Assembly: GCA_964291625.2 (NCBI GenBank)
Contig: OZ220089.1
Span: 832,001 to 896,000, forward strand
From: Candidatus Latescibacterota bacterium
Lineage (GTDB): Bacteria; Latescibacterota; UBA2968; UBA8231
Direction: 5' to 3'
Length of the DNA stretch: 64,000 bases
The notes below the pieces were generated by a model. The model saw nothing but the letters and a program-made list of their open reading frames with translations, did not search any database and was not told where the DNA came from. The translations under genes and the position numbers were made by a program. This document shows positions 1 to 64,000 of the stretch, piece after piece (the first letter of the stretch is position 1; every line of letters starts with the position of its first letter).

Positions 1-94
1 CGGCCTCGCCGGCGTCCTCCTGCCCGCGCAGGCCCAGGCCGTAGGCCAGGCGCGACACCTTCAGGCCGGAGCGGCCGAACTCGACGTATTCCAT
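1..94 (-). CDS. aldo/keto reductase, 5' end only (runs off window); paralog of 117-1106
   Basis: Reverse strand from ATG at 94 reads MEYVEFGRSGLKVSRLAYGLGLRGQEDAGEA, nearly identical to the N-terminus of the next gene; AAGGAG RBS upstream. Confidence 0.85.
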   Translation of the reverse strand, partial: MEYVEFGRSGLKVSRLAYGLGLRGQEDAGEA

Positions 95-116
95 GCTCTT
101 CTCCTTGGGCTGTCGT

Positions 117-1106
117 TCATGTGACGGTCGATCCAGGACGCCGGCCGACCGAGGCCTCGTCGAGACGGGCCCGATCCTCCGGGGTGATCGACCAGCCGGC
201 GGCGCCGGCGTTCTCCTCCACGTGGGCCACCGTGTCGCCGCCGGTGACGGCGGCCGTCACCTCGGGGTGGGAGAGGACCCAGTTGATCGCCGTCTGCGCC
301 ACGGTGCGGCCGTGGGCGGCGGCGACCTCCCGCAGGATCGTCAGGGTCCGGCGCGCCGCCTCTTCGAGGTCCTTCCCCTTCTCCAGGTCTCCGGCGCGGC
401 CCCTGGCGTACAGGATCTCCGTCGGCGGCGGATGGTCCGGGGTGTACGCACCGGAAAGCAGACCCACCGCCAGGGGGCTGTGGGTCATGACCCCGAAGCC
501 CTGATCCCGCTGCGCCGGCCACATCTCGCGCTCCAGCTGGCGGTCGAGGAGATGGTAGCGGTTCTGGATGCAGAGCAGGGGATCGAGCCCGTGCCGGTCC
601 TGGGTCCACAGCGCCTTGAGCACCTGCCAGGCCTGGAAGTTGGAAACGCCCATGTAGCGGGTCTTGCCGGCGCGCACGACGTCGTCGATGGCGCGCAGCG
701 TCTCCTCGAGGGGCGTCCGGTCGTCGTGGGCGTGGAGGATGTAGATGTCGATGTGGTCGGTCTCGAGGCGGGTTAGCGTGCGGTCGATCTCGCGCAGGAT
801 GTGATAGCGCGACAGGCCGCCGTCGTTCGGCCCCTCGCCGATGGGGCCGGCCACCTTGGAGGTGACCACAAGGTCGTCGCGGTGCCGCTTGAGGACCCGG
901 GCCAGGACCTGCTCGGAGGTGCCTCGGATCTTCTCCTCGTCCCCGAGGCCGTAGACGTTGGCGCAGTCGATGAAGTTGATGCCCAACTCGACGGCGCGCT
1001 CGATGGCGCGCTCGGCCTCGCCGGCGTCCTCCTGCCCGCGAAAACCCAGGCCGCAGGCCAGGCGCGACACCTTCAGGCCGGAACGGCCGAGCTCGACGTA
1101 CTCCAT
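117..1106 (-). CDS. aldo/keto reductase (Tas/YajO-like)
   Basis: MEYVELGRSGLKVSRL, GINFIDCANVYG, TSKV, DHIDIYILH, GVSNF, SPLAVGLL motifs; start trimmed from ORF 117..1775. Confidence 0.92.
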   Translation of the reverse strand: MEYVELGRSGLKVSRLACGLGFRGQEDAGEAERAIERAVELGINFIDCANVYGLGDEEKIRGTSEQVLARVLKRHRDDLVVTSKVAGPIGEGPNDGGLSRYHILREIDRTLTRLETDHIDIYILHAHDDRTPLEETLRAIDDVVRAGKTRYMGVSNFQAWQVLKALWTQDRHGLDPLLCIQNRYHLLDRQLEREMWPAQRDQGFGVMTHSPLAVGLLSGAYTPDHPPPTEILYARGRAGDLEKGKDLEEAARRTLTILREVAAAHGRTVAQTAINWVLSHPEVTAAVTGGDTVAHVEENAGAAGWSITPEDRARLDEASVGRRPGSTVT

Positions 1107-1125
1107 GCCTCTCCCGGGACCGCTC

Positions 1126-2214
1126 CTACCGGCCCCAGTCGGGCGGGAAGGGCCGGTAGGCGGGATGGGGATAGCTTCTCTGCGGGAGGGCTCTCGAGCG
1201 AGGGCCCTCGTCTCCGGCGATCGGCTTCGCCAGGGCGGAATCGACCCACTCGATGAAGTCCCAGGCCTCGTCGGCCCGGATGCCGAAGCCGATGTTGCCC
1301 GACGGTACCCGCCTCGGTTCGCCGGTCCGCTGGTCGATGACCAGGGCCTCGGTGCCGGCGTTGTTGACCGCCACGATCCACCCCTCGTGGTCGAAGATGG
1401 GACTGCCGCTCGTGCCGCCCGACAGGTCGAGATTGTGCTGAAGGATGCGGCTGTCTTCCGGGGTGGCTGGCTCGGCCTCCGGGCGATAGGGCCGCAGGGC
1501 GCTGATCGTCCCGTCCTTGAAGGTGGCCAGGGGCACCGTGGTGTTGAGGGGGGCGATCTCGCCGGGGAAACCCATGGTGGCCACGGGCTGACCGACGCGC
1601 AGCTCCCGGGCATGCTCGCGCGGCAGGAAGGACGGCGCCGTCGCGAAGTCGGCATCGACGATGAGGATGCCGATGTCGGGAGATTGCGTCGAGCCGTCGT
1701 AGGCGGGGTGTTCCAGGTACTGATACAGGACATGTGTGTCCCCCCCGCCGATGGCCGTGCCCGACTTGACGGCAAAGGGCCGCGGGCCGTGGTCCCTCAA
1801 CTCGGCGAGAACGTCGATCAGTCCCTGCACCACGTGGGCATTGGTCCAGATGGCGTCGGCATAGTGGGCGCTGAACCCGGTGCCGATGAGGAAGTTCGTG
1901 TCGAAAACCTCGAAGCCGATGGCATAGATCGCCTGGTCCAGTCCGGACTCCTCGATCACGTCCGCCCAGTTCAGGAATCCACCCGGCTCTCCCGCAGCTC
2001 CGGGCGGTCCCTGGGGACCCTGCTCGCCCTGCGGACCCTGGTCACCTGTCTCCCCTTGAGGACCCTCCTGCCCTTGCTCGCCCCGCTCGCCCTGCGGACC
2101 CGCCGGACCCTGGGGACCGGCCTCGCCCGTATCTCCCTGGGGGCCCACGGGCCCCTGCTTTCCCTCGCAGGCGGCGAGAAGGGCCACCAGACTCCAGATG
2201 AAGAGCCGACTCAT
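1126..2214 (-). CDS. lipoprotein with collagen-like Gly-X-Y stalk and trypsin-like (S1) serine protease domain
   Basis: Lipobox LLAAC; 20 G-X-Y triplets; catalytic motifs TNAHVV, DIGIL, GTSGSP. Confidence 0.88.
1984..2163 (-). repeat. collagen-like (Gly-X-Y)20 coding repeat
   Basis: [12 protein letters not shown]...GAA-GEP, 20 uninterrupted triplets. Confidence 0.9.
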
Positions 2215-2322
2215 ACGGCTACTGGTAGTCGGCGGCGGTGGCGGGGTCAACTCCCGATGCTATTGGACCGGCTCGCGGGCCTCCGATAGATTGGGCGGAC
2301 CCCCGGCTCCAGAGGATCCGCC

Positions 2323-2973
2323 ATGGAACAACGCGCGAACGAGCACCCGGCCGCCGGCCTCGCCGGCCGGATGATCCGCACCTTCATGGCGCCCGGCGAG
2401 ACCTTCACTTCGATCCGGGAGCGGTCTGCCTGGCTGGACTGGTTCGCCCCGACCCTGATCGTCTGCGCCGCGGACGCGGCGGGCCTCGCAGCCCGCGTGC
2501 CGACCCAGAGCATGGATGCCTGGTTCGACATGGCGCCGGCGTTCCTGATGTCGGCTGCCAACCCCTTCCTGAGGCTCTTCATCGCCGGGGCGGCCCTGCT
2601 CCTGGTGGCCAACTACATCCTCGGCGGCGGGGCGACCTATGGCCGGATGCTGGCCGTGGCCGCCTATGCCTCCTTGGTGACCGTGGCCGATCGGATCGTG
2701 ACCGGGATCCTCTTCCTGGCGACGGATGCCCGGATCGACATCGGGCCGGGTCTCTTGCTCCCCGACGAGGTGCTCGACACCCTCGCTGGCCTTTTGCTGG
2801 CCGGAGTGGACGTCTTCGACCTCTGGCAGGTCCTGCTCACGGCCATCGGCACCGGCGTCATGGCCGGCTGCTCCACGCGCAGGGCCCTGGTTCCCGTGCT
2901 GATCCTGTGGGCAGTCTGGAGTATCCTGCTGGTGGCCGCCATTTCAGCGCTCCACGCTTCGATGGGACGGTGA
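2323..2973 (+). CDS. Yip1-family membrane protein (copy 1)
   Basis: PGETFTSIR..W..P motif, about 5 hydrophobic segments, DVFDLWQVLLTAIG; AGAGG RBS. Confidence 0.75.
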   Translation: MEQRANEHPAAGLAGRMIRTFMAPGETFTSIRERSAWLDWFAPTLIVCAADAAGLAARVPTQSMDAWFDMAPAFLMSAANPFLRLFIAGAALLLVANYILGGGATYGRMLAVAAYASLVTVADRIVTGILFLATDARIDIGPGLLLPDEVLDTLAGLLLAGVDVFDLWQVLLTAIGTGVMAGCSTRRALVPVLILWAVWSILLVAAISALHASMGR

Positions 2974-3021
2974 GGGCAGAGCCGCTCGCCAGGCCTGCCG
3001 CCTTTCGAGAAAGAGGACCCA

Positions 3022-3738
3022 ATGGAATCACGCATGTACGAGGATACAGGCGCCGGCATCGCCGGCCGGATGATCCGCACCCTCACTTCCCCGGGCCGGA
3101 CTTTCGCCTCGGTCCGGGATCAGTCGACCTTGCGGGACTGGCTGATCCCGACTCTCGTCGTGGTGGTGGCGGGTATGGTGACCGGGATCCTGACCCTGCC
3201 CGCGACCATGGAGGCCGGCTCGGAGATGATGCAGGAGCAGTACGAAGGAATGACCGCCGAGGAGCGGGCGATGGCGGAGCAGATGCAGGAGGCGGCGCCG
3301 GCGGTAACCCTCGTGGCGGTGCCCGTCTTCTCCTTCCTGTGGCTGTTCATCGTCGGGGGAGTCATGCTGCTGGTGGCCAACCCCATCCTCGGCGGCGAGG
3401 CCAACTACGGCCAGATGCTGGCGGTGACCGCCTATGCTTCGCTGGTGAAAGTGATCCAGACGATCGTGACCGTGCCCTTCATGGTGAAGACGGGGACCGT
3501 CCTGGTCATCGCTCCGGGCCTGCTCATGTCCGAGGAGATGCTCGCCACCTTCGCGGGACGGGTGCTGTCCGGCCTGGACCTCTTCACGCTCTGGCAGGTC
3601 CTGCTCATGGCCGTCGGCACCGGCGTCATGGCCGGCTGCTCCACGCGCAAGGCCCTGGTCCCGCTGCTGATCCTGTGGGCGGTGATGATCGTGGTCCAAG
3701 CCGGCCTCGGCAGCCTGGGGGACGCCATGCAGCAGTGA
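3022..3738 (+). CDS. Yip1-family membrane protein (copy 2)
   Basis: SPGRTFASVR..WLIP, acidic soluble loop, LDLFTLWQVLLMAVG; paralog of 2323-2973. Confidence 0.8.
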   Translation: MESRMYEDTGAGIAGRMIRTLTSPGRTFASVRDQSTLRDWLIPTLVVVVAGMVTGILTLPATMEAGSEMMQEQYEGMTAEERAMAEQMQEAAPAVTLVAVPVFSFLWLFIVGGVMLLVANPILGGEANYGQMLAVTAYASLVKVIQTIVTVPFMVKTGTVLVIAPGLLMSEEMLATFAGRVLSGLDLFTLWQVLLMAVGTGVMAGCSTRKALVPLLILWAVMIVVQAGLGSLGDAMQQ

Positions 3739-3844
3739 CGGAGGTCCTGGCCGCGAGGGTGAAGGTCCGAAACTCTCGCGCCCGGGGCCTTTCGGCCGGA
3801 GGCTCGCTGGCCTCGGCGGATCACAGCAGTAGCGGGCCCGACCT

Positions 3845-4705
3845 TCATTCCCTTGCAGCACCTGGGATGTTGTAGGATCGGCGCAGTGACTCAAGGTCCT
3901 GCTTCAATTCAGGGCGCATCTCCATCGTGTATATCCGCCCAATATCACCCCTGTTCTGAAACTCGATGAGCTTCTCAAGGTCGCTCGAACGCTGGTGCCA
4001 TGACATGCCATCAGTGACGAGCAGAAACTGAGTGTCTCGTCTCTTCTGTTCAACGATGCGACTGACATCCCCTAGAATGTCGGTCTGCTTGCTGCCAGTC
4101 GCGCCGTAGGCTTTCACCTCGATAAGGATGTTTGCATCCCTGCGCGAAGGGATCGCGAAGTCCGCTTTCTCGGTACTGCTGCCCGAAGCTCCAACGAATC
4201 TGCACCGCTTGTCATAGTTTCCCTCTCCGAATACCTCCAAGACCGTGCTTTCCGTGAAGTCTTCGAGGAACCGCCCGCGTGCCTGGCCCTTGGTTGCGCT
4301 GCCTCTTCCAGACTTCAGTCTCTCGACCAAGATGTCGCGCCAGGTAACCGGAGAGTTGGCCAGAGCCTCAAGGCTTTCGAACAGGCCCAGCTCTCGGAGG
4401 GCCGCCAATAGCCGATTCGGGTCACGACGATATCGGGTAATCCCAGTGCCACCGCCGCCAAGCTGATCACGGAGGGTTGCCTCGAATTCGTCCTTGGACA
4501 GGTCCAGAACGAGTCTGACAGCAGTCCTGCCCGCATCGAAGTCCTGGTCCAGGACTGCCTGGATGTGTTCTTCCTTGAAAGGACCTCCTTCAGGGAAATG
4601 CGAAAGACTGGCGATCACCGCCCGGGCGTGACCGTCCTCCCAAGACGCGTCCAGGCGCCTCAGTTTCCCAAGAATCTCCTCCAGCGACTGTCGTTGGCGT
4701 TCCAA
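3845..4705 (-). CDS. type II restriction endonuclease, DpnII/MboI-like PD-(D/E)XK
   Basis: ADFAIP...IEVKAYGATGSKQ and LVTDG.SW motifs; directly downstream of an adenine MTase; lower GC than flanks. Confidence 0.78.
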   Translation of the reverse strand: MERQRQSLEEILGKLRRLDASWEDGHARAVIASLSHFPEGGPFKEEHIQAVLDQDFDAGRTAVRLVLDLSKDEFEATLRDQLGGGGTGITRYRRDPNRLLAALRELGLFESLEALANSPVTWRDILVERLKSGRGSATKGQARGRFLEDFTESTVLEVFGEGNYDKRCRFVGASGSSTEKADFAIPSRRDANILIEVKAYGATGSKQTDILGDVSRIVEQKRRDTQFLLVTDGMSWHQRSSDLEKLIEFQNRGDIGRIYTMEMRPELKQDLESLRRSYNIPGAARE

Positions 4706-4711
4706 GCGGCT

Positions 4712-5908
4712 CTATGTCCCTACGATGAGATACTCGGTGACCCTGTTTCGCCTGGCCCGACTGTGCGTACCGAAGTGGTAGCGATGAGATCGCTCAAACA
4801 CCTCGACTTCCTTCTTGTATCGTCTCATCTGTCCCACCAGCGCATCGAGCTCCGGATAGCCGTTTGAAGAGTATGAGAGCACCAGGATGGAGTCAGCGAA
4901 TCGCCGGAACATCTCGGAGAATGCTCCAGCGCTCGTGCGTCGATACGAGAATGGAGTATATGGCTTCCTGGTCTTCCTTACTTTGCTGTCCGGGAGAATC
5001 TCCATGCCGTTCCAGTAGCAGGAGAGCCCCTCGAGAAAGTGATAGCGCTTCATGTAGCAGTTGTCGTCGGCACGAGGGACGTACGGTGGATCCATGTACA
5101 CCAAGTCATAGCTATAGGGGGAGATGTCGAATACATCACTGTGATGAGATTTGTTTACACGCCTGTTCGAAAAGACGGCTTCGTTATAGACTTGAACCTG
5201 CTCGATGAAGTGCTCACGGATTGACAGTTGGAGATCCCGTCGACCGTCCTTGTAGCGCTCTGGATCACCCGCGACCGTGAACACGCCACGAGGCTGCCTC
5301 TTCACGCAGGATCGCACCAGTGCCGAGATCGCCAAGGCCTTCTTTCCGGAACTCTTCACGCCCTGGAGATTCCACAAGACACGGTCGAGGAATCGAAGAT
5401 CATCAGGTGCATAGAAGATCCCCGAGAAAGTCTTCTCTATGAATTTGCGATGCCTGGGGTCATAGGAGAGAAGGAACTCGACATCCTCCCCGTCGAGATG
5501 CTCATTCGAATTCTCGACTATCCCTCGAGAAACGGTCGCGCTGAAATTCAGGAAATCATTGGAGGTCGTTTGCTTTCCCATCGCCTTCATCAGGTAGGAA
5601 ACGCAACCAGAACCAGAGAAGGCATCCAGTGCCGTATCGAAGTCCAGATTCGACAGGTTGCCATGGATCCATGACAGAAGGCGGTACTTGCTGCCCATGA
5701 AGCGGAGCTGTGGGAATTGCCGAACCTGCTCCGGTATGGACCCCGGGCTGCGGAGGGAGAAGTCGGCCGCGTCCTGGACGATGGGTTCTAGTGTCGACAC
5801 TTGGCGTGTTCGGTAGCGGCTTGGTCTTGGGATGGAAGCTTGAGGAATCATGCCCGGCAGGGCCTGACCCGTCTGAGACAAGATATCGGCCATTGGTGCT
5901 CTCTCCAA
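4712..5908 (-). CDS. N6-adenine DNA methyltransferase (D12/Dam-like class)
   Basis: FMGSKY, DAFSGSG (SAM binding), DPPY catalytic motif, LSYS; start uncertain (5908 or 5893). Confidence 0.92.
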   Translation of the reverse strand: MERAPMADILSQTGQALPGMIPQASIPRPSRYRTRQVSTLEPIVQDAADFSLRSPGSIPEQVRQFPQLRFMGSKYRLLSWIHGNLSNLDFDTALDAFSGSGCVSYLMKAMGKQTTSNDFLNFSATVSRGIVENSNEHLDGEDVEFLLSYDPRHRKFIEKTFSGIFYAPDDLRFLDRVLWNLQGVKSSGKKALAISALVRSCVKRQPRGVFTVAGDPERYKDGRRDLQLSIREHFIEQVQVYNEAVFSNRRVNKSHHSDVFDISPYSYDLVYMDPPYVPRADDNCYMKRYHFLEGLSCYWNGMEILPDSKVRKTRKPYTPFSYRRTSAGAFSEMFRRFADSILVLSYSSNGYPELDALVGQMRRYKKEVEVFERSHRYHFGTHSRARRNRVTEYLIVGT

Positions 5909-6067
5909 TCTTCCAGCCTTGAGAATCCGGAGGGGGCAGCGGATACCTGCTCAATAGTGCAGTGGTTTGTGTCACCCTGTCAAGGAACTGGCAGGTCCGT
6001 GCCTGTTCCCGGAAGAGAGGTCGCCCGAACCCGGATCTCCCTCTGACTGCCCCAGCCCGGCCCGGGA

Positions 6068-7297
6068 TCACAGCCCCAGGGCGGTGTCGATTTCGGCCTG
6101 GTAGTCGTAGACCTCGGCGCTCTCCACCTCGCTCATGCTGACGGCGCGGCCGAGGACGCTCGACTCGAAGATCGCGTAGACGGCCGCGACGTCCTTCATC
6201 CCTTCGGTGCCGTCCACCTCCACCGGCCGCCCGTGGAGGATCGCCTCTCCCAACTCGAAGTACTCCAGGGCCAGCAGCTTCCAGTCGACGTCGGCGGTGG
6301 CCACTCCCTCGGGGAAGAAGTGGGCGGCCAGGGGCTCGAGCTCGAAGTCCTCGGCCTCGGCGACCAGCTGCTCGTGGCCCTTCTCCTCCATGCCCTCGAC
6401 CTGCAGGACGGCCCGGCCGCCGCGGCTGCCGAAGCTCCTGAGCGCGCCCCCCTCACCGAGGATGCCCTGGCCGCCGCACCCTCCGTGCCCACCGAGGCCG
6501 ACGACCCAGCTGACCATGGCGCCGCCGGCCATGCGCAGGGTCGCCAGGGAGCTGTCCTCGGCCGTGGCCCGCACCTCCTCCTCCATCGCCGTGTGCCGGC
6601 GCTGGTAGAACTCGTAGGGGCTGTCGAGGCGGGCCGGCCGCCTGCGCACCGGCATGGCCAGGCTGACCTGTCCGTGGACTGCCTCGATGTCGCCCAGCTG
6701 GTAGCGGATCAGGTCGGTGTAGTGGACGGCCAGGTCCAGCAGCAGGCCGCCCCGCTCCTTGTCGTGCCGCCACGGCGTGATGAAGATGTCGCGGCCCGGC
6801 GACAGGGCGTGGTAGAAGGCCATGTACGGGCGGCCGATGGCGCCGCGGTCGAGCAGGTGGCGCACAAGGCGCGCCGAGGGATCGCGCCGGAAGTTCTCGG
6901 CCACCGAGAGGATGCGGTTGTTGCGCCGGGCCGCGTCGATGATGCGGTGGCAGCCCCGGACGGTGATGGCCAGGGGTTTCTCCACCATCACGTGCAGCCC
7001 CAGGTCCAGGGCCTGGCAGGCGACGGTGTGGTGGTAGCCGGGGTCGACGACGATGTCGACGGCGTGCAGGTCGGGCACCTCCCGGGCCATCCGCTCCAGG
7101 TCGGTGAAGACCTGCGGGCGCGAGCCGAGGAGCTTCTCCGCCTCGGCGGCGGCGAGCTCCGCGTTCTCCGGGCGGATGTCGCAGACCGCGGCCAGCTCGA
7201 CGTTGGCGAAGGGGGTCCTGGCCAGCTCGGCGAGTCCGTAGAGGTGGCGGGTGCCCATGCCGCCGCAGCCGACGAGGGCGATTCGAATCCGGTCCAT
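6068..7297 (-). CDS. Gfo/Idh/MocA family oxidoreductase
   Basis: IALVGCGGMG, HVMVEKPLA, GGLLLDLAVH. Confidence 0.92.
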   Translation of the reverse strand: MDRIRIALVGCGGMGTRHLYGLAELARTPFANVELAAVCDIRPENAELAAAEAEKLLGSRPQVFTDLERMAREVPDLHAVDIVVDPGYHHTVACQALDLGLHVMVEKPLAITVRGCHRIIDAARRNNRILSVAENFRRDPSARLVRHLLDRGAIGRPYMAFYHALSPGRDIFITPWRHDKERGGLLLDLAVHYTDLIRYQLGDIEAVHGQVSLAMPVRRRPARLDSPYEFYQRRHTAMEEEVRATAEDSSLATLRMAGGAMVSWVVGLGGHGGCGGQGILGEGGALRSFGSRGGRAVLQVEGMEEKGHEQLVAEAEDFELEPLAAHFFPEGVATADVDWKLLALEYFELGEAILHGRPVEVDGTEGMKDVAAVYAIFESSVLGRAVSMSEVESAEVYDYQAEIDTALGL

Positions 7298-7462
7298 GGG
7301 ATCTCCGGGAGTGCTTCGGGGCGCTGCGCGGGAACCTCGCGGGGCGTGCATGAAAGGACTCCAGCCCCCCGCCCGGCAAGCGCCCGGCGGCAACGGGATT
7401 GCCTACCTTCCGGGCGGCACCGCATCTCCCGCCGGAGGATTCCCACCGATGGAGGCACGCCC

Positions 7463-8276
7463 ATGACGGACCCGGCCGCCCGACCCCCGCGAACCCACCG
7501 AGGCGCCGTTCCCCCCGCCCTTGCCGCGGCGATGCTCCTGGCTTCCGCGGTCTCGGCCCAGGACCTGAGCTTCCATGCCGGCATCGAGATCCCGGCCGAA
7601 CACCTCGGGGCCACTCTCGAGAAGAGCGTGGACAACACCGACCCCGCCACCCTGGTGCCCGAGCCGCGGCGCGGCAAGGTCCTTCGGGACGAGGACTCCG
7701 GCGCGGTCACGGCCTCCGGGTTCGGACTGGTCGGCGGCTGCCGCCTGGCCCTGGGGTCGGGAGGCGCCTACGTGGGAGCCGAGGTCGATGTCGCATTCCT
7801 CGGCGGCGCCGTGGACAGCCGGCTCGAAGGGGTCGGGGAGTCTTCCGGACGCAACCAGCTCGGGGAGAGCTGGCCGGACCCCTGGTCCCTCGAGCCGGGC
7901 CGAAGCTACGGATTGACGCTCGAGCTCGGCGGCCCCCGCGGACTCTATGCCCTCGGAGGCGTCCGCCGCCTGGAGGCGCGCTACGAGACCCGCTTCCACG
8001 GCTGCATGGACCCCGGTTCCCTGCTCGCCGGAGGCGGATACCCCCGACTTCGTCTCCGGGACCGACGGCCGCGACCTGGACCTGGAGGGCTGGACAGCCG
8101 GCCTCGGCTGGGAGAAGGGACTGCAGGAGCGGATCTCCATGAGGCTGGAGACGCGCTACACCCGGTACGGAGACCAGGAGTGGACGACGTTGTTCGAGGA
8201 GGTGGGGGTCACCGTGCCGGCCGTCCTGGGGGCCGGCGCCATCGGCCTGTCCGGGAGCCTGGCCTGGCGGTTCTGA
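7463..8276 (+). CDS. outer-membrane beta-barrel protein, frameshifted near 8012
   Basis: Signal peptide MLLASAVSAQ in frame of ORF 6233..8395; continues in frame of ORF 7947..8276 (GWTAGLGWE..RLETRYTRY) ending in terminal Phe (LAWRF); shift at the CCCC run 8011-8014. Confidence 0.7.
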
Positions 8277-8349
8277 AGCAGCTCGTCGGCGAGCGGGTCC
8301 GCTGCTCCCGCGGCCGGACCCGGGTGAGGTCTCCGGCCGCGGGAGGCCG

Positions 8350-9171
8350 TCACTCGACCTCGGGGCCCGCCTCCCCGCCGGGGCCGGAAGCCTGACGGCG
8401 CTCCTGCTCGGCCCGGTTGATCTGGTCGACGATGTCCGCGTGGCCCGCCACCAGGGGGCCCGACCGCGGGCGCGTCACGGGCTCCCCGTCGAAGGTGGTC
8501 ACCCGACCCCCCGCCTCGCGCACGATCAGCATGGCGGCGGCCATGTCCCAGGGCTCGAGGCGGTGATGGAAGAACCCGCCCAGCCCTCCGGCCGCCACGT
8601 GGCACAGGGCCAGCGCCGCCGAGCCCGCCAGCCGCAGGGCCGCCACCCGCGGGCGCAGCGCCGCCGCCAGCTCCATGCTGTCGCGGGCGGCCTCCTCGTC
8701 GTGGGCCAGATCGAAGGCCAGCAGCGCTGACGACAGTGCGGGGTCGCCGCCTGCGGCGATGGAGCTGCCGTTGCAGGCGGCGCCTTCGCCGGCCGCCGCG
8801 GTGAACAGCTCCTCCCGCAGCGGATCGCAGACCACGCCCACCGCCACCTCCCCTCGCACCACGAGGGCCAGGCTCACGGAGATGTAGGGGAAACCGTGGA
8901 CCAGGTTCAGGGTGCCGTCCACGGGGTCGACGATCCACGTCGGCTCGTCACCCAGCGGAGCGTTGACCGTCTCCTCGGTGAGGAAGCGGTGGTCCGGAAA
9001 GGCGGCGCCGACGCGGGCGCGGATGAGGTCGTTCGCCTGCAAGTCGAGGCCGGTGACGAAGTCCGCCCGGCCCTTGGTCTCCACCACGACGGCTTGGTGC
9101 AGGTTGTCCCGCAGGAGGGTCCCCGCCTCCCGCGCCGCGGCCTCGGCGATCGCCCGGGGGGATCCTCCCAT
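8350..9171 (-). CDS. inositol monophosphatase family (SuhB-like)
   Basis: FLTEE, WIVDPVDGTLN, GSAAL, PWDMAAA motifs. Confidence 0.92.
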   Translation of the reverse strand: MGGSPRAIAEAAAREAGTLLRDNLHQAVVVETKGRADFVTGLDLQANDLIRARVGAAFPDHRFLTEETVNAPLGDEPTWIVDPVDGTLNLVHGFPYISVSLALVVRGEVAVGVVCDPLREELFTAAAGEGAACNGSSIAAGGDPALSSALLAFDLAHDEEAARDSMELAAALRPRVAALRLAGSAALALCHVAAGGLGGFFHHRLEPWDMAAAMLIVREAGGRVTTFDGEPVTRPRSGPLVAGHADIVDQINRAEQERRQASGPGGEAGPEVE

Positions 9172-9181
9172 CAGCCGGCGC

Positions 9182-9841
9182 TCAGGGGCCGCCGAAGGAG
9201 AATGAGAAGGCCGTGCCGAAATGGAAGTAGTAGTTGCCGTACGAGTCGGTGAACAGTCCGATCTCCGGGAAGACCGCCGGTCCCTCCACCTCGTCGGGGG
9301 TCATGACCAGTCCCAGGTTGATCCCCGTGAGATACTCCTCCGGGGTGTCGAGGAGGACGATGGTCTTGAACCCCAGGTTGAGCTCGGTCTCCGTCCGTCC
9401 GAGGGGAATCGTGGCGATGAGAGAGGGGTGAACCTGGTAGGACTCGGCGACCTCGATGTCGGGGTCGCCTGGGAAGAGACCGCTGAAGAACAAGCCGACG
9501 GGCAGGAGGAAGGCCAGTCGATCCTCCACGAGGGAGATCTTGGGGTCGAGGGAGACGAACTGGTACCCGTCCTCGAGATTGATCCGGCTGATCCGGCCCC
9601 CGATCTCGAATCTCTCCAGCCCGTGGCGGAACTGGACGTCCACCACCGAGAACCCGTCCTCGTAGTCCCAGTCTTCTCCGCTGATGAAGGCCTGCCGGCT
9701 GATGCCGGCGGTGATCGATGTCTGCCCCGGGTCCAACCGTTGCGCCGTCTGGTGCATGGCGAAGGTATAGCAGCCCGCAAGTGAGAGGGAGAGGACCACG
9801 GCCGTGAGGAGCTGCACCGAGGCTCGCGAGTTCCGCATCAC
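9182..9841 (-). CDS. hypothetical lipoprotein, beta-rich with terminal aromatic strand
   Basis: Lipobox LSLAGC; overlaps stop of upstream gene; alternating hydrophobic strands. Confidence 0.7.
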   Translation of the reverse strand: MMRNSRASVQLLTAVVLSLSLAGCYTFAMHQTAQRLDPGQTSITAGISRQAFISGEDWDYEDGFSVVDVQFRHGLERFEIGGRISRINLEDGYQFVSLDPKISLVEDRLAFLLPVGLFFSGLFPGDPDIEVAESYQVHPSLIATIPLGRTETELNLGFKTIVLLDTPEEYLTGINLGLVMTPDEVEGPAVFPEIGLFTDSYGNYYFHFGTAFSFSFGGP

Positions 9842-10917
9842 CAGGACATCCTCAGGCCGAAGGAGTGGACGAATCTCGTGGACTCGACGAGCCAGCTCTC
9901 GGGCACCCTGATCAGCGCGTAGTCGAGACCGACCTGCCCCGGAAGGCGCCCGCGGTCCGGTGAGAGAGCGATGCCCAGGCCGAGGCGGTTGTACAGCCGG
10001 TGGCGGTCCTGGTATTCGTTGATCCAGCCCGTCCGCAGGGAGAGCCAGCGATAGAGGGTCAGCTCGAGGCCGATCCCGCCGAAGTCGGCATCTCTCACGA
10101 TATCGTCACTTTCGAAGCCGCCGCCGGCGGGTGGATTGAGGAACCGCCGGTACTCGGCGGTCATGACGAATCCCAACGGCGGAGAGATCTCCGTGGAGGG
10201 CCGGTCGATGGCGTAGCGGATTCCCGTGCGGAGATACAGGGGCAGGGAGATCCGGGATTCGGAGGTGCGGCCGTCAGAAGTGGTTGTATACACATGTCCA
10301 GAGGAGTGATTCTGCAGGGCCATTCCGATGGTGAGGCCGCCAAGGGGGCCGTCCGCGAAGTCACCGGCGTGGTAGAGCCCACCCAGATCGAAGGACGCAA
10401 CGTAGCTCGACTCCTGCTCGAAGCCCGAGTCGATCTGAGTAAAGAGGTTGAAGAAGCGGTTGAAGAGCTTGAGGGTTCCCCCGACCGCCATGGGCCCGCG
10501 GGATATGCCATAGGCCAGGGAGAAGGTCTGGCCGTAGAACCGGGCAGCCTCGGACGTGCCCTGCTCCATCCTGTTGAAGGCAAGGGCCACTCCGCCCAGA
10601 GGAGCGGGTGAAGCCACTCCGAGGCTCCACGAGTAGAGGTCCTCGATCTCCCAATCGTCATCGGCCCAATCGAAAGACCTGTAGTTGTAGAAGAGGTCCG
10701 TCCCCGACAGGAAGGCCAGGTTGGCGGGGTTGGAGGAGAGCGCCGCCGCCGGATTGCCCGCGTCGGCGACGGAGGACTCGCCCATGGCCACGCTTCGAGG
10801 GTCCGTTACTGTGTCGAAGGAGTGGTGGTTCGGGAGATACACCTCCTGCGCATGGCACATCGAACCCGCGAAGGACAGGATGGCCAGGCCGGCCGCCGCT
10901 CGTCCCGCGGGGCTCAT
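9838..10917 (-). CDS. PorV/UPF0164-like outer-membrane barrel protein
   Basis: Signal peptide then DPRSVAMGESSVA...NPANLAF, DLGGLY, LRTG motifs typical of PorV/FadL-like barrels; ATG 10917 overlaps oppA stop. Confidence 0.65.
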   Translation of the reverse strand: MSPAGRAAAGLAILSFAGSMCHAQEVYLPNHHSFDTVTDPRSVAMGESSVADAGNPAAALSSNPANLAFLSGTDLFYNYRSFDWADDDWEIEDLYSWSLGVASPAPLGGVALAFNRMEQGTSEAARFYGQTFSLAYGISRGPMAVGGTLKLFNRFFNLFTQIDSGFEQESSYVASFDLGGLYHAGDFADGPLGGLTIGMALQNHSSGHVYTTTSDGRTSESRISLPLYLRTGIRYAIDRPSTEISPPLGFVMTAEYRRFLNPPAGGGFESDDIVRDADFGGIGLELTLYRWLSLRTGWINEYQDRHRLYNRLGLGIALSPDRGRLPGQVGLDYALIRVPESWLVESTRFVHSFGLRMSW

Positions 10918-12908
10918 GCCCCCGGCCCGCCCACCGGCTCCAGGCGGATGAAGGTCTTGAGCAGTTCCCACTGCCAGGAGTGGGGGAAGCCGTAGGGGTC
11001 CTGCCAGCTCGGCCAGCCGCTCCAGCGGGTGGTGTTGCAGGGGTAGCGGATGATCAGCTGGGCCAGGAAGATGTCGGGCATCTCCCGCACCCAGATCTCC
11101 ATCGCCTCGGTGAACAGCTCCAGCAGCTCCGGGTCCCCCACCTGCAGGGGCGCGGTGCGCTCGACGATGCGGTCGAACTCCTCGTTGCGCCACCGCGAGA
11201 TCGTCGACCACAGGGGCGCCGGCTGCCCCGTGGGCCGGTAGTACTGGGAGGTGTAGTAGGAGAGCATCAGGTAGGGGTCCATGCCGCGCACGCCGCTGGG
11301 CCCCTTGCAGCCGAGGGAGGCCGTCTGCTCCCCGGTCTGCACCAGCGAGGTCAGGCCCGGCGAGGTGTCGAAGTTGGCGTCGAAGCCGGCGTCGCGCAGC
11401 TGCTGGGTCAGGGGCGGACCGTAGGACCGCAGCCACTGGGGCACGTACATGGCGATCTCGATCCGCTCCCCTGCCGCGTCGATCCAGAACCCCTCCTCGT
11501 CCTTGGCGTAGCCCTTCCCCTCCATGATGCGGACCACCTCCTCCGGGTGGGGGCGGCTGTCGTACCCGTGGCGGGCGAGGATCTCCTGCAGGGCCTCGTC
11601 GAAGGGGGCGAACCACTCGTAGGGGGTGAAGGGGTGGAGGGCGACGACGCCGGCGCCCGACTCGGCCAGCTGCACGACCTTGTCGCGGTCGATGGCCATG
11701 CTGATCGCCCGGCGGATCTCGGGGTCGTCGTAGGGCGGCTCGGAGCAGTTCATGTTGAGGTCGATGGGGCACCAGTCGAGGTAGCCGTAGGGCGGCTCCC
11801 TGCCGCTGAAGGTCACCACCCGCGGGTTGCGCTCCAGCACGCTCTCGAGGGTGAGGACCTGCATGATCGGCGCCATGTCGAGCTGGTCCGTCAGCAGCAG
11901 TTGGGCGGACTGGCTCTCCTCCTGCTGCGGCACGTAGATGATGCGCTCGATCCTCGGCAGGCGCTTGAACCCCTCCCGGGCCGCCCACCAGTCCCGGCGC
12001 AGGTCGTAGATCTTCTGGTAGGGCGAGGCGTAGACGAGGCGGTAGGGCCCGGTGCCCAGGGGCAGGCCGCCGTCGATGTCGTGGAAGGTGAACTCCAGGG
12101 GGTCCTCGTGGCGCCAGACGTGCTCGGGCAGGACCAGGATGCCGTGGTTGCTGCTCAGGGTGGTGGCCCAGAAGGCCGGGCCCGGCTTGTTGAGAAGGAG
12201 CCGCACCGTGTGGTCGTCGACGACCTCGGCGGCCTCGAAGAAGTCGGGCAGGTCGGCCAGGTGCACCATGGCCGCGGCGTTGTCGCGCAGCATCTCGAAG
12301 GTGAACGCCACGTCGCGCGCCGTGAACGGTTTCCCGTCGGCCCACTCGACGCCGTTGCGGAGCCGCACGGTGAGCACGGTGCGGGTGTCGTCGTACTCCC
12401 AGCTCTCGGCCAGCCAGTTCTCGTGCTCCCCGGTGAGCACGTTGTACATGATCAGCGGCTCGAAGACGGTGGGCAGGGTGCCCATGTGGTAGCCCTGGTC
12501 CGAGCCCGGGATGTAGGGGTTCTGGTTGTTGAACAGGGCGTACTGGTTGGGGCCGCCGTTCATCAGGATCATGGTGCGGTCCCGGGGGACCTCGGGCAGC
12601 ACGATCCCCTGCCCGCAGCCGGCCAGGACCGCCCACGCCGCCAGCAACAGTCCGCCGCAGGCCACCGCTGCCGGAGCCCGGCGCCGTGGCCGCCCGGCCC
12701 GGGGCCCGCGCCCGGCACATTCACGGAGGCTCGCTTTGCCGCAACTCCCCGGCGTCAGCGCATGGAGGCCCGGCCGCCCGGACCGATGCTTCCCGGCGCC
12801 GCCGCGGAGGCTCGACCTGCGGCAGCTCCCCGGCGCCGGCGCCCGGAGGCCTGGCCGTCCGGTGCGCTCGCTCCCGCCGGCGTCCCGGTGGATCCCCGCG
12901 CCCATCAC
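10914..12908 (-). CDS. peptide/nickel ABC transporter substrate-binding lipoprotein (family 5, OppA/DppA)
   Basis: Lipobox VLAGC; LAESWE, LRNGVEWADGKPFTARDV, GTGPY, IRRAISMAIDR; start either 12908/12905 (coupled to upstream stop) or GTG 12665. Confidence 0.9.
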   Translation of the reverse strand: MMGAGIHRDAGGSERTGRPGLRAPAPGSCRRSSLRGGAGKHRSGRPGLHALTPGSCGKASLRECAGRGPRAGRPRRRAPAAVACGGLLLAAWAVLAGCGQGIVLPEVPRDRTMILMNGGPNQYALFNNQNPYIPGSDQGYHMGTLPTVFEPLIMYNVLTGEHENWLAESWEYDDTRTVLTVRLRNGVEWADGKPFTARDVAFTFEMLRDNAAAMVHLADLPDFFEAAEVVDDHTVRLLLNKPGPAFWATTLSSNHGILVLPEHVWRHEDPLEFTFHDIDGGLPLGTGPYRLVYASPYQKIYDLRRDWWAAREGFKRLPRIERIIYVPQQEESQSAQLLLTDQLDMAPIMQVLTLESVLERNPRVVTFSGREPPYGYLDWCPIDLNMNCSEPPYDDPEIRRAISMAIDRDKVVQLAESGAGVVALHPFTPYEWFAPFDEALQEILARHGYDSRPHPEEVVRIMEGKGYAKDEEGFWIDAAGERIEIAMYVPQWLRSYGPPLTQQLRDAGFDANFDTSPGLTSLVQTGEQTASLGCKGPSGVRGMDPYLMLSYYTSQYYRPTGQPAPLWSTISRWRNEEFDRIVERTAPLQVGDPELLELFTEAMEIWVREMPDIFLAQLIIRYPCNTTRWSGWPSWQDPYGFPHSWQWELLKTFIRLEPVGGPGA
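12724..12885. repeat. degenerate 81-bp tandem duplication
   Basis: Units start at 12724 and 12805, both CGGAGGCTCG...CTCCCCGGCG...GGAGGCC(C/T)GGCCG. Confidence 0.7.
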
Positions 12909-13960
12909 CCGCCTCCGTGGGAGAGGGCGGCCACCTGCTCCTCCGAGAGCAGGTCGGCCTCCTCGTGGAGGAAGCAGGCCGCGGCGCGGCCCTCGTCGGT
13001 GCGCACCAGGGGCGGCGTCTGCTGCCGGCAGCGGTCCATGACGTGGGGGCAGCGCCCGGCGAAGGCGCAGCCGCCCCCGGGTGCGTGGGGGGCGCCGTTC
13101 TCTTCCCCTGCATCGGCGGCATCGGTCTCCGCGCCGTCGGCGCCCTCCTCCCCGCCCCAGCGGCGTCTCGTGTCCGGCAGGGGGATCGATCCCACGAGGA
13201 GCTGCGTGTAGGGGTGCTTCGGCGCCTTGATGACCTGCTCGACGCCGCCCACCTCGACCACCTCCCCCTGGTACATGATCAGGATGGTGCGGCTCAACTG
13301 GTAGGCCGTGGTCAGGTCGTGGGTGATGTAGACGAGGCTGATGCCGCGCTCCCGGTGGATGCGGAAGAGGGTCTCGAGGATGGTGGCGCGCAGGGAGGCG
13401 TCGACCATGGAGACGGGCTCGTCGGCGACGATCACCTTGGGGTCGAGGAGCAGGGCCCGGGCCACCATGATGCGCTGGCGCTGGCCGCCGCTGAGCTGGT
13501 GGGGGTAGCGGCCCAGGGTCTCCTCCGGGCGCAGGCCGACCGCCTGCAGGCCCTCCTCGATGCGCTGCCGCCGCTCGCCCCGCGACAGCTCCGGGAAGAA
13601 CCGGGCCAGCGGGGTCGCCAGGGAGTGGTCGACGCGGTAGAAAGGGTTGAAGACCTCGAAGGGGTCCTGGAAGACGGCCTGCACCTGGCGCCGGAAGGTC
13701 TTGCGCGTGCGCGCGTCCAGGTCGCCCAGCTCCGTGCCCCGGTAGCGGACCGAGCCCCCCGTGGGCGGCAGGATGCCCAGGAGCAGCCGCGCCAGGGTGG
13801 TCTTGCCGCTGCCGCTCTCGCCGGCGATGGCCACGACCGCCGGCTCCTCCTCGGGGATCACCAGGGATGCGCCGGCCACGGCCACGGTCCGCCGGCGGTC
13901 GAAGAGCCCGCCGCCGAAGGTCCGGCTCGCCTGCCTCGCCTCGAGCAGGGGCGCGCTCAC
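12905..13960 (-). CDS. peptide ABC transporter ATP-binding protein (OppF/DppF)
   Basis: GESGSGKT, LSGGQRQR, ADEP, HPYT and C-terminal Cys motif GCAFAGRC. Confidence 0.93.
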   Translation of the reverse strand: MSAPLLEARQASRTFGGGLFDRRRTVAVAGASLVIPEEEPAVVAIAGESGSGKTTLARLLLGILPPTGGSVRYRGTELGDLDARTRKTFRRQVQAVFQDPFEVFNPFYRVDHSLATPLARFFPELSRGERRQRIEEGLQAVGLRPEETLGRYPHQLSGGQRQRIMVARALLLDPKVIVADEPVSMVDASLRATILETLFRIHRERGISLVYITHDLTTAYQLSRTILIMYQGEVVEVGGVEQVIKAPKHPYTQLLVGSIPLPDTRRRWGGEEGADGAETDAADAGEENGAPHAPGGGCAFAGRCPHVMDRCRQQTPPLVRTDEGRAAACFLHEEADLLSEEQVAALSHGGG

Positions 13961-14958
13961 GGGGCCTCCCCGTGCAGGTGGCAGGCCGCCAGCCGCTCGC
14001 CCGCCCCGTCGCCGGCGGCGGTCACCGCCTCCAGGGGCGGGACGCTGGCGGAGCAGCGCTCCATCACCTCGGGACAGCGCGGGTGGAAGGGGCACCCCGG
14101 CGGCGGCTCCAGCAGCGACGGCGGCAGGCCGGGGATGCCGCGGAACTCGCCCCGGCGGTCCAGGGAGGGCAGGCTGTCCACCAGCAGGCGCGTGTACGGA
14201 TGGAGGGGCTCCTCGAGCAGGCCCCGCACCGGGCCGACCTCGGCCAGCCGGCCGGCGTACATGACCCCGATGCGGTCGACGCACTGGGCCATGAGCCCCA
14301 TGTCGTGGCCCACCAGGATCACGGCGGCGTCGAGCTCCTTCTGCACCCGGAAGAGGGTGTCCATGACCCGCTTCTGCACGACCACGTCGAGGGCGCTGGT
14401 GGGCTCGTCGGCGATGATCACCCGGGGGCGCAGGGCCACGGCGATGGCCATGCCCACGCGCTGCTTCATGCCGCCGCTCAGCTCGTGGGGGTACATGCGC
14501 GCAACGGCCGGGTCCAGCTCGACCAGGGCCAGCAGCTCCCGCACCCGCTCCCGCAGGGCGTCGCGGTCGGTCGGTTCCTCGTGGGCCTCGATCGTGTCGG
14601 CGATCTGGGCGCCGACGCGCATCACCGGGTTGAGGGAGTTCATCACCCCCTGGGGGATCAGGGATATCCGCGAGAACCGGACCCTTCGCATCTCCTCGTC
14701 CGACAGGGCCAGCAGCTCCAGCTCGTCGAGGTGGACCCGCCCTGCCTCGATGCGTCCGGGGGGCCGGATCAGGCGCATGAGGGCCATGGCCGTCGTCGAC
14801 TTCCCCGAGCCCGACTCCCCCACCAGCCCCAGCCGCTCGCCCGACCGCAGTTCGAAGCCGACGCCCTCCACGGCGCGCACCGGTCCGCCGCCGGTGTGGT
14901 AGTGGACGCGCAGGTCCTCCACCCGCAGCACCACGCGGCCCCCGGAAGCGGCGCTCAC
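13957..14958 (-). CDS. peptide ABC transporter ATP-binding protein (OppD/DppD)
   Basis: GESGSGKS, LSGGMKQR, DEPTSALD, GCPFHPRC. Confidence 0.93.
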   Translation of the reverse strand: MSAASGGRVVLRVEDLRVHYHTGGGPVRAVEGVGFELRSGERLGLVGESGSGKSTTAMALMRLIRPPGRIEAGRVHLDELELLALSDEEMRRVRFSRISLIPQGVMNSLNPVMRVGAQIADTIEAHEEPTDRDALRERVRELLALVELDPAVARMYPHELSGGMKQRVGMAIAVALRPRVIIADEPTSALDVVVQKRVMDTLFRVQKELDAAVILVGHDMGLMAQCVDRIGVMYAGRLAEVGPVRGLLEEPLHPYTRLLVDSLPSLDRRGEFRGIPGLPPSLLEPPPGCPFHPRCPEVMERCSASVPPLEAVTAAGDGAGERLAACHLHGEAP

Positions 14959-15809
14959 GAGGCCCGCCACATGCGGGGATTGGCGATGCGGTCCAGCCCC
15001 ATGGAGACGAGGAAGAGGCCGATGAAGATGAGCACGATCATCACCATGGGCGGCGCCCACCACCACCACATGCCCCGCAGCAGGGAGGTGTAGTAGAGGG
15101 CCCAGTAGATGGTCATGCCGAGGGTGGGGTCGTTCTGGGGGCCCAGGCCGAGGGCCTCCAGGCCGATGGAGGCCAGCACCGCCGCGGCCACGGCGCTGAC
15201 GAAGCTGGCCGCCAGGTAGGGCAGCAGGTTCGGCAGCAGCTCCCGGGCGATGATCTCCAGGTCCCCCATGCCCGACAGCCGCGCCACCTGCACGTAGGCG
15301 CGCTCGCGCATGGACAGCACCTGGGCGCGGATCGTGCGCGTCGGCACCATCCACGCCAGGGAGGCGACCACCAGGGCCATCATGTCCACGGTGACCGCGG
15401 TGCGCAGGGAGGTGGCCAGGACCACCAGGAAGAGCAGGCCGGGCACGGTGAGCAGCACGTCGGCGGCGCCCCGGATCAGGGTGTCCGGCAGGCCGCGGAA
15501 GTAGCCGGCCACGAAGCCGAGGAGGATGCCGATGCCGAGCCCCACGGCGCCGGCGAGGAAGCCCACCCGCAGGGTGAGAGGCGTGCCCGCCACCATCACC
15601 GCCATCAGGTCCCGCCCCGCCGCGTCGGTGCCGAGGGGGTGCTCCAGCGACGGCGCCAGGTTGGCCGGCGCCGAGCCGACGCGGGCCTGGTCGGTGTCGA
15701 CGAAGAGGGACCCCACGGGGCCGAAGGCCAGGACCAAAAAGACGATGGCCAAACCCGCCGCCAGCTGGGGGTGGCGGTGAGCCGCCGCGGCGATCCGGGA
15801 GAGCCTCAT
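14955..15809 (-). CDS. peptide ABC transporter permease (OppC/DppC)
   Basis: HPLGTDAAGRD, EAA-like YVQVARLSG, ELLPN. Confidence 0.93.
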   Translation of the reverse strand: MRLSRIAAAAHRHPQLAAGLAIVFLVLAFGPVGSLFVDTDQARVGSAPANLAPSLEHPLGTDAAGRDLMAVMVAGTPLTLRVGFLAGAVGLGIGILLGFVAGYFRGLPDTLIRGAADVLLTVPGLLFLVVLATSLRTAVTVDMMALVVASLAWMVPTRTIRAQVLSMRERAYVQVARLSGMGDLEIIARELLPNLLPYLAASFVSAVAAAVLASIGLEALGLGPQNDPTLGMTIYWALYYTSLLRGMWWWWAPPMVMIVLIFIGLFLVSMGLDRIANPRMWRAS

Positions 15810-16807
15810 CGGCGGTAGGCGATGCGCGGGTCGAGGAGCGGGTAGACCAGGTCGAGGATCAGGGTGACGGTGGCGATGGCGAGGATGACCATGACCACCA
15901 CCCCGTAGATGACGAAGTAGTCGAAGGTCTGCACGGCGCGGTAGAGGACCGTGCCGACGCCGGGATAGGCGAAGACGACCTCCACCAGCACCGCCCCGGA
16001 GACGACGTAGCCCATGGCCAGGGCCAGGGCCGTGGTCTGGGGCAGCAGGGCGTTGCGCAGGGCGTAGCGGAAGAAGATGTCGCGGCTCTTCAGGCCCCGG
16101 GCCTCGGCGTAGTTGACGTAGTCCTCGCCCTGGACGGTGACCATCATGCCGCGCATGGACAGGGCCCAGAACCCCACCGACGAGAGGACGATCGACAGGG
16201 CCGGCACGATGGAGTGGTAGACCACGTCGAGGGCGTAGGACAGGCTGGGTCCGGGCAGGGTCCCGAGGGTGAATCCGCCGCCGAGGGGGAAGGCCCGCAG
16301 GGTGAAGCCCAGCACGAAGACGAGGACCAGGCCGAGGAGGTAGTAGGGGATCGCCGACAGGGCCAGGAAGGGGGCGGCGAAGTAGTGCAGGGCCCCGGGC
16401 GAGCGCGGCCAGGCCAGCAGGGCCCCGAGGACGGTGCCGAGGGCGAAGGCGATGAGGGTGGCCGTGGTCAGCAGGCCGAGGGTCCACGGCAGGGCCCGCA
16501 GGATGATGTCGGAGGCGCGGCTCGGGAAGTTGGCGATGGAGACCCCGAAGTCGAGGCGGGCCACGTCCCCGAGATAGCGCACGTACTGCTTCCACAGGGG
16601 CTGGTCCAGGCCGAAGCGGGCCTCGTAGGTGGCGACCACCGCCTCCATGTCGGTCTTGCCCGCGCCCCCGAAGGAGACGGCCTGCAGCAGGCGCTCCCGG
16701 ATCGGGTTCACCGGGGCCATGCGGGGCATCATGAAGTTGATCGTGGCCCCGGCCCAGATGACCAGCAGGAAGACGCCGAAGCGGCGGAGGACGTAGTTGA
16801 GGCTCAA
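15806..16807 (-). CDS. peptide ABC transporter permease (OppB/DppB)
   Basis: FGLDQPLWKQY, DFGVS, DYVNYAEARGL, LRNALLP; TTG start. Confidence 0.93.
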   Translation of the reverse strand: MSLNYVLRRFGVFLLVIWAGATINFMMPRMAPVNPIRERLLQAVSFGGAGKTDMEAVVATYEARFGLDQPLWKQYVRYLGDVARLDFGVSIANFPSRASDIILRALPWTLGLLTTATLIAFALGTVLGALLAWPRSPGALHYFAAPFLALSAIPYYLLGLVLVFVLGFTLRAFPLGGGFTLGTLPGPSLSYALDVVYHSIVPALSIVLSSVGFWALSMRGMMVTVQGEDYVNYAEARGLKSRDIFFRYALRNALLPQTTALALAMGYVVSGAVLVEVVFAYPGVGTVLYRAVQTFDYFVIYGVVVMVILAIATVTLILDLVYPLLDPRIAYRR

Positions 16808-17033
16808 ATCGGGGCGATGCCGTGGGCTTCAGGGTGAACGGAAGCGTTGGAAGAAAGCGGATCGGGCGTCGGGGAGAAAGAGGCGGATCGTCCCGGCGGT
16901 GGTGACCGCCTCCGGCAGGGCACCTCCCGTCGGACCGCTGCCTCGCAGCGTACCACCCAAACGCCGCCGGCCAGCGCAAGGTGGCGGGATCCGGCGATCA
17001 CCGGCACCCCCGGGCCAACCTCCCGGGAATCTC

Positions 17034-18055
17034 TCAGCCCCGGGGTTCGAACTGGTCGGCCAGGTGCTCCGCCCAGGCGCGGTTGGCGTCGGCGGTACGC
17101 CCGGCGATATGGGGAGTGTGCACGACGTTGTGCCGGCCGATGAGGGGGTCGTCCGGCGGCAGCGGCTCGATGTCGAAGACGTCGGCGGCGAGGCTCAGCT
17201 CGTCGGCCAGCACCCGGCGCCGCAGCGCGGCCATGTCGCAGACCTCCGCCCGGGTGACCAGGACGACCAGGCAGCCTCCCGGCAGGGCGCCGATGTGGTC
17301 GGCGCTCACCAGCCCCCGGGTCGAGTCGGTGAGAGGGACCATCGGCGCGAAGACCTCGGCATCCTCCACCAAGCGCGCCAGGTGGTGCTCCCGGCGCGAG
17401 CCGGCCCGATGGAAGGCGGGTTCGGCCGCAAACGGGTCCCAGGCTGCCACATCGGCCCCCAGGGCCCGCGCGAAGGCGGCGTAGCGGCTGCCGACGTTGC
17501 CGGCGCCGACCACCCTGACCCGCTTGCCGGCGAGGGTGCCGTTGGCGAAGGCGGGGTCGTCGCTGAACTGCACCCCCCGCTGCCCCGGGGCCCCGATGCC
17601 TCCGGGGGACGCCAGTCCCAGTCGGGAGCGGCCGTGGCGATCCCGGTGTGCAGCTGCGGAATGCGGCGCAGCGCGCACAGGGTGAGGGCCAGCCCGCACT
17701 CGGCGACCGACTGTCCCCAGAATCCCTCGGACCGGTGTCTGTAGAGGACCACCCCCCTGGCGGCCAGCGCCGCCTCGCCGTCCGGTCCCAACCAGTGGGA
17801 CGCCCCCTGGAAGGTCGCCTCCCTCAGCGACGGAAACGCCTCCAGGCAATCGAGGGTGACGCGGACCCCGAGGCAGGCGAGCCTGCGCACCGAGGCGGCC
17901 TGTCCGCCGGCCACCTCTCCCAGCCGGCGGTCGTCCCCGTGGGCCAGGCGCCGGAATCCCACCTCCCCCTGGCGCTGCCAGAGGGCGTGGAAGTGGTCGG
18001 CCGCCCATGGCCAGCTGCCGTCGAAGGCGCTGTGCACGGCGATGAAGCTGTCCAT
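17034..18055 (-). CDS. D-isomer-specific 2-hydroxyacid dehydrogenase, frameshifted near 17600
   Basis: N-half in ORF 17306..18055 (SVAECGLAL..RRIP); C-half in frame of 17034 (VVGAGNVG, DVFDIEP, TPHIAG). Confidence 0.8.
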
Positions 18056-19447
18056 CTATTCGAACAACAGGTATCCGAACCGGTCCGGCCGTTCGGCGTA
18101 GCCGTAGGTGGGCACCCACTGGGCGTACTCGGAGGCGTTGCCGGTGCGCACCCGGCAGATGTTGAAGCCCCACACGTCGCCGGGAGCGAAGGCCGCCCCC
18201 TTGAGACCGGCCGCCGGCAGGGCCACCTCGGCCACCCAGAAGGTGTCGGCCACGAAGGTGGCGATCTCGACTCGGGTGCTCCACGAGCGTCCCTCCCCGT
18301 AGGCGCCGTCGGCGTCGTCGGCGACCGTGCCCAGGCTGTTGATGATGAACTGGAAGAACGACCGCGAGTCGTGGTTCGTGTCGAGGAAGATCTCGATGCA
18401 GTCGTCCTTGTAGATCTCCCGGGAGTCCCGCCGGGTGGCGTCGGCCACCAGGCCGGCCGTGTCCTCCTCGTAGCCCTTCACGGCGAAGTAGAGGGTCTGG
18501 CGGTGGTAGCCGAGCCGGGCCTCGGCCCGTCCCCTGGCCGGATGGGCGGAGAGACGGTGGATGCACTGGTAGAAGTCCTCGATCGGCTCGACCCCGCCCC
18601 AGGCCGGGTCGTCGAGCCGGCCGTCGATCACCGGCGGACTCGGCAGGGGACGGGCCGCGGCCACCATGCCGAGTGACGCGAGGTGCTCCAGGCCCCGCCG
18701 CCGCTCGCCGCTCTCGTAGTAGAGGCGGCCCAGCTTCTGGCCGATGTTCAGGCTCCCCGGGACCAGGTCCAGCGCCTCCCGCAGCAGGCTCTCGGCCCCC
18801 GCCGCGTCGGCTGCCAGGTAGAGCTTGTGGGCCTCGACCGCCATGTGGTCGGCCACGACCTCCAGCCACTCCCGGCGCTCGCGGTCCAGGGAGTCGGGCC
18901 GGTCCACGGCGCCCATCCGCACCAGCCGGCGGGTCAGGCTGTCCACCTGGGCGGCGGTGAAGAGCGACAGATCGATGCGGTTGTCGTCGAGACACATCAG
19001 CTCCAGGGCCTGCAGGATCTCGCCCTGCATGGCGGGCCCGGTCTCGACGGAGAGACGCTGCAGCAGGGGGTCGACCGACTCCGGCCGCCGCAGGTTGCCC
19101 AGGGCCCGGGCGGCGGCGGTACGAACGCCCGGCCCGGGGTCGGCCACGGCCCGCAGCAGGGTGGGGAGGATGGCCGGGTGCTCCTCGCGCAGGTGCAGCC
19201 GGTAGAGGGCCTCAACAAAGTCGATGCGCGCCCGCACCGGAAGGCTCCGGTCGTCGAGGGCGCGCACCAGTGGCTCCACGGCCCGGGCCTTGGCCATGTT
19301 CAGCTCCAGGCGCGCCTCCTCCACGCCCTCGCCCCCCTCGACGATGCGGGCGATGCCGCGCTCCACGGGGTCGCCGCAGGCGCCCGTCAGCAGCGCGAGA
19401 GAGGGGATCAGCAGGCGCTGGAGCCCGCGCCGGCCGCCGTTCCTCAC
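18056..19447 (-). CDS. lipoprotein with HEAT repeats, TPR-like segment and CBM9-like sugar-binding domain
   Basis: Lipobox LLTGAC; VRTAAARALGNL HEAT; PVIDGRLDD.AW, DDCIEIFLD, W.AEVALP, WGFNICR (CBM9_1); GTG 19447 overlaps upstream stop. Confidence 0.78.
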   Translation of the reverse strand: MRNGGRRGLQRLLIPSLALLTGACGDPVERGIARIVEGGEGVEEARLELNMAKARAVEPLVRALDDRSLPVRARIDFVEALYRLHLREEHPAILPTLLRAVADPGPGVRTAAARALGNLRRPESVDPLLQRLSVETGPAMQGEILQALELMCLDDNRIDLSLFTAAQVDSLTRRLVRMGAVDRPDSLDRERREWLEVVADHMAVEAHKLYLAADAAGAESLLREALDLVPGSLNIGQKLGRLYYESGERRRGLEHLASLGMVAAARPLPSPPVIDGRLDDPAWGGVEPIEDFYQCIHRLSAHPARGRAEARLGYHRQTLYFAVKGYEEDTAGLVADATRRDSREIYKDDCIEIFLDTNHDSRSFFQFIINSLGTVADDADGAYGEGRSWSTRVEIATFVADTFWVAEVALPAAGLKGAAFAPGDVWGFNICRVRTGNASEYAQWVPTYGYAERPDRFGYLLFE

Positions 19448-20340
19448 GCCGGGTGGCCGGGCAGGAAGGTCTCCGGCCACTTGGGCTCGTAGTCGCTCTC
19501 GAAGAGCCAGTCGAAGCCGTCGGGAACGATGTGGGCGCGCTCCGGGCGGAGCCGCTCGGCGAGGGCCGGGAACAGGGCCATCAGGGAGTCCCGCTGTCCC
19601 TTCGGCAGGCCGCAGGGGACGCCCTCGGCGACCCACGGGGAGAGCATCGCCTTGCGCGGCACCCGGTCCTCGTTCTGCCAGGCCGAGTGCAGGCCGCTGC
19701 TGCACAGCACCAGGACCTGGCCGCGGCGGGCCACGCAGGGCACGGGCTCGCGCTCGATCCAGGGCACGCCTTCCGGGTCCGGCAGATGCTCGGGGAAGGC
19801 CGGGGCCTGCGGCGGCACGGGCGGGGGCCGCAGACCGTGCACGCGGGGCAGCATCGCCTTGTGCTCGTCCGTGAGCACCCGGTCCCAGTACTCCATGATC
19901 GGCCGGTGACTGCCGGGCAGGACACGCATGGCGCCGCGGTGGGCGGGAACCTCGTTCAGCCAGAACCACAGCTCCACGCGGGTCCGGCGGGGCGTGGCCG
20001 TGAAGTCCGACCAGGTGGCCTGCACGTCGGTGTGGCACCCCCGCGCCCACTGCTCGCGGGGATCGTCCCAGGGCGGCGGCGCCGGGGCGCGCGCATGGGG
20101 CCCCATGCTCCACCAGAAGTGCACGGCCCGGGCGCGCAGCACCCTCGCCGCCACCTCCTCGAAGAACGGGTGCTGCAGGGCGTCGACGTAGTCCGGCTCC
20201 TCGTACGGCGCCGCGCCGGCCGCCCTCAGCCGGTCCCAGGCCGCCTCTACCCGGTCCAGCTCCCGGTCGCTGAGGGGGCCGTCGATGGTGACGGCGCCCC
20301 GCTCCTCGTACTCCAACAGTTGTGCGTCGGTGATCGACAT
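19444..20340 (-). CDS. phytanoyl-CoA dioxygenase (PhyH) family Fe/2OG dioxygenase
   Basis: HTD, GAMRVLPGSH and distal LHSA facial-triad motifs. Confidence 0.85.
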   Translation of the reverse strand: MSITDAQLLEYEERGAVTIDGPLSDRELDRVEAAWDRLRAAGAAPYEEPDYVDALQHPFFEEVAARVLRARAVHFWWSMGPHARAPAPPPWDDPREQWARGCHTDVQATWSDFTATPRRTRVELWFWLNEVPAHRGAMRVLPGSHRPIMEYWDRVLTDEHKAMLPRVHGLRPPPVPPQAPAFPEHLPDPEGVPWIEREPVPCVARRGQVLVLCSSGLHSAWQNEDRVPRKAMLSPWVAEGVPCGLPKGQRDSLMALFPALAERLRPERAHIVPDGFDWLFESDYEPKWPETFLPGHPA

Positions 20341-20492
20341 GCGGCTTCCTCCCTACCGCGGAACATGGGAGAACCGCCGGGGCTCGCGCAACCGGGAGCC
20401 TTCGGTCGGGGCCTGGACCCGGGCAGCCCCGGCTCGACGGGAGGCCGCTCGGCGGATCTGGCCGGGCTGCGGTCTCCGTGCCGGGCGCGTGC

Positions 20493-21320
20493 TCAGCGGT
20501 CGGGCCACTCGTAGGCGTCCCTGGCGTTCTTCCAGAAGAACCTCTCGGCGGTCTCGGCGCCCCTCCCGCCGAAGTACTCGCGCACGATGCCGAAGCCGGT
20601 GGCGTAGGGCGCCGCCCGCTCGCACACCGGCCAGTTGCTCCCGTAGAGCAGGCGCTCCCCGCCGAAGGCGTTCCACATCGCGTCGAGGACAGGCCGGTAG
20701 TAGCCGACGTCGCCGGGGGCGGGTTGCTCGGCGCTCTTCTCCGTCAGGGCCGACACCTTCATGTAGACGTTGGCGTGGGCGCCTGCCGCCTCGATGAAGC
20801 CGGTCCACTCCGGGTCGGGTGGCCCGCCGTCGATAGCCGCGTTGGCGACATGCTCGATCACCAGGGTGAGATCCGGCAGCTCCCGGGCCAGGCGCAGGAA
20901 GCCGGCGCGCGCCTCGGCGTCGGCCGGCACGCAGTCGAGGACGAGGTCGTGATCGGCCAGCAGCTTCATCTCGTCGAGGAAGCCGCCGTCGAAGTCGCCC
21001 CAGGCGCGGATGCCCCGGAAGACCGGATGGGCGGCGAAGCGCTCCACCTGCTCCGCGAACCTCGGGGTGCCGCTCTCGAGCCGGCCCACGTAGCCGACGA
21101 TGACGGGGTTGCCGTCGGCCATGTCGAGGATCCACTGGTTGTCCTCCACCGTGCAGGCCGCCTCGACCACCACCGTCCCGGTCACCCCGCACGGGGACGC
21201 CTCGGCCAGGAAGTGCTCGGGCAGGACGGTGCGGTACAGCAGTTCCTCCTCCGGCGACGGCCAGGGCACGCCCTCAGGCCGGGTGGGATCGTAGAAGTGG
21301 GTGTGGGTGTCGATGATCAT
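20493..21320 (-). CDS. amidohydrolase_2 family (sugar lactonase-like)
   Basis: MIIDTHTHF, IEH, KVS, LYGSNWP. Confidence 0.88.
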   Translation of the reverse strand: MIIDTHTHFYDPTRPEGVPWPSPEEELLYRTVLPEHFLAEASPCGVTGTVVVEAACTVEDNQWILDMADGNPVIVGYVGRLESGTPRFAEQVERFAAHPVFRGIRAWGDFDGGFLDEMKLLADHDLVLDCVPADAEARAGFLRLARELPDLTLVIEHVANAAIDGGPPDPEWTGFIEAAGAHANVYMKVSALTEKSAEQPAPGDVGYYRPVLDAMWNAFGGERLLYGSNWPVCERAAPYATGFGIVREYFGGRGAETAERFFWKNARDAYEWPDR

Positions 21321-23089
21321 CCGAGTCCTCCGGCGGGGCGGATTGTGACGTAGTAGGAGCCGATGGTCCGTTCGCCGCGGTCGTGGAAAGCCGCCGAGAG
21401 CCGATCGGTACCGGCTGCGAGGGATACCTCGAAGACCGCCGCCGTGTCGCCGGGAGAGGTCTCCTGGTGGTAGCTCCTTCCGCCCACCGTCAGGGCCGCC
21501 CGGCCGATGGCCAGCGCCACTCCGCCGCTGTAGTGCGGGGCGTGCCGCTCCTGGATGGCGTCGCGGCGCCACTCGACATCGTCGCCCTCGATCCCGGCGT
21601 CCAGGGCATGGCCGGCGTCCTCCGGCCAGCGGCGCAGCTCGATGCGGTAGAGGCCGGCGCGGCGCACGTCGATCGCCCAGTAGCCGCTGGCGACGTGGCC
21701 CTCCCGCACCTGGCGCTGGTTCCAGGCGCCGTTGCACGCCTCGTTGCGCAGGTCGTGGGTGGTGAGCCGCACCGGTTCGGCGTCGCCCCCGACCACCATC
21801 GGCACGTCGCGGTCGAACTGCCCGGAGACCCGCTCCCACCACTGCTCGTAGCCGGCGCGCAGCTCGTCCACCACGCCGGGATGGTCCGCGGCGATGTCGC
21901 GGCGCTGGCCGGGGTCCTCGCCGAGGTGGTACAGCTCCACGCCGTGCACCAGGCGCCAGGGGCCGCGCATCACCGCGCTCAGGCGCCACTTCGCGGGATG
22001 GGCGATGCGCTGCGTGTCCGCCACCAGAACCCGCTCGCCCCAGGTGCCGTCGTCGTCGCCGCGCATCAGCGGCGCCAGGCTGCGGCCATGGAAGGAGCGC
22101 TCCTCCGGCGGCGTCACCCCGCACAGGTCCAGAATCGTCGGCATGAAGTCCACGTAGCTGCCGAGTTGCTCCACGTCGCGGCCGCCGCCGGCGCCGCCGT
22201 CAGGGTAGCGCAGGAAGAAGGGCACGCGGTGCCCGCCTTCGTAGGGCGACCCCTTCTGGCCGCGCATGCCGGCGTTGAAGCTCCCCGGCCCCTCCCGCGG
22301 GAACCCCCGCGCGTCCAGCTCCACGCCGCTGGCGGTGCCGTTGTCGGTCATGAAGACGACGATGGTGTTGCCGGCGAGCCCGAGCTCGTCCAGCCGCCGC
22401 AGCAGCACGCCGAAGTTCTCGTCGATGTTGGTGATCATGCCGTAGAAGCGGGCCCGGTCCTCGTGGGGGGTGGAGTCGGCGTAGGTGGCCGCCCAGCGGG
22501 GCTCGACGTTCAGGGGGCCGTGGGGCGCGTTGGTGGCGATGTGGCAGTAGAACGGCTCATTCCGGTGCGCCTCGATGAAGCGCAGGCCCTCGCGGAAGAA
22601 CACGTCGGTGCAGTAGCCGTCGAACTCTCGCGGTTCGCCGTTGACGTAGTAGGTGTCGTCGAAGTAGTCGTTGCCCCAGGGGTCGCCGATGTTGCCGATG
22701 CCGCCGCCGTTGTGGTAGACGGCGCGCTCGAAGCCGCGCTCGTGGGGGCGGAGGGGCTGGCTGTCGCCCAGGTGCCACTTGCCGAACTGGCCGGTGCGGT
22801 AGCCCGCCTCTCTCAGGGCGTCGGCCAGGGTCCACTCGTCCTCGCGCAGCAGCGAGCGTCCGCCGATGGTGTGCCACACGCCGGCGCTGTTGCAGAAGTG
22901 TCCGGTGAGCAGGCCGGCGCGGGTGGGAGCACAGGTGGTACCGACGTGGAAGTCGGTGAAGCGCACGGCGGCGCCGTGGAAGCGGTCCAGGTTGGGGGTG
23001 CGGATGGCGTCGTTGCCGTGGCACCCCAGGTCGCCGTAGCCCTGATCGTCGGTCAGGACGAATACGAGATTCGGTCTGCCTCCGGCCAT
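21317..23089 (-). CDS. arylsulfatase (formylglycine-dependent)
   Basis: PNLVFVLTDDQGYGD, CAPTRAGLLTG, GKWHLG, YEGGHRVP. Confidence 0.94.
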   Translation of the reverse strand: MAGGRPNLVFVLTDDQGYGDLGCHGNDAIRTPNLDRFHGAAVRFTDFHVGTTCAPTRAGLLTGHFCNSAGVWHTIGGRSLLREDEWTLADALREAGYRTGQFGKWHLGDSQPLRPHERGFERAVYHNGGGIGNIGDPWGNDYFDDTYYVNGEPREFDGYCTDVFFREGLRFIEAHRNEPFYCHIATNAPHGPLNVEPRWAATYADSTPHEDRARFYGMITNIDENFGVLLRRLDELGLAGNTIVVFMTDNGTASGVELDARGFPREGPGSFNAGMRGQKGSPYEGGHRVPFFLRYPDGGAGGGRDVEQLGSYVDFMPTILDLCGVTPPEERSFHGRSLAPLMRGDDDGTWGERVLVADTQRIAHPAKWRLSAVMRGPWRLVHGVELYHLGEDPGQRRDIAADHPGVVDELRAGYEQWWERVSGQFDRDVPMVVGGDAEPVRLTTHDLRNEACNGAWNQRQVREGHVASGYWAIDVRRAGLYRIELRRWPEDAGHALDAGIEGDDVEWRRDAIQERHAPHYSGGVALAIGRAALTVGGRSYHQETSPGDTAAVFEVSLAAGTDRLSAAFHDRGERTIGSYYVTIRPAGGLG

Positions 23090-23169
23090 GGGCCTCAAGA
23101 TAGAGGAAAAGCCGCCTGAAGGTGACTCCAGACGGCTTTCCCGTGACGCTCCACGGCCGAAGGCTCCCG

Positions 23170-24809
23170 CTACTTCAAGTAGAGCAGCCGCCGCGTCTCC
23201 ACCCCGCCGGGGTAGCTCAGGCGGGTGATGTAGACCCCGGACGACAGCGAGGCCCCCTGCTCGTCGCGGGCATCCCACTGCACCCGATAGGAGCCGGCGT
23301 GCTGGAACCGGTCTACCAGGGTGCGCACCGGCTGGCCCAGCACATTGTAGATCACCATCTCCACCGGCCCGGAGCTGGACAGGTGGTAGGCGATCTGCGT
23401 GGAGCTGTTGAACGGGTTGGGCCCGCCAGGAGCCAGACCGCTGGCCTGGGCCACGGCCTTGGCGGACGCCATGGCTTCGGAGCGTACCAGCCTCGCACCG
23501 CCGCCCAGGGTCAGTCTCAGCACGTGGCGGCGGTTGCGGTTGAGGGGTATGCTGCGCCACTGGCCGACGACCTCACCGCCGGCGTTGCGGGCGCGGACCT
23601 GGTAGAAACCGCTCACCGACCTCGAGCTGGTGATGGACAGGGACACCTGGCCGTCAGCGTCGGTGAAGGCGTTCCAGGCGAAATTGGCGGGGCGGCCTGA
23701 GGTGGCGCGGGAGAACTCGACGACCAAACCCTCGACGGCGTCGCCCTGGACGGTTGCCAGCACTTCCGTACGGGAAACGGGCCTCAGGTCAGAGCCTGCG
23801 TCGCCGGTATAGAACCCGGCACCGAGGACATACTCCTGACCCTGGAACGTGAACATCTCCGCATAGCCCACCTTGGGCGAGCCGAGGTCTTCGTCTCCTG
23901 TCACCGCGGGATCGTCGAAGTAATACTCGACGTAACCGCCGCCGGCCCTGGCCACTTTGATGAGTTCCTGGGCGACCTTGACTCCGTGGATATCCTCCCA
24001 CAGGGTCGCATCCCTGAGCTCTCGCGCCCGGTCGGCACCGTGGAAGATGACATGGCCCTCGGTGGTGAAGAGAAAGAAGTAGATGGAACCGTGCCTCCAG
24101 GGTCCTCCTTCTTCCCTGAAGATTTCGAAGTGGGGCAGGAGCTCATCGAGCTCGAATTGTTCCAGGGCCTTGTTGTAACTCTCCACCGAGCCGTGTACGA
24201 ATGCCCTGAGGGTTTCCCGATCCACCACGTCGGAGGCCGTGACCTCGGGGGGGGTAAAGATCGACGGATCGAAGGTTGCCGGAACGGCATTCGAGGGATC
24301 CTGGTAATAGCCGCCGATCAGGACCACCGTGGTAGCCGTTGTCCCGGAGGTATAGCTGGTGGCGTAGGCGGTCTTGGCGGTCTCTTCGTCCCCCTCCTGC
24401 TCCGGATCGTCCCAGTAGTACTCGACGAGACCTCCGCCCATTTCGGCTGCGGCCAGGAGATCCTGCACGACCTTGTTGCCGCGGGCGTCCTCTGCTTCGT
24501 AGAGGCTCTTGCCGTTCACGGTCGGGTCATCGGCATGAATGATCACCGTCCCGTTCGGCAACATGAGGATGAGGTACGTGTTCCCGTGCTTCCAGTCGCC
24601 CTCGGTGCTGATGGTGGCCACATAGGACGGAAAATCGTTGGGATCGGTAAACGTCGCCGACCATGCTTTTGCGCCCTCCACGAAGGCTTCCAGCGTTTCC
24701 CCGTCCACCACGTCGCTGGCCGTTACCTCGGGGGTTGAGATGCCGCGGGGCCGGTGGCGACGAAGAAGCCTGCCAACCCCACGATGAGTGCCGCGGTCAG
24801 ATGCTTCAC
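23170..24809 (-). CDS. secreted protein with two tandem Cache-type domains and C-terminal FlgD-Ig/T9SS-A-like domain; frameshift near 24732
   Basis: AGGAG RBS then GTG 24809 encoding signal peptide MKHLTAALIVGLAGFFVATGPAASQ, out of frame with the main ORF at G5 run 24730-24734; two PEVTASDVVD.ETL.AFV...GG.VEYY.DDP units; PNPFNSST...SGVY. Confidence 0.78.
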
Positions 24810-24953
24810 GATGAGCTCCTTTCCATGGGTGACGTCTCTCCACAAGGATGTGTCAAAATATAATACAATCCGGGCCCGCCTCGAATGACGCGATCGCCTG
24901 ACTCTGCCGCACCTTGCCCATCCTGCTACGGACCGACCGCTGATGGCGCGCGC

Positions 24954-26537
24954 TCACGGCTGACCCTGGCTGACCACGAACTGTGACAGCAGGTCGAGGT
25001 TGCGGTTGAAGGTCCGGCAGGAGATGATCCGGGCGGGGATCGGCCTGTGGCGGTCTTCGGGGTTTCTCAGGCGGCCCTCCTCCAGCCAGCGGCCCTCTTC
25101 GTCGATGGCCTCGATGACGGCCTCGATCCGTTCCGCGGCGACCGGCCGCACCCGGGCGCGCTCGGCCAGGACGGCCTGGCGGCCCTCCTCGAGAATACGC
25201 CGGTAGAGGCTCTCGATGCGATCCGCGCGGTTTCCCACCTTGAAGGCATAGTGCGCCGGCAGGTCCGCATCGCTGTAGGTGAGCGCGTATTCCCGGGTGA
25301 AGTAGAGGGGCCGGTTGGTCTTCAACTCGTAGAACCGGGCCAGGCGGCCATCGGGCAGCCGCGAGGCCCTGACCCACGCCAGGGCCCGGGGGACCGGCTC
25401 GAGGAAGCGCGGCTCCCCGAAGGCGAGGTACAGCTCCAGCAGGATCCGCATGACGCCGAAACTCTCGCCTCCGGTGATGGCGGGCGGCTCGAAGCGGCGC
25501 GCCCAGGCCGGCTCCATGTCCAGGTTGTACTGCTGGGCCCAGGCCGGCTGGGGATCGGGCATCTGGGCCAGGATGATGAAGTCGCCGCCCCTCTCGGCGG
25601 CGCGGCGCCAGCGGTCGTCGCCGTAGATGTCGTGGGCCTCGATCATGGTGGCGATGACGTCGGGAATGGTGTTGTCGTTGAAGGTGTAGTACGCGAGATA
25701 GCGCTCCCTGGGATACTCCCGTGACCAGCTCTCCGGATAGCGAGCCTTGCGGACGGGGAACTCGCCGGGGTCGGCCGGCTTGTCGTAGCGCTGGGGCCAG
25801 GCGCCGTTGGGGTACTGGGCCTCGAGGAGGGACTCCAACCCGTAGAGGACGGCGCGGTGCAGCTCCCTGTCGGCGAAGTCGAGGTGCTTGTCGACCCGCA
25901 TGAGCAGCCGCAGGGCGCTCTGCGTGTTGTCGTCGTCCAGGGTCGAGCGGTTGCGGCGGTCTCCCGTGGCGCGGTCGCCCTGCTCGACATCGCGCCGGTA
26001 GTGCCAGTTCCGGCTCTTCTCCGGGTCGAAGTCGATCCGGTAGTCCCAGCCGCCCGAAGCCAGCTGCCCCCACGCCAGGGCGCGCGCCGCCTCCACCGCG
26101 CCGTCGAGGAAGAGGGTGTCGCCGGTGGCCTCCCAGGCGCGGAGGAAGGCCATGCCGACCGCTGGCGTGCCCGGGGGCTGCACCCAGATGGTGGTCGGCG
26201 ACGCGATCCCCTCCCCTTCTCGCCGGGAGAGATCGCTCTCGTAGAGCCAGAGATAGCCGCCGTTGGTCGCCACCTGGCCGCGGAAGTAGCTCGCCGCCTT
26301 GACCATGGTCTCCACCGCTGCCCGCTGCAGGGCCTCGTCCCCGTGGAGGGGCACGCTGCACAGCAACGGCAGGAGCAGGGCAGGGAGCAGTTGGATTCTG
26401 CGGTCTCTGCGGCTGTCCGGGGAGACCGCGGAAAGGGGCCTGGCGGCGGTCGAGGGTCTGGAGACGCGCCACGCTCCACCTGCCGCGGAGGGCGGCCTGC
26501 GCTGGTTGGTGTCGGCCGAAGGCCTGGTGACTTGCAC
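24954..26537 (-). CDS. pectate lyase-like protein (PL10/PelA family)
   Basis: STLDDDNT, QYPNGAWPQ, YTFND, AWAQQY, PAWARRFEPPAI; signal-like LLPALLLPLLCSVPLHG; start uncertain. Confidence 0.78.
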   Translation of the reverse strand: MQVTRPSADTNQRRPPSAAGGAWRVSRPSTAARPLSAVSPDSRRDRRIQLLPALLLPLLCSVPLHGDEALQRAAVETMVKAASYFRGQVATNGGYLWLYESDLSRREGEGIASPTTIWVQPPGTPAVGMAFLRAWEATGDTLFLDGAVEAARALAWGQLASGGWDYRIDFDPEKSRNWHYRRDVEQGDRATGDRRNRSTLDDDNTQSALRLLMRVDKHLDFADRELHRAVLYGLESLLEAQYPNGAWPQRYDKPADPGEFPVRKARYPESWSREYPRERYLAYYTFNDNTIPDVIATMIEAHDIYGDDRWRRAAERGGDFIILAQMPDPQPAWAQQYNLDMEPAWARRFEPPAITGGESFGVMRILLELYLAFGEPRFLEPVPRALAWVRASRLPDGRLARFYELKTNRPLYFTREYALTYSDADLPAHYAFKVGNRADRIESLYRRILEEGRQAVLAERARVRPVAAERIEAVIEAIDEEGRWLEEGRLRNPEDRHRPIPARIISCRTFNRNLDLLSQFVVSQGQP

Positions 26538-26588
26538 GGTCAGCCCGCTGCACCCCCCGGTCGACGGGCGGCTCCCGGCGGCTCGGAG

Positions 26589-27302
26589 CTACCCCCGGGG
26601 CATGGCCCCCAGGGCGCCGGCGAACTCGGCGCTCGTCGAGGTGTAGCCCACGACGTGCTCGAAGTTGCGCAGCATCACCTTGCGCAGCCAGCCGCCCTCC
26701 TCGAGGGACTCGTCGACGGTGTCGGGATACTCCGCCGAGGAGGTGCAGTCGCGCAGCATGACGACGCGGTAGTTGTGCTCCACGGCGCCGGCGCAGGTGA
26801 AGTAGAGGCAGGAGCGCTGCGAGAACCCCACGGCCACCAGGCTCTCGATGCCGTGGCAGCGCAGGTGGTAGTCGACGTGGGTCTCGTGGAAGCCCGACCA
26901 CTCGCGCTTGGGGAAGTCGGGCTCGTGGGGCAGGGGCCGGATGGAGGGCGAGTAGTCCGGCCTCACCGGCTCCCGCGGCGGGGCCCCCCGGGTGCCGGCC
27001 TCCGCATCTCCCCAGCGGGTGCCGTGGATCTCGCGCTTGATGCTGCCGGGCTCGTCGCACAGGGAGAAGTCGTTGTGGATGTAGATCACGTGCATGCCCG
27101 CCGCCCTCGCCGCCGCCAGGGCCGGTGCGATCCCCTCCTCCACGTACGGGTTCCCGGCACCGCAGTCGCTGTCGACGATCATGAAGGCGGTGCGCTCCAG
27201 CTCCAGGTCGAGGGTGCCGTGGACGAGGCCGTCCCCCTGCGCCTCGCCCCGGTAGTAGCCGGCGCCGCGGTACCAGCGGACCGGCAGGGCCAGGGCGGTC
27301 AC
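26589..27302 (-). CDS. isochorismatase-family cysteine hydrolase
   Basis: TAFMIVD, K..WSGF, GFSQRSC, VMLRDCT; GTGA overlap with upstream gene. Confidence 0.82.
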   Translation of the reverse strand: MTALALPVRWYRGAGYYRGEAQGDGLVHGTLDLELERTAFMIVDSDCGAGNPYVEEGIAPALAAARAAGMHVIYIHNDFSLCDEPGSIKREIHGTRWGDAEAGTRGAPPREPVRPDYSPSIRPLPHEPDFPKREWSGFHETHVDYHLRCHGIESLVAVGFSQRSCLYFTCAGAVEHNYRVVMLRDCTSSAEYPDTVDESLEEGGWLRKVMLRNFEHVVGYTSTSAEFAGALGAMPRG

Positions 27303-28627
27303 CGGAAGACCTCCTTGGGCGGCGAGTTCGGCGGCCAGTAGCCCTCCGGGTCCTCGTCCCACTCGCGGCCGCACATGCGCGAGATCACCTTCCACTCCGC
27401 CGCCGTCAGGTGGCCGTGGTTGTGGAACAGGAAGCGCCGCAGGCCCGCCCCCTCCGAGGCCTCGAGGATTCGCTTGAGGTCCCCCGCCGTCATCGGGTCG
27501 CCGCGGTGGGGCATGCGCCCCGTGTCCACCCAGGGCAGGACCTTCTCGGGCCGGCTTGCCGCGGCCAGGGCGCGGCGCGTCTCCTCGGCCACGGTCTCGT
27601 CGAAGAAGGCCTGGGGGAAGCCGTGGTCCATGTCGGCCGTGGACTCCACCTCCGGCAGGTCGGTGCCGAACCAGGCGCGGACCACCGCGAAGCAGTCGGC
27701 CTCCGTCAGCCCCGGGTTCAGCTCCTTCACCTTCTCCACCCAGCGGGTGATCGTCCCGTAGAGGCCGTCGAAGCCGCGCTGCCAGAAGTAGTGCTTCACC
27801 AGCATCAGGTCGAGGATCTCGTCCCAGGCGGCGTAGTCGATGCCGGTGATGCCGGTGAACATGGCCGTGCGCAGGCCGTTGCCGAGGAGCAGCTCGCGCG
27901 GCAGCCGGTCGAGCTCGGCGCGGAAGGCCCGGCCCTCGGCCAGGCTCGCCTCGCGGCGCCAGCGCAGCCAGTAGAGGCCGTCCTCGCGCAGGTCGAAGAG
28001 GTTCACGGCCGACAGCATGCCGTGGTGGCCGTAGTAGCGTACCCGCCGGGGGGTGAGCCGCGAGAACGCCTCCATCAGCTGCCGGCGGCCATTCTCCAGG
28101 TGGTCCGCGTCGTGGCCGGTGACCTCCGCCCGGCGGCGGTCGGCGGCGGTGAGCTCGCGGAAGACGGCGCCGTACTCGTAGGGCAGCTCCGCCCAGCCGT
28201 CCATGACCCCGCCGTCGGCCTGGGGGAAGGCCGAGAACACGTCCTCCCACACGGCGGCGTGGGACAGGGCGCCGAGGGGATCGTGCCCGGGCGGCGCCGA
28301 GACGCGGTGGGTGCTCTGGCCGGGGCAGAACACGAGGACCGGCCAGCCCCGGCCCTTGGCGTCGTCGAGCATGGCGTGGAGCTGCTTCTCCCGGACCGCG
28401 TCGGGCTCCGCCGAAGCCGGGGCCAGCTCCAGGCCGCGGCGGCGGAAGGGCTCCGGGTCGGGGCGGAAGGCCGGCACCGTGAACCCGCCCTTGCCGTCGG
28501 CGAAGACCAGCCGCCCGAAGACGAGGCCGCGGATGCCGCCCGCGTCCCAGGCGTCGAGAATGCGCTCGTAGTCGTCGAGGACGTTCTCCAGCGGCTGTCC
28601 GATGCGGATCCAGGGTACCAACGCCAT
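27299..28627 (-). CDS. hypothetical protein (possible TIM-barrel enzyme)
   Basis: 442-aa ORF with protein-like composition, GGAG RBS, operonic position; no recognised motif. Confidence 0.75.
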   Translation of the reverse strand: MALVPWIRIGQPLENVLDDYERILDAWDAGGIRGLVFGRLVFADGKGGFTVPAFRPDPEPFRRRGLELAPASAEPDAVREKQLHAMLDDAKGRGWPVLVFCPGQSTHRVSAPPGHDPLGALSHAAVWEDVFSAFPQADGGVMDGWAELPYEYGAVFRELTAADRRRAEVTGHDADHLENGRRQLMEAFSRLTPRRVRYYGHHGMLSAVNLFDLREDGLYWLRWRREASLAEGRAFRAELDRLPRELLLGNGLRTAMFTGITGIDYAAWDEILDLMLVKHYFWQRGFDGLYGTITRWVEKVKELNPGLTEADCFAVVRAWFGTDLPEVESTADMDHGFPQAFFDETVAEETRRALAAASRPEKVLPWVDTGRMPHRGDPMTAGDLKRILEASEGAGLRRFLFHNHGHLTAAEWKVISRMCGREWDEDPEGYWPPNSPPKEVFR

Positions 28628-28630
28628 GAT

Positions 28631-29353
28631 CTATCTCCCTCCGCGGGCGGTGCTGTCCGCGGCGCCGGCGGTCGAGTCCGCCATGGCCCCGTACTGCTCC
28701 AGCAGCAGCAGTCTCTCCTGCTCCTGCCGGCGTTTCCACCTCGCCTGCTCCAGGCGCCCCAGCTCCAGCCGCTGGGAGGCGGTGAGCAGCTCCTCGAAGC
28801 CGGTCCGGTAGCGCTCCTGGAACACCTCGTAGTCGTCAAGGGACGGTGGGCGCCCTGCCTTCTTGAGGGCGGCCACCTCCTCGCGCAGCTCCGTCAGCAG
28901 CTGCAGCCACTGCCGCCGCTGCTCCGGCGACAGGTAGAGGACGTCCGCCAGCCCCATGGGCTCCACGTGCTGTCCGGGATCGAGCCGCCGCTCGCGCTGG
29001 TAGCGGCGGGCGCGGTCGATGAGGGCCAGCTGGTCCTTGGTGAGCACCCGGTCCCGCCCCGCCCGGTAGGCGTCGATGGCCTGGCGGTAGCGCACCCGCC
29101 CCCCCCGGGGCGAGATGCGGCCCTCCTCGATCTGGAGGCGCAGCAGGTCGAGCTCCTCCTGCAGGCGCCGTCTCGGATCCCTCAGAGCCTGCCGCTGGGC
29201 GTCGCCGAGGTCGAGGGCCAGCATCAGGCGGCGGTGGAAGTCCTCCCGGAGGCTGTCGCCGGGGGCCGGAGAGGGCGGCTGTCCCGAGGCGGGACCGGCG
29301 GCGAGGAGGGAGAGCATGAGCAGGCCGGCGAGGGGCCCCGTGGGTGAGCGCAT
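28631..29353 (-). CDS. secreted helical protein, Spy/CpxP-like repeats
   Basis: Signal peptide; repeated L.L...Q....VLT..Q pattern (LDLGDAQR, VLTKDQ, LSPEQR, LLTASQ). Confidence 0.6.
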   Translation of the reverse strand: MRSPTGPLAGLLMLSLLAAGPASGQPPSPAPGDSLREDFHRRLMLALDLGDAQRQALRDPRRRLQEELDLLRLQIEEGRISPRGGRVRYRQAIDAYRAGRDRVLTKDQLALIDRARRYQRERRLDPGQHVEPMGLADVLYLSPEQRRQWLQLLTELREEVAALKKAGRPPSLDDYEVFQERYRTGFEELLTASQRLELGRLEQARWKRRQEQERLLLLEQYGAMADSTAGAADSTARGGR

Positions 29354-30221
29354 CAAACCTCGATCGCCTGGTCCAGGGCCCGCATGTACCCGACGGTCCA
29401 CGCCAGCCCCGCCGCCGAGTCGCCGGCGATGGACGGGTAGTGCTCGGGGTAGACCTGGCCCTTGTAGCCGATCTGCTTGAGGGCCCGGAAGCAGCCCGCC
29501 ATGTCGACCTCGCCGGTGCCGAAGGCGACCTCCAGGTAGCCGAGCCGCTCGAAGCGCTCGCGCAGCTCCGCCGGCACCGGTCCGGCCGGGCGGGTCTCCA
29601 CGTCGCGGGCGTGGAACATGAAGATGCGGTCCCCGTAGTCGAGGATGTTGGCCACCAGGTCGTCGCCGGCCATCTGCGACTTGCCCTGGCAGAAGGTGAC
29701 GCCGCTGTTGGCGCTGGGGGCCTCGTCGAAAAGCCGTGTCATCGACTCGTAGTTCCACAACAGGCGGTCGGGAACGTGATAGTGATGGGTGGAGATCTTC
29801 ACTCCCGCGGCCTCGGCGCGCTCGGCCAGGCCGCGGTAGTACTCGACCAGCCCCTGCCACAGGGCGGCGCGCTCGCCATCGTCGGAGAGGGGGTCGACGT
29901 GAGGTAGAAGTGCACATAGGGCACGCCCGCGGTCCCCATCGACTCCAGCAGCCGGCCGATGGACTCCAGCTCGCGCCCGCGAGTCCCGGCGTCGGCGAAG
30001 GCCTGCTGGGGCACCCGGGGCGGCGTCAGGGCCGCCAGGGTCACGCCCTCCGCGGCGTACTCTCCGGCCAGGCGGGCCAGGTCTGCCGCGGCCGGCGAGC
30101 CCTCGCCGCCGCACGCGTCGGAGACTCTCAGCACGATGTGGCGCACCGCCGTGTCGCGGCAGAAGGCCCGGTTGCGCTCGTGGTCCCCTCCGAAGGGGGC
30201 GAAAACACCTATGTCCAGCAT
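29353..30221 (-). CDS. mannonate dehydratase-like / xylose isomerase TIM-barrel protein, frameshifted near 29895
   Basis: N-half MLDIGVFAP.. in ORF 29799..30293; C-half AEAAGVKISTH, NSGVTFCQG, FHARDV, GEVDM, PEH in ORF 29353..30378. Confidence 0.72.
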
Positions 30222-30291
30222 GTGGTCCCTCTCTCTCCCGGGGCGGCATCGAAGGATAGTCACGGCGGAGGGGCGCCGCTGAAGGCCGGCC

Positions 30292-30325
30292 AAAAAAAAA
30301 CCGGCGCGCCGCTGCGACGCGCCGG
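30292..30325 (-). terminator. Rho-independent terminator
   Basis: Minus strand CCGGCGCG-loop-CGCGCCGG followed by T9. Confidence 0.85.
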
Positions 30326-30640
30326 GATACCACTTGGGCGCCGGCGAACCGCCGGCGCCGCGCCAGGTGGGCGACCACCTGGACCTACAGAAACCGTCAG
30401 GTCAGGTGGTCGCACCTCCTGCGGGTATACAACTGCTCACGGACCACCTCCTTTCGTATCGGCTGCGAGAGCCCTGTACACCGGCACCGGATTTGCCGGG
30501 GTGCCGCCGCAAGAGTGGGCCCGCGCGCTCATCCCTGGCCCTGCAGCGTTCGCCCGAAGGGCGGGATCAGGGGCCAGTTGGCATTCTGCCCGGGGCCGGC
30601 GTCCTTCGCCGGCCCTGCGTGCGCGGTGTTTGTGGCCGCG
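30292..30640 (-). ncRNA. candidate structured RNA / leader with micro-ORF
   Basis: Bounded by a sigma70-like promoter and a terminator; at least 7 hairpins; AAAGGAGGT SD before 12-aa ORF 30402-30440; no family recognised. Confidence 0.5.
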
Positions 30641-30646
30641 CCTCGC

Positions 30647-30676
30647 TAATCTACCTCGCCGCCCGAAACGAAGTCA
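30647..30676 (-). promoter_or_regulatory. sigma70-like promoter
   Basis: Minus strand TTGACT-N18-TAGATT, divergent from hemG. Confidence 0.55.
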
Positions 30677-30696
30677 AGAAGTTGTACACTTGAATC

Positions 30697-32079
30697 ATGA
30701 ATCAGAGCGCCCACACCGAGGTCGCCATCGTCGGCGGCGGTCTCTGGGGCCTGGCGGCGGCCCACTTCCTGCGCCGGCTGGCTCCGGAGAGCGAGGTCTC
30801 GGTCTTCGAGGCGGCCCCGCGGCCGGGCGGCGCCGTGCGCACCCTTCGCCGCGACGGGTTCCTCTTCGACGCCGGCCCCTCCAGCCTCCTCGACAACTCC
30901 CCGGATCTGCGCCGGCTGCTGGCCGACAGCGGCCTGGCCGGACACGTGATCGAGGCGCGGGAGGCCGCCGCCCGGAACCGCTTCATCCTCCGCGCCGGCG
31001 GCCTGCGGCGGGTCCCGGCGAGCCCCCCGGCGCTGCTGCGGTCGGACCTGCTGTCGGCCGCGGCCAAGCTGCGCGTGGCCCGCGAGCCCCTGGTGCGGCG
31101 GGCACCGGCCGACGCCGAGGAGAGCCTGGAGGAGTTCGTCCGGCGCCGCCTCGGCCGGGAGTTCGTCGACTACGGCGCCGATCCCTTCGTGGCCGGCACC
31201 TTCGCGGGATCTCCCTCGGAGCTGTGCGTGCGCTCCGCCTTCCCGGGCCTGTGGCGTCTGGAGCAGGAGCACGGCAGCCTGATCCGCGGCGCCGCCGGCC
31301 GGTCCCGGAGGCGCGGAGAGCCCGCCGGCGCCGGACCCGGCGGCGGCATCGCCAGCTTCAGCGGCGGCATGCAGACCCTGGTGGAGGGGCTGGCCGCGCC
31401 CCTCGGAGAGCGGCTGCGCACCCGCGCCCGGCTGACCTCCGTGAGCCGCGGGCCCGGCGGCTTCCGCCTCGCCTTCGAGGGGCCCGGGGCCCCCGCCCGG
31501 GTCACCGCCCGCGCCGTCCTGCTGACCCTGCCGGCCCACGCCTACCGGGAGCTGCGCCTCGACACGGACGTGCCCGAGGGCCTGGCCGGGATCCCCTATC
31601 CCCCGGTGACGGCGGTGTTCTTCGGGTACACGCGGCATCCCCTGGACCCGCCGCCGGAGGGCCTCGGCTTCCTGGTGCCGCGCGTCGAGGGGCGCCGCAT
31701 CCTGGGCACGTTCTGGAACTCCTCGGCCTTCGTGGGACGGGCGCCGGAGGGCGGCGCCGCCTTCACCACCTTCGTCGGCGGCCGCCGCCAGCCGCAGATC
31801 GCCGCCTGGGACGACGGCCGCCTCGCCGAGACCGTCCGCGGCGAGCTGCGCGAGCTGATGGGGGTGGAGCCGGCGCCGGACGTGGTCCTCATCCACCGGT
31901 GGAAGCGGGCGATCCCCCAGTACGTCGTCGGCCACCGCGCCCTCATGGCCGGGATCGACCGCCTGGAGGCCGGCTGCCCGGGCCTGTTCGTGGGCGGCAA
32001 CTTCCGCGGCGGCATCTCCATCGGCGACTGCGTCACCGGCGCCGCGGAGGCGGCGCGGCGCATCGCCGCCCGCCTGTGA
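30697..32079 (+). CDS. hemG: protoporphyrinogen oxidase (HemY-type)
   Basis: FAD motif IVGGG..GL, RPGG, DAGP, GLGFLVP, AIPQY.VGH, GISIGDCV; next to hemA. Confidence 0.93.
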   Translation: MNQSAHTEVAIVGGGLWGLAAAHFLRRLAPESEVSVFEAAPRPGGAVRTLRRDGFLFDAGPSSLLDNSPDLRRLLADSGLAGHVIEAREAAARNRFILRAGGLRRVPASPPALLRSDLLSAAAKLRVAREPLVRRAPADAEESLEEFVRRRLGREFVDYGADPFVAGTFAGSPSELCVRSAFPGLWRLEQEHGSLIRGAAGRSRRRGEPAGAGPGGGIASFSGGMQTLVEGLAAPLGERLRTRARLTSVSRGPGGFRLAFEGPGAPARVTARAVLLTLPAHAYRELRLDTDVPEGLAGIPYPPVTAVFFGYTRHPLDPPPEGLGFLVPRVEGRRILGTFWNSSAFVGRAPEGGAAFTTFVGGRRQPQIAAWDDGRLAETVRGELRELMGVEPAPDVVLIHRWKRAIPQYVVGHRALMAGIDRLEAGCPGLFVGGNFRGGISIGDCVTGAAEAARRIAARL

Positions 32080-32161
32080 CCGCTTTGCCGCCACCGGGGG
32101 CAACCGGCATCTTTTGCGGCCCCGGCCGGTGCTGACGCCGGCCGCCCTGGCTGCTGACGCC

Positions 32162-33427
32162 GTGCGCCTGCTCACCTTCGGACTCAACCACACCACCGCC
32201 CCCGTCGAGGTGCGGGAACGCCTCGCCTTCGCCGAGGGCGACCGGCCCGACTCGCTGCGCCGCCTGCGCGACGGTTACGGCCTCGCCGAGGCGGCGATCC
32301 TGTCCACCTGCAACCGCTCCGAGATCTACGCCGCCGGCAACGGCTCCGGCTTCGAGGAGGTGCGCCGCTTCCTGGCCGAGGAGCGACGGGTCGACGTGGC
32401 CGGCCTCTCTTCCTGCACCTACGAGTACCTCGACGGCGACGCCGCCGCCCACCTCTTCCGCGTGGCCTCCGGCATCGACTCCCTGGTCATCGGCGAGTCG
32501 CAGATCCTCGGCCAGGTGCGCCAGTCCCTGGAGGCCTCGCAGGCCGCGGGATCGGCGCGGCTGGTGATCAACGAGGTCTTCCAGCGGGCCCTGCGCGTCG
32601 GCAAGCGGGCCCGCGCCGAGACCGACATCGGCCGCGGCCACCTGTCGGTGAGCACCGCCGCGGTGGAGCTGGCGGGTCAGATCTTCGACGACCTGTCGTC
32701 CCACGGCGCCCTGCTGATCGGCGCCGGGGAGATGATCGAGCTCACCGCCCGCTACCTGCTGGACACCGGGCTGACCCGCTTCGTCGTCGCCAACCGCACC
32801 GCCGCCAACGCCGCGGAGCTGGCCCGCCGCTTCCAGGGCGAGGCCGTTTCCCTCGAGGCCGTGGGCGGGCGCCTCCTGGAGGCCGACATCGTCATCACCG
32901 GGACCACCGCTCCCGGCTTCGTGATCGACACCGGCACCGTGGCCGCGGCCATGGCCGGGCGGCGGGGGCGCCCCCTGTTCCTCATCGACATCGCCGTGCC
33001 CCGCGACGTCGATCCCGAAGTGCGCGGCCTCGACAACGTCTTCCTCTTCGACATCGACGACCTCGAGAGCGTCGTCTCCTCCAACCGGCGGGAGCGCGAG
33101 GGCGAGATCCGCCGCGTGCAGGCCATCGTCGACGAGGAGCTGGGCGGCTTCCTCCACTGGTTCGGCTCCCTCGGCTCGGGCGACGTGATCCGCGCCCTCC
33201 AGCAGCACAGCTCGGAACTGCGGTCGACGGAGCTCCAGCGCTGGTCGGCGCGGCTCGGCCACCTGTCTGCGGAGGACCGCGCCCTCGTGGAGCGCATACT
33301 GCGGGACTACACCAACAAGCTGCTGCACCAGCCGCTGGTGCAGATCCGCGAGCTCTCGGCCGGGCCCGACGGCCACCTGCACCTGGAGACGGTGCGGCGC
33401 CTCTTCGACCTCGACGAGACCTCGTGA
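32162..33427 (+). CDS. hemA: glutamyl-tRNA reductase
   Basis: GLNHTTAPVEVRE, STCNRSE, GESQILGQV, IGAGEM, DIAVPRDVD. Confidence 0.96.
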   Translation: MRLLTFGLNHTTAPVEVRERLAFAEGDRPDSLRRLRDGYGLAEAAILSTCNRSEIYAAGNGSGFEEVRRFLAEERRVDVAGLSSCTYEYLDGDAAAHLFRVASGIDSLVIGESQILGQVRQSLEASQAAGSARLVINEVFQRALRVGKRARAETDIGRGHLSVSTAAVELAGQIFDDLSSHGALLIGAGEMIELTARYLLDTGLTRFVVANRTAANAAELARRFQGEAVSLEAVGGRLLEADIVITGTTAPGFVIDTGTVAAAMAGRRGRPLFLIDIAVPRDVDPEVRGLDNVFLFDIDDLESVVSSNRREREGEIRRVQAIVDEELGGFLHWFGSLGSGDVIRALQQHSSELRSTELQRWSARLGHLSAEDRALVERILRDYTNKLLHQPLVQIRELSAGPDGHLHLETVRRLFDLDETS

Positions 33428-34230
33428 CCACCTCGTGCCTCGTATTCCTGGGGATCGCCCTGGCTCTCTACCTGTCGGCCTCCCTCGCCTTCCAGGGCCA
33501 CCTGTGGCTGGGCCATCACGCCTGGGAGCGCTGGGGCCGGCGGGGGTTGCAGACCGGCGTCGCCCTCCACGCTCTCGGCCTGCTGCTCCACGTCCTCTTC
33601 GCGCCGCCGCCCTGGCTGGCCAACATGACCTTCGTCATCTCCCTCGTGGTCATCGCCTTCGCCGCCGCCGGCCTGCTGCTGGAGCGCTTCACCCCCCTGC
33701 GCCACTTCAACCTCGTCCTGGCGCCCCTCGCCTTTCTCGGCACCCTCTACCCGCTGCTGATGCCGGTCCGCTTCGAGGAGTCGGCCTCCATCCTCCTGCG
33801 CTACCCGTGGCTCGGCACCCACGTCCTCACCACCCTCTTCGGACAGGTCGGCTTCGCCCTCTCCTTCTGCGCCGCCGCCGCCTACCTGCTGCAGAGCCGG
33901 GCCCTCAAGCGAGGCCGCCTGAACCGCTTCCTCCCCGCCCTCGACACGTCGGCGCACGTCGCCTTCCACGCCGCCGCGTGGGGCTTCTTCCTGTTCTCCA
34001 TGGGGCTGGCCATGGGGGCGGCGTGGATGTTCGGCGCCCCCGGCGAGTCGCTGCGCGCCCTGGACCCCAAGATCCTCCTCGCCCTGCCCACGTGGGGGTT
34101 CTTCGCCGCCTACCTCTACCTGCGCGGGGTGAGGGGCCGCCACGGCAGCCGCCTCAAGTGGCTGGTGATCACCGGTTTCAGCGTGGGCCTGGTGAACTAC
34201 CTCGTGGTGCCCCACCAGTTCGCCGGCTAG
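33424..34230 (+). CDS. cytochrome c assembly protein (CcsA/HemX-like)
   Basis: 8 TM pattern, conserved His (GTHV), LPALD, DPK motif; adjacent to hemA. Confidence 0.82.
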   Translation: MTTSCLVFLGIALALYLSASLAFQGHLWLGHHAWERWGRRGLQTGVALHALGLLLHVLFAPPPWLANMTFVISLVVIAFAAAGLLLERFTPLRHFNLVLAPLAFLGTLYPLLMPVRFEESASILLRYPWLGTHVLTTLFGQVGFALSFCAAAAYLLQSRALKRGRLNRFLPALDTSAHVAFHAAAWGFFLFSMGLAMGAAWMFGAPGESLRALDPKILLALPTWGFFAAYLYLRGVRGRHGSRLKWLVITGFSVGLVNYLVVPHQFAG

Positions 34231-34241
34231 TCCCGCCCCCC

Positions 34242-34934
34242 TCAGGCGTACTCGATCTCCAGGGTGTCGAGGACGACGTAGCCCTCCGGCAGACGCGAAC
34301 GCCAGATGGGATAGTCGAGCCCCGCCCGCAGCCGGTGCGGGTCCCCGTCCACCGGTCCCATGGCCTCGACGGTGAGAGGAAAGAGGATCAGCAGGATATT
34401 GAGGTTCACGTCTCCGAGGATGCGCTCCAGGGGGCGCTCGCCGTAGGTCTCGCCGCGGCCGTGGCGGGTGCCGAGGCAGCGCCACAGGGCCGGGTCCGGG
34501 TCGAGGGTCACGGTGGGCTCGCTCCAGTCCTCGGTGACCGGGAAGGGCCGCCCCGTGCATACCCACCCCGAGGTCTTGCCGTCGCAGCGGCCCTGCCCCA
34601 GGAAGACCAGCTGCGAGCCCCGAGTCTCCAGCTCGCCGCGCAGGCGCAGGGTCACCCGGGCGCCGCGGTAGTCGGTGGGGAAGCCGCCGTCGATGAGGCT
34701 GTTGCGCCCGCCTGCGTCGAGGGTGCGCTCGTCCAGGGCGCCGCGGGTGTTGGAGCCGTAGAGGATGTTGAGGTACCCCGCGCCGGGAGGGGCGTGGTTG
34801 TAGTCGACCCACCAGGGGCTGCGCGAGGTCAGGGTGCCGGGCGCCCACTCCAGCCTGCGGGGGCCGCGGACGTTGTCCTCCCAGCCGCACCAGCCGGCGG
34901 GGCCGTCGTCGAAGGTCTCGGTGTACGTCGTCAT
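34242..34934 (-). CDS. hypothetical protein (Trp-rich, possible carbohydrate-binding-like fold)
   Basis: 230-aa ORF, AGGAG RBS, SPWWVDYNH motif; operonic. Confidence 0.7.
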   Translation of the reverse strand: MTTYTETFDDGPAGWCGWEDNVRGPRRLEWAPGTLTSRSPWWVDYNHAPPGAGYLNILYGSNTRGALDERTLDAGGRNSLIDGGFPTDYRGARVTLRLRGELETRGSQLVFLGQGRCDGKTSGWVCTGRPFPVTEDWSEPTVTLDPDPALWRCLGTRHGRGETYGERPLERILGDVNLNILLILFPLTVEAMGPVDGDPHRLRAGLDYPIWRSRLPEGYVVLDTLEIEYA

Positions 34935-34937
34935 CTG

Positions 34938-35921
34938 TCACTCCTTCGGGCTGTGGGCCACGCCGATGTGCCGGTAGACGCCGGCGCGGTCGGACAGGAC
35001 CCTCCCGTCTCCGGCGCCGTAGAGGTTCCCGTGGTCCCGGGTGCAGTAGTACATCAGGTAGCGGTCCCCGTCGTCGAGGACGCAGGGCGTGGAGGTGTAG
35101 CGGCCGTCGAAGTCGTTGGGATCGCGCGTGGCGGGGAGGGCCGGCTCCTCCAGGTGGTGGGTCCAGCTCAGGCCGTCCTCCGAGGTGGAGCAGAAGATCT
35201 CGAAGAGGCTCTCGCCCACGTGGCAGGCGTACCACATGGTGTAGCCCCCGGGGTCCCGCATGACCCAGGGATAGATGACCGAGCGGCGGGTCTCCGTGGC
35301 CGACAGCATCGGCGCCGGGTCCCGCCTCCAGCTCAGTCCGTCGGCCGACTCGAAGCGGTAGAGGTGGCTCACACGCTTCTGGAAGTCGGCGCCCGTCTCG
35401 GGGGCCGAGTTCATCCACATGCGGTAGACTCCCGGCCCGTCCTTCATCACGAAGGGGCCGTGGCCCTCGGCGAAGATCGGCTCGGGATGGACCTCCCACT
35501 CCAGGCCGTCCGGGCTGGATGCGTAGCCCAGCTTCTGATCGATGTCGACGAGGCGGCCCTCGTCGCTGCGGCGCCCGGCGAGGCTGACGAACCACATGCG
35601 GAAGAGGCCCTCCTCCTCGTCGAAGATCACGTGGGGCGACCCCCAGGAGCTGCCGAAGGGCAGGTCCGCCGCCGTCAGGATGGGGTTGGCCTCGTGGGGC
35701 GTCCACGTCAGCCCGTCGGCGGACTCGGCGTACCCCAGGCACATGTCGGCGGTGCGCGTGGCGGTGCTGTTGCCGAGGTACCACATGCGGTAGCGGCCTT
35801 GCGCGAAGGCCACCGTCGGGTAGTAGAGCTGTACCCGGCACCAGGCCTGGTCCGTGGTCATGGCGGAGAGGACGGGCTGGTCCCGCCGCTTCCATCGCAG
35901 ACGGTGAAGGGGTGTGGTCAC
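34938..35921 (-). CDS. five-bladed beta-propeller glycosidase-like protein (GH32/GH43/GH130-like)
   Basis: Repeated Y.MWY/F and S.DGL.W Asp-box blades. Confidence 0.78.
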   Translation of the reverse strand: MTTPLHRLRWKRRDQPVLSAMTTDQAWCRVQLYYPTVAFAQGRYRMWYLGNSTATRTADMCLGYAESADGLTWTPHEANPILTAADLPFGSSWGSPHVIFDEEEGLFRMWFVSLAGRRSDEGRLVDIDQKLGYASSPDGLEWEVHPEPIFAEGHGPFVMKDGPGVYRMWMNSAPETGADFQKRVSHLYRFESADGLSWRRDPAPMLSATETRRSVIYPWVMRDPGGYTMWYACHVGESLFEIFCSTSEDGLSWTHHLEEPALPATRDPNDFDGRYTSTPCVLDDGDRYLMYYCTRDHGNLYGAGDGRVLSDRAGVYRHIGVAHSPKE

Positions 35922-37228
35922 GGTCGTCCTTTCTCTCCCCGCCGGGGGGGCCCTGCGAGGAGGAACACGAGGGCGGTGAGGGCGCCGAGGGCTGCGAAAG
36001 CCGCGAAGGCGGGGACGTAGCTCTCGCGGCCGGGAGCCGTGAGGTGGTCGAAGACGACGCCCGGCACGAGAGCGCCCACGGCCTGGCCGAAGGTGGTGAA
36101 GGGCTCGGTGGCGCCGCGGATGGCGCCCAGGGAGCGGCGCCCGAAGTAGTCGGCATAGGCCACGGGCGGCACCGTGAGCATGCCTCCCAGCCCGAAGCCG
36201 AAGACCGCGGAGCAGGCCAGCGCCTCGGCCGCCGTGTCGGCGCCGACGAAGAGGGCCGAACCCGCGGCCATGACCAGGGCCACGGCGGCCATGACGTAGC
36301 GGGGGGAGCAGGCCTCTACCACCCGGCCCCAGACCAGGCCGCCGATCCCCAGGAAGGCGGCGTTCAGGCTGATGGCCAGGCCCGCGGTGGCCGCGTCGAG
36401 GCCCTGATCGCGGAAGAAGGCCGCCGCGTGGGTGTTGGTCCCGGCCTGAATGAGAAAGAGGGCGCCCGTGCCGATGGCGAGGATCCACAAGGCCGGCGTT
36501 CGCACCGCCTCCGCCAGGGTCCACCCGGGCTCCTCCCGCCGCGGCGAGGGCGAGTCCTCCTGCGAGTCCACCCCGTCGCCATCGGGCCGCAGGTCCACGT
36601 CCTCGGGGCTTTCCGCCATCAGCAGCCAGGCTGGCAGCAGGGCCGCCCCCCACACCACCAGACCCAGCACCACCCAGGCCTCGCGCCAGCCGTCGCGGGC
36701 GATGATCACCGAGGCCAGCAGCGGGAAGAGGATCATCCCCGCCGAGTGGGTCGCCGACAGCATGCCGTTGACCCGCCCGCGCATGCGCACGAACCAGCGC
36801 GAGACGACCACCGACGTGGCGATGGGGACGGGGCTGGAGAAGATGACCCGGCCGGTGCCGTAGGCGAGGTAGAAGGCCCAGGGGACGGCGGCGCCGAAGA
36901 GGGTGACCGTGGCGGTGGCCCAGGCGAGGGAGATGGTGGCCAGACCGAGGACGAGGACGCTGAGGGTCAGGACGCTGCGCGCACCGAAGCGGTCCACCGC
37001 CCGGCCCACCGCCGGCGAGGCGAAGGTGGCCGCCAGCCCCCCCAGGCTGGCGGCGCCGGCGATCATCGTGCGGCTCCAGCCCAGCTCCTGCGACAGGGGG
37101 TAGACGAAGACGGCGATGGTCAGGCTCGCCGCGGCGTTGCGCACGAAGTTGGAGGTACCCGCCGAGAACAGGACCACCCAGCCGTAGTAGAAGGGGGTGC
37201 GCCGGGCCAGGAGGGGTGCGAGGTTCAC
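35918..37228 (-). CDS. MFS transporter
   Basis: FYYGW, ELGWSR, GRAVDRFGAR motif A, WFVRMRG, DYFGRR. Confidence 0.92.
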   Translation of the reverse strand: MNLAPLLARRTPFYYGWVVLFSAGTSNFVRNAAASLTIAVFVYPLSQELGWSRTMIAGAASLGGLAATFASPAVGRAVDRFGARSVLTLSVLVLGLATISLAWATATVTLFGAAVPWAFYLAYGTGRVIFSSPVPIATSVVVSRWFVRMRGRVNGMLSATHSAGMILFPLLASVIIARDGWREAWVVLGLVVWGAALLPAWLLMAESPEDVDLRPDGDGVDSQEDSPSPRREEPGWTLAEAVRTPALWILAIGTGALFLIQAGTNTHAAAFFRDQGLDAATAGLAISLNAAFLGIGGLVWGRVVEACSPRYVMAAVALVMAAGSALFVGADTAAEALACSAVFGFGLGGMLTVPPVAYADYFGRRSLGAIRGATEPFTTFGQAVGALVPGVVFDHLTAPGRESYVPAFAAFAALGALTALVFLLAGPPRRGEKGRP

Positions 37229-37416
37229 GGGGATGGGGTCTTTCTTCGGCCCTTTTCGCCAGTTGGCCACACCTGGAAACCAGTCGGTTGACGCGGAGAG
37301 GACCTCAGTCCCCGCCGGGGCGTTCTCTCCTCGGCAGCAGTCGGGGCGTATTATAGCTTCCCACCGGGCACCCGTGCCCTTTGGCGAAGCTACCGTCTTG
37401 CCCTTGAGGAAGCTGC

Positions 37417-39492
37417 GTGACCTACCTCCCTGACCGAGCATTGGAGTTACTGAGATCGGGTACCGGGCAGCAGGATGCCGAGTTCCGCGAGGGCCAGGAA
37501 GATGCCATTGCCCACCTCGTGGAGAACCGGGGCCGACTGCTCCTGGTACAAAGGACCGGATGGGGCAAGAGTTTCGTCTACTTCATTGCGACCAAGTTGC
37601 TGCGCGAGGCCGGGGCCGGACCCGCCCTCCTGTTCTCGCCTCTGCTTGCCTTGATGCGCAACCAGATCGAGGCCGCCGTCCGAATGGGTGTTCGGGCCCT
37701 GCGCATCGCCTCAGACAACCAGGAGGACTGGACTGCCGCTGAGGAGCGTCTTGAGCGGGACGAGGTGGACATCCTGCTCATCTCCCCCGAGCGCCTCGGC
37801 AACGAGCGCTTTCGAACCGAGGTGTTGGCCCCGATCGCTGGGAGCATCGCCTTCCTGATCATCGACGAGGCCCACTGCATCTCGGATTGGGGCCACGATT
37901 TCAGACCTCACTATCGACTGATCGAGCGGGTTGCCCGGACGCTGCCCGCGAACCTCAGATTGCTCGCAACCACCGCCACCGCCAACCATCGTGTCATGCA
38001 GGATCTCCGCGCAGTGCTCGGCCCCGGCCTGGAGGTATTTCGAGGGGCTCTCAACCGTCCCTCGCTCATGCTTCAGACGATTCGGCTTCCCCGGCAATCG
38101 GAACGGATGGCGTGGCTTGCGGAGCAGGTCCCCCTTCTGCCTGGCCACGGAATCATCTATGCGCTGACCATCCGCGATGCGAACCAAGTCGCGGAGTGGC
38201 TGCGATCGCGGGGTGTCGAAGCTGAAGCCTACACCGGACAGGCGGGAGAGCGCCGGGAGGAGCTCGAGCGAGCGTTGCTCGACAACCGAGTGAAGGCTCT
38301 GGTAGCGACCACGGCCCTCGGAATGGGGTTCGACAAGCCGGATCTCGGCTTTGTGATTCACTATCAGAGTCCATCTTCGGTCGTCGCCTACTACCAGCAA
38401 GTGGGGCGCGCCGGACGTGCACTGGACGCTGCCTACGGCGTGCTGTTGAGTGGCGACGAAGAGACCGACATCGCGGACTATTTCATTCGCAGCGCCTTTC
38501 CGACGCGAGATGAAGTCCGGCAAGTGATCGAAGCGCTCGAGGGCGCTCTGGACGGCCTCTCTCTCCCGGAACTGCTTGGAGAGGTCAATGTCAGTCAGGG
38601 CCGTATCGAGAGGACGATTTCGCTGCTCTCGCTGGAGTCCCCGGCTCCCATCACGAAGGAGGGAACCAGGTGGCAGTTGACTGCCGCGAATCTCAGCGAA
38701 GAGTTCTGGCAACGGGCAGAACGTCTGACTCGCCTGCGACGCGAGGAACAGCGCCAGATGCAGCAATACGTGCGACTTGAGGCTGGACACATGGAATTCC
38801 TCATCCAGGCCCTGGATGGAGAGCCTGGAAGCATTCAGCAGCCGGACCTGCCGCTTCTCCCCGCCGAGGTCGCACAAAGTCTCTTGAGGGAATCGGTGGC
38901 CTTTCTGCGGCGGACCAGCCTGCCGGTCGATCCAAGACAGCGATGGCCCACCGGGGGATTGCCGCGATATGACGCTCGCGGGAACATCCCCGTGGAGCAC
39001 CGGCCAGAGCCCGGGAAGGCGCTCTGCATCTGGGGCGACGCGGGCTGGGGCGGGCTCGTCCGAACCGGGAAGTACCAAGAGGGCCGGTTTTCGGACGATC
39101 TTGTCGAGGCCTGCGCGGGTCTGATGAGACGGTGGGACCCGAGGCCGGCGCCGGATTGGGTGACCTGCATCCCGTCGCGCCGGCACCCCGGACTCCTCCC
39201 GGATTTCGCCGAACGGCTGGCGACGCAAGTGGGCCTCCCATTTCATCAGGTGATGGAGAAGGTCGAGGATCGCGCCGAACAGAAATCGATGGAGAACAGC
39301 ACGCAGCAGGCCCGTAACGTAGACGGCTCCCTCGTGGTTTCCGTGGAACCCCTGCCCCCGGGGCCGGTGCTGCTAGTGGACGACATGGTGGATTCTCGCT
39401 GGACCCTGACGGTCGCCGCATGGCTCCTGCGCCTGCATGGGAGTGGCAAGGTGTGGCCCCTTGTCCTCGCTTCGACGAGCCGCGGCGGATGA
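37417..39492 (+). CDS. rqlH: RecQ-like helicase with C-terminal phosphoribosyltransferase domain (RqlH clade)
   Basis: [31 protein letters not shown]; C-terminal [13 protein letters not shown] PRTase motif; no HRDC. Confidence 0.85.
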
Positions 39493-40874
39493 GCGAGCTC
39501 TCTCCCAACGCGCAGGCGATTCTGCTGCTGACCGCCCCCCTGATCACCGGTCGCGGAAAGCCGTCCGCCGACCCGCTGACAGCCGCCGAATACCGCCTGC
39601 TGGCGCGCCGGCTCCGGGAACTGCAGCGGCAGCCCGCCGACCTTCTGACTCGTGACTCGAAGGCGATACTGAAAGACTGTCGTTTCGGTCGGGACCCGGA
39701 CCGGATCGAGCGGTTGCTCGACCGAGGGTTTCTGCTCAGTCAGGCGGTTGAGCGTTGGCGCACGCGGGCGATCTGGGTGGTGAGCCGGGCCGATGGCGCA
39801 TATCCCCGGCGCCTGAAGAAGCGTCTTGGTGAGGAGGCCCCCCCAATCCTCTACGGTTGCGGTGACCCCACAATCCTGGACGCGGGAGGTCTTGCGGTTG
39901 TCGGCTCACGCAAGGTGGACGACACGTTGATCGAATACACGGAAGGGATCGGGCGGCTTACGGCCGCAGCACAGCGCGCGCTGTATTCGGGAGGCGCACG
40001 CGGCATCGATCAGGCCGCGATGCGAGGAGCACTGGGGGCGGGTGGACGCGTGGCCGGCGTCCTGGGCGACAGCCTCGAAAAAGCAGTTGTGCGCAGGGAC
40101 TATCGCAATGCCCTGGTGAGCGAACAGTTGGCCTTGGTGTGCCCGTACGACCCGGCCGCCCGCTTCCAGGTGGGACATGCCATGAAACGAAACAAACTCA
40201 TCTATGCGCTGGCAGATGCGGCACTGGTGGTCAGCTCGGACTACGGGAAGGGAGGCACTTGGTCAGGAGCGGTCGAACAGCTAGACAAGCTGAAGCTCGT
40301 CCCGGTATACGTGCGCACCAACGAGGGATTGGATGAGGGTCTGGACGGGCTCCGAGAGCGCGGCGCCATTCCATGGCCGAATCCAAGGACTCCGGAGGCA
40401 CTGGAGGAGGGCTTGAGCGCACGACCGGTGTCGGAATACGGTGCACGGAATCCGGGGACACTGGCGCTAAGCGTTCGGGACGGCCTGGCGACGGAGCCCG
40501 CAACAACAGCGAAGTCTCTCCCGGTGGCCGGTTCGACGATGGCTGACGATTTGTACACCAAGGTGAGAGAGCTGGTCGAAGCCATGGACAGCCCCAGGAC
40601 CGAAGCGAGGGTTGCCGGCTATCTGCAGGTCTCCAGAACGCAGGCGAGAGTCTGGTTGACACGCTATATCGAGGAGGAGCTGAAGGTGCTGTTCGGACAC
40701 ACGGACACCTTCAAGACGGAGTCCGAAGTTGCCGAGGAACTTCAGGTCTCGAAGCATCAGGTCCGTGGTCACCTGAGGCGACTGGTCGAAGAAGGGGCCA
40801 TCGAGAAACTCTCCCGGCCGGACAGGTATCGCTCCACTTCCTCGATAGGTCCCCTCTTCGATGTGAAAGACTGA
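39489..40874 (+). CDS. rqlI: DprA/Smf-like protein with C-terminal winged-HTH repeats (RqlI-like)
   Basis: [38 protein letters not shown]; two HTH-like segments; ATGA overlap with helicase. Confidence 0.78.
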
Positions 40875-40891
40875 TGTCAAGGAAAGAACCC

Positions 40892-41293
40892 ATGGGCAAC
40901 AGGATCGACAGGACCGACGAGGAGTGGCGGCAGCTGCTGACGGACGAGCAGTACGCCATCCTGCGGCAGAAAGGCACGGAGCGGCCCTTCACGGGCGAGT
41001 ACTGCGACCACAAGGGCCGGGGCACCTACGTCTGCGCCGGCTGCCGGGCCCAGCTCTTCGCCTCCGGCGACAAGTTCGACTCCGGCAGCGGCTGGCCGAG
41101 CTTCACCGCGCCCCGGACCGAGGAGGGCGTGGACCTGGAGGCCGACCACAGCCACGGCATGACCCGCACCGAGGTGCTGTGCGCGCGCTGCGGCGGCCAC
41201 CTGGGTCACGTCTTCCCCGACGGCCCGGCGCCCACGGGGCTGCGCTACTGCATCAACTCGGCGGCCCTCGACTTCGAGGGGGAGGAAGGCTGA
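40892..41293 (+). CDS. msrB: peptide-methionine (R)-S-oxide reductase
   Basis: GTERPF, two CxxC, SGWPSF, HLGHVF.DGP, RYCINS. Confidence 0.96.
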
Positions 41294-42033
41294 TGATCGT
41301 CGGCGACTTCGAAGCCTACATGCCCGAGGAGTTCGACGGCGCTCCCTACGGGCGGGACGGGATCCTGCGCACCATGGACGAGGCGGGAATCGACTTCTCC
41401 GTCGTCTTCCCCGGCGGCCTGCCGCCGGACCCGCGGGCGATCAACGCCGAGCTGCTGGCCGCCCTCGAGGGCGACGACCGCCTCCTGCCCGGCTGTCTGA
41501 TCAACCCGACCCTGGGGCCCCTGGCCGTGGACGAGCTGCGGCGCTGCGTCGACGCCGGGGCCCGCTCAATGAAGCTCATGGCCGCCGCCCACGGGTACCG
41601 CCTCGACGGCCCGGCGCCGGACGCGGTGATGGCCGCCGCCGCCGACCTCGGCCTCCCCGTGACCATCCACTCCGGCTCGGAGGTCTCGGGCTGCTCGCCG
41701 GCCTTCATCGGCGCCCTGGCCGGCCGCCACCCGGAGGTGACGATCATCATGGACCACATGGGATACCGCGAGTGGGTGGGCCTGGCCGTCGACGCGGCCT
41801 CGGCCAACCCGCGCATCTACCTGGGTACGACGCTGATCGCCGCGGCCGAGCCGATCACCATCAAGAAGATCATCCACGAGGGACGGGTGGGCGCCGGCCG
41901 CGTCGTCTTCGGCAGCAACGCCCCCAGCGGCGTGGCGGTCAACGGCGTGAGGGGGATCCGCGGCCTCGGCCTCGGCGCCGCGGACGAGGCGGCCGTCCTC
42001 GGGGGCAACCTGGCGGCGATCTACGGGGTGTGA
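41293..42033 (+). CDS. amidohydrolase_2 family protein
   Basis: TIHSG, MDHMG, VFGSNAP; TGATG overlap with msrB. Confidence 0.85.
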   Translation: MIVGDFEAYMPEEFDGAPYGRDGILRTMDEAGIDFSVVFPGGLPPDPRAINAELLAALEGDDRLLPGCLINPTLGPLAVDELRRCVDAGARSMKLMAAAHGYRLDGPAPDAVMAAAADLGLPVTIHSGSEVSGCSPAFIGALAGRHPEVTIIMDHMGYREWVGLAVDAASANPRIYLGTTLIAAAEPITIKKIIHEGRVGAGRVVFGSNAPSGVAVNGVRGIRGLGLGAADEAAVLGGNLAAIYGV

Positions 42034-42089
42034 GAGGAACGGACCTCCGCCGGGGCCAGGTCCCGGGGCGGGTTCCCAGACATTTCATA

Positions 42090-42126
42090 CCTTGTAAATT
42101 GTTGGTCTGACTTCCATATTACAAGG
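42090..42126 (+). promoter_or_regulatory. inverted repeat / putative operator-promoter of the AAA ATPase gene
   Basis: CCTTGTAA-N21-TTACAAGG in an AT-rich patch ending just before ATG 42128; no SD. Confidence 0.4.
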
Positions 42127-42127
42127 C

Positions 42128-43306
42128 ATGAAATTCGTGGACAGAGCCCTGGGCCGGCGCTTTCTCCGGCTCCTGCGGACCTTCCCCTGCGTCCTCGTCA
42201 CCGGGCCCCGGCAGTGCGGCAAGAGCACCTTCGTCCGTCACATGCTGCCGCGCTGGAGGCACCTCGACCTGGAGCGGCCGGCCGATCAGCTGCTGCTCGA
42301 GTCCGACCTGGAGGGCTTCTTCGACGCCCACCCGCGGCAGGTCGTGATCGACGAGGCGCAACGCCTGCCCGAGCTCTTCCCCCTCCTGCGGCACGTCGTC
42401 GACCGCGAACCGGGAAAGGGCCGCTTCGTGCTCCTGGGATCGGCCAGCCCGCAGCTCACGCGCCGGGTCTCGGAGACCCTGGCCGGCCGCATCGGTCTGC
42501 TGGAGCTGACCCCCTTCCGAGCCCTGGAGCTGGCCGACGGCCGCCACGCCCGCCATCGCTGGTTCTTCGGCGGCTATCCCCCGGTCCACGGCATTCAGAG
42601 CTTCGCCTCCCGCATGGACTGGCTCGACGGCTACGTCACCACCTTCCTCGAGCGGGACCTCCCGGCCATGGGGCTGGCCCTTCCCGCCCCGCGGCTGCGC
42701 CGCCTCTGGACGATGCTGACCCATGTCCACGGGAGCCTGCTCAACGTCTCCGACCTGGCTCGCTCCCTGACCGTCTCCACCCACACGGTCAACCACTACC
42801 TCGACGTGCTCGAAGGGGCCTTCCTCATCCGCCGCCTGGCGCCGCTCCATGCCAACGTGCAGAAACGGCTGACCCGGAGCCCCAAGCTCTACGTCCGGGA
42901 TACGGGGCTGCTGCACTTCCTGGCCGGCCTTCGCCGGCCGCCGGACCTGGAGACCTGGCCGAAGCGGGGGCACTCCTTCGAGGGACTGGTCATCGAGGAG
43001 ATCGCCGCCCTCGCCGCCCAGCACCAGGCGAGACCCGAGATCCACTTCTGGCGCACCCAGGCCGGCGCCGAGGTCGACCTGGTGATCCACCACCGGGGGC
43101 GGCCCATCCCGGTGGAGGTCAAGCTCGGAGCAGCCGTCGACCGCTACGCCGTGGCGGGCCTGCGCCAGTTCATGAAGGACTTCGACGCGCCGCGGGGGTG
43201 GGTGGTGTCGCGCACCCCCGAGCGGCGCCGACTGGGCCGCGACGTGGAGATCGTCCCCTGGGAGGAGGTGGCCGCCGGCCGCGAGGAGTTCGGTCTGGCG
43301 GACTAG
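42128..43306 (+). CDS. AAA_14 ATPase with DUF4143 (PD-(D/E)XK-like) C-terminus
   Basis: GPRQCGKS, IDEAQ, ETLAGR, GGYP, SPKLY..DTG, EVDL...PVEVK. Confidence 0.9.
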   Translation: MKFVDRALGRRFLRLLRTFPCVLVTGPRQCGKSTFVRHMLPRWRHLDLERPADQLLLESDLEGFFDAHPRQVVIDEAQRLPELFPLLRHVVDREPGKGRFVLLGSASPQLTRRVSETLAGRIGLLELTPFRALELADGRHARHRWFFGGYPPVHGIQSFASRMDWLDGYVTTFLERDLPAMGLALPAPRLRRLWTMLTHVHGSLLNVSDLARSLTVSTHTVNHYLDVLEGAFLIRRLAPLHANVQKRLTRSPKLYVRDTGLLHFLAGLRRPPDLETWPKRGHSFEGLVIEEIAALAAQHQARPEIHFWRTQAGAEVDLVIHHRGRPIPVEVKLGAAVDRYAVAGLRQFMKDFDAPRGWVVSRTPERRRLGRDVEIVPWEEVAAGREEFGLAD

Positions 43307-44196
43307 CCCTCCAGGCCCAGGCCGATGAGGCGGTCGGCGTTGCGCCAGAGGATCTTCTCCAGCACCTCGGTGGTCACGTGGCCGTCGTCCCGCGCCTGGG
43401 TGAGCCACTCGATCTGCTGGAAGTCCAGCTCCACGTCGGTGTGGTCGAGGCCGAGGAGGAGGCGGTCCTGGAACTCGTCGAGGAACTCCCAGGTGAATGC
43501 GGGGTCCCGGGTGATGGCGTTGAACCCGGAGCCGGCCGACAGGTCGCCGTTGAGGTTGGGGTACTCCCGCAGCAGCCGGACCACGGTGCCGCCGGGGGCC
43601 ACCGGCCCGTCGGGGTAGCCCTCCTTCTGGTCGGCGGTGACGTCGCCGCTGATCTCGCTCCAGAAGGAGGCGCTGTGACCGAAGAAGACGAGATCCGGGT
43701 AGGTGCGCAGGACCAGCTCGAAGCGGGGCAGGCCGAGGGTGTCGATGACGCCGTAGGTGACCTTCTCCGGCGGCGAGGTGTGGAAGGTGACGGGAAAGCC
43801 GACCTTCTCGCAGGCGGCGAAGAGGGCCATCATCTTCGGGTGGTCGAACCACAGGCGGGTGGTCAGCTCGCCGAGGCCCTTGAAGCCGGCTTCCTTGTAC
43901 TGCTCCAGCCCCCACTGGAAGTGCTCGGGGGTGGTCCAGTCGTGGCGGCGCGGATCGATCTCGCAGAAGGGGATGAAGCGCCCCGGGAAGCGCTCGCAGA
44001 TCGACAGCACCTCGCCCATGCTCTGGCGCTCCGCCGGGCCCTCGGCGCCGTTGAGGGGGAGGATGACGGCCATGTCGATCCCCTTCTCGTCCATGCGCCG
44101 CACCTGCTCCTCGGCGGTCATGAAGCGCAGGCCGGAGGAGCGGTTCTTCATCAGGACGGGGCGGGCGAAGACGTGGGCGTGGACATCGATGATCAT
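43303..44196 (-). CDS. amidohydrolase_2 family protein
   Basis: MIIDVHAH, KGLGE, TFH, FGH, DLSAGSG, LGLD. Confidence 0.88.
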   Translation of the reverse strand: MIIDVHAHVFARPVLMKNRSSGLRFMTAEEQVRRMDEKGIDMAVILPLNGAEGPAERQSMGEVLSICERFPGRFIPFCEIDPRRHDWTTPEHFQWGLEQYKEAGFKGLGELTTRLWFDHPKMMALFAACEKVGFPVTFHTSPPEKVTYGVIDTLGLPRFELVLRTYPDLVFFGHSASFWSEISGDVTADQKEGYPDGPVAPGGTVVRLLREYPNLNGDLSAGSGFNAITRDPAFTWEFLDEFQDRLLLGLDHTDVELDFQQIEWLTQARDDGHVTTEVLEKILWRNADRLIGLGLEG

Positions 44197-44221
44197 GGAG
44201 GACTCCCGAGAGGTGGATGAG

Positions 44222-44812
44222 ATGGAGGGAACGGTCGAAGACGGAAGGCAGCGGCGCAAGTCGCCCGAGGCCGGGCCGGACAACCGCTACCAGGAGCGCT
44301 TCGGCGAGCCGAGCGAGCGCGCCCGCCTGAAGGTGGCCGGCCGCATGGACCCGTACGTGCAGGAGTTCGTGCGCCACGCCCCCTTCGCGGTGATGTCGAC
44401 GGCCGGCGGGGACGGCCGCTGCGACGCCAGTCCGAGAGGCGGGCGCCCCGGCTTCGTCAAGGTCCTGGACGACCGCCGGCTGCTGCTGCCCGACGTGCGC
44501 GGCAACAAGCTCTTCCAGAGCTACGCCAACATCGACGCCAACCCCAACGTGGGGCTGATCTTCTTCATCCCCGGCGTCGACTACACGGCGCGCGTCAACG
44601 GCCGGGCCCGCGTCGTGGACGAGGAGGACCTGAGGGCCCGGGGCATCTCGATGGAGATCTTCAACCCCGACGACGAGGCCGCCCTGCTCCAGGGGCTGCT
44701 GATCGAGGTGGAGGAGTCCTACCCCCACTGCCCGCGGGCGCTCAAGTTCTCGCGCCTGTGGGACGAGGGGGTCATCGCCGGCAACCGCGAGGATCCGCCC
44801 GTCACACGCTGA
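44222..44812 (+). CDS. pyridoxamine 5'-phosphate oxidase-family FMN-binding protein (MSMEG_1061-like)
   Basis: DASPRGG, LLPD.RGN, NPNVGLIFFIPG, RVNGRA, HCPRA..SRLW. Confidence 0.88.
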   Translation: MEGTVEDGRQRRKSPEAGPDNRYQERFGEPSERARLKVAGRMDPYVQEFVRHAPFAVMSTAGGDGRCDASPRGGRPGFVKVLDDRRLLLPDVRGNKLFQSYANIDANPNVGLIFFIPGVDYTARVNGRARVVDEEDLRARGISMEIFNPDDEAALLQGLLIEVEESYPHCPRALKFSRLWDEGVIAGNREDPPVTR

Positions 44813-44988
44813 CAGTCAGTTCTCTCGGCAAGGACCCGCTGCTTCGGCCTCCTCGTCAAGCAGCCTCGCAACGGTTTCGGAGGTAACGCGGGCACCCCGG
44901 GCCGGCAGGTGCGGCAAACCGTCATCGTCCACCTCGAAGAGGGCGGGCGCTGAAGCGCCGTCGTGCACCTCACACACAGTCGGTCCCC

Positions 44989-45729
44989 TCAGGTCAGATG
45001 GGCGTCGGCGGACCGGGGCGCGTCCAGGCCGCGGTCCATGCGCAGCAGCTGCCTCTGGCGCTCGTTCAGCCGCCCCAGCCACTCGGGCGGGAAGCCGTCG
45101 TGGGGGTCGACCTGGAAGACGAGCATGCGCTTGCGGTAGTGGCCGAAGAGGGCGTGGCGGTTGCGGTCCCCGCGGTTGGCGCCGCCGCCGTGCCAGGTCT
45201 GGCCGTTGAAGACGAGGACGCTGCCGGCGGGGGCCGCGGCGGTGACCACGTGCTTCAGCTCCAGCCCCGGCGGCGGCTCCGCGAGGCCGCTGCGGTGGGT
45301 CCCCGGGATCACCCGGGTGGCGCCGATCTCCTCGGTGAAGTCGTCGAGCATCCACACCGTGTTCAGCATCACCGGCCCGCGCAGGTTGAGCATGTCGCCG
45401 GGGATGTCGCTGTGAAGGCCCTGCTCGCCGTCGCCGGGCCGCACGATGCGGGCGTTGAGGCTGCCGAGGACCAGGCCGGCGCCGAGGTAGTGCTCGAGGA
45501 CGGGCAGGGTCCGGGGGTGGTCGATGGTGGTCCAGAACACCGGGTCCAGGGTCGGCAGGTTGGCCACGTGCCGGGCCGCGCCCCGGTGGCGGTGATCGGT
45601 GCCGACCTCCCGCTCGCAGCGGATCAGGGCCCGCCGCATCGCCTCCGTCTCCCCGGGGGTGAGCACCGCCTCGAGGATGGTGAAGCCGTAGGCATCGATC
45701 TCCTGCACCGCCTTCTCGACCTCGGTCAC
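44989..45729 (-). CDS. phytanoyl-CoA dioxygenase (PhyH) family protein
   Basis: QGLHSD, GATRVIPGTH, WHGGGAN. Confidence 0.88.
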   Translation of the reverse strand: MTEVEKAVQEIDAYGFTILEAVLTPGETEAMRRALIRCEREVGTDHRHRGAARHVANLPTLDPVFWTTIDHPRTLPVLEHYLGAGLVLGSLNARIVRPGDGEQGLHSDIPGDMLNLRGPVMLNTVWMLDDFTEEIGATRVIPGTHRSGLAEPPPGLELKHVVTAAAPAGSVLVFNGQTWHGGGANRGDRNRHALFGHYRKRMLVFQVDPHDGFPPEWLGRLNERQRQLLRMDRGLDAPRSADAHLT

Positions 45730-46607
45730 GCCCCTCCTCCTTTGCCCAGGACCCGCGCCATGGCGCGGATGTGCTCCGGCCCGGCGCCGCAGCAGGCGCC
45801 GACGTATCCGATCCCGGCGGCGGCGGCGCGTCCGGCGAAGCGGGCGAACGTCTCGGGGCCGGCCGCCCCGGGCGAGCTCCACCAGGAGTGCCACGCCGAC
45901 GGCTGGCAGCAGACGGGCACGTCCACGGCCGCCCGCATCTGCCTGGCGCACTCCATCTGCCGGTCCGGCGGCCACAGGCAGTTGACGCCGACCACGTGGG
46001 CGCCGGCGTCGGCCAGCCGGCGGGCGCACTCGGCCGGACCGGCGCCGTCGCGGGTGAGCCGGCCCTCGTCGGCGAAGCTCATGGTGACGACCAGGGTGTG
46101 GTCGGTCCGCCGCGCCACCTCCAGGGCCACGAGGGCCTCGTCGAGCCACTCGAAGGTCTCCAGGATCAGGAAGTCGACGCCCTCGCCGCAGATCCAGGGG
46201 AGCTGCTCCTCCAGCCACTCGCGGGTGCGCCGGCGCGTGGACTCGTCGGCGGGATCGTAGTCGCCCTCGACGATGCTGGGGCTGTTGAGGTTACCCGCCA
46301 CCAGGCCGCCGCCGCCGGCGGCCTCGCGGGCGATGCGGCAGGCGGTGCGGTTGATCTCCTCGGCGCGGTCTCCGAAGCCGGCGCGGGCGAGCATGTTGGT
46401 GGTGCCGAAGAAGGTCAGGGTCTGCAGGACCTCGGCGCCGGCGCCGCGGAACTCGGCCGTCAGCCGGCGCACCTCCTCGGGATGGGTGGCCACCACCTCC
46501 GGGGTCATGGAGCCGGCCTGCAGGAACCCCCGCAGGCGCAGGGCCATCAGGTAGCCTCCGTCGCCGAGGACGGGCCCTTCCTCGAGGCGCTGGAGCAGGT
46601 CCTTCAA
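45726..46607 (-). CDS. homocysteine S-methyltransferase family protein
   Basis: LGDGG, AGAEVLQT, ILETF, GVNC, GACCG; TTG start overlapping upstream stop. Confidence 0.88.
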   Translation of the reverse strand: MKDLLQRLEEGPVLGDGGYLMALRLRGFLQAGSMTPEVVATHPEEVRRLTAEFRGAGAEVLQTLTFFGTTNMLARAGFGDRAEEINRTACRIAREAAGGGGLVAGNLNSPSIVEGDYDPADESTRRRTREWLEEQLPWICGEGVDFLILETFEWLDEALVALEVARRTDHTLVVTMSFADEGRLTRDGAGPAECARRLADAGAHVVGVNCLWPPDRQMECARQMRAAVDVPVCCQPSAWHSWWSSPGAAGPETFARFAGRAAAAGIGYVGACCGAGPEHIRAMARVLGKGGGA

Positions 46608-47839
46608 CTCAGCAGCTCGATGGCGGCCCGGCGCAGCCGCGGCTCCTCGCCGGCGCCCAGGGCCGCGAAGAGGGGCTCGTCGCCGCCCTCCTGGTGGGCC
46701 TCCGGCGTCGGCAGGTAGCCCACCTCCGGGCAGGGGTTGCACAGGACCACCAGCGGATCGGCGGGGACCGCGGCTCGGATCGCTTCCGCCGTCTCCACGA
46801 AGGGCTCGCCCGGCACGTGCAGCAGGACGCCGCCGCCGACGCGGACCGCGCTCAGGGTGACGGGCTGCGCGTCCCTCTCCTCGAAGTGGCGGGCCCGCCA
46901 GTAGTCGTAGCGCGCCAGCCCTTCGGCCTCGGAGGGGCGGGACTCCCACTCCGCCTTGGCGGCCTCCACGCCGGCGGTGGCCGCGGGCTCCAGCTCGACG
47001 GTGGCGGAGCGCCGCTCCAGGTCGGCGGCGCCGGGCTCCAGGGTGGACCACACCTGCCGCACGGTGGCCGCCAGCGACCGGCCGATACGCGCCGCCGGGT
47101 CCTGCTCGCGGCGCACGGGGTGGACGTTGCCGAGGGCCCCCTGGAAGAACAGGGAGTCGATGCCGGCGGCGGCCAGCTCCCGCGACAGGCGGCCCGGGTA
47201 GTCGCCGGAGATGTTGCCGCGGTCGTCCCACAGGGCCAGGGCGTGGCAGCCGAAGGCGACGAGGGCCGCGGGCCGGCGGCCCTCCCGGTCGACGCGCAGG
47301 ACGCCGACCTGCCGGTCCACGGCGTCGTAGCGCAGCTCCTCGGGCGGCGTGGGGAACTCGGTGAGGCTCACCATCCTCAGGCGGCCCTCCTCGTCGTGGG
47401 CCCGGCGGTTGTACTGCAGGCCGGCCTCGGCGGTCCCGGCGCCGACGGCGAGTCGGGCCGGCACGGCGTCGCGGCAGGCGGCTTCGATGACCCCGGCGGC
47501 GGCCCCGGCGTAGTCCTCGTCGCGGCCGAACTCCTTGAGAGCCTCCGTCGGCTGGTTGTGGTAGTAGGAGAACAGGGTCGGACCGGTGCCGATGTGGCTG
47601 GCGCCGGGCAGGACCCACCCGGCCTCGACGCCGGCGGCGGCCAGGCGCCGCGCCGCCGAGGCGAGCATCGCCTCGTCGAGGACGAAGAGATCGGCGGCGA
47701 GGAAGGTCACCCGGCGGCCGCCCTGGCGCAGGTGCAGGGCCCGCAGGTAGATGGGGTCGAAGATCTCGAAGCTCGGCGGGTCGTCCAGGGCCGGGGTGAT
47801 GTCGACCCGGGCGAAGCCGGCCAGCAGGGGATCGCTCAC
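46604..47839 (-). CDS. neutral ceramidase-like hydrolase
   Basis: AGFARVDITP, ASH..TGP, NRR, GCH, SGDYPG, QGA.GN, PGEPF. Confidence 0.78.
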   Translation of the reverse strand: MSDPLLAGFARVDITPALDDPPSFEIFDPIYLRALHLRQGGRRVTFLAADLFVLDEAMLASAARRLAAAGVEAGWVLPGASHIGTGPTLFSYYHNQPTEALKEFGRDEDYAGAAAGVIEAACRDAVPARLAVGAGTAEAGLQYNRRAHDEEGRLRMVSLTEFPTPPEELRYDAVDRQVGVLRVDREGRRPAALVAFGCHALALWDDRGNISGDYPGRLSRELAAAGIDSLFFQGALGNVHPVRREQDPAARIGRSLAATVRQVWSTLEPGAADLERRSATVELEPAATAGVEAAKAEWESRPSEAEGLARYDYWRARHFEERDAQPVTLSAVRVGGGVLLHVPGEPFVETAEAIRAAVPADPLVVLCNPCPEVGYLPTPEAHQEGGDEPLFAALGAGEEPRLRRAAIELLS

Positions 47840-47851
47840 GGCGGGGGCGCC

Positions 47852-49048
47852 CTACAGCGACCAGGGCACGAGCCACTCGTCGGGGATGTGGATGCCGAAG
47901 CCCGGACCCGGCGGCAGGCCCACCTCCCCGTTGACCGGGTACGGCGTGCCCGGGGTGGCGCGGTAGGCCCGGCGGCCGGCCTCCGACGGCGAGCCCTTGT
48001 AGCACTCCTCGAGGGGCACCCCCGGGGCGGTGGACTGGATGTACTCGATGAGGCGGGAGCCGGGTGCGGCGAAGGACCAGTGCTGCCCGTACAGCTCGTT
48101 GGCGCCGCAGTGGAGGTACATGGGGATCCCCGAGACCTCGCAGGCGTGGGACAGCTTGAGGGCCTCGGTGAAGCCGCCCACCCACTTGATGTCCGCCTGC
48201 ATGATGTCGACGAGGCCGTCGCGGGCGGCGCGCATCCCCGGGTGCCGGGTGGACCAGTGCTCGCCGGTGGCCATCGTCTGCCACGGCACCCGCCGGCGGA
48301 TCTCGCGGTAGCCGTCGTAGTTCCAGTAGGGCAGCATCTCCTCCATCCAGCCGATGCGGTAGGGCCGCAGGGCCTCGCACATGCGCACCGAGAAGTCGAT
48401 GTCGTAGGACATCCAGCAGTCGAGCATGAGCTCGGCGTCGGGGCCGATCGTCTCGCGGGTCTTGGCGACGTACTCGACCGTGCCCTCGAGGCCGGCCTGC
48501 CCGTGGTAGGCCGAGTAGGGGCGGGCGAGCTTGAACCTCGTGAAGCCGAGGTGCATGCCCCAGTCGACGTCGTTGCCCGTGAGGTAGCAGGGCAGGGAGC
48601 GCCGGTGGGGGCCTCCCGCGAGGCGGTACACGGGCTGGTCCACCGTCTTGCCCCACAGGTCCCACAGGGCCAGGTCGACGGCGGCCACGGCGCGGGCCGC
48701 CAGGCCCTCCATGCCGAAGGAGAGGCACGAGTACCACATGCGGTCGTTGCAGGCGTCGACGGCGCCCACCTCCTGGCCGATCACCGCGGGGGCGAGGGTG
48801 TGGTTGATGAGGACGGCGGCGGTGTCGCCCGTGTCGGTGCTGCCGAGGCCGAAGGTGCCGTCCGTGGAGGTCGCCTTCACCCAGATGATGCCTCCCGGCT
48901 CGCGGCGGCGGACCCCGTCCAGGAAGCGGTCGAAGGGGGTCCCCTGCTGGGCGCCCCACCGCTTTCGCCAGGGCTTGGTGCCCTCGTGCTCGGGGGGCGG
49001 CGGCTCGAGGGTGAAGACCTCGATGCGGTCGACGGTGGGGACGCTCAT
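47852..49048 (-). CDS. enolase-superfamily acid-sugar dehydratase (L-rhamnonate dehydratase-like)
   Basis: AVDLALWDL, LMLDCWMS, WMEE, GEH, DIKWVGG, PGFG. Confidence 0.85.
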   Translation of the reverse strand: MSVPTVDRIEVFTLEPPPPEHEGTKPWRKRWGAQQGTPFDRFLDGVRRREPGGIIWVKATSTDGTFGLGSTDTGDTAAVLINHTLAPAVIGQEVGAVDACNDRMWYSCLSFGMEGLAARAVAAVDLALWDLWGKTVDQPVYRLAGGPHRRSLPCYLTGNDVDWGMHLGFTRFKLARPYSAYHGQAGLEGTVEYVAKTRETIGPDAELMLDCWMSYDIDFSVRMCEALRPYRIGWMEEMLPYWNYDGYREIRRRVPWQTMATGEHWSTRHPGMRAARDGLVDIMQADIKWVGGFTEALKLSHACEVSGIPMYLHCGANELYGQHWSFAAPGSRLIEYIQSTAPGVPLEECYKGSPSEAGRRAYRATPGTPYPVNGEVGLPPGPGFGIHIPDEWLVPWSL

Positions 49049-49076
49049 CCAATGGCTCCTTTCGAATGTGAAGGGA

Positions 49077-49724
49077 TCAACCCTCTCCGACCTCGGCCGC
49101 GGAAGGGTCGCCGAGGTGGCCCTGGTCCCCCAGGCAGCGGATCGTCCAGCGGCCGGTGTCGTCACGGAGGAAGCGGCTGAAGCTGGTGTTGCCGACCTCG
49201 AAGGCCACCGGCCCGTCGAAGATGGGGAGGCCGAGGACGTGGCAGGCGAAAGAGGCGAGCACGCCGCCGTGGGTGACGGCCACCACCAGCTCCCCCGGGT
49301 GGCGGTCGGCGATCGCCTCCACCGCCTCCACGGCGCGCTTGCGGAAGGCGCGCTCGCTCTCGCCCCCCGGCACGGCGTAGTCGGGGTCGCCGGACTCGTA
49401 GCGGCTCCAGACCTCGGGATGGAGCCCCGGGATCTCCTCCTTGCGCAGCCCCTCGAAGAGGCCGTAGCCGCGCTCCCGCAGGCCGGTCTCCTCGATCAGC
49501 TCGTGGTGGTCCGGGTCGCGGATCAGCTCCGCCGTCTGGCGGCAGCGGCCCAGGTCGGAGGTGTAGAGGCGCGGGCTGGTGGTCAGGGCGTGGATGCGCG
49601 GGGCCAGCAGCCGGGCCTGGCTCAGGCCTTCCTCCGTCAGCCGGCTGTCCGACTGCCCCTGGAAGATGCGGGCGCGGTTGAACTCGGTGAGGCCGTGACG
49701 GATGAGGATCAGTTGCATGGTCAT
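49077..49724 (-). CDS. histidine phosphatase (phosphoglycerate mutase family)
   Basis: LIRHG, SDLGRC, GGES, THGG. Confidence 0.93.
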   Translation of the reverse strand: MTMQLILIRHGLTEFNRARIFQGQSDSRLTEEGLSQARLLAPRIHALTTSPRLYTSDLGRCRQTAELIRDPDHHELIEETGLRERGYGLFEGLRKEEIPGLHPEVWSRYESGDPDYAVPGGESERAFRKRAVEAVEAIADRHPGELVVAVTHGGVLASFACHVLGLPIFDGPVAFEVGNTSFSRFLRDDTGRWTIRCLGDQGHLGDPSAAEVGEG

Positions 49725-50761
49725 GAAGCGGCGGCCTCCCGGATGGCGGCGGCGGTGAACTCGACATCGTCGTCGTCGATGTGGCGGTGCAGGACGAGAC
49801 GGACCTTCGCCGGCGGCCGGGCGATGCCCAGAACCCCCCGGGCCTTCAGCTCGTCGCACAGCCCCCGGGCCGGCTCTCCCGGGGCCGCCGACTCGAGCAT
49901 GACGAAGTTCGTGGGGTTCGGCGGCTGCCACACCGCCCATCCGTCGAGACCCTGCAGGGCCCCGCAGAGGGCGCGGGCCCTCCGATGGTCCTCGGCCAGG
50001 CGGTCGACCATCCCCTCCAGGGCGACCAGGCCGGCGGCGGCGACGACCCCCGCCTGGCGCATGGTGCCGCCCAGGGAGGAGCGCACGGCGCGGGCCTTCT
50101 CCACCAGCTCCGCCTCTCCGCAGAGCATGGAGCCCACGGGCGCGCCCAGCCCCTTGGAGAGGCAGAACATGACCGAGTCGGCGTGCCGGGCGTACTCCCT
50201 CGCCTCGACGCCCATGGACACGGCGGCGTTGAACAGTCGGGCGCCGTCCATGTGCACCTTCATCCCCAGCTCGCGGCTCTGCGCCGAGACCGCTTCCACC
50301 TCTTCCGGAGCCCAGGCGTAGCCGCCGCTGTGGTTGTGGGTGTTCTCGATGCAGACCAGCGCCGGCCGCTGCCCCTGTCCCCGCGCCGCGGTCACGGCCT
50401 CCTCCAGCTGCCGCGGATCGGGCACCCCCAACTCGGCCTGCAGCGGGTGGGGCGCGGCGCCGGCGAGATTCCAGCTGGCGCGGCGTCCGCCGCCGAAGAG
50501 GTGGGCCCGCTCCTCGAAGAACACGGCGTCCCCCTCCCCCACGTGGGCCAGCAGGGCGCAGTGGTTGCCCATGGTGCCGCTGGGCACGTAGAGGGCGGCC
50601 TCCTTGCCCAGCATGGCGGCCGCCTTCTGCTGAAGCCGCCGGACGGTGGGGTCCTCCCCGAAGGCGTCGTCGCCCACCGCGGCCCGGGCCATGGCCTCGA
50701 ACATGGCCGCCGTGGGGCGGGTCGTGGTGTCGCTGCGCAGGTCGACGGTGCGGTCGCTCAT
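49721..50761 (-). CDS. ltaE: low-specificity L-threonine aldolase
   Basis: DLRSDT, PSGTMGN, ENTHN, HMDGARLFNA, CLSKGLGAPVGS. Confidence 0.93.
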   Translation of the reverse strand: MSDRTVDLRSDTTTRPTAAMFEAMARAAVGDDAFGEDPTVRRLQQKAAAMLGKEAALYVPSGTMGNHCALLAHVGEGDAVFFEERAHLFGGGRRASWNLAGAAPHPLQAELGVPDPRQLEEAVTAARGQGQRPALVCIENTHNHSGGYAWAPEEVEAVSAQSRELGMKVHMDGARLFNAAVSMGVEAREYARHADSVMFCLSKGLGAPVGSMLCGEAELVEKARAVRSSLGGTMRQAGVVAAAGLVALEGMVDRLAEDHRRARALCGALQGLDGWAVWQPPNPTNFVMLESAAPGEPARGLCDELKARGVLGIARPPAKVRLVLHRHIDDDDVEFTAAAIREAAAS

Positions 50762-50763
50762 GG

Positions 50764-51648
50764 TCAGGTCTTCATGCCGCTCAGGCTGATGCCGCCCACC
50801 AGGTAGCGCTGGGCGACGAGGAACAGCAGGATCAGGGGCGCCGCGCCCATGACGGAGGCGGCGAAGACCCGCGGCCAGTCGGCCGAGGTCTCCGAGCGAA
50901 AGAGGCTCAGCCCCACGGTCAGCGGATAGTAGTCCTCGTTGCTCAGCACCACCAGCGGCCACTCGAACATGTTCCAGGCACCCATGAAGGTGAACAGCCC
51001 GAGGGTGACGAGGGCCGGCCGGGACAGGGGCAGGACCACGTTCACCAGGATGCCCCAGGAGCCGCAGCCGTCGATGCGGGCGGCGTCCTCCAGGTCGGCG
51101 GGGATGTTGAGAAAGGCCTGGCGCAGCAGGAAGATGCCGAAGGCGCCGGCGAAGGAGGGCACGACGACGCCCCACATGGTGTCCACCAGGCCGAGCTCGG
51201 CGACGACCAGGAAGTTGGGGATCAGGAGCACCGCGGGGGGCACCATCATCGTCGCCAGCAGCATGCCGAAGAGCAGGCTTCGGCCGCGGAAGCGCATGCG
51301 GGCGAAGGCGTAGGCGGCGAGGACGTTGAACGACAGCTGCACCGCCGTGATGAGCAGCGCGTAGAGGAAGCTGTTGCCCAGGAAGCGGTCGATGCCGCCG
51401 TAGCGGATGGCGTCCACGTAGTTGCGCCACACCGACCAGTCGGCGCCCGGCCAGTCGAGAGCGCTGGGCTCCCCCCGGGCGTGGGCCAGGCGTTCGCCGG
51501 GCTGGTAGCGCGCCGGCACCAGGCTCCGGCGGTCCTCGGCGAACTCCTTCCGCGTCTTCATCGACGACCCCGCCATGTAGGCATAGGGGTAGGCCATGAC
51601 CACGGCGCCCAGGACCATGGCGAGCAGGGCCAGCCGCCGGCCGCTCAT
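50764..51648 (-). CDS. carbohydrate ABC transporter permease
   Basis: AAYAFAR, LEDAARIDG EAA loop, LPLSRP. Confidence 0.93.
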   Translation of the reverse strand: MSGRRLALLAMVLGAVVMAYPYAYMAGSSMKTRKEFAEDRRSLVPARYQPGERLAHARGEPSALDWPGADWSVWRNYVDAIRYGGIDRFLGNSFLYALLITAVQLSFNVLAAYAFARMRFRGRSLLFGMLLATMMVPPAVLLIPNFLVVAELGLVDTMWGVVVPSFAGAFGIFLLRQAFLNIPADLEDAARIDGCGSWGILVNVVLPLSRPALVTLGLFTFMGAWNMFEWPLVVLSNEDYYPLTVGLSLFRSETSADWPRVFAASVMGAAPLILLFLVAQRYLVGGISLSGMKT

Positions 51649-52487
51649 TCGTCGTAGATCCGGCGCGAGCGGAAGACGCGCATCTGCAGGAAGACGAAGA
51701 CGAAGGTGGCGGCGAAGAGCAGCCAGGCCAGGGCCGAGGCGTAGCCCATCTGTCCGGCCACGGCGAAGGCGTTGATGAAGATCGAGTAGGCGATCACCTC
51801 GGTGCTGCGCTCGGGGCCGCCGCTGGTCATGATGTAGACCGAGGTGAAGACCTGGAAGGAGCCGATGACGGTCATGACGGTGACGAAGACCAGGGTGTTG
51901 CGCAGCATCGGCACGGTGACGTGGCGGAACTGCTGCCAGCGGTTGGCGCCGTCCACGAGGGCCGCGTCGTAGAGAAACCGCGGGATCTCGGTGAGCCCGG
52001 CGAGGAAGATGACCATGTTGTACCCGGCCCCGGCCCAGACTCCGAGCAGGACCAGGGCCGGCAGCGCCGTCAGGGAGCGGTCGAGGAGCTGGCCGTAGTT
52101 GCCGAAGATGTGGTAGAACACCAGGGCCAGGACGACGCCCGGCGTGATGGAGGGCAGGAAGTAGAGGGTGCGGAACAGGGCCTGCCCGTAGTGGGCCCGC
52201 AGGCACAGCAGGGCCAGGGGCAGGGCCGTGACCAGGGTGCCGGCGACGCTGAGCACCACGTAGACCGCGGTGTGGCGCATGGCCAGGGCGAAGTAGCTGT
52301 CGGGCTCGAAGAGGGCGCGCTCGTAGTTGGCCAGGCCCACGAAGCCGGAGGCGCCGGCGAAGGCGTCGTAGTCGTGGAAGCTGACCCACAGGCTGATGCC
52401 CATGCTGACGAAGCTGAAGACGCAGGCCACGGTGAGGGCCGGGGCCACGTAGAGGTAGGGCACCAGGCGCTGCCTGAGCGCGGTCAT
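51645..52487 (-). CDS. carbohydrate ABC transporter permease
   Basis: FVGLANY, LYDAALVDGA, GGP..ST, GYASA. Confidence 0.93.
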   Translation of the reverse strand: MTALRQRLVPYLYVAPALTVACVFSFVSMGISLWVSFHDYDAFAGASGFVGLANYERALFEPDSYFALAMRHTAVYVVLSVAGTLVTALPLALLCLRAHYGQALFRTLYFLPSITPGVVLALVFYHIFGNYGQLLDRSLTALPALVLLGVWAGAGYNMVIFLAGLTEIPRFLYDAALVDGANRWQQFRHVTVPMLRNTLVFVTVMTVIGSFQVFTSVYIMTSGGPERSTEVIAYSIFINAFAVAGQMGYASALAWLLFAATFVFVFLQMRVFRSRRIYDE

Positions 52488-53977
52488 CGGGGCGCGGGCT
52501 CCTGGCGGGCGGCGAGCCAGCGCGCCACCTGCCCGCCGTAGCGGCGGTAGACGTTGTCCACGTCGCGCGCCGCCCGGTCCAGGGCCTCGGCCACCGAGGC
52601 GTACGGCCCCTCCCCCGCCGCGATCTGCGGATAGCGGAGGAGGACGGTCTCCACGATCGGGTTGGCCTGGTGGTCGACGGCGATAATCTCGGTGTGGCGC
52701 AGCTTGTCGCCGGCCAGGCAGATCTGCCGGACGTTGGACAGGTAGGGCCGCTCGGCGAGGGCCTCGGCCCAGCGCCGGCTCTCGTAGAAATCCTGGCGGG
52801 GGCCGTTGTACCCGAGGTGCCGCGAGCGCAGCAGGTTGCCCTCGAGGCCGCAGACGAACTTCAGGTAGCGCCACGCCGCCTCCACGTTGGGACAGCGCCG
52901 GGTGATGACGAGCATGTTGCCCCAGGTGACGGTGGCCGGACCGTCGCCGCGCGGCCCCGGCGGAAAGGCGGTCTTGGAGAAGTGCCCCCAGCCCATGGTG
53001 TCGCGCATGATGTCCTTGCCCGACCAGGTGCCGGCGGCGATGCAGGCGGCCCGGCGCTCCTTGAACAGCTCCGAGTTCGTCAGCTGCCGCTGAAAAGGCG
53101 GGCAGACGCGGTCCACCCAGTAGAGCCGGGCCAGGAACTCGGCGGTCTCCACCCCGGCGGGCCCGGCGAAGAGGGCCCGGGTGCCGGCGCTGTCCTGGAA
53201 GCGGCCGCCGTTGGCCGCCAGCCACGGGCTGAACAGGCCGGCGCCGCTCGACGCGGAGAGCACGAAGCCGGCCTGGACCACCTCGCCCTCGGCGTCGCGG
53301 CGGGTCAGCTTGCGGGCGATGCGGCGGAAGTGGTCCCAGCTGGTGACCGCGTCCCAGCGCAGGCGCAGCCAGTCGACGCTGCCGTCGGCCTGCCGCGCGA
53401 AGAGATCGCGGATCTCGTCGTCGCCGGCCGCCGCCTCCTGCAGGATGTCGAGGTTCCACAGCAGACAGCTGGCGTCGATGATCTGGGGGATGCCGAAGAC
53501 GACGCCGGCCTCCGTCTGGTTGTGCCGCCACGCCGGCCCCAGGAACGCCTCCCGCCCGATGTGGCCGGGCGTGCCCGGCGCGGCCCCGTCGGCCTCGAGC
53601 AGGTCGTTCAGGGGCCGCAGCATGCCCCGCTGGTAGAACCCCTCGGCCCAGTACACGGAGGACTGGAAGACATCGGGCGGCGAGTCGCCGACCATCGCCG
53701 TGGACAGCTTCTGCACGTAGCTGCCGAAGGGCACGATCTGCAGGACGACGTCCACGTCCGGGTTACGGGCCTCGAACCCGGCCTCCAGGGCGGCGAAGTA
53801 GCGCCCGTACTCCTCGTTGGTGGAGGGGCTCCACCAGTCCCAGACACGCAGCTGCACCGGGCGGGACTCGCCCACGAGGCCCTCGACCCAGCGGCGGGTC
53901 ATGCCGGCGCGGGCGAGGACGCCGGCCACGATCAGCAGGATCAGGGCGGCGCCGGCGGCCAGCCTCAGGCGGCGCAT
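52484..53977 (-). CDS. carbohydrate ABC transporter substrate-binding protein
   Basis: FEARNPDV.V, PPDV, L.PL, AAWRYLKF; N-terminal hydrophobic anchor; upstream of two permeases. Confidence 0.9.
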   Translation of the reverse strand: MRRLRLAAGAALILLIVAGVLARAGMTRRWVEGLVGESRPVQLRVWDWWSPSTNEEYGRYFAALEAGFEARNPDVDVVLQIVPFGSYVQKLSTAMVGDSPPDVFQSSVYWAEGFYQRGMLRPLNDLLEADGAAPGTPGHIGREAFLGPAWRHNQTEAGVVFGIPQIIDASCLLWNLDILQEAAAGDDEIRDLFARQADGSVDWLRLRWDAVTSWDHFRRIARKLTRRDAEGEVVQAGFVLSASSGAGLFSPWLAANGGRFQDSAGTRALFAGPAGVETAEFLARLYWVDRVCPPFQRQLTNSELFKERRAACIAAGTWSGKDIMRDTMGWGHFSKTAFPPGPRGDGPATVTWGNMLVITRRCPNVEAAWRYLKFVCGLEGNLLRSRHLGYNGPRQDFYESRRWAEALAERPYLSNVRQICLAGDKLRHTEIIAVDHQANPIVETVLLRYPQIAAGEGPYASVAEALDRAARDVDNVYRRYGGQVARWLAARQEPAPR

Positions 53978-53996
53978 GGGAGGGGTGACGGCGGGC

Positions 53997-55022
53997 TCAG
54001 CCGTCGATGGTGCGGCTCAACAGGCGCAGGAAGTTGCCGCCCCAGATCAGGGCCGTCTCCTCCTCGCTGAAGCCGCGGGCGAGCAGGGCGTGGGTCAGCT
54101 CCGGCAGCCGCGAGACGTCGGGGACCACCGGCTTGGTGCTGCGGCCGAGGCCGTCGAAGTCCGAGCCGATGGCCACGTGCTCGACGCCGACCAGCTCGGC
54201 CACGTAGATCACGTGGTCCACGAGGCGCTCGACGGTGGGCTGCTCCCGGTCGATGAACATGGGCGCGAAGGCGATGCCGAGGACGCCGCCGGCCCCGGCC
54301 AGGGCGCGGATCTGGTCGTCGGTCATGCAGCGCCAGTGGGGGCAGAGGGAGAACACGGCCGTGTGGGTCATGGTCACCGGCAGGCTCGACAGCTCCAGGA
54401 CCTCGTAGAAGGCGCGGTCGTTGACGTGAGCCAGGTCGGTGACCACGCCCATCTCGTTGCTGGCGCGCAGCACCTCGCGGCCGAAGGCGGTGAGCCCCTT
54501 CAACTCGCGGCGCGCCTCGTCGCGGTCGGCGGCGGTGCAGGCGCCGAAGGAGCTGGCGCTGCCCTGGAGCAGCTTCGGGTCGTCGCCGCCCTCGCCGTGG
54601 GTGATGCCCAGGGCCCGCAGGCCCATCCGGTAGAGCAGGTTCAGGGTGTCGACGTCGCCCTCCAGCCAGCGGCCGGCGCCCTCCACCGTCAGCAGGACGG
54701 CGATGCGGCCGGCGGCGCGGGCCTCCTCCACGTCCCGGGAGGCGCGCACCACCTGGAAGACCTCCGGGTGGGCGTCGACCTGCGCCAGGGTCCGCTCGAG
54801 GGTGACCCAGACGTTGGCCACGGCGCCGTTGCCGACGACGAAGAAGCCGCCGTCGAGACCGCCCTCCCCCATGCGGGGCACGTCCATGTCGTACTCGGTA
54901 TCGCGCTCCATCCAGCGGAAGGGCCCCTCGCCCCGGGCGACGCGCTCCACGGGGGTGTCGTTGTGGCCGTCGAAGACCAGGATCCGCTCGTGGATCCGGC
55001 GCGACTCTTCCTGGGTGATCAT
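53997..55022 (-). CDS. membrane dipeptidase (peptidase M19)
   Basis: DGHND, TVEGA, GLTAFG, DLAH, IGSDFDG, GGNFLR. Confidence 0.92.
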   Translation of the reverse strand: MITQEESRRIHERILVFDGHNDTPVERVARGEGPFRWMERDTEYDMDVPRMGEGGLDGGFFVVGNGAVANVWVTLERTLAQVDAHPEVFQVVRASRDVEEARAAGRIAVLLTVEGAGRWLEGDVDTLNLLYRMGLRALGITHGEGGDDPKLLQGSASSFGACTAADRDEARRELKGLTAFGREVLRASNEMGVVTDLAHVNDRAFYEVLELSSLPVTMTHTAVFSLCPHWRCMTDDQIRALAGAGGVLGIAFAPMFIDREQPTVERLVDHVIYVAELVGVEHVAIGSDFDGLGRSTKPVVPDVSRLPELTHALLARGFSEEETALIWGGNFLRLLSRTIDG

Positions 55023-55032
55023 GGCGTTCCTG

Positions 55033-56079
55033 TCAGAGGGTGGAGAACCGGTATTCCGTCGTCTCCCGGTAGATCTCGCCGGGGCGCAGGATCGTGCTCG
55101 GGAAGTCGGGACGGTTCACCGAGTCGGGGAAGTGCTGCGTCTCCAGGCAGAGGGCGCCGTGGCGGCCGTACTCGGCTCCGCCCTTGCCCCGGGTGGGGGC
55201 GAGGACGTTGGCCGTGTAGAGCTGGACCCCCGGCTGGGTGGTGAAGACCTCCATGCGGCGCCCCTTCAGGGGCTCGATGACCTCGGCGATCCGGCGGCAG
55301 GACTCCCCGTCCCAGCGGTCGACGACGTAGTTGTGGTCGAAGCCGCCCGAGGCCGACAGCGCGTCGATGTGCCCGCCCACTCGGGCCGGGTCGCGCAGGT
55401 CGAGGGGGGTGCCCTCCACCGGCAGGATGGCCCCCGGCAGGCCGCTGTCGTCGCGCGCCGTGCAGCGGGAGGCCCGGATGGAGATCACGTGATCGAGGAC
55501 GCTGCCGACGCCGTGGCCGCCGAGGTGGAAGTAGGAGTGGTTGGTGAGGTTGACCGGAGTCGGCCGGTCGGTGGTGGCCAGGTAGTCGATCCGCAGGCCG
55601 TTGGCGCGGGTCAGGGTGTAGAGGATCTCCACCGACAGGGCGCCCGGATAACCGTCCTCGCCGTCGGGGCTGACCCGGCGGAAGCGGACCCCGGGGCCCT
55701 CGGGAGCGTCCTCCGGCTCGCCGCGCCACAGGGCCCGGTGGAAGCCGCCCTCGCCGCCGTGGATGTGGTTCGGCGGCGCGTTCACCGCCAGCTGGACGAC
55801 GCGGCCGTCCAGCTCGAAGCGGCCCCCGGCGATGCGGTTGGCCACGCGGCCCGTGGCGCAGCCGAAGTAGGCGGGGTTGGCCTCGTACTCCGCCACGGTG
55901 TCGAAGCCCAGGACCACGTCGGCCAGGTCGCCGGCTCGGTCCGGAACCTCCAGGCCGGCGATCACGGCGCCGATCTCCAGCAGGCGCACCACGGCGCCGC
56001 CGTCGTTGGTGAGGGTGAAGACGGCGACCTCCTCCCCGGCGGCAGTGGCGCCGAAGAGGTCCCGCGTCAGGGCACTCAC
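55033..56079 (-). CDS. galM: aldose 1-epimerase (mutarotase)
   Basis: DVVLGF, GRVANRI, HIHGG, GYPG, NLTNHSYF, FDHN, CLETQHFPDS. Confidence 0.95.
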   Translation of the reverse strand: MSALTRDLFGATAAGEEVAVFTLTNDGGAVVRLLEIGAVIAGLEVPDRAGDLADVVLGFDTVAEYEANPAYFGCATGRVANRIAGGRFELDGRVVQLAVNAPPNHIHGGEGGFHRALWRGEPEDAPEGPGVRFRRVSPDGEDGYPGALSVEILYTLTRANGLRIDYLATTDRPTPVNLTNHSYFHLGGHGVGSVLDHVISIRASRCTARDDSGLPGAILPVEGTPLDLRDPARVGGHIDALSASGGFDHNYVVDRWDGESCRRIAEVIEPLKGRRMEVFTTQPGVQLYTANVLAPTRGKGGAEYGRHGALCLETQHFPDSVNRPDFPSTILRPGEIYRETTEYRFSTL

Positions 56080-56291
56080 GGGCTGCGGCCGCGGGCGTCG
56101 ATGTGGTTCTGGCGGATCATGGGCGGCAAGCATAGCCGGGGCCCCGGGGGGCGGCAAGGCGCCGGACCTGGCAGGTCCAAAGAGGTGTCGCCGGGAGCCG
56201 CCGTGCTGGCGGACAGGCCCCGGAGGCGGCTCTCGCCCTCTGGGCGACTGCGTCCCAGGCCTCACTTGCCCAAGATGCGGACGATCCGTGC

Positions 56292-56456
56292 ACCGAGCGG
56301 AAGATTCTGTCAAGAGCCGCTGCCTGGTTCCTGGTTCGCTCGGGAGGCCGATTCGAGGTGGTCGAGCTCTTCGGACTCGTGAGCGCTCACCAGGATCAGT
56401 ATCCCATCGCCACCCTGTGCCGCGTCCTGGGCGTCTCCGCCGGCGGGTACTGTGCG
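56292..56456 (+). mobile_element. IS3-family remnant (orfA end / orfB start junction)
   Basis: Reads TERKILSRAAAWF(7-bp CTGGTTC duplication)AREADS then FGLVSAHQDQYPIATLCRVLGVSAGGY, typical of the IS3 orfA/orfB junction. Confidence 0.75.
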
Positions 56457-56740
56457 AGGCCGGAAAAAAAACAGGGCTAGCAAAAAGGGGCCTGGCAAAA
56501 CGGACACCTCCTGTCCCCTTCGAGCTTACCTTTTGAAGCAGGCCCCGGATTCGCAGCTACTGTCCGGAGCCCAAAGCCGCTGTGTATGCCAATGGACGAC
56601 GGATTCGCGGGGCCCATGGCCGAGCCCTGGTGCGGCGTCGGGCCGAATACGCAGAACGCGGTTTCGCCACACCAGCGAAAAGCGGGGCCCTGCGTCGCCC
56701 CCACCTGCGGGGCCTCGGGCTCGGGAGCTGTTGACCAACC

Positions 56741-57277
56741 GTGAACATCCCGAACACCATCACGGGAGTCCGCCTCGTTCTTGCAGGGGTGAGTTGGATA
56801 CTACTTGGCCAGCAACTGAGGGTTTGGGGAGCCGTCTTGCTCACAGTTGCAGTACTGCTTGACATAGTTGATGGACGAATAGCCCGTCGCTGTCGTCAAG
56901 CAACGAACTGGGGACTGTTCTTCGACATTCTTGCAGACAAGATAGTGATCATTGGTACATACATTGTCATTGGAGCTACCATGGAATCACCATTGTACAC
57001 GGTATTGGGACTGTTGATGCTTGCACGCGAGTACACCATGGATACCTGCAGATCGGTGCTGGCAAGTAACCGACTGGTAGTTGGCGCCGATAGACTGAGC
57101 AAGCTCAAAGGTGCCCTCTTCATGATCGCAATGCTTGGATTCATATGGAATAGAGCCACGATGGCCAAGCACGACATGGACATTGCCATGTCGGTCGTTG
57201 CAATCAGTGGCATGATCATTGCATTCCTGGGCCTGGCACGGTTCATCTTCAAGTACACATATCGGATGTCCACATAG
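56741..57277 (+). CDS. CDP-alcohol phosphatidyltransferase (PgsA-like)
   Basis: MNIPNTIT..R, D.VDGRIARR...G..FD..ADK, ARE; much lower GC than flanks. Confidence 0.9.
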   Translation: MNIPNTITGVRLVLAGVSWILLGQQLRVWGAVLLTVAVLLDIVDGRIARRCRQATNWGLFFDILADKIVIIGTYIVIGATMESPLYTVLGLLMLAREYTMDTCRSVLASNRLVVGADRLSKLKGALFMIAMLGFIWNRATMAKHDMDIAMSVVAISGMIIAFLGLARFIFKYTYRMST

Positions 57278-57298
57278 TGGCGTTGACCCGCTTTCCTC

Positions 57299-57430
57299 GA
57301 CTGGGTGATCCACGCTGAACGCGACGAAGGGATCCGCCGCGACGGACCGAGCCGCTCCGAGCAGGAGGAGTTGCGCCGTCTGCGTCGGGAGAGCAGGCAA
57401 CTGCGAACCGAACGGGAGATCCTCGCTGAA
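57299..57430 (+). mobile_element. IS3-family orfA remnant
   Basis: Reads DWVIHAERDEGIRRDG...EQEELRRLRRESRQLRTEREIL, the orfA leucine-zipper segment. Confidence 0.75.
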
Positions 57431-57541
57431 GACATGAAGAACTGTTACTTGAACGCCGCAACCTGAGCCAGCTCAACCTCCGCGAACCGCCTTGGCAGAC
57501 CTCCGGCGCCCCCGTCTGGCCCTCCGGCCCTGAGCGTCCCG

Positions 57542-60058
57542 TTGCTCGAACGCCTCTTCGAGTCGCTGAGGCCCTTCATCCGGTGGGTGATGCGCCGGCC
57601 GGGCCTGGTGCTGACCGCCTGCGCCCTGCTGACCGCGGCCTCCCTGCGCTTCGCCCTCCAGTTGGGCATCGATGTCGAGCTGTCGAACCTGATCCCCCGG
57701 GACTACCCCAGCGTCATCGCCCTCGATCGGCTGCGCCAGGTGGTCGGCGGCGAGGACCGCGTCGACGTCGCCGTGGAGAGCCCCTCCTTCGAGGCCAACC
57801 GGGCCTGGGCCGAGGAGTTCCTGGCGCGGGCCATGGACCTGCGCTGCCTCGGCGGCACACCCTGCTTCGAGCGCGTCGAGTACCGCCGGGACACCGACTT
57901 CCTGCGGCGCAACGCCCTGTACTTCGCCACCGACGGCGAGCTCGACCAGCTCGAGGGCTACCTGGAGGAGCGCATCGAGGAGGCGCGGCTGGCGGCCAAT
58001 CCCCTCTACTTCGGCCTCGATGACGAGCTCGAGGAAGGGGCGGAGCGGGAGGAGGAGCAAGAGCTGCGCGCCATCTACGACGGCATCGTCCTCCGGGAGT
58101 ACCCGGTCTCCCCCGACAGCACCACCCTGGTCCTGCGCTTCCACCCCGCAGGGTCGCAGACCGACTTCGGCCTGATCGCCGTCCTCTACCGCTCCGTCGA
58201 CTCCCTGGCGGTCGCGGTCGGCCCGGCCCGCTTCCACCCGGAGATGGAGGTGACCTCGGCGGGCCGGCTCCTGCGGCGGCTCACCCAGGTGGAAACGATC
58301 ACGCGTGACGTGCGGCGCTCCTTCGGCGCCGGGGTGACCGCCGTCCTGATGGTGGTGGTCGTCTACTTCGCCTGGAAGTCCTACCGCGCCCGCTCCCGGG
58401 GGCGGCACAGCCTGCGCCTGGCCCTGGCCACGGCGGCGCGCATGCCGGTCATGGCCGTCCTCATCGGGCTGCCCTTCCTCATGAGCCTCTCCTGGACCTT
58501 CGCCCTGGCCCGCCTCGTCCACGGCGACCTGAACCTGATGACGTCGACCCTGGGGCTGGTCCTCTTCGGCCTCGGCATCGACTACGGCATCCACTTCTAC
58601 GCCCGCTACACCGAGGAGCGGGGCGCGGGACGGGACTCGGTGGCCGCGGCGGAGATCACCTTCACGAGCACGGGTCAGGCGATCGCCGTGAGCGCCCTGA
58701 CCACGGCGGGGGCCCTGCTCGTGCTCATGGCGTGCAGCTTCAAGGGCTTCAGCCAGTTCGGGTTCATCGCCGGCGCCGGCATCCTCTTCGCGCTCTTCGC
58801 CATGATCGTCATCCTGCCGGCGCTGGTCTCGCTCTTCGAGGGCTGGTCGCTGCTGCGCTTCGACGCCGGCGCCGGCGGCGGACGGCTGGAGGCCGGCCGC
58901 GGCGGACGCTTCCCCCTGGCGCGGACCGTGATCGCCGCCGGGCTTGTCTCGGTGGCCGCCGCCGTGGTCATGGCGCCCGGGAAGGTGCGCTTCGAGTACC
59001 GCTTCGGGGAGCTGGAGCCGACCTACTCCGAGTACAACGCCCGGCGCGAGAAGGTCCGCGCCGTCTTCCCGCCCGACGGCCGGCGCAACGCCGCCTACAT
59101 CGTCACCGATACCCCCGCCCACGTGCCCGCCGTGGCCGCGGCCCTGCGCCGCCGGGCGGCGGAGGACACCCTGTCGCCGACGATCGCCGAGGTCGTGACG
59201 ATCCAGGACCGCTTCCCCATGGAGGCGGCGGCCCAGGGCGCCAGACTCGACCGGATCGCGCGCATCCGCGCCCTGCTGGCCGATCCCCTGCTCGAGGGAG
59301 AGGACTCCGAGGACCTGCGCCGCCTGCGGCAGGCCTCGCAGACGCGCGCGGCGATCGGCCTGGACCAGGTGCCCGGCTCACTGCGCGATCCCTTCCTCAG
59401 CAAATCGGGAGAGGCGGGCAACTTCCTGCGCATCTACTCCTCCCTGGGCCTCTCCGACGGCCGCAACTCGATCGCCTTCGCCGAGGACGTCTCCCGCATC
59501 GAGGTGGAGGGCCGCACCTACCACGCGGCCTCGCCCACCATCGTCGCCGCCGACGTGCTGCGCCTGGTGCAGCAGGAGTCGCCGTGGATGGTGCTGTTCA
59601 CGGCGGTCCTGGTCTTCCTGTTGATGTGGCTGAACTTCGGGAAGCTGCGCTGGGGCCTGCTGGCCTGCCTGCCCCTGGTGGTGGGCGTGCTGTGGATGCT
59701 GCTGCTCATGGAGCTGCTGCAGATCCGGCTCAACTTCTACAACATGATCGTCCTGCCCGCGGTCCTCGGCATCGGCAACGACGCCGGCGCCCATCTGGTG
59801 CACCGCTACCGGCAGGAGGGCCGCGGCTCGATCCTGCCGGTGCTGCGGTCCACGGGCGAGCACATCACCGTCGGCTCCCTGACCACGGCGATCGGGTTCT
59901 CGGGTCTGTTGCTCAGCTTTCACCCGGGGATCGAGACGATCGGCGTCCTCGCCATCGTCGGCATCGGCTCCACCTGGCTGGCGGCCCTGCTGTTCACGCC
60001 GGCCCTGCTGCAGTGGCTCGAGGACCGGGAGGCCAACCCTCACGACGCTGCAGGGTAA
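57542..60058 (+). CDS. MMPL/RND-family exporter (HpnN-like)
   Basis: Two TM bundles with GLGIDYGIH and GIGNDAGAH, SALTT/GSLTT, large periplasmic loops. Confidence 0.9.
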   Translation: MLERLFESLRPFIRWVMRRPGLVLTACALLTAASLRFALQLGIDVELSNLIPRDYPSVIALDRLRQVVGGEDRVDVAVESPSFEANRAWAEEFLARAMDLRCLGGTPCFERVEYRRDTDFLRRNALYFATDGELDQLEGYLEERIEEARLAANPLYFGLDDELEEGAEREEEQELRAIYDGIVLREYPVSPDSTTLVLRFHPAGSQTDFGLIAVLYRSVDSLAVAVGPARFHPEMEVTSAGRLLRRLTQVETITRDVRRSFGAGVTAVLMVVVVYFAWKSYRARSRGRHSLRLALATAARMPVMAVLIGLPFLMSLSWTFALARLVHGDLNLMTSTLGLVLFGLGIDYGIHFYARYTEERGAGRDSVAAAEITFTSTGQAIAVSALTTAGALLVLMACSFKGFSQFGFIAGAGILFALFAMIVILPALVSLFEGWSLLRFDAGAGGGRLEAGRGGRFPLARTVIAAGLVSVAAAVVMAPGKVRFEYRFGELEPTYSEYNARREKVRAVFPPDGRRNAAYIVTDTPAHVPAVAAALRRRAAEDTLSPTIAEVVTIQDRFPMEAAAQGARLDRIARIRALLADPLLEGEDSEDLRRLRQASQTRAAIGLDQVPGSLRDPFLSKSGEAGNFLRIYSSLGLSDGRNSIAFAEDVSRIEVEGRTYHAASPTIVAADVLRLVQQESPWMVLFTAVLVFLLMWLNFGKLRWGLLACLPLVVGVLWMLLLMELLQIRLNFYNMIVLPAVLGIGNDAGAHLVHRYRQEGRGSILPVLRSTGEHITVGSLTTAIGFSGLLLSFHPGIETIGVLAIVGIGSTWLAALLFTPALLQWLEDREANPHDAAG

Positions 60059-60085
60059 AATGGGTAGAGACGTGATCGTGTCCTA

Positions 60086-60310
60086 CGTCCATATCCGCCA
60101 GCGGAAGGGCCCCTCGCCGCGGGCGACGCGCTCCACAAGGTGAAGACGGCGACCTCCTCGCCGGCGGCGGTGGCGCCGAAGAGGTCCCGCGTCAGGGCGC
60201 TCATGCGGACCTCTCGGGGCGTACATGTGGTCCTGCCGGATCATGGGGCGGCAAGGCGCCGGCCCGGGCGGGCCCGAGAAATGTCGCCGGGGACCCGCTG
60301 TGCCGTCGGA
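60086..60310 (-). pseudogene. decayed duplicate of galM 5' region fused to a dipeptidase fragment
   Basis: 60098-60136 matches 54912-54950; 60139-60310 matches 56014-56213; ATG 60204 gives MSALTRDLFGATAAGEEVAVFTL. Confidence 0.82.
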
Positions 60311-60329
60311 ATGGCCCCGGAGGCGCGCC

Positions 60330-63300
60330 TCAGTCGCCCAGGGTGCTGACGATGCGTCCTTGCGGGTCCACCACGTGGACAGGTCCCCGCCTGAGACCGG
60401 CGCCGCACGAGAAAGGCCTCATCAAGCGGCCATCGCTGCGATCAAAGCCATGGCCCCCAATCCACGCTGCGCTCTCCGGGCGTCCTGCCAGGCGGTCGTC
60501 TCGGGGAAGCAAGTACAGGCTCCTCCCGATGCTCCCCGGCCAGTGCGGATCGGCATCGGCCGGAGTGACGCCTGGAATCGAGGGGACGGCCGCCGCGATC
60601 TTCGCACTTGCCTTGGCGGCCGCACCGTGAGCGTGAATGGCATATGGGTCAGCCACCGTGACGTCCACGCCGTAGCCGAGATCGGCCAGAGACTGAACCG
60701 TGATCGCGCTCAATGCGGCTCCGCCCCAAGGCAGCATGAGTTCGCCCCACTCGAACACCTCACCCCGCCAGTGCGCCGGATCGGACAGCGGCACCTTCGC
60801 ACCCGCGTAGTCCCCTCCGCCGGCGTCGTCGAAGGCGGCAATCGCCAGCGGACCACTGAAGTGCTGGTCGCCATTCGGCGGGTTCTGGTAGTAGCTGAAT
60901 GGCCCCCAGACCGTCCCGAACCCCAGAACGTGCCCTACCTCGTGAAGTCCCGTGATCAGCAGATTCGCCCTCTCCAGGTCGAACCCCATGCATCCCACGA
61001 CCGGCAGATGGGTCTCGTCACGCAACAACGTGGGCCCACCCCACCCTACGGCCTGGTCTCCTTTGAAGGTGGTCATATAGATACGCAGGTCGTCTATCCG
61101 CTCCCCGGAGGGGATCGCATAGGAATGATCGCCGCACCGACCCGACCAGCCCTGAGCGAATTCATGGTCCTGCAGATCCTCGGTAATGACCGACATCCAG
61201 CGCCGGGCCACGAGCCGGAGCACATCCTTCTGGTCTTCGGTGAAGGAGTCGAGAAAGACGAGCTCGATGTCGAAGTCGCCCTTGCCCAACGGCGTAAACA
61301 GTACCATGACCCCGCGGCCTTGGAGGGCGGGGATATGGTCGTCGAGGGAGGAGTCGTTCAGGGGATTCCACCGGAGTTCCAGGTTTGCCAGGTTGGTCAA
61401 GCCGAAGAGTGGCGATATGTCCGTGACCTTGTTGAACCAGAGATCCAGCTCCGTCAGGTTGGTCATGCCCGACAGCGCCTTGATGTCCTCGATGCTGTTG
61501 TCAGAGAGATTCAGCCTCTCCAGGTTGGCAAGACCTGACAATGCCGAGACATCCGTAATGTCGTTGCGGTCAAGGTCCAGGGATTCCAGCTTGGTCAGGC
61601 CTGCCAGTGACGACAGATCCGCAATGCTGTTTGCTTCGAGTACCAGCCATCTCAGGTTGGTCAGTCCTGAAAGCGCCGGGATGTCCACAATGTTGTTAGC
61701 CCCAAGAACCAAGTTGGATAGGCTCGTCATGCCCGAAAGGGCCGAGATGTCCGAAATGGGGTTCACTTGAAGAATCAGGTGCCACAGCTTGGTCAAGTCT
61801 GAAAGCGCCGAGATGTCCTCGATGCTGTTGTACTGAAGCTCCAAGGCTGTCAGGTTGGTCAGGCCCGCGAGTGGCGATATATCCCTGATGCCGCTGTTCT
61901 CGGGGGTCGGAGTGAGGCTGTAGTCAAACAGCGTGAGATTGTTGTAGCCGAGCTTCAGGAACCCCAGTTTGGTCAACCCTGACAAGGCTGAGATATCCGA
62001 AATGCTGTTAGACTGAAGGTCCAGCCTCTCCAGGTCGGTTAGACCTGACAAAGCCGAGATGTCAGTGATGTTGTTATCGCCAAGCCACAGTGTTTTCAGA
62101 CTGGTCAAACCTGCCAGAGGCGAGATGTCCGTGATGTTGTTATCCGGAAGGTCATCACTTGGCCAGCTGGAGAGGTTCAGGTAGGACAGGGTGGTGGCAG
62201 ACTCCAGCCCCGTCAGATCGCTGATTCCCGAGTCGTTGGCCTCGAGGCGGGTCAGGCTCCTCAATTCGGCCTTGGTGATCGGCGCGCCGCTGGCCTTGCC
62301 CAGGGCCTCCTCGATCGCCGCTCGCAGGTTGGCATCGGGAATGGTCACGGGTGTAGCATCGGGTTCCTTGACGATCGCGCGTACTCCCGTGGAGCAGTTG
62401 TTGCCGCCCCTCTCGCCTTCCACGCTGACCACACAGGCGCCGTAGTACCAGGTGCCTTCAGCCGATGGGGCCGTGAGGCTGATCGACTCCGCACTCGCGC
62501 CTTCAGCCGCGAGGGCGCCCACGGCGTCCGAGCCTGCTTCCGTATCCCGGGTGGAGATCGTCCGGTTGGACGAGCGGTAGTAGCGCAGGGTCGTGGCGGC
62601 GGCCCCAGCCGTGCCCTGGTTGCGGACCGTGGCGGTCAATGTGAAGGACTGCCCCGGCGTCAGGGTGCTGTCGCTGACCGAGACCGACTCCACCACCAGG
62701 TCGGCCGGGATGCCGGTCACCTCGAAGGTGTAGGTGCGCAGGACCGTGCCGTCCGATCCCCGCCGCAGCTCCACCCTGGCTTGGCCTGAAGAGCAGCCCG
62801 ACAGGTAGAGTGTCTGGCCGTCTTCGCGCGAGACATCGTCTTCGGCTTCGGCCGGGCAGAAGTTGCCGCGGCCGTGGCGGGTGGTGATCTCCAGCAGGCG
62901 GCCTGTCCCCTCGGGGTTGGCCACCACCGACACGGGCTCATCGGCCTGCACGGTGAAACGATGCCACCCCCCGTCGTCGGCAAACGTCACCGTCGACGGG
63001 TCCGGCGACAGCGAAGGGAGGGCCGGCCCCACCGGCTCGCCGATGCCGGCCGGCATGGCCGGGTCGGCTGGATCGTTGAGCCAGGCGGCGATGACCCAGG
63101 CGTCGGACAGATCGACCTGCCCGTCGGCGTTGACGTCCCCCAGGGAGATGTCGCCGTCGTTGGGCATGACGATGCTGGAGTCCAGGCTGAACAGCGCCAC
63201 CAGCAGGGCGTCGAAGAAATCGACGGCGCCGGTGTTGTCGACGTCGCCCAGGATCCCGCCGGAGGAGGCCGCCTTCCCACGAGGGGCAACGCCCGGAGCT

Positions 63301-63986
63301 TCGACCACCAGGTCCAGCGGCGCCAGGCCCTGATCGACCCGGAAGGCCGGGTTGACATAGGGGACCAGCCCCGGGCCCGAGACCGTCAACCCGTAGACCG
63401 GTCTTGTCTCCCCCTCCGCCGGGGCGGCGCTCTTCCCCAGGCTGGTCGACCCGCCTCGACTCGAGGCAATCCCCGCCTGTCCGTCGATCAGCAGCATCGA
63501 CCGGGTGGCCTGAACCCCGTCCCCGCTCAAGCGGTACAGATAGACCCCGGCCCCCACCGCCGACCCCGCGGCATCGGTGGCGTCCCAACTCGTGGTGTGA
63601 AAGCCGGCTGGCCGTTCTTCGTCGACCAGGGTCGCCACCTGCTGGCCGAGCATGTTGAACACTTCCAGCCGCACGTGCATCGAAGCCGGCAGCTGGTAGG
63701 GGATCACCGTGGACGGGTTGAACGGGTTGGGGTAGTTCGCCCCCAACTCGAAGCGCTCCGGCAGGGCTCCTGCCAGGGCGGCCAGAGGCAGGGTGAAATG
63801 CCCGGACCGGTCCGTGGTGGTGGTGAGTGGGGCGGCGCGCAGATCGGCCTGATCGAACAGCCGCACCTGGGCCCCGGCCGCGGGGGCCCCCGAGGGCAGC
63901 CGCACCCGGCCCTCGATCAGGGGCTCGGCTCCTGCATGGACCGCTGCTCCCAGCGATCCGATGATGCAGATGCTGGCTCCTCTCAT
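60330..63986 (-). CDS. large secreted mosaic protein: FlgD-Ig, dockerin-like, CARDB, internalin-type LRRs, leishmanolysin (M8)-like zinc peptidase
   Basis: Signal peptide; NYPNPFNPST; GDVDNTGAVDFFDAL and GDVNADGQVDLSDA; ADLVV..ATVRNQG; PDANLRAAI cap + 13 LRRs; HEVGHVLGFG..AHW..ELM..SLADLGY; AGGAG RBS. Confidence 0.9.
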   Translation of the reverse strand: MRGASICIIGSLGAAVHAGAEPLIEGRVRLPSGAPAAGAQVRLFDQADLRAAPLTTTTDRSGHFTLPLAALAGALPERFELGANYPNPFNPSTVIPYQLPASMHVRLEVFNMLGQQVATLVDEERPAGFHTTSWDATDAAGSAVGAGVYLYRLSGDGVQATRSMLLIDGQAGIASSRGGSTSLGKSAAPAEGETRPVYGLTVSGPGLVPYVNPAFRVDQGLAPLDLVVEAPGVAPRGKAASSGGILGDVDNTGAVDFFDALLVALFSLDSSIVMPNDGDISLGDVNADGQVDLSDAWVIAAWLNDPADPAMPAGIGEPVGPALPSLSPDPSTVTFADDGGWHRFTVQADEPVSVVANPEGTGRLLEITTRHGRGNFCPAEAEDDVSREDGQTLYLSGCSSGQARVELRRGSDGTVLRTYTFEVTGIPADLVVESVSVSDSTLTPGQSFTLTATVRNQGTAGAAATTLRYYRSSNRTISTRDTEAGSDAVGALAAEGASAESISLTAPSAEGTWYYGACVVSVEGERGGNNCSTGVRAIVKEPDATPVTIPDANLRAAIEEALGKASGAPITKAELRSLTRLEANDSGISDLTGLESATTLSYLNLSSWPSDDLPDNNITDISPLAGLTSLKTLWLGDNNITDISALSGLTDLERLDLQSNSISDISALSGLTKLGFLKLGYNNLTLFDYSLTPTPENSGIRDISPLAGLTNLTALELQYNSIEDISALSDLTKLWHLILQVNPISDISALSGMTSLSNLVLGANNIVDIPALSGLTNLRWLVLEANSIADLSSLAGLTKLESLDLDRNDITDVSALSGLANLERLNLSDNSIEDIKALSGMTNLTELDLWFNKVTDISPLFGLTNLANLELRWNPLNDSSLDDHIPALQGRGVMVLFTPLGKGDFDIELVFLDSFTEDQKDVLRLVARRWMSVITEDLQDHEFAQGWSGRCGDHSYAIPSGERIDDLRIYMTTFKGDQAVGWGGPTLLRDETHLPVVGCMGFDLERANLLITGLHEVGHVLGFGTVWGPFSYYQNPPNGDQHFSGPLAIAAFDDAGGGDYAGAKVPLSDPAHWRGEVFEWGELMLPWGGAALSAITVQSLADLGYGVDVTVADPYAIHAHGAAAKASAKIAAAVPSIPGVTPADADPHWPGSIGRSLYLLPRDDRLAGRPESAAWIGGHGFDRSDGRLMRPFSCGAGLRRGPVHVVDPQGRIVSTLGD
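61355..62262 (-). repeat. 22-aa (66-bp) leucine-rich repeat array, 13 units
   Basis: LT.L..L.L..N.I.DIS.L.G consensus; two units carry insertions. Confidence 0.88.
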
Positions 63987-64000
63987 TCCCTCAACTCCTT

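Follow-up and report, generated by a model that had tools for sequence, protein, structure and literature searches.

A conserved, unannotated RNA gene of ~350 nt with a mini-ORF behind a very strong Shine–Dalgarno sequence

The minus strand of the window, by which we mean the whole 64,000-nt stretch of DNA that was analysed, carries a separately transcribed and hitherto unannotated RNA gene of ~350 nt. We hold with moderate confidence that this is a stand-alone gene whose conserved 3′ 165 nt make up a tiny self-regulating mRNA, most likely distant kin of Ms_IGR-5 and CC2171. The anatomy of the transcription unit, its conservation and covariation, the preservation of its ORF, Shine–Dalgarno (SD) sequence and stop codon, and its cover by RNA libraries are direct observations.

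Anatomy, distribution and expression of the unit

The unit comprises the following elements outside the conserved mini-ORF region.

30648..30677 (-): sigma-70-like promoter, -35 TTGACT at 30677-30672, 18-nt spacer, -10 TAGATT at 30653-30648
30292..30641 (-): predicted transcript of ~350 nt, bounded by promoter and terminator, start predicted near 30641
30456..30641 (-): structured 5′ domain of ~185 nt, hairpins 30642-30621, 30615-30593, 30577-30535 (nested) and 30510-30478
30615-30593 (-): hairpin GGGCCGGCG-AAGGA-CGCCGGCCC, read from the sequence
30577-30572/30540-30535 enclosing 30564-30551 (-): nested stems, read from the sequence
30510-30478 (-): stem, read from the sequence
30337..30359 (-): variable 10-bp hairpin, differing in sequence between genera and absent in loci L006-L009
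30292..30325 (-): intrinsic terminator, 11-bp stem 30325-30301, GCA loop, U9

The promoter is the only promoter-like site in the interval 29800-31200, against a mean of 0.0 in 50 shuffles, and 24 of 30 distinct related loci carry the pattern TTGAC-N16-19-TAnnnT at a distance of 128-198 nt (237 nt in one locus) 5′ of the SD. At the other end, the terminator helix is 97.3% paired in an alignment of relatives with 6 of its 10 pairs changed on both sides, the terminator sequence is highly conserved, and no anti-terminator alternative to its stem was found. The initial annotation had read a TTGACT-N18-TAGATT promoter on the minus strand, followed by a run of hairpins and a T9 terminator, and each of these elements is indeed present in the sequence. 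The 366-nt stretch folds with -206.8 kcal/mol compared to -178.2 ± 5.0 kcal/mol for 100 dinucleotide shuffles, none of which was as good (z -5.68). In the 5′ domain (alignment A2, 16 sequences) 34 pairs were scored: 80.5% of the cells are paired compared to 33-44% with slid partners, 19 pairs are changed on both sides, and shuffles reached as high in 0 of 500 cases on four of five measures and in 1 of 500 on the fifth.

A model of the 3′ half finds one match in 57 of 63 other Gemmatimonadaceae genomes, seven of which have a weaker second match. Scores at the primary locus range from 69 to 164 bits across the family, and RNA sequence conservation across the genus is 73-97%. The source organism is described as a soil and marine bacterium.

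Contigs from the RNA libraries of two metatranscriptome studies tile positions 30302-30629 in all. Those of runs X16 and X17 cover 30416-30629 at a depth of 90 and 25, respectively, and both end at 30629; that of X18 covers 30302-30470 and ends at 30302, within the terminator stem. The contigs, which show neither strand nor RNA ends, connect the 5′ domain to the SD of the mini-ORF (SD1), and the flanks of the unit have zero depth in the three runs; the uncovered parts in X16-X18 do not mean absence. A further run, X15, covers the flanking genes at similar depth and was therefore uninformative, and it was dropped as evidence for expression. The RNA, whose gene adjoins hem genes, is probably abundant.

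Across the whole 64-kb window no Rfam family reaches its gathering score, the E-value mode gives sub-threshold matches only, and ARAGORN detects no tRNA or tmRNA. A 6S RNA (RF00013) match is lacking anywhere in the genome, and RNase P RNA and tmRNA were rejected as candidates for the locus, being encoded elsewhere (C1:3337866 and C1:991921, respectively), in agreement with the initial annotation, which had seen the hallmarks of neither. Its proposal of an unannotated sRNA is supported by the conserved promoter and terminator that belong to the unit itself, by its single copy in 57 of 63 family genomes and by its covarying helices. The checks it had suggested, a comparison with Rfam, a search for conservation and covariation in relatives, and a look at metatranscriptomes, likewise yielded no family at the gathering score, a kept RNA with covarying helices, and contigs confined to the unit (30302-30629) that do not show the strand. 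A sub-threshold likeness to two Rfam families had been overlooked.

A mini-ORF among SD sequences and their mimics

The conserved 3′ part contains the elements below.

30441..30455 (-): SD1, GAAAGGAGGUGGUCC, 15-nt complement, with one G-U pair, of the organism's own 16S rRNA 3′ end
30402..30440 (-): mini-ORF of 12 codons, GTG AGC AGT TGT ATA CCC GCA GGA GGT GCG ACC ACC TGA, peptide MSSCIPAGGATT followed by the stop
30414..30419 (-): SD2, GGAGGU, within the ORF and 9 nt 5′ of the stop codon
30363..30418 (-): long hairpin in which anti-SD mimic 1 pairs with an SD-like copy
30411-30404 (-): anti-SD mimic 1, GACCACCU, overlapping the last ORF codons and the stop
30381-30372 (-): SD-like copy, CAGGUGGUCG, partner of mimic 1
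30371-30363 (-): anti-SD mimic 2, CCCACCUGG, within the long hairpin

The 16S rRNA 3′ end of this genome reads GGATCACCTCCTTTCT; contiguous pairing of 15 nt or more with it occurs at five non-rRNA sites genome-wide, SD1 among them. The idea of an exceptional SD was tempered accordingly, as four other non-rRNA sites pair over at least 15 nt with wobble allowed; long SDs are common here, and perfect 12-mer SDs occur 14 times in the genome. The 31 distinct relatives that have the core AAGGAGGTGGT[CT] had been picked by that very motif.

The initial annotation was right in that there is no long ORF, but it missed the conserved 12-codon ORF (30440-30402) behind this very strong SD. The start codon of the mini-ORF lies 5 nt 3′ of GGAGGU. 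In all 31 distinct Gemmatimonadota-type sequences the ORF is intact, with 9-13 codons, a TTG (16), GTG (11) or ATG (4) start and a TGA (26), TAA (3) or TAG (2) stop, and these lengths imply that indels come in threes. An in-frame NUG is found 5-11 nt 3′ of SD1 in 31/31 of these sequences and in 69 of the 71 distinct sequences of a second set, and length differences amount to whole codons in both sets. In the actinobacterial-type sequences a triplet at a fixed position is always a stop codon (59/59; TAG 43, TGA 13, TAA 3) and never UGG. Between the end of SD2 and the stop lie 8-9 nt in 31/31 Gemmatimonadota-type and 10 nt in 69/69 actinobacterial-type sequences, and the motif is read in different reading frames, three in all, in different groups.

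Of the 10 pairs in the helix of the long hairpin (columns 54-63/88-97 of alignment A1), 4 are changed on both sides, and pairing stands at 98.2%. Structures that pair SD1 with one or other of the mimics are 4-9 kcal/mol less stable than the minimum-free-energy fold, and the anti-SD-like stretches sit in stems, not loops. The SD/anti-SD pairings are invariant, so covariation cannot choose between the conformers. Compared with shuffles, the best internal duplex of SD1 is not clearly better in the Gemmatimonadota type (median z -1.06, 3/20 below -2), the SD1-mimic duplex is clearly so in the actinobacterial type (median z -2.27, 47/68 below -2), and the alphaproteobacterial type again gives no clear signal (4/15 below -2). 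A full-text literature search for strings of the core nucleotides and of the peptide returned no paper text.

Likeness to Ms_IGR-5 and CC2171

Ms_IGR-5 (RF02471) is an actinobacterial sRNA first reported from Mycobacterium smegmatis and catalogued in Streptomyces as an sRNA transcription unit, and CC2171 (RF01867) is the Caulobacter sRNA CCNA_R0051, which contains the small ORF CCNA_03965. One study reports ribosome-protected reads for the homologues of MS_IGR-5 in both M. abscessus and M. smegmatis (PMC4974804). A Caulobacter data set places CCNA_R0051 between CC_2171 and CC_2172 and gives CCNA_03965, inside this sRNA, as an ORF 'mapped by ribosome profiling' (PMC4117421 Dataset S1). The papers naming Ms_IGR-5 or RF02471 give no function for it.

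Whole-genome model searches appear to link the three RNAs weakly but specifically. The window RNA scores 15.0 bits against RF02471 over the full model span (30296-30459) and 15.5 bits against RF01867, below the gathering cut-offs of 45 and 75, and three of 21 unrelated SD sites, at loci selected by pattern, also score 13-16 bits. When the whole of its own genome is searched with RF02471, the window RNA comes second (E 0.95); it is not among the RF01867 matches with E <= 1. Over four whole group-II Gemmatimonadaceae genomes, RF01867 has a sole match in each, which is the locus of this RNA (27-33 bits, E 7e-5 to 1.4e-3). We also searched with a window-type model (R1) and an actinobacterial model (R2); the 119-position model was used rather than the 173-position model from A3. 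R1 reached five loci in four of five whole actinobacterial genomes (E 7.7e-4 to 0.036), all of them of the Ms_IGR-5 type, and the CC2171 locus in one of five alphaproteobacterial genomes (E 0.115). Its matches in genome G279 were rejected as gene-end terminators. The best R2 match in the 64-kb window falls at 30383-30459 (E 0.015); in G024 its single match is the RNA locus (E 0.0035), while G025 has a weak top match and G000 and G014 have none. A match in G009 lies inside a coding region and is false.

The order of parts in Ms_IGR-5 is also found in the window: a strong SD, a mini-ORF, GAGGUG 8-10 nt before the stop and a downstream anti-SD-like complement. Like the window RNA, Ms_IGR-5 is a single-copy, free-standing gene with GGAGGUGGUCC, an ORF of 12-15 codons mostly starting Met-Ser, and GAGGUG 9 nt before the stop. 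Its stop sits in a small hairpin, followed downstream by an SD complement of the CCACCUGG type, so that the mimic lies behind the stop hairpin, whereas in the window RNA it lies within the last ORF codons. The actinobacterial transcript is short (~180 nt) and starts just 5′ of the SD, by ~12 nt, whereas the conserved promoter of the window RNA lies ~190 nt 5′ of SD1, which adds the 185-nt 5′ domain; the window RNA, unlike Ms_IGR-5, ends in a canonical U-tract terminator. The peptides are unrelated and the phyla different. In the sequences compared, the 5′ domain is specific to this lineage; it is missing in the actinobacterial relatives because their model begins ~12 nt before the SD. A pseudoknot of the actinobacterial type (H1/H3) is compatible with the alignment, with 85% paired, and shows no covariation beyond that of shuffles.

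CC2171 shares with the window RNA the succession GAAAGGAGGUGAUCC, 6 nt, AUG or GUG, and a Ser codon, and some members have GGAGGU 6-7 nt before the stop together with a CCCACCUCC mimic. Its ORFs are longer (14-25 codons) than that of the window, and it is without a 5′ domain. In CC2171 a helix joins the 5′ part of the ORF to the segment just before the intrinsic terminator; candidates for such a helix are AUACC (30428-30424) with GGUAU (30331-30327) in the window and AGUAC with GUACU in group II, with shifts in the alignment register, and the helix is absent in the group of L047, L049 and L154. Distant kinship with Ms_IGR-5 of Actinomycetota and CC2171 of Alphaproteobacteria is the most likely reading of the window RNA.

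Proposed mode of action and alternative explanations

Translation of the mini-ORF in this organism, the switch described here and any cellular role are what we infer from these features. SD1 could base-pair with the 16S rRNA 3′ tail over 15 nt, with a GUG and the 12-codon ORF following 5 nt on. The last ORF codons and the stop form an anti-SD look-alike that could fold back and pair with SD1 or, alternatively, with a third SD-like copy, and SD2, 9 nt before the stop, would offer the geometry of an initiation complex to a ribosome whose A site is occupied by the stop codon. The internal mimics and free 30S subunits would compete for SD1, and translation of the mini-ORF would melt the mimic hairpin, so that the fold of the RNA, and with it probably its stability or partner binding, would report or titrate ribosome engagement. 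The 185-nt 5′ domain, as a lineage addition, may gate access to SD1.

A small mRNA inhibited by folding back on itself is known from hok, where the translation start region is closed by a 3′-proximal segment of the same RNA, as predicted here; its product is a membrane toxin, whereas the window peptide consists of 12 hydrophilic residues. Spot 42/SpfP and SgrS/SgrT are dual-function sRNAs encoding very small proteins. They are likewise short, free-standing and structured, with peptide and base-pairing region as separate modules, unlike the window RNA, whose ORF (with predicted translation) is intertwined with the SD copies and anti-SD mimics and whose peptide lacks conservation.

The RNA could instead be a purely non-coding, trans-acting sRNA in which GACCACCU and CCCACCUGG pair with the SDs of targets, the SD-like copies do no more than shield the seed stretches, and the presence of the mini-ORF is incidental. 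A promoter and terminator of its own, the filing of both look-alike families as sRNA genes in Rfam, with Ms_IGR-5 as an sRNA unit in Streptomyces, and the conservation of SD2 as RNA, whichever of three reading frames it falls in, would all fit. Yet the start varies among NUG codons only and at the right spacing, the stop is never UGG, indels come in threes, a ribosome-profiling signal is reported for both look-alike families, and the putative seeds lie in stems rather than loops. We consider this explanation unlikely.

That the RNA is an ordinary small mRNA, with an active 12-residue peptide (MSSCIPAGGATT) whose synthesis is merely tuned by RNA structure, seems distinctly unlikely to us. It would account for the conserved ORF and the near-ideal translation start region, for the N-terminal Met-Ser common to all three groups, and for the resemblance of the actinobacterial to some alphaproteobacterial peptides (..T-x-E-V-A-x-R/G, ..GTAWEVRL). 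However, the peptide sequence is not conserved between groups and differs even within one family (AGGATT, LRRSTT, GRLIT, MESTGRSTT), residues 4-12 coincide with helix-forming nucleotides, and no conserved partner gene lies nearby. The GGAGGU is conserved yet read in different frames, and thus selection appears to act on the RNA.

The initial annotation had alternatively suggested a long attenuating 5′ leader of the dehydratase-to-pectate-lyase genes, in which termination at the U9 tract would be regulated to control the UxuA-like, sugar-acid and pectate-lyase genes. The UxuA-like gene does start 70 nt downstream on the same strand, and the succession of leader peptide and terminator is reminiscent of classical attenuators. 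Synteny speaks against this: L001-L005 and duplicates are the only loci with the UxuA-like gene 3′ of the RNA, which is kept beside other downstream genes elsewhere in the genus (L006-L009) and in further genera. The constant linkage to a downstream gene expected of a ribosome-dependent attenuator or leader is thus absent, and the 36 actinobacterial loci have no universal neighbour either, only lineage-specific ones (acyl-CoA dehydrogenase, alpha/beta hydrolase, TMP-TENI). As the downstream gene changes between genera, the unit is a stand-alone gene and not a leader; the highly conserved terminator with no anti-terminator alternative agrees with this, and we regard the leader as very improbable. 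Finally, although the genome has a high GC content and even shuffled sequence reaches a folding energy of -178 kcal/mol, there is next to no chance that the hairpins are a functionless product of a GC-rich spacer, an idea refuted by the conservation (73-97% across the genus, 69-164 bits across the family) and contradicted by the fold z of -5.68, the covarying helices and the RNA contigs covering the unit.

Tentatively, and as a rather doubtful proposition, Ms_IGR-5, CC2171 and the Gemmatimonadota RNA might form one ancient 'ribosome-bait' class that would gauge or capture free 30S or 70S ribosomes and so tune SD-dependent versus SD-independent (leaderless) translation. Its members would combine complementarity of 13-16 nt to the 16S 3′ tail with a mini-ORF, an SD close to the stop that holds the terminating ribosome, and internal anti-SD mimics. 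The class would also take in look-alikes in records labelled Acidobacteriota, Planctomycetota, Deinococcota and Latescibacterota.

For this genome, the finding adds an unannotated RNA gene adjoining the hem genes. If the kinship is true, two orphan Rfam sRNA families of unrelated phyla and a new Gemmatimonadota branch would become one widespread class, the shared feature of which would be a built-in interaction with the anti-SD tail and not a peptide or a target gene. The annotation of these RNAs would then move from 'non-coding' to translated, and there would be a testable handle on RNAs that have been catalogued for more than a decade without a function.

Transcription unit, conservation and expression

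The promoter, hairpins and terminator of the initial annotation are all present on the minus strand of 30100-30900. The features of the RNA and its surroundings are:

30697 (start) to 33427, plus strand: flavin amine-oxidase/HemY-type gene, then hemA (glutamyl-tRNA reductase)
30677-30648, minus strand: promoter, sigma-70-like TTGACT-N18-TAGATT (consensus scan)
30455-30441, minus strand: SD1, invariant core GAAAGGAGGUGGUCC
30440-30402, minus strand: mini-ORF GTG AGC AGT TGT ATA CCC GCA GGA GGT GCG ACC ACC TGA, its GUG 5 nt after the GGAGGU of SD1
30419-30414, minus strand: SD2, a GGAGGU inside the mini-ORF, 8-9 nt before the stop
30371-30363, minus strand: mimic 2, second imitation of the 16S tail, CCCACCUGG
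30325-30301, minus strand: 11-bp stem of a terminator-like site, followed by T9 (scan)
30221-29353, minus strand: UxuA-like gene, the next minus-strand gene after the RNA

The consensus scan returned only one sigma-70-like site (mean of 0.0 in 50 shuffles), and the terminator scan likewise one site. The 366 nt between promoter and terminator fold at −206.8 kcal/mol vs −178.2 ± 5.0 kcal/mol for 100 dinucleotide shuffles, none of which was equally good (z −5.68). No Rfam family reaches its gathering score in the whole 64-kb window, and in line with the initial annotation the RNA is neither tmRNA nor RNase P RNA: ARAGORN returned nothing, and both RNAs are located elsewhere in the genome.

BLASTN places the region in all nine further species of the genus as well as in several genera besides (26 of 61 genomes at E ≤ 0.01, own genome counted). 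Covariance model R1, which rests on 22 sequences and spans the 3′ 165 nt, has matches in 69 of 151 genomes sampled across the phylum, 57 of the 63 genomes of the own family being among them. Outside this family matches are weak and confined to families f4 (6/19), f2 (2/30), f10 (2/13) and f8 (1/5), the remaining families of the sample having none. Most genomes have a single match; in seven (G017, G021, G030, G032, G121, G143 and G144) a weaker second match of 35-51 bits stands beside the main copy and could be a paralogue or a terminator look-alike. The 3′ domain at locus L075, from a record titled Gemmatimonadaceae, is identical to that of the window.

The initial annotation had left the choice between an sRNA and an attenuating leader for the genes downstream. 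The unit is a real, expressed and conserved RNA gene and not a leader, since the UxuA-like gene lies downstream of it in the nearest relatives only. HemY and/or hemA adjoin the RNA divergently in four genera (g1, g13, g17 and g12), though not in group II, a subset of Gemmatimonadaceae, nor at 36 actinobacterial loci. The unit thus moves with its own promoter and terminator and not with the downstream operon. At 24 of 30 distinct loci, a TTGAC-N16-19-TAnnnT sequence precedes the conserved core by 128-198 nt (237 nt at one locus). Compared with the close relative L003, the window is one base short at ~29901 (CTACCTC-ACGTCG vs CTACCTCAACGTCG), which places the UxuA-like gene in two frames (29802-30221 and 29353-29880); in L003 both halves share one frame. 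The split gene is either a pseudogene or the result of a one-base assembly error.

Twenty sequencing runs contain the stretch or part of it, six of them recorded as RNA, and four of these six were aligned to the window. In two runs from one study a single contig covers the unit, with zero depth on both flanks (X16, 30416-30629, depth 90; X17, 30423-30629, depth 25), and in a run from another study (X18) a contig from a more distant relative covers 30302-30470. Jointly they tile 30302-30629 and connect the 5′ domain with the SD and the ORF; cover breaks off within the terminator stem on one side and, on the other, 12 nt before the predicted start is reached. X17's contig has a loose end that resembles library adapter, so that a fragment ended ~5 nt beyond 30629. 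In the metatranscriptomes that had been proposed as a check, the unit is seen as contigs flanked by zero depth; being assembled, these contigs cannot give the ends, strand or level of the RNA. Run X15 was dropped as expression evidence because the neighbouring genes are covered too.

The conserved core and its competing pairings

The 3′ end of the own 16S rRNA reads GGAUCACCUCCUUUCU, to which the SD1 core is complementary over 15 nt, a single G-U pair included. The frame of the mini-ORF is kept in 31 of 31 distinct Gemmatimonadota-type sequences (L183, where the core pattern is absent, was left out). It starts with TTG (16), GTG (11) or ATG (4), located 5, 6 or 10 nt after GGAGGU, comprises 9, 10, 11, 12 or 13 codons and ends with TGA (26), TAA (3) or TAG (2), the distance from SD2 to the stop being fixed. 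The last codons and the stop (GACCACCUGA) themselves imitate the 16S tail (mimic 1), and the long hairpin is formed by mimic 1 pairing with a third SD-like copy, SD3 (CAGGUGGUCG, 30381-30372).

The covariation proposed as a test in relatives is present in both domains, albeit with structures derived from the same sequences, which favours the statistics. In the 3′ alignment (22 sequences) 97.8% of cells are paired vs 34-45% with partners slid, both sides have changed in 11 of 29 pairs, located in the base of the long hairpin and in the terminator, and none of 500 shuffles reaches the observed values. The 5′ alignment (16 sequences) has 80.5% of cells paired vs 33-44% slid and both sides changed in 19 of 34 pairs; shuffles were as high in 0/500 cases on four of five measures and in 1/500 on the fifth.

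The SD-like and anti-SD-like segments compete for each other. In constrained folding, the 3′ domain has a minimum of −95.2 kcal/mol and reaches −90.9 with SD1 on mimic 2, −88.2 with SD1 on mimic 1 and SD3 on mimic 2, and −86.6 with SD1 free, so that several states are within reach. Covariation is unable to pick among them because the SD and mimic segments never vary.

Probable kinship with Ms_IGR-5 and CC2171

By score the RNA is outside every Rfam family; it reaches 15.0 bits with RF02471 (Ms_IGR-5) and 15.5 bits with RF01867 (CC2171), far under threshold. Ribosome-profiling signal has been published for both families. Ms_IGR-5 is given as RNA-seq-validated in Streptomyces lividans (PMC8079986), and for S. 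avermitilis it is listed as a transcription unit of the sRNA class (PMC8780764). In M. abscessus and M. smegmatis it belongs to the sRNA homologues for which ribosome-protected reads were significant (PMC4974804). In Caulobacter, two ncRNAs of an earlier prediction are described as actually translated (PMC4117421); Dataset S1 of that paper places sRNA CCNA_R0051 (2404309-2404501, plus strand) between CC_2171 and CC_2172 and within it the new ORF CCNA_03965 (2404323-2404409), 'mapped by ribosome profiling'. The core nucleotide and peptide strings occur in no paper text of the searched full-text literature, where we also found no statement on the function or relatedness of Ms_IGR-5 and CC2171, although papers beyond it may have one.

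The order of parts in the Ms_IGR-5 or actinobacterial type is the same as in the window RNA. In 69 of 71 distinct sequences an ATG, GTG, TTG or CTG follows the SD in frame at a distance of 6-11 nt and the frame comprises 13-15 codons, the remaining two having an in-frame ATC; a stop occupies the triplet 9 nt downstream of CTGGAGGTG in all 59 of 59 (TAG 43, TGA 13, TAA 3). Canonical high-scoring members read MSDLWTCEVAAR, MSDRRTREVAAS, MYEYRTREVAAG and similar. RF02471 matches 44 of 151 sampled Actinomycetota genomes at E ≤ 1e-3, 19 over cut-off (40/147 and 18 without four genomes flagged unpublished). RF01867 at the same E-value matches 18 of 151 Pseudomonadota genomes, one over cut-off, as well as group II copies (e.g. 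L026, 31.2 bits). Of 19 CC2171-type loci from these Pseudomonadota, 18 begin with GAAAGGAGGUGAUCC or a near variant, mostly followed by 6 nt, AUG or GUG (one UUG) and a Ser codon, with frames of 14-25 codons; this start is absent from L208. At three loci (L202, L204 and L206) a GGAGGU-like motif additionally precedes the stop by 6-7 nt, and a CACCUCC-type mimic lies ahead of the terminator.

An exact-pattern scan, based on the SD core plus two short anchors and covering one genome per species, yielded at least 119 loci: at least 75 of the actinobacterial type, most of whose records carry the label Acidimicrobiales or Actinomycetota, at least 12 of the window's type and at least 32 others, mostly ordinary gene starts. 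L042 (Acidobacteria), L088 and L099 (Planctomycetota), L108 (Trueperaceae), L111 (Terriglobia) and L144 among these others look like candidate members. The actinobacterial-type L040 exceeds the cut-off for RF02471 (48.8 bits); in E-value mode, nine of 12 further loci score 28-45 bits. L108 has 30.1 bits and L042 29.1 bits. The near-identical actinobacterial-type copies L046 and L096, on two contigs of one MAG (G313), each adjoin genes for acyl-CoA dehydrogenase and alpha/beta hydrolase and represent either a duplication or redundant assembly.

We consider it fairly probable that the Gemmatimonadota, actinobacterial and alphaproteobacterial groups share common descent; the alternative is that the three converged on one design. 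Unbiased whole-genome searches supply the evidence for common descent. R1 finds five matches in four of five actinobacterial genomes (E 7.7e-4 to 0.036; none in G310), all at Ms_IGR-5-type loci, RF01867 has one match in each of four group II genomes, always at the RNA's locus, and the actinobacterial-type model (R2) has a single match in genome G024, at the RNA locus (E 0.0035). R2's top match in G025 has E 0.54, and its best match within the window (30383-30459) scores 16.1 bits (E 0.015). Also in favour of kinship, R2 scores 22.5 bits at the alphaproteobacterial L201 and 26.7 bits at L108. At L201 the SD is GGUGAUCC and its internal partner GGGAUCGCC, vs GGUGGUCC with GGACCACC in the other two groups, so the proposed SD-to-mimic helix has changed on either side. 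Against kinship stand the sub-threshold Rfam scores, RF01867 missing the window's copy in its own genome, R2 finding no match in G014 or, with the best 150 of ~6,500 candidates scored, in the own genome, and its false match inside a coding region of G009. R1 moreover reaches a CC2171 locus in only one of five alphaproteobacterial genomes (E 0.115), its other matches there being terminators, and three of 21 unrelated SD loci score 13-16 bits with it.

A second unit in the own genome (G000:C1:3486250-3486520) has a perfect 13-nt SD (GAAAGGAGGTGAT), a TTG 6 nt later and an anti-SD-like stretch, CTCACCTCTCC. It is the genome's best RF01867 match (18.5 bits, E 0.25) and possibly a further RNA of the same kind.

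A proposed model for the action of the RNA

We infer that the RNA is translated in its own organism, with free 30S subunits competing against the internal mimics for SD1; the 5′ domain may gate this site. A ribosome reaching the stop codon of the mini-ORF would melt mimic 1 and could then be held by SD2, whose end lies 6 nt ahead of the last sense codon and 8-9 nt ahead of the stop, an initiation-like geometry. The altered fold would then determine the fate or activity of the RNA. The peptide itself is an unlikely effector, since even members of the family differ in its sequence, and three different frames run through the conserved GGAGGU. The most fitting description of the RNA is that of a small translated RNA of the Ms_IGR-5/CC2171 kind, in a new and extended variant.

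Follow-up and report, generated by a model that had tools for sequence, protein, structure and literature searches.

A conserved, free-standing small RNA gene in a Candidatus Latescibacterota family pairs an extended Shine-Dalgarno sequence with a helix-embedded mini-ORF and may encode a ribosome-docking mini-mRNA

The window, a stretch of 64,000 nucleotides from a Candidatus Latescibacterota bacterium, contains a free-standing small RNA gene that is real, expressed and conserved. The RNA is about 349 nt long and runs from 30640 to 30292 on the minus strand; the region singled out in an earlier note on this DNA is its 3′ half. We propose, with a probability of roughly 0.55, that this single-copy gene produces a ribosome-docking mini-mRNA that would work like the 'rre' small mRNAs, namely rreB of Bradyrhizobiaceae and rreR of Rhodobacterales (Hahn et al., RNA Biol 14:1353, PMC5711450). 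Ribosome binding, translation and effects on RNA lifetime are carried over in this proposal from rreB, which belongs to another phylum. The parts of the gene and of its predicted fold are, in the order of transcription:

30648 to 30677, minus strand: promoter, with TTGACT at 30677-30672, an 18-nt spacer and TAGATT at 30653-30648.
30456 to 30640, minus strand: 5′ structured domain of about 185 nt, from the predicted RNA start up to the Shine-Dalgarno (SD) sequence.
30441 to 30455, minus strand: extended SD sequence GAAAGGAGGUGGUCC, with 15 contiguous pairs to the 16S 3′ tail, one of them G.U.
30402 to 30440, minus strand: mini-ORF MSSCIPAGGATT, consisting of GUG, 11 further codons and UGA.
30424 to 30428, minus strand: 5′ strand of helix P1, AUACC (codons 5-6), paired with GGUAU at 30331-30327 in the consensus fold.
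30403 to 30421, minus strand: 5′ strand of helix P2, CAGGAGGUGCGACCACCUG, holding the inner GGAGG, GACCACCU and the stop codon up to its second base (consensus fold).
30363 to 30381, minus strand: 3′ strand of helix P2, CAGGUGGUCGCCCACCUGG (consensus fold).
30337 to 30359, minus strand: variable hairpin P3, in which all 7 modelled pairs change on both sides.
30327 to 30331, minus strand: 3′ strand of helix P1, GGUAU, immediately upstream of the terminator (consensus fold).
30292 to 30325, minus strand: intrinsic terminator, an 11-pair stem at 30325-30301 followed by T9 at 30300-30292.

The transcription unit is independent, as both promoter and terminator belong to the RNA itself. The promoter scan returned one site where shuffled sequences gave an expectation of 0.0, and in 25 of 26 homolog loci a corresponding box, TTGAC-N-TAnATT, is found 135-191 nt upstream of the SD. 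The 5′ start of the RNA is a prediction from the -10 box. Downstream, the 3′ flank was inspected at 26 homolog loci; the stem and T run recur in 24 of them, and a clean T run is missing in the genomes G016 and G106. The length of the RNA in relatives is 285-351 nt. Compared with shuffled sequences, the whole RNA folds with a z value of -4.05. The 5′ domain is conserved within clades and diverges between them, and its hairpins show compensatory changes in a 14-sequence alignment of one clade. A pairing of the box GGUGUAC in this domain with GUAUACC in the ORF is part of the minimum-energy fold for the window's own genome (G000); it was dropped, since it was not found by eye in the other clade.

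The RNA is covered by metatranscriptome contigs. Two RNA-library contigs of one study, X16 (depth 89.6) and X17 (24.8), cover 30416/30423-30629. Both end at 30629, and X17 enters adapter letters 5 nt beyond, near the predicted start. The X18 contig, from a different study, spans 30302-30470 and ends at 30302, and one X15 contig (30493-30884) extends across the predicted RNA start. X16 and X17 leave 30292-30415 uncovered, and no RNA-library contig covers 30292-30301 or 30630-30640. Strand, ends and level cannot be read from such contigs, which prove neither ends nor absence.

A covariance model of the element matched 57 of the 63 other genomes of the same family, once per genome, and gave no match in 13 other families of the phylum, which were represented by 87 genomes. 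The window's own genome holds a single copy. Public records with the same element are titled as Gemmatimonadetes, Gemmatimonadaceae or Ca. Latescibacterota MAGs. The flanking genes vary between genera, and those downstream are unrelated (TIM-barrel/UxuA-like in G000, an amidohydrolase in G009) or convergent (a response-regulator/cyclase in G008, glycosidase-like genes in G016 and G010, a response regulator in G020). Since the neighbours differ between genera, a target in cis is not indicated.

This bears on one of the three options of the earlier note, a leader peptide or attenuator. A cis-acting leader, whether a leader-peptide attenuator or an SD-sequestering switch for a downstream gene, would make use of the two alternative pairings of GACCACCU described below. 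It would also suit the copy in G023, where a 525-codon ORF comes 37 nt behind the 5′ domain, SD and mini-ORF, with no terminator between (no Pfam family was found for the 525-residue product). However, the strong terminator closes the unit in all but two of the 26 loci inspected, no segment complementary to the terminator stem, and thus no competing pairing, was seen on inspection of the alignments, and the genes behind are unrelated or convergent. In the leader peptides of the inducible erm and cat resistance genes, a translating or stalled ribosome opens an SD-like/anti-SD-like hairpin. There, opening the hairpin releases a downstream gene's SD, whereas here a terminator ends the unit and the neighbours are unconserved. 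We consider a cis-acting leader very unlikely, and this option of the note found no support.

The SD sequence named in the earlier note, GAAAGGAGGTGGTCC, was recovered at 30455-30441 on the minus strand. The 16S 3′ end of the genome (G000:C1:2869280, the only one found) reads GGATCACCTCCTTTCT; the SD therefore forms 15 contiguous pairs with it, 11 Watson-Crick, then the G.U, then 3 Watson-Crick. The energy of this duplex is -29.3 kcal/mol, compared with -9.2 for the AGGAGG core. Barring the antisense of the rRNA gene (-30.1), it is the best of 6 sites in the genome with at least 15 contiguous pairs. Read by eye, homologs with CCA after the SD reach 16 pairs, the G.U included. The 13-nt SD block GAAAGGAGGUGGU is unchanged in all 24 full-length aligned homologs. 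In the predicted folds of 24 homologs, the 5′ GAAA of the SD is mostly unpaired (mean 0.59-0.85) and its 3′ UGGU mostly paired (mean unpaired 0.14-0.25). The STAB-SD of the Bacillus cryIIIA mRNA is a perfect SD of the GAAAGGAGG type that lies in an untranslated region, binds the 16S tail and thereby protects the RNA. It is not known to have a start codon or ORF behind it, whereas the element described here retains start, frame and stop in all 45 homologs.

The mini-ORF was also read correctly in the earlier note: its GTG lies at 30440-30438, and MSSCIPAGGATT with its TGA occupies 30440-30402. The ORF is present in every one of the 45 homologs examined, with UUG or GUG as start codon in 40 and AUG in 5. 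The start codon follows GGAGG at a distance of 6, 7 or 11 nt, the last in genus g13. The ORF measures 9, 10, 11, 12 or 13 codons, and the position of its stop in the helix is fixed throughout (TGA in 39, TAA in 4, TAG in 2), with all three stop codons found at one stop position within g13. By eye, at least eight separate length changes have occurred (G103, G136, G146, G104, G080, g4/g11, g5 and g13), each a multiple of three. In contrast, the spacer between SD and start (6, 7 or 11 nt) and the loop of P2 vary freely. The earlier note had proposed to compare the conservation of SD, start and stop with that of the peptide sequence. The comparison sets a block that is invariant in 24 homologs and an ORF kept in all 45 against a peptide that is variable, polar, rich in Ser, Thr and Gly, and free of hydrophobic stretches over its 9-13 residues.

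If this peptide (M-S-S-...-T) were itself the product, the strong SD would provide yield and the structure would tune output or stability. The retention of start, frame and stop in every homolog agrees with a micropeptide gene, and the RreB and RreR peptides are reported to be conserved within their clades (PMC5711450). Moreover, codon 3, a serine, is AGU, AGC, UCU, UCC or UCA depending on the genus. This use of both serine codon families hints that the N-terminus of the peptide may be selected as protein. However, the length ranges from 9 to 13 residues and most positions vary, with N, T, K, P or S at codon 4 within the closely related genera g14 and g16. The P2 helix dictates the C-terminal half, and codons 4-6 covary with their P1 partner while the residues are not kept. 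Weak start codons (40 of 45 homologs) and a helix that begins 12 nt downstream of them are ill-suited to high output, and the neighbourhood contains no conserved gene that could code for a modifying enzyme or an exporter. A micropeptide gene is thus unlikely in our view, and the peptide is most likely a by-product. Another option of the earlier note, a type I toxin-antitoxin-like locus with a sequestered SD, can draw on the small ORF and the possible pairing of the SD with the inner segment, and on nothing else. The 9-13 residues are polar and variable, the element occurs once per genome and is vertically conserved across a family, and a scan of both strands gave neither a promoter-like nor a terminator-like site on the plus strand, so that no antisense partner is evident. 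A toxin design is hardly credible here and received no support.

From codon 5 on, the reading frame is locked in the predicted helices P1 and P2, as supported by covariation. In 45 sequences, both-sided changes occur at 4 of the 5 pairs of P1. P2 has 17 pairs, with 94.1% of cells paired and both-sided changes at 5 pairs, and P3 is missing from 4 of 12 sequences. Over all helices, the share of paired cells is 93.6%, compared with 79.2% in shuffles. The covariation score reaches 0.307, where shuffles give 0.133 and slid partners no more than 0.070. Both-sided changes are found at 16 of 29 pairs. These values come from an alignment that was fitted to the model.

The inner SD-like segment described in the earlier note, AGGAGGTG, lies at 30420-30413. 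From the end of its GGAGG to the last sense codon there are 7 nt in the window, and 6 or 7 nt in all 45 homologs. An inner GGAGG 7 nt before the last codon recurs in a second, differently built element of a sister family.

The note had further proposed two mutually exclusive pairings of GACCACCT (30411-30404) with AGGTGGTC, either in the SD (30449-30442) or downstream (30380-30373). All these segments are in place and both pairings are present in the sequence, but the two differ in their evolutionary record. The pairing of GACCACCU with the downstream AGGUGGUC shows compensatory changes, one pair being C-G in 17 sequences and U-A in 18. The copy in the SD never changes; the SD pairing is thus possible everywhere, yet it gains no independent support. 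When the SD pairing is forced on this RNA, its 3′ domain loses 6.3 kcal/mol of folding energy and the full-length molecule 12.5. Among 24 homologs this penalty ranges from 0 to 14 kcal/mol; it is at most 3 in nine of them and 0 in two. An alternative hairpin of the P2 3′ strand, CCAGGUGG-UCGC-CCACCUGG, appears when the SD pairing is forced.

The closest known relatives of this RNA are the rreB and rreR small mRNAs (Rfam CC2171), and by analogy we read the element as a variant of this kind. As described by Hahn et al. (PMC5711450), the rre small mRNAs bind 30S subunits. The same report gives rreB a 17-nt SD and a GTG start, co-sedimentation with 30S subunits, and a weak translation that is restrained by its extended SD as well as by the GTG. 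Replacement of its start codon by a stop stabilised the RNA. Several properties given there are common to rre and the element described here: a small transcript that stands alone between a promoter and a terminator of its own, an SD that extends to both sides of AGGAGG, matches the free 16S tail and reaches the start, a non-AUG start (here GTG or TTG in 40 of 45, ATG in 5), a very short, clade-conserved sORF, single-strandedness predicted for the SD at its 5′ end only, and a genomic context that is unconserved across wider groups. The rre definition of that report asks for perfect 16S complementarity over at least 16 nt, and the window comes near it with 15 pairs that include a G.U; as in the definition, the complementary region ends directly at the GUG of a short, clade-conserved sORF.

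There are also differences within what that report describes. The hosts are Alphaproteobacteria for rre and MAGs labelled Ca. Latescibacterota/Gemmatimonadetes here. The SD forms 16-17 perfect pairs in rre, and 15-16 with a fixed G.U here. The sORF has 14 codons in rreB and 18 in rreR, against 9-13, and the RNA 165 nt in rreB, against 285-351. The peptides show no similarity to those given for rre. In the element described here, the ORF sits in a three-way junction, a long helix encloses the stop, and an inner GGAGG precedes the last codon by 6-7 nt, traits that may set it apart from rreB. Finally, the SD of rre lies near the 5′ end, whereas here it is preceded by 135-191 nt of structured domain, a feature unlike rreB that counts against the rre reading. 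The literature searched held no report of such an RNA outside Alphaproteobacteria, although the supplementary figures of Hahn et al. may list further taxa.

At the gathering thresholds, Rfam gave nothing in the whole window, and the weak matches obtained in E-value mode (STnc390, V_AS7 and others) were taken as chance. With the model of Caulobacter sRNA CC2171 (RF01867), the window scored 15.5 bits (E = 0.57), against a gathering threshold of 75, and the element was absent from the matches of a whole-genome search with this model at E ≤ 1. Of 12 homolog loci, three gave sub-threshold matches over the whole model (37.4, 31.2 and 29.1 bits; E from 8e-5 to 9e-3). The model also matches sub-threshold in 5 unrelated control genomes, so the homolog matches may rest on SD and terminator alone. 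The CC2171 consensus has the same layout as here: it starts with GAAAGGAGGUGAUCCAGUG, followed by a helix that reaches from after the start to before the terminator and holds inner hairpins. For CC2171, the Rfam 15 paper mentions a single added covarying pair. A second GAAAGGAGGTG site in the same genome (C1:3486260), with a weak RF01867 match of 18.5 bits, is not a paralog, since just one of 25 relatives shows a match to it, and that match leaves the SD uncovered. tmRNA and 6S RNA are abundant single-copy RNAs of similar size. Identity with tmRNA was rejected, as ARAGORN places the tmRNA at C1:991921-992287 and the element does not match the tmRNA model. Identity with 6S RNA was likewise rejected: the element has no match to RF00013, which was found nowhere in the genome. 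The model matches only 5 of 14 control genomes, so the absence of 6S is weak evidence.

We suggest the following course of events for an rre-like mini-mRNA. A free 30S subunit would seed on the exposed 5′ GAAAGGA of the SD and zip up a duplex of about 15 bp. Given the very strong duplex, the weak start (UUG or GUG in 40 of 45) and P1 starting 12 nt past the start codon, a position that would lie inside the mRNA channel of the ribosome, initiation is expected to be slow. A ribosome that proceeds would have to open both P1 and P2 before it arrives at the stop, which lies in the P2 5′ strand. At the stop, the inner GGAGG would stand 6-7 nt before the P-site codon, which is the spacing of initiation, so that the anti-SD may re-pair and keep the terminating ribosome in place. 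Meanwhile the P2 3′ strand, now free, could fold on itself. Ribosome occupancy, RNA folding and RNA lifetime would in this way be coupled, as in rreB. We take the RNA to be, by analogy, a sensor or buffer of free initiating ribosomes. Of the three options in the earlier note, the ribosome-binding sRNA came closest, in that the gene is free-standing, its SD covers the full 16S tail and it resembles rreB and rreR; the binding itself is carried over by analogy.

Another role would be that of a non-coding RNA acting as a sponge through its SD-like and anti-SD-like segments, with the 16S tail, a GGA-binding protein or mRNAs as its target. This would explain an invariant 13-nt SD block, far beyond the need of an ordinary ribosome-binding site, the three SD-like and two anti-SD-like segments with several pairing registers, and the high depth of the RNA-library contig. 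Since ribosomes would start on such an RNA anyway, the in-frame stop would be kept only against run-off at the 3′ end, which needs rescue; by eye, the copy in G000 has no other in-frame stop before the 3′ end. However, an RNA on which initiation is unwanted would be expected to lose its start codon, and all 45 homologs retain a canonical one at a spacing of 6-7 nt (11 in g13). In addition, rreB was overproduced without an effect on growth, according to the discussion of that report (PMC5711450), which argues against simple ribosome titration and counts against the rre-like reading as well. We judge the sponge improbable and retain the rre-like mini-mRNA as the preferred reading.

A bolder version of the rre-like reading, which we put forward only as a tentative and rather doubtful proposal, combines three elements: a two-stage ribosome trap, a widespread and unrecognised class of ribosome-interacting RNAs, matching the full 16S tail ahead of a mini-ORF, beyond the alpha-proteobacteria, and a report on or buffer for the pool of idle ribosomes to which the 5′ domain would add another input. 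The first stage would capture a free 30S subunit through the approximately 15 bp with the 16S tail. In the second, after 9-13 codons of melting P1 and P2, the anti-SD of the same ribosome would be recaptured at the stop by the inner GGAGG.

To our knowledge, no RNAs other than the rre small mRNAs have been described with a ribosome-binding site that pairs with the free 16S tail over its entire length, and these were reported from alpha-proteobacteria only. The element described here brings testable additions to this principle, namely a long 5′ domain, an ORF in covarying helices, a helix-embedded stop and a fixed distance from an inner GGAGG to the last codon. The host is uncultured, but since its 16S tail is near-universal, ribosomes from laboratory species are suitable for binding and toeprinting. 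To meet the principle again in a family that is unrelated and uncultured would mean that it is ancient or has arisen repeatedly. Here the element is strictly conserved, occurs once per genome and is present in RNA libraries. Either origin, ancient or repeated, would argue for a real ribosomal role.

The element is enclosed by two divergent genes that lie 475 nt apart. Its features, read from the sequence unless another source is named, are listed here.

30697-32079, plus: amine-oxidase/protoporphyrinogen-oxidase-like gene (PF01593)
30677-30648, minus: promoter TTGACT-18-TAGATT (promoter scan)
30455-30441, minus: extended SD, GAAAGGAGGTGGTCC
30440, minus: GTG start of the mini-ORF
30440-30402, minus: mini-ORF of 12 codons, MSSCIPAGGATT, then TGA at 30402
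30420-30413, minus: inner AGGAGGTG, a second copy
30411-30404, minus: segment GACCACCT
30449-30442 and 30380-30373, minus: two copies of AGGTGGTC
30325-30292, minus: terminator of 11 pairs and a T9 run (terminator scan)
Other flank of the gap, minus: TIM-barrel/UxuA-like gene (Pfam search)

Re-reading of the window sequence located on the minus strand every feature that the earlier note had described. The region it singled out is the 3′ half of a separate transcription unit, since a minus-strand promoter and a terminator flank it and the intervening RNA of about 349 nt is folded (z = -4.05). The shuffled region gave 0.0 promoters and 0.4 terminators. RNA-library contigs, which are uninformative on strand and true transcript ends, cover the unit: X16 (depth 89.6) and X17 (24.8), from one study, span 30416/30423-30629, with adapter letters in X17 beginning 5 nt past 30629, close to the predicted RNA start, and X18, from a separate study, spans 30302-30470, its end falling within the terminator stem. 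One X15 contig (depth 7.2; 30493-30884) spans the predicted promoter and start and reaches into the amine-oxidase-like gene; it may be carried-over DNA or a transcript from the other strand. Among the sequencing runs in which the stretch occurs, sponge and marine metagenomes predominate. Downstream of the RNA, the gene at 29353-30293 (minus) is split over two reading frames, the first giving 140 N-terminal residues from ATG 30221 without a Pfam match and the second the C-terminal portion that is TIM-barrel/UxuA-like (29356-30000). A frameshift, a pseudogene or an assembly error could account for the split.

The 16S 3′ end of the window's own genome (G000) reads GGATCACCTCCTTTCT. A single rRNA operon appears to be present in this 5.9-Mb genome, because only one of six matches to the 12-letter 16S-tail motif sits at a 16S 3′ end (G000:C1:2869280-2869295). 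The SD forms 15 contiguous pairs with this tail, one of them G.U, at a duplex energy of -29.3 kcal/mol, compared with -9.2 for AGGAGG alone. Six sites in the genome reach at least 15 contiguous pairs, and a single one of them, the antisense of the rRNA gene itself, is stronger than the SD. The 11-mer GAAAGGAGGTG occurs six times, the SD site and the rRNA antisense included. Among 24 aligned full-length RNAs, GAAAGGAGGUGGU and the UGAG that follows are invariant. Outside the window, another GAAAGGAGGTG site (G000:C1:3486252-3486352; L090:1501-1601) has short frames and a hairpin downstream of it and matches RF01867 weakly (18.5 bits); it is not conserved, with a match in one of 25 relatives and the SD outside that match. 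In locus L125 (G103:C1:1447244-1447958, minus) the identical 15-letter SD directly precedes the ATG of an ordinary-looking gene, whose product looks by eye like a Phd/YefM-type antitoxin.

Three helices are supported by the consensus fold and by pair counts over 45 sequences.

P1: AUACC (codons 5-6) with GGUAU just 5′ of the terminator; both-side changes at 4 of 5 pairs
P2: CAGGAGGUGCGACCACCUG with CAGGUGGUCGCCCACCUGG; both-side changes at 5 of 17 pairs
P3: variable hairpin; both-side changes at 7 of 7 pairs

In this alignment, which was fitted to the model and is thus biased towards the structure, 93.6% of cells were paired compared with 79.2% after shuffling, the sole control for this measure; the covariation score was 0.307, against 0.133 shuffled and at most 0.070 with partners slid. 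The earlier note had proposed that one segment pairs either with the SD or with a downstream copy. Here the downstream pairing is supported and the SD pairing merely possible, because the partner covaries downstream and the SD copy is constant. One clade changes the P2 segment GACCACC to GAUCACC together with its downstream partner, GGUGGUC to GGUGAUC (C-G 17, U-A 18); the SD copy is GGUGGUC in every homolog aligned, which leaves a G.U in the GAUCACC clade. When the SD pairing is forced in G000, the penalty is 6.3 kcal/mol for the 3′ domain and 12.5 kcal/mol for the full RNA, and the P2 3′ strand then folds as its own hairpin. Over 24 homologs the median cost is 8.55 kcal/mol (range 0-14), with 3 kcal/mol or less in nine and zero in G014 and G151. 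In the folds of these homologs the SD is mostly unpaired at its 5′ GAAA and mostly paired at its 3′ UGGU. For the 3′ part, a 14-sequence alignment from a single clade predicts pairing with a CCGCC box of the 5′ domain. In the alignment that includes the 5′ domains (genera g14, g16, g10 and g7), columns 35-42 are predicted to pair with 156-161, joining a conserved CCGCC about 120 nt upstream to the SD GGUGG and enclosing most of the 5′ domain; compensatory support was not found for this pairing in that alignment, because the SD side is invariant.

With G000 counted, BLAST found the element in 15 of 41 related genomes, every one in the window's own family f1 (14 of 24 f1 genomes; 0 of 16 in three other families). 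R1, a covariance model built on the SD-to-P1 core, gave exactly one match in each of 58 of 151 phylum genomes including G000, where the element is single-copy. The matches comprise 57 of 63 f1 genomes, and none was found in 87 genomes of 13 other families. Completeness is 75-94% in the six f1 genomes that R1 did not match, one of which (G121) carries the 15-letter SD pattern. An exact-pattern scan of public genomes returned 15 contigs, each from a MAG whose title names Gemmatimonadetes, Gemmatimonadaceae or Ca. Latescibacterota. In 25 of 26 homolog loci the SD is preceded, at a distance of 135-191 nt, by a TTGAC-N-TAnATT promoter; homolog RNAs are 285-351 nt long, and among the 24 full-length RNAs the 5′ domain diverges between clades. 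As a rival reading, the element would be a cis-acting leader. The copy in G023 (L031:2490-4354, the same place as L014) keeps the promoter, 5′ domain, SD and mini-ORF MSSSIPLRGSAT and lacks the P2 3′ strand, P3 and the terminator; a 525-codon ORF without a Pfam family begins 37 nt past its mini-ORF stop. Among the copies, this one alone could serve as a leader.

Mini-ORF conservation was assessed in 45 homologs (25 of the 30 loci of the R1 search and 20 further fetched regions). Left out were L034 and L035 (near-identical to G000), L049 (has N), L059 and L061 (identical to L058), and seven further g14 matches; by eye the mini-ORF is present in L049, L059 and L061, and in L004 (G006) and L003 (G004), from the same genomes as L034 and L035. 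The earlier note had proposed comparing the conservation of start and stop with that of the peptide: in 45 of 45 homologs the frame from the first canonical start after GGAGG ends at the same place in P2, and the peptide is poorly kept. Starts are TTG (31), GTG (9) or ATG (5), and stops TGA (39), TAA (4) or TAG (2), all three being found at one stop position in genus g13. Lengths are 9 (5 homologs), 10 (3), 11 (2), 12 (32) or 13 codons (3). At least eight separate length changes were counted by eye (in codons: G103 -1, G136 -1, G146 +1, G104 +1, G080 +1, g4/g11 -2, g5 -2, g13 -3), without exception multiples of three; the SD-to-start spacer is 6, 7 or 11 nt, and spacer and P2 loop lengths vary by any number. 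As judged from these comparisons, the reading frame is under selection. A second rival reading is a non-coding sponge whose stop codon is a safeguard. Under a third, the element would be a micropeptide gene, and under the last a type I toxin. The C-terminal half of the peptide is set by the helix and the middle is variable, and M-[S/E]-S at its start, where the serine uses codons from both serine families, looks like the only part selected as protein.

We propose that a free 30S subunit would seed on GAAAGGA and zip up about 15 bp with the SD. Initiation would be slowed by the weak start and by P1, 12 nt past it; the elongating ribosome would then melt P1 and P2 and terminate at the stop within P2. 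How the RNA folds and how long it lives would thus be set by ribosome occupancy. The inner GGAGG is exact in 43 of 45 homologs; it precedes the last sense codon by 6 nt in 36 homologs and by 7 nt in 9, an initiation-like spacing.

Searched at gathering thresholds, Rfam gave no match anywhere in the window, which scores 15.5 bits against RF01867 (CC2171; cut-off 75). Three of 12 homolog loci reach full-length matches to RF01867 in E-value mode (37.4, 31.2 and 29.1 bits), and the printed consensus of this family has the same layout as the f1 RNA. According to Hahn et al. (PMC5711450), the 165-nt mRNA rreB complements the 16S tail over 17 nt and has a 14-codon sORF that starts with GTG; rreB sediments together with 30S subunits and is stabilised when a stop replaces its start codon. 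Its function is given as not known, and analogs are reported from four alpha-proteobacterial orders only. Overproduction of rreB left growth unchanged (PMC5711450). CC2171 was confirmed in Methylorubrum by Northern blot, its function likewise stated as not known (bioRxiv 10.1101/2022.01.24.477521). A literature search, the supplements of Hahn et al. being beyond its scope, returned no such RNA outside Alphaproteobacteria.

Three genomes of the sister family f2 (G144, G089 and G084) carry a second, differently built rre-like element with the same 15-letter SD (L121:1501-1760, plus; L122:301-560, plus; L123, minus, SD at oriented position 301), just past the end of an ABC-permease-like gene. Its promoter is directly 5′ of the SD, which is followed by ATG and an 11-codon frame, M[IT][ED][KM]TSGGGCS (MIEKTSGGGCS or MTDMTSGGGCS); a hairpin resembling a terminator lies some 230 nt further on. 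In layout the f2 element is closer to rreB than the f1 RNA is. An inner GGAGG recurs in it, 7 nt upstream of the last codon, which suggests that the inner GGAGG belongs to the design. The f1 element itself is real, conserved and expressed, a variant of the rre/CC2171 kind that lies outside strict membership and is new in phylum and architecture.
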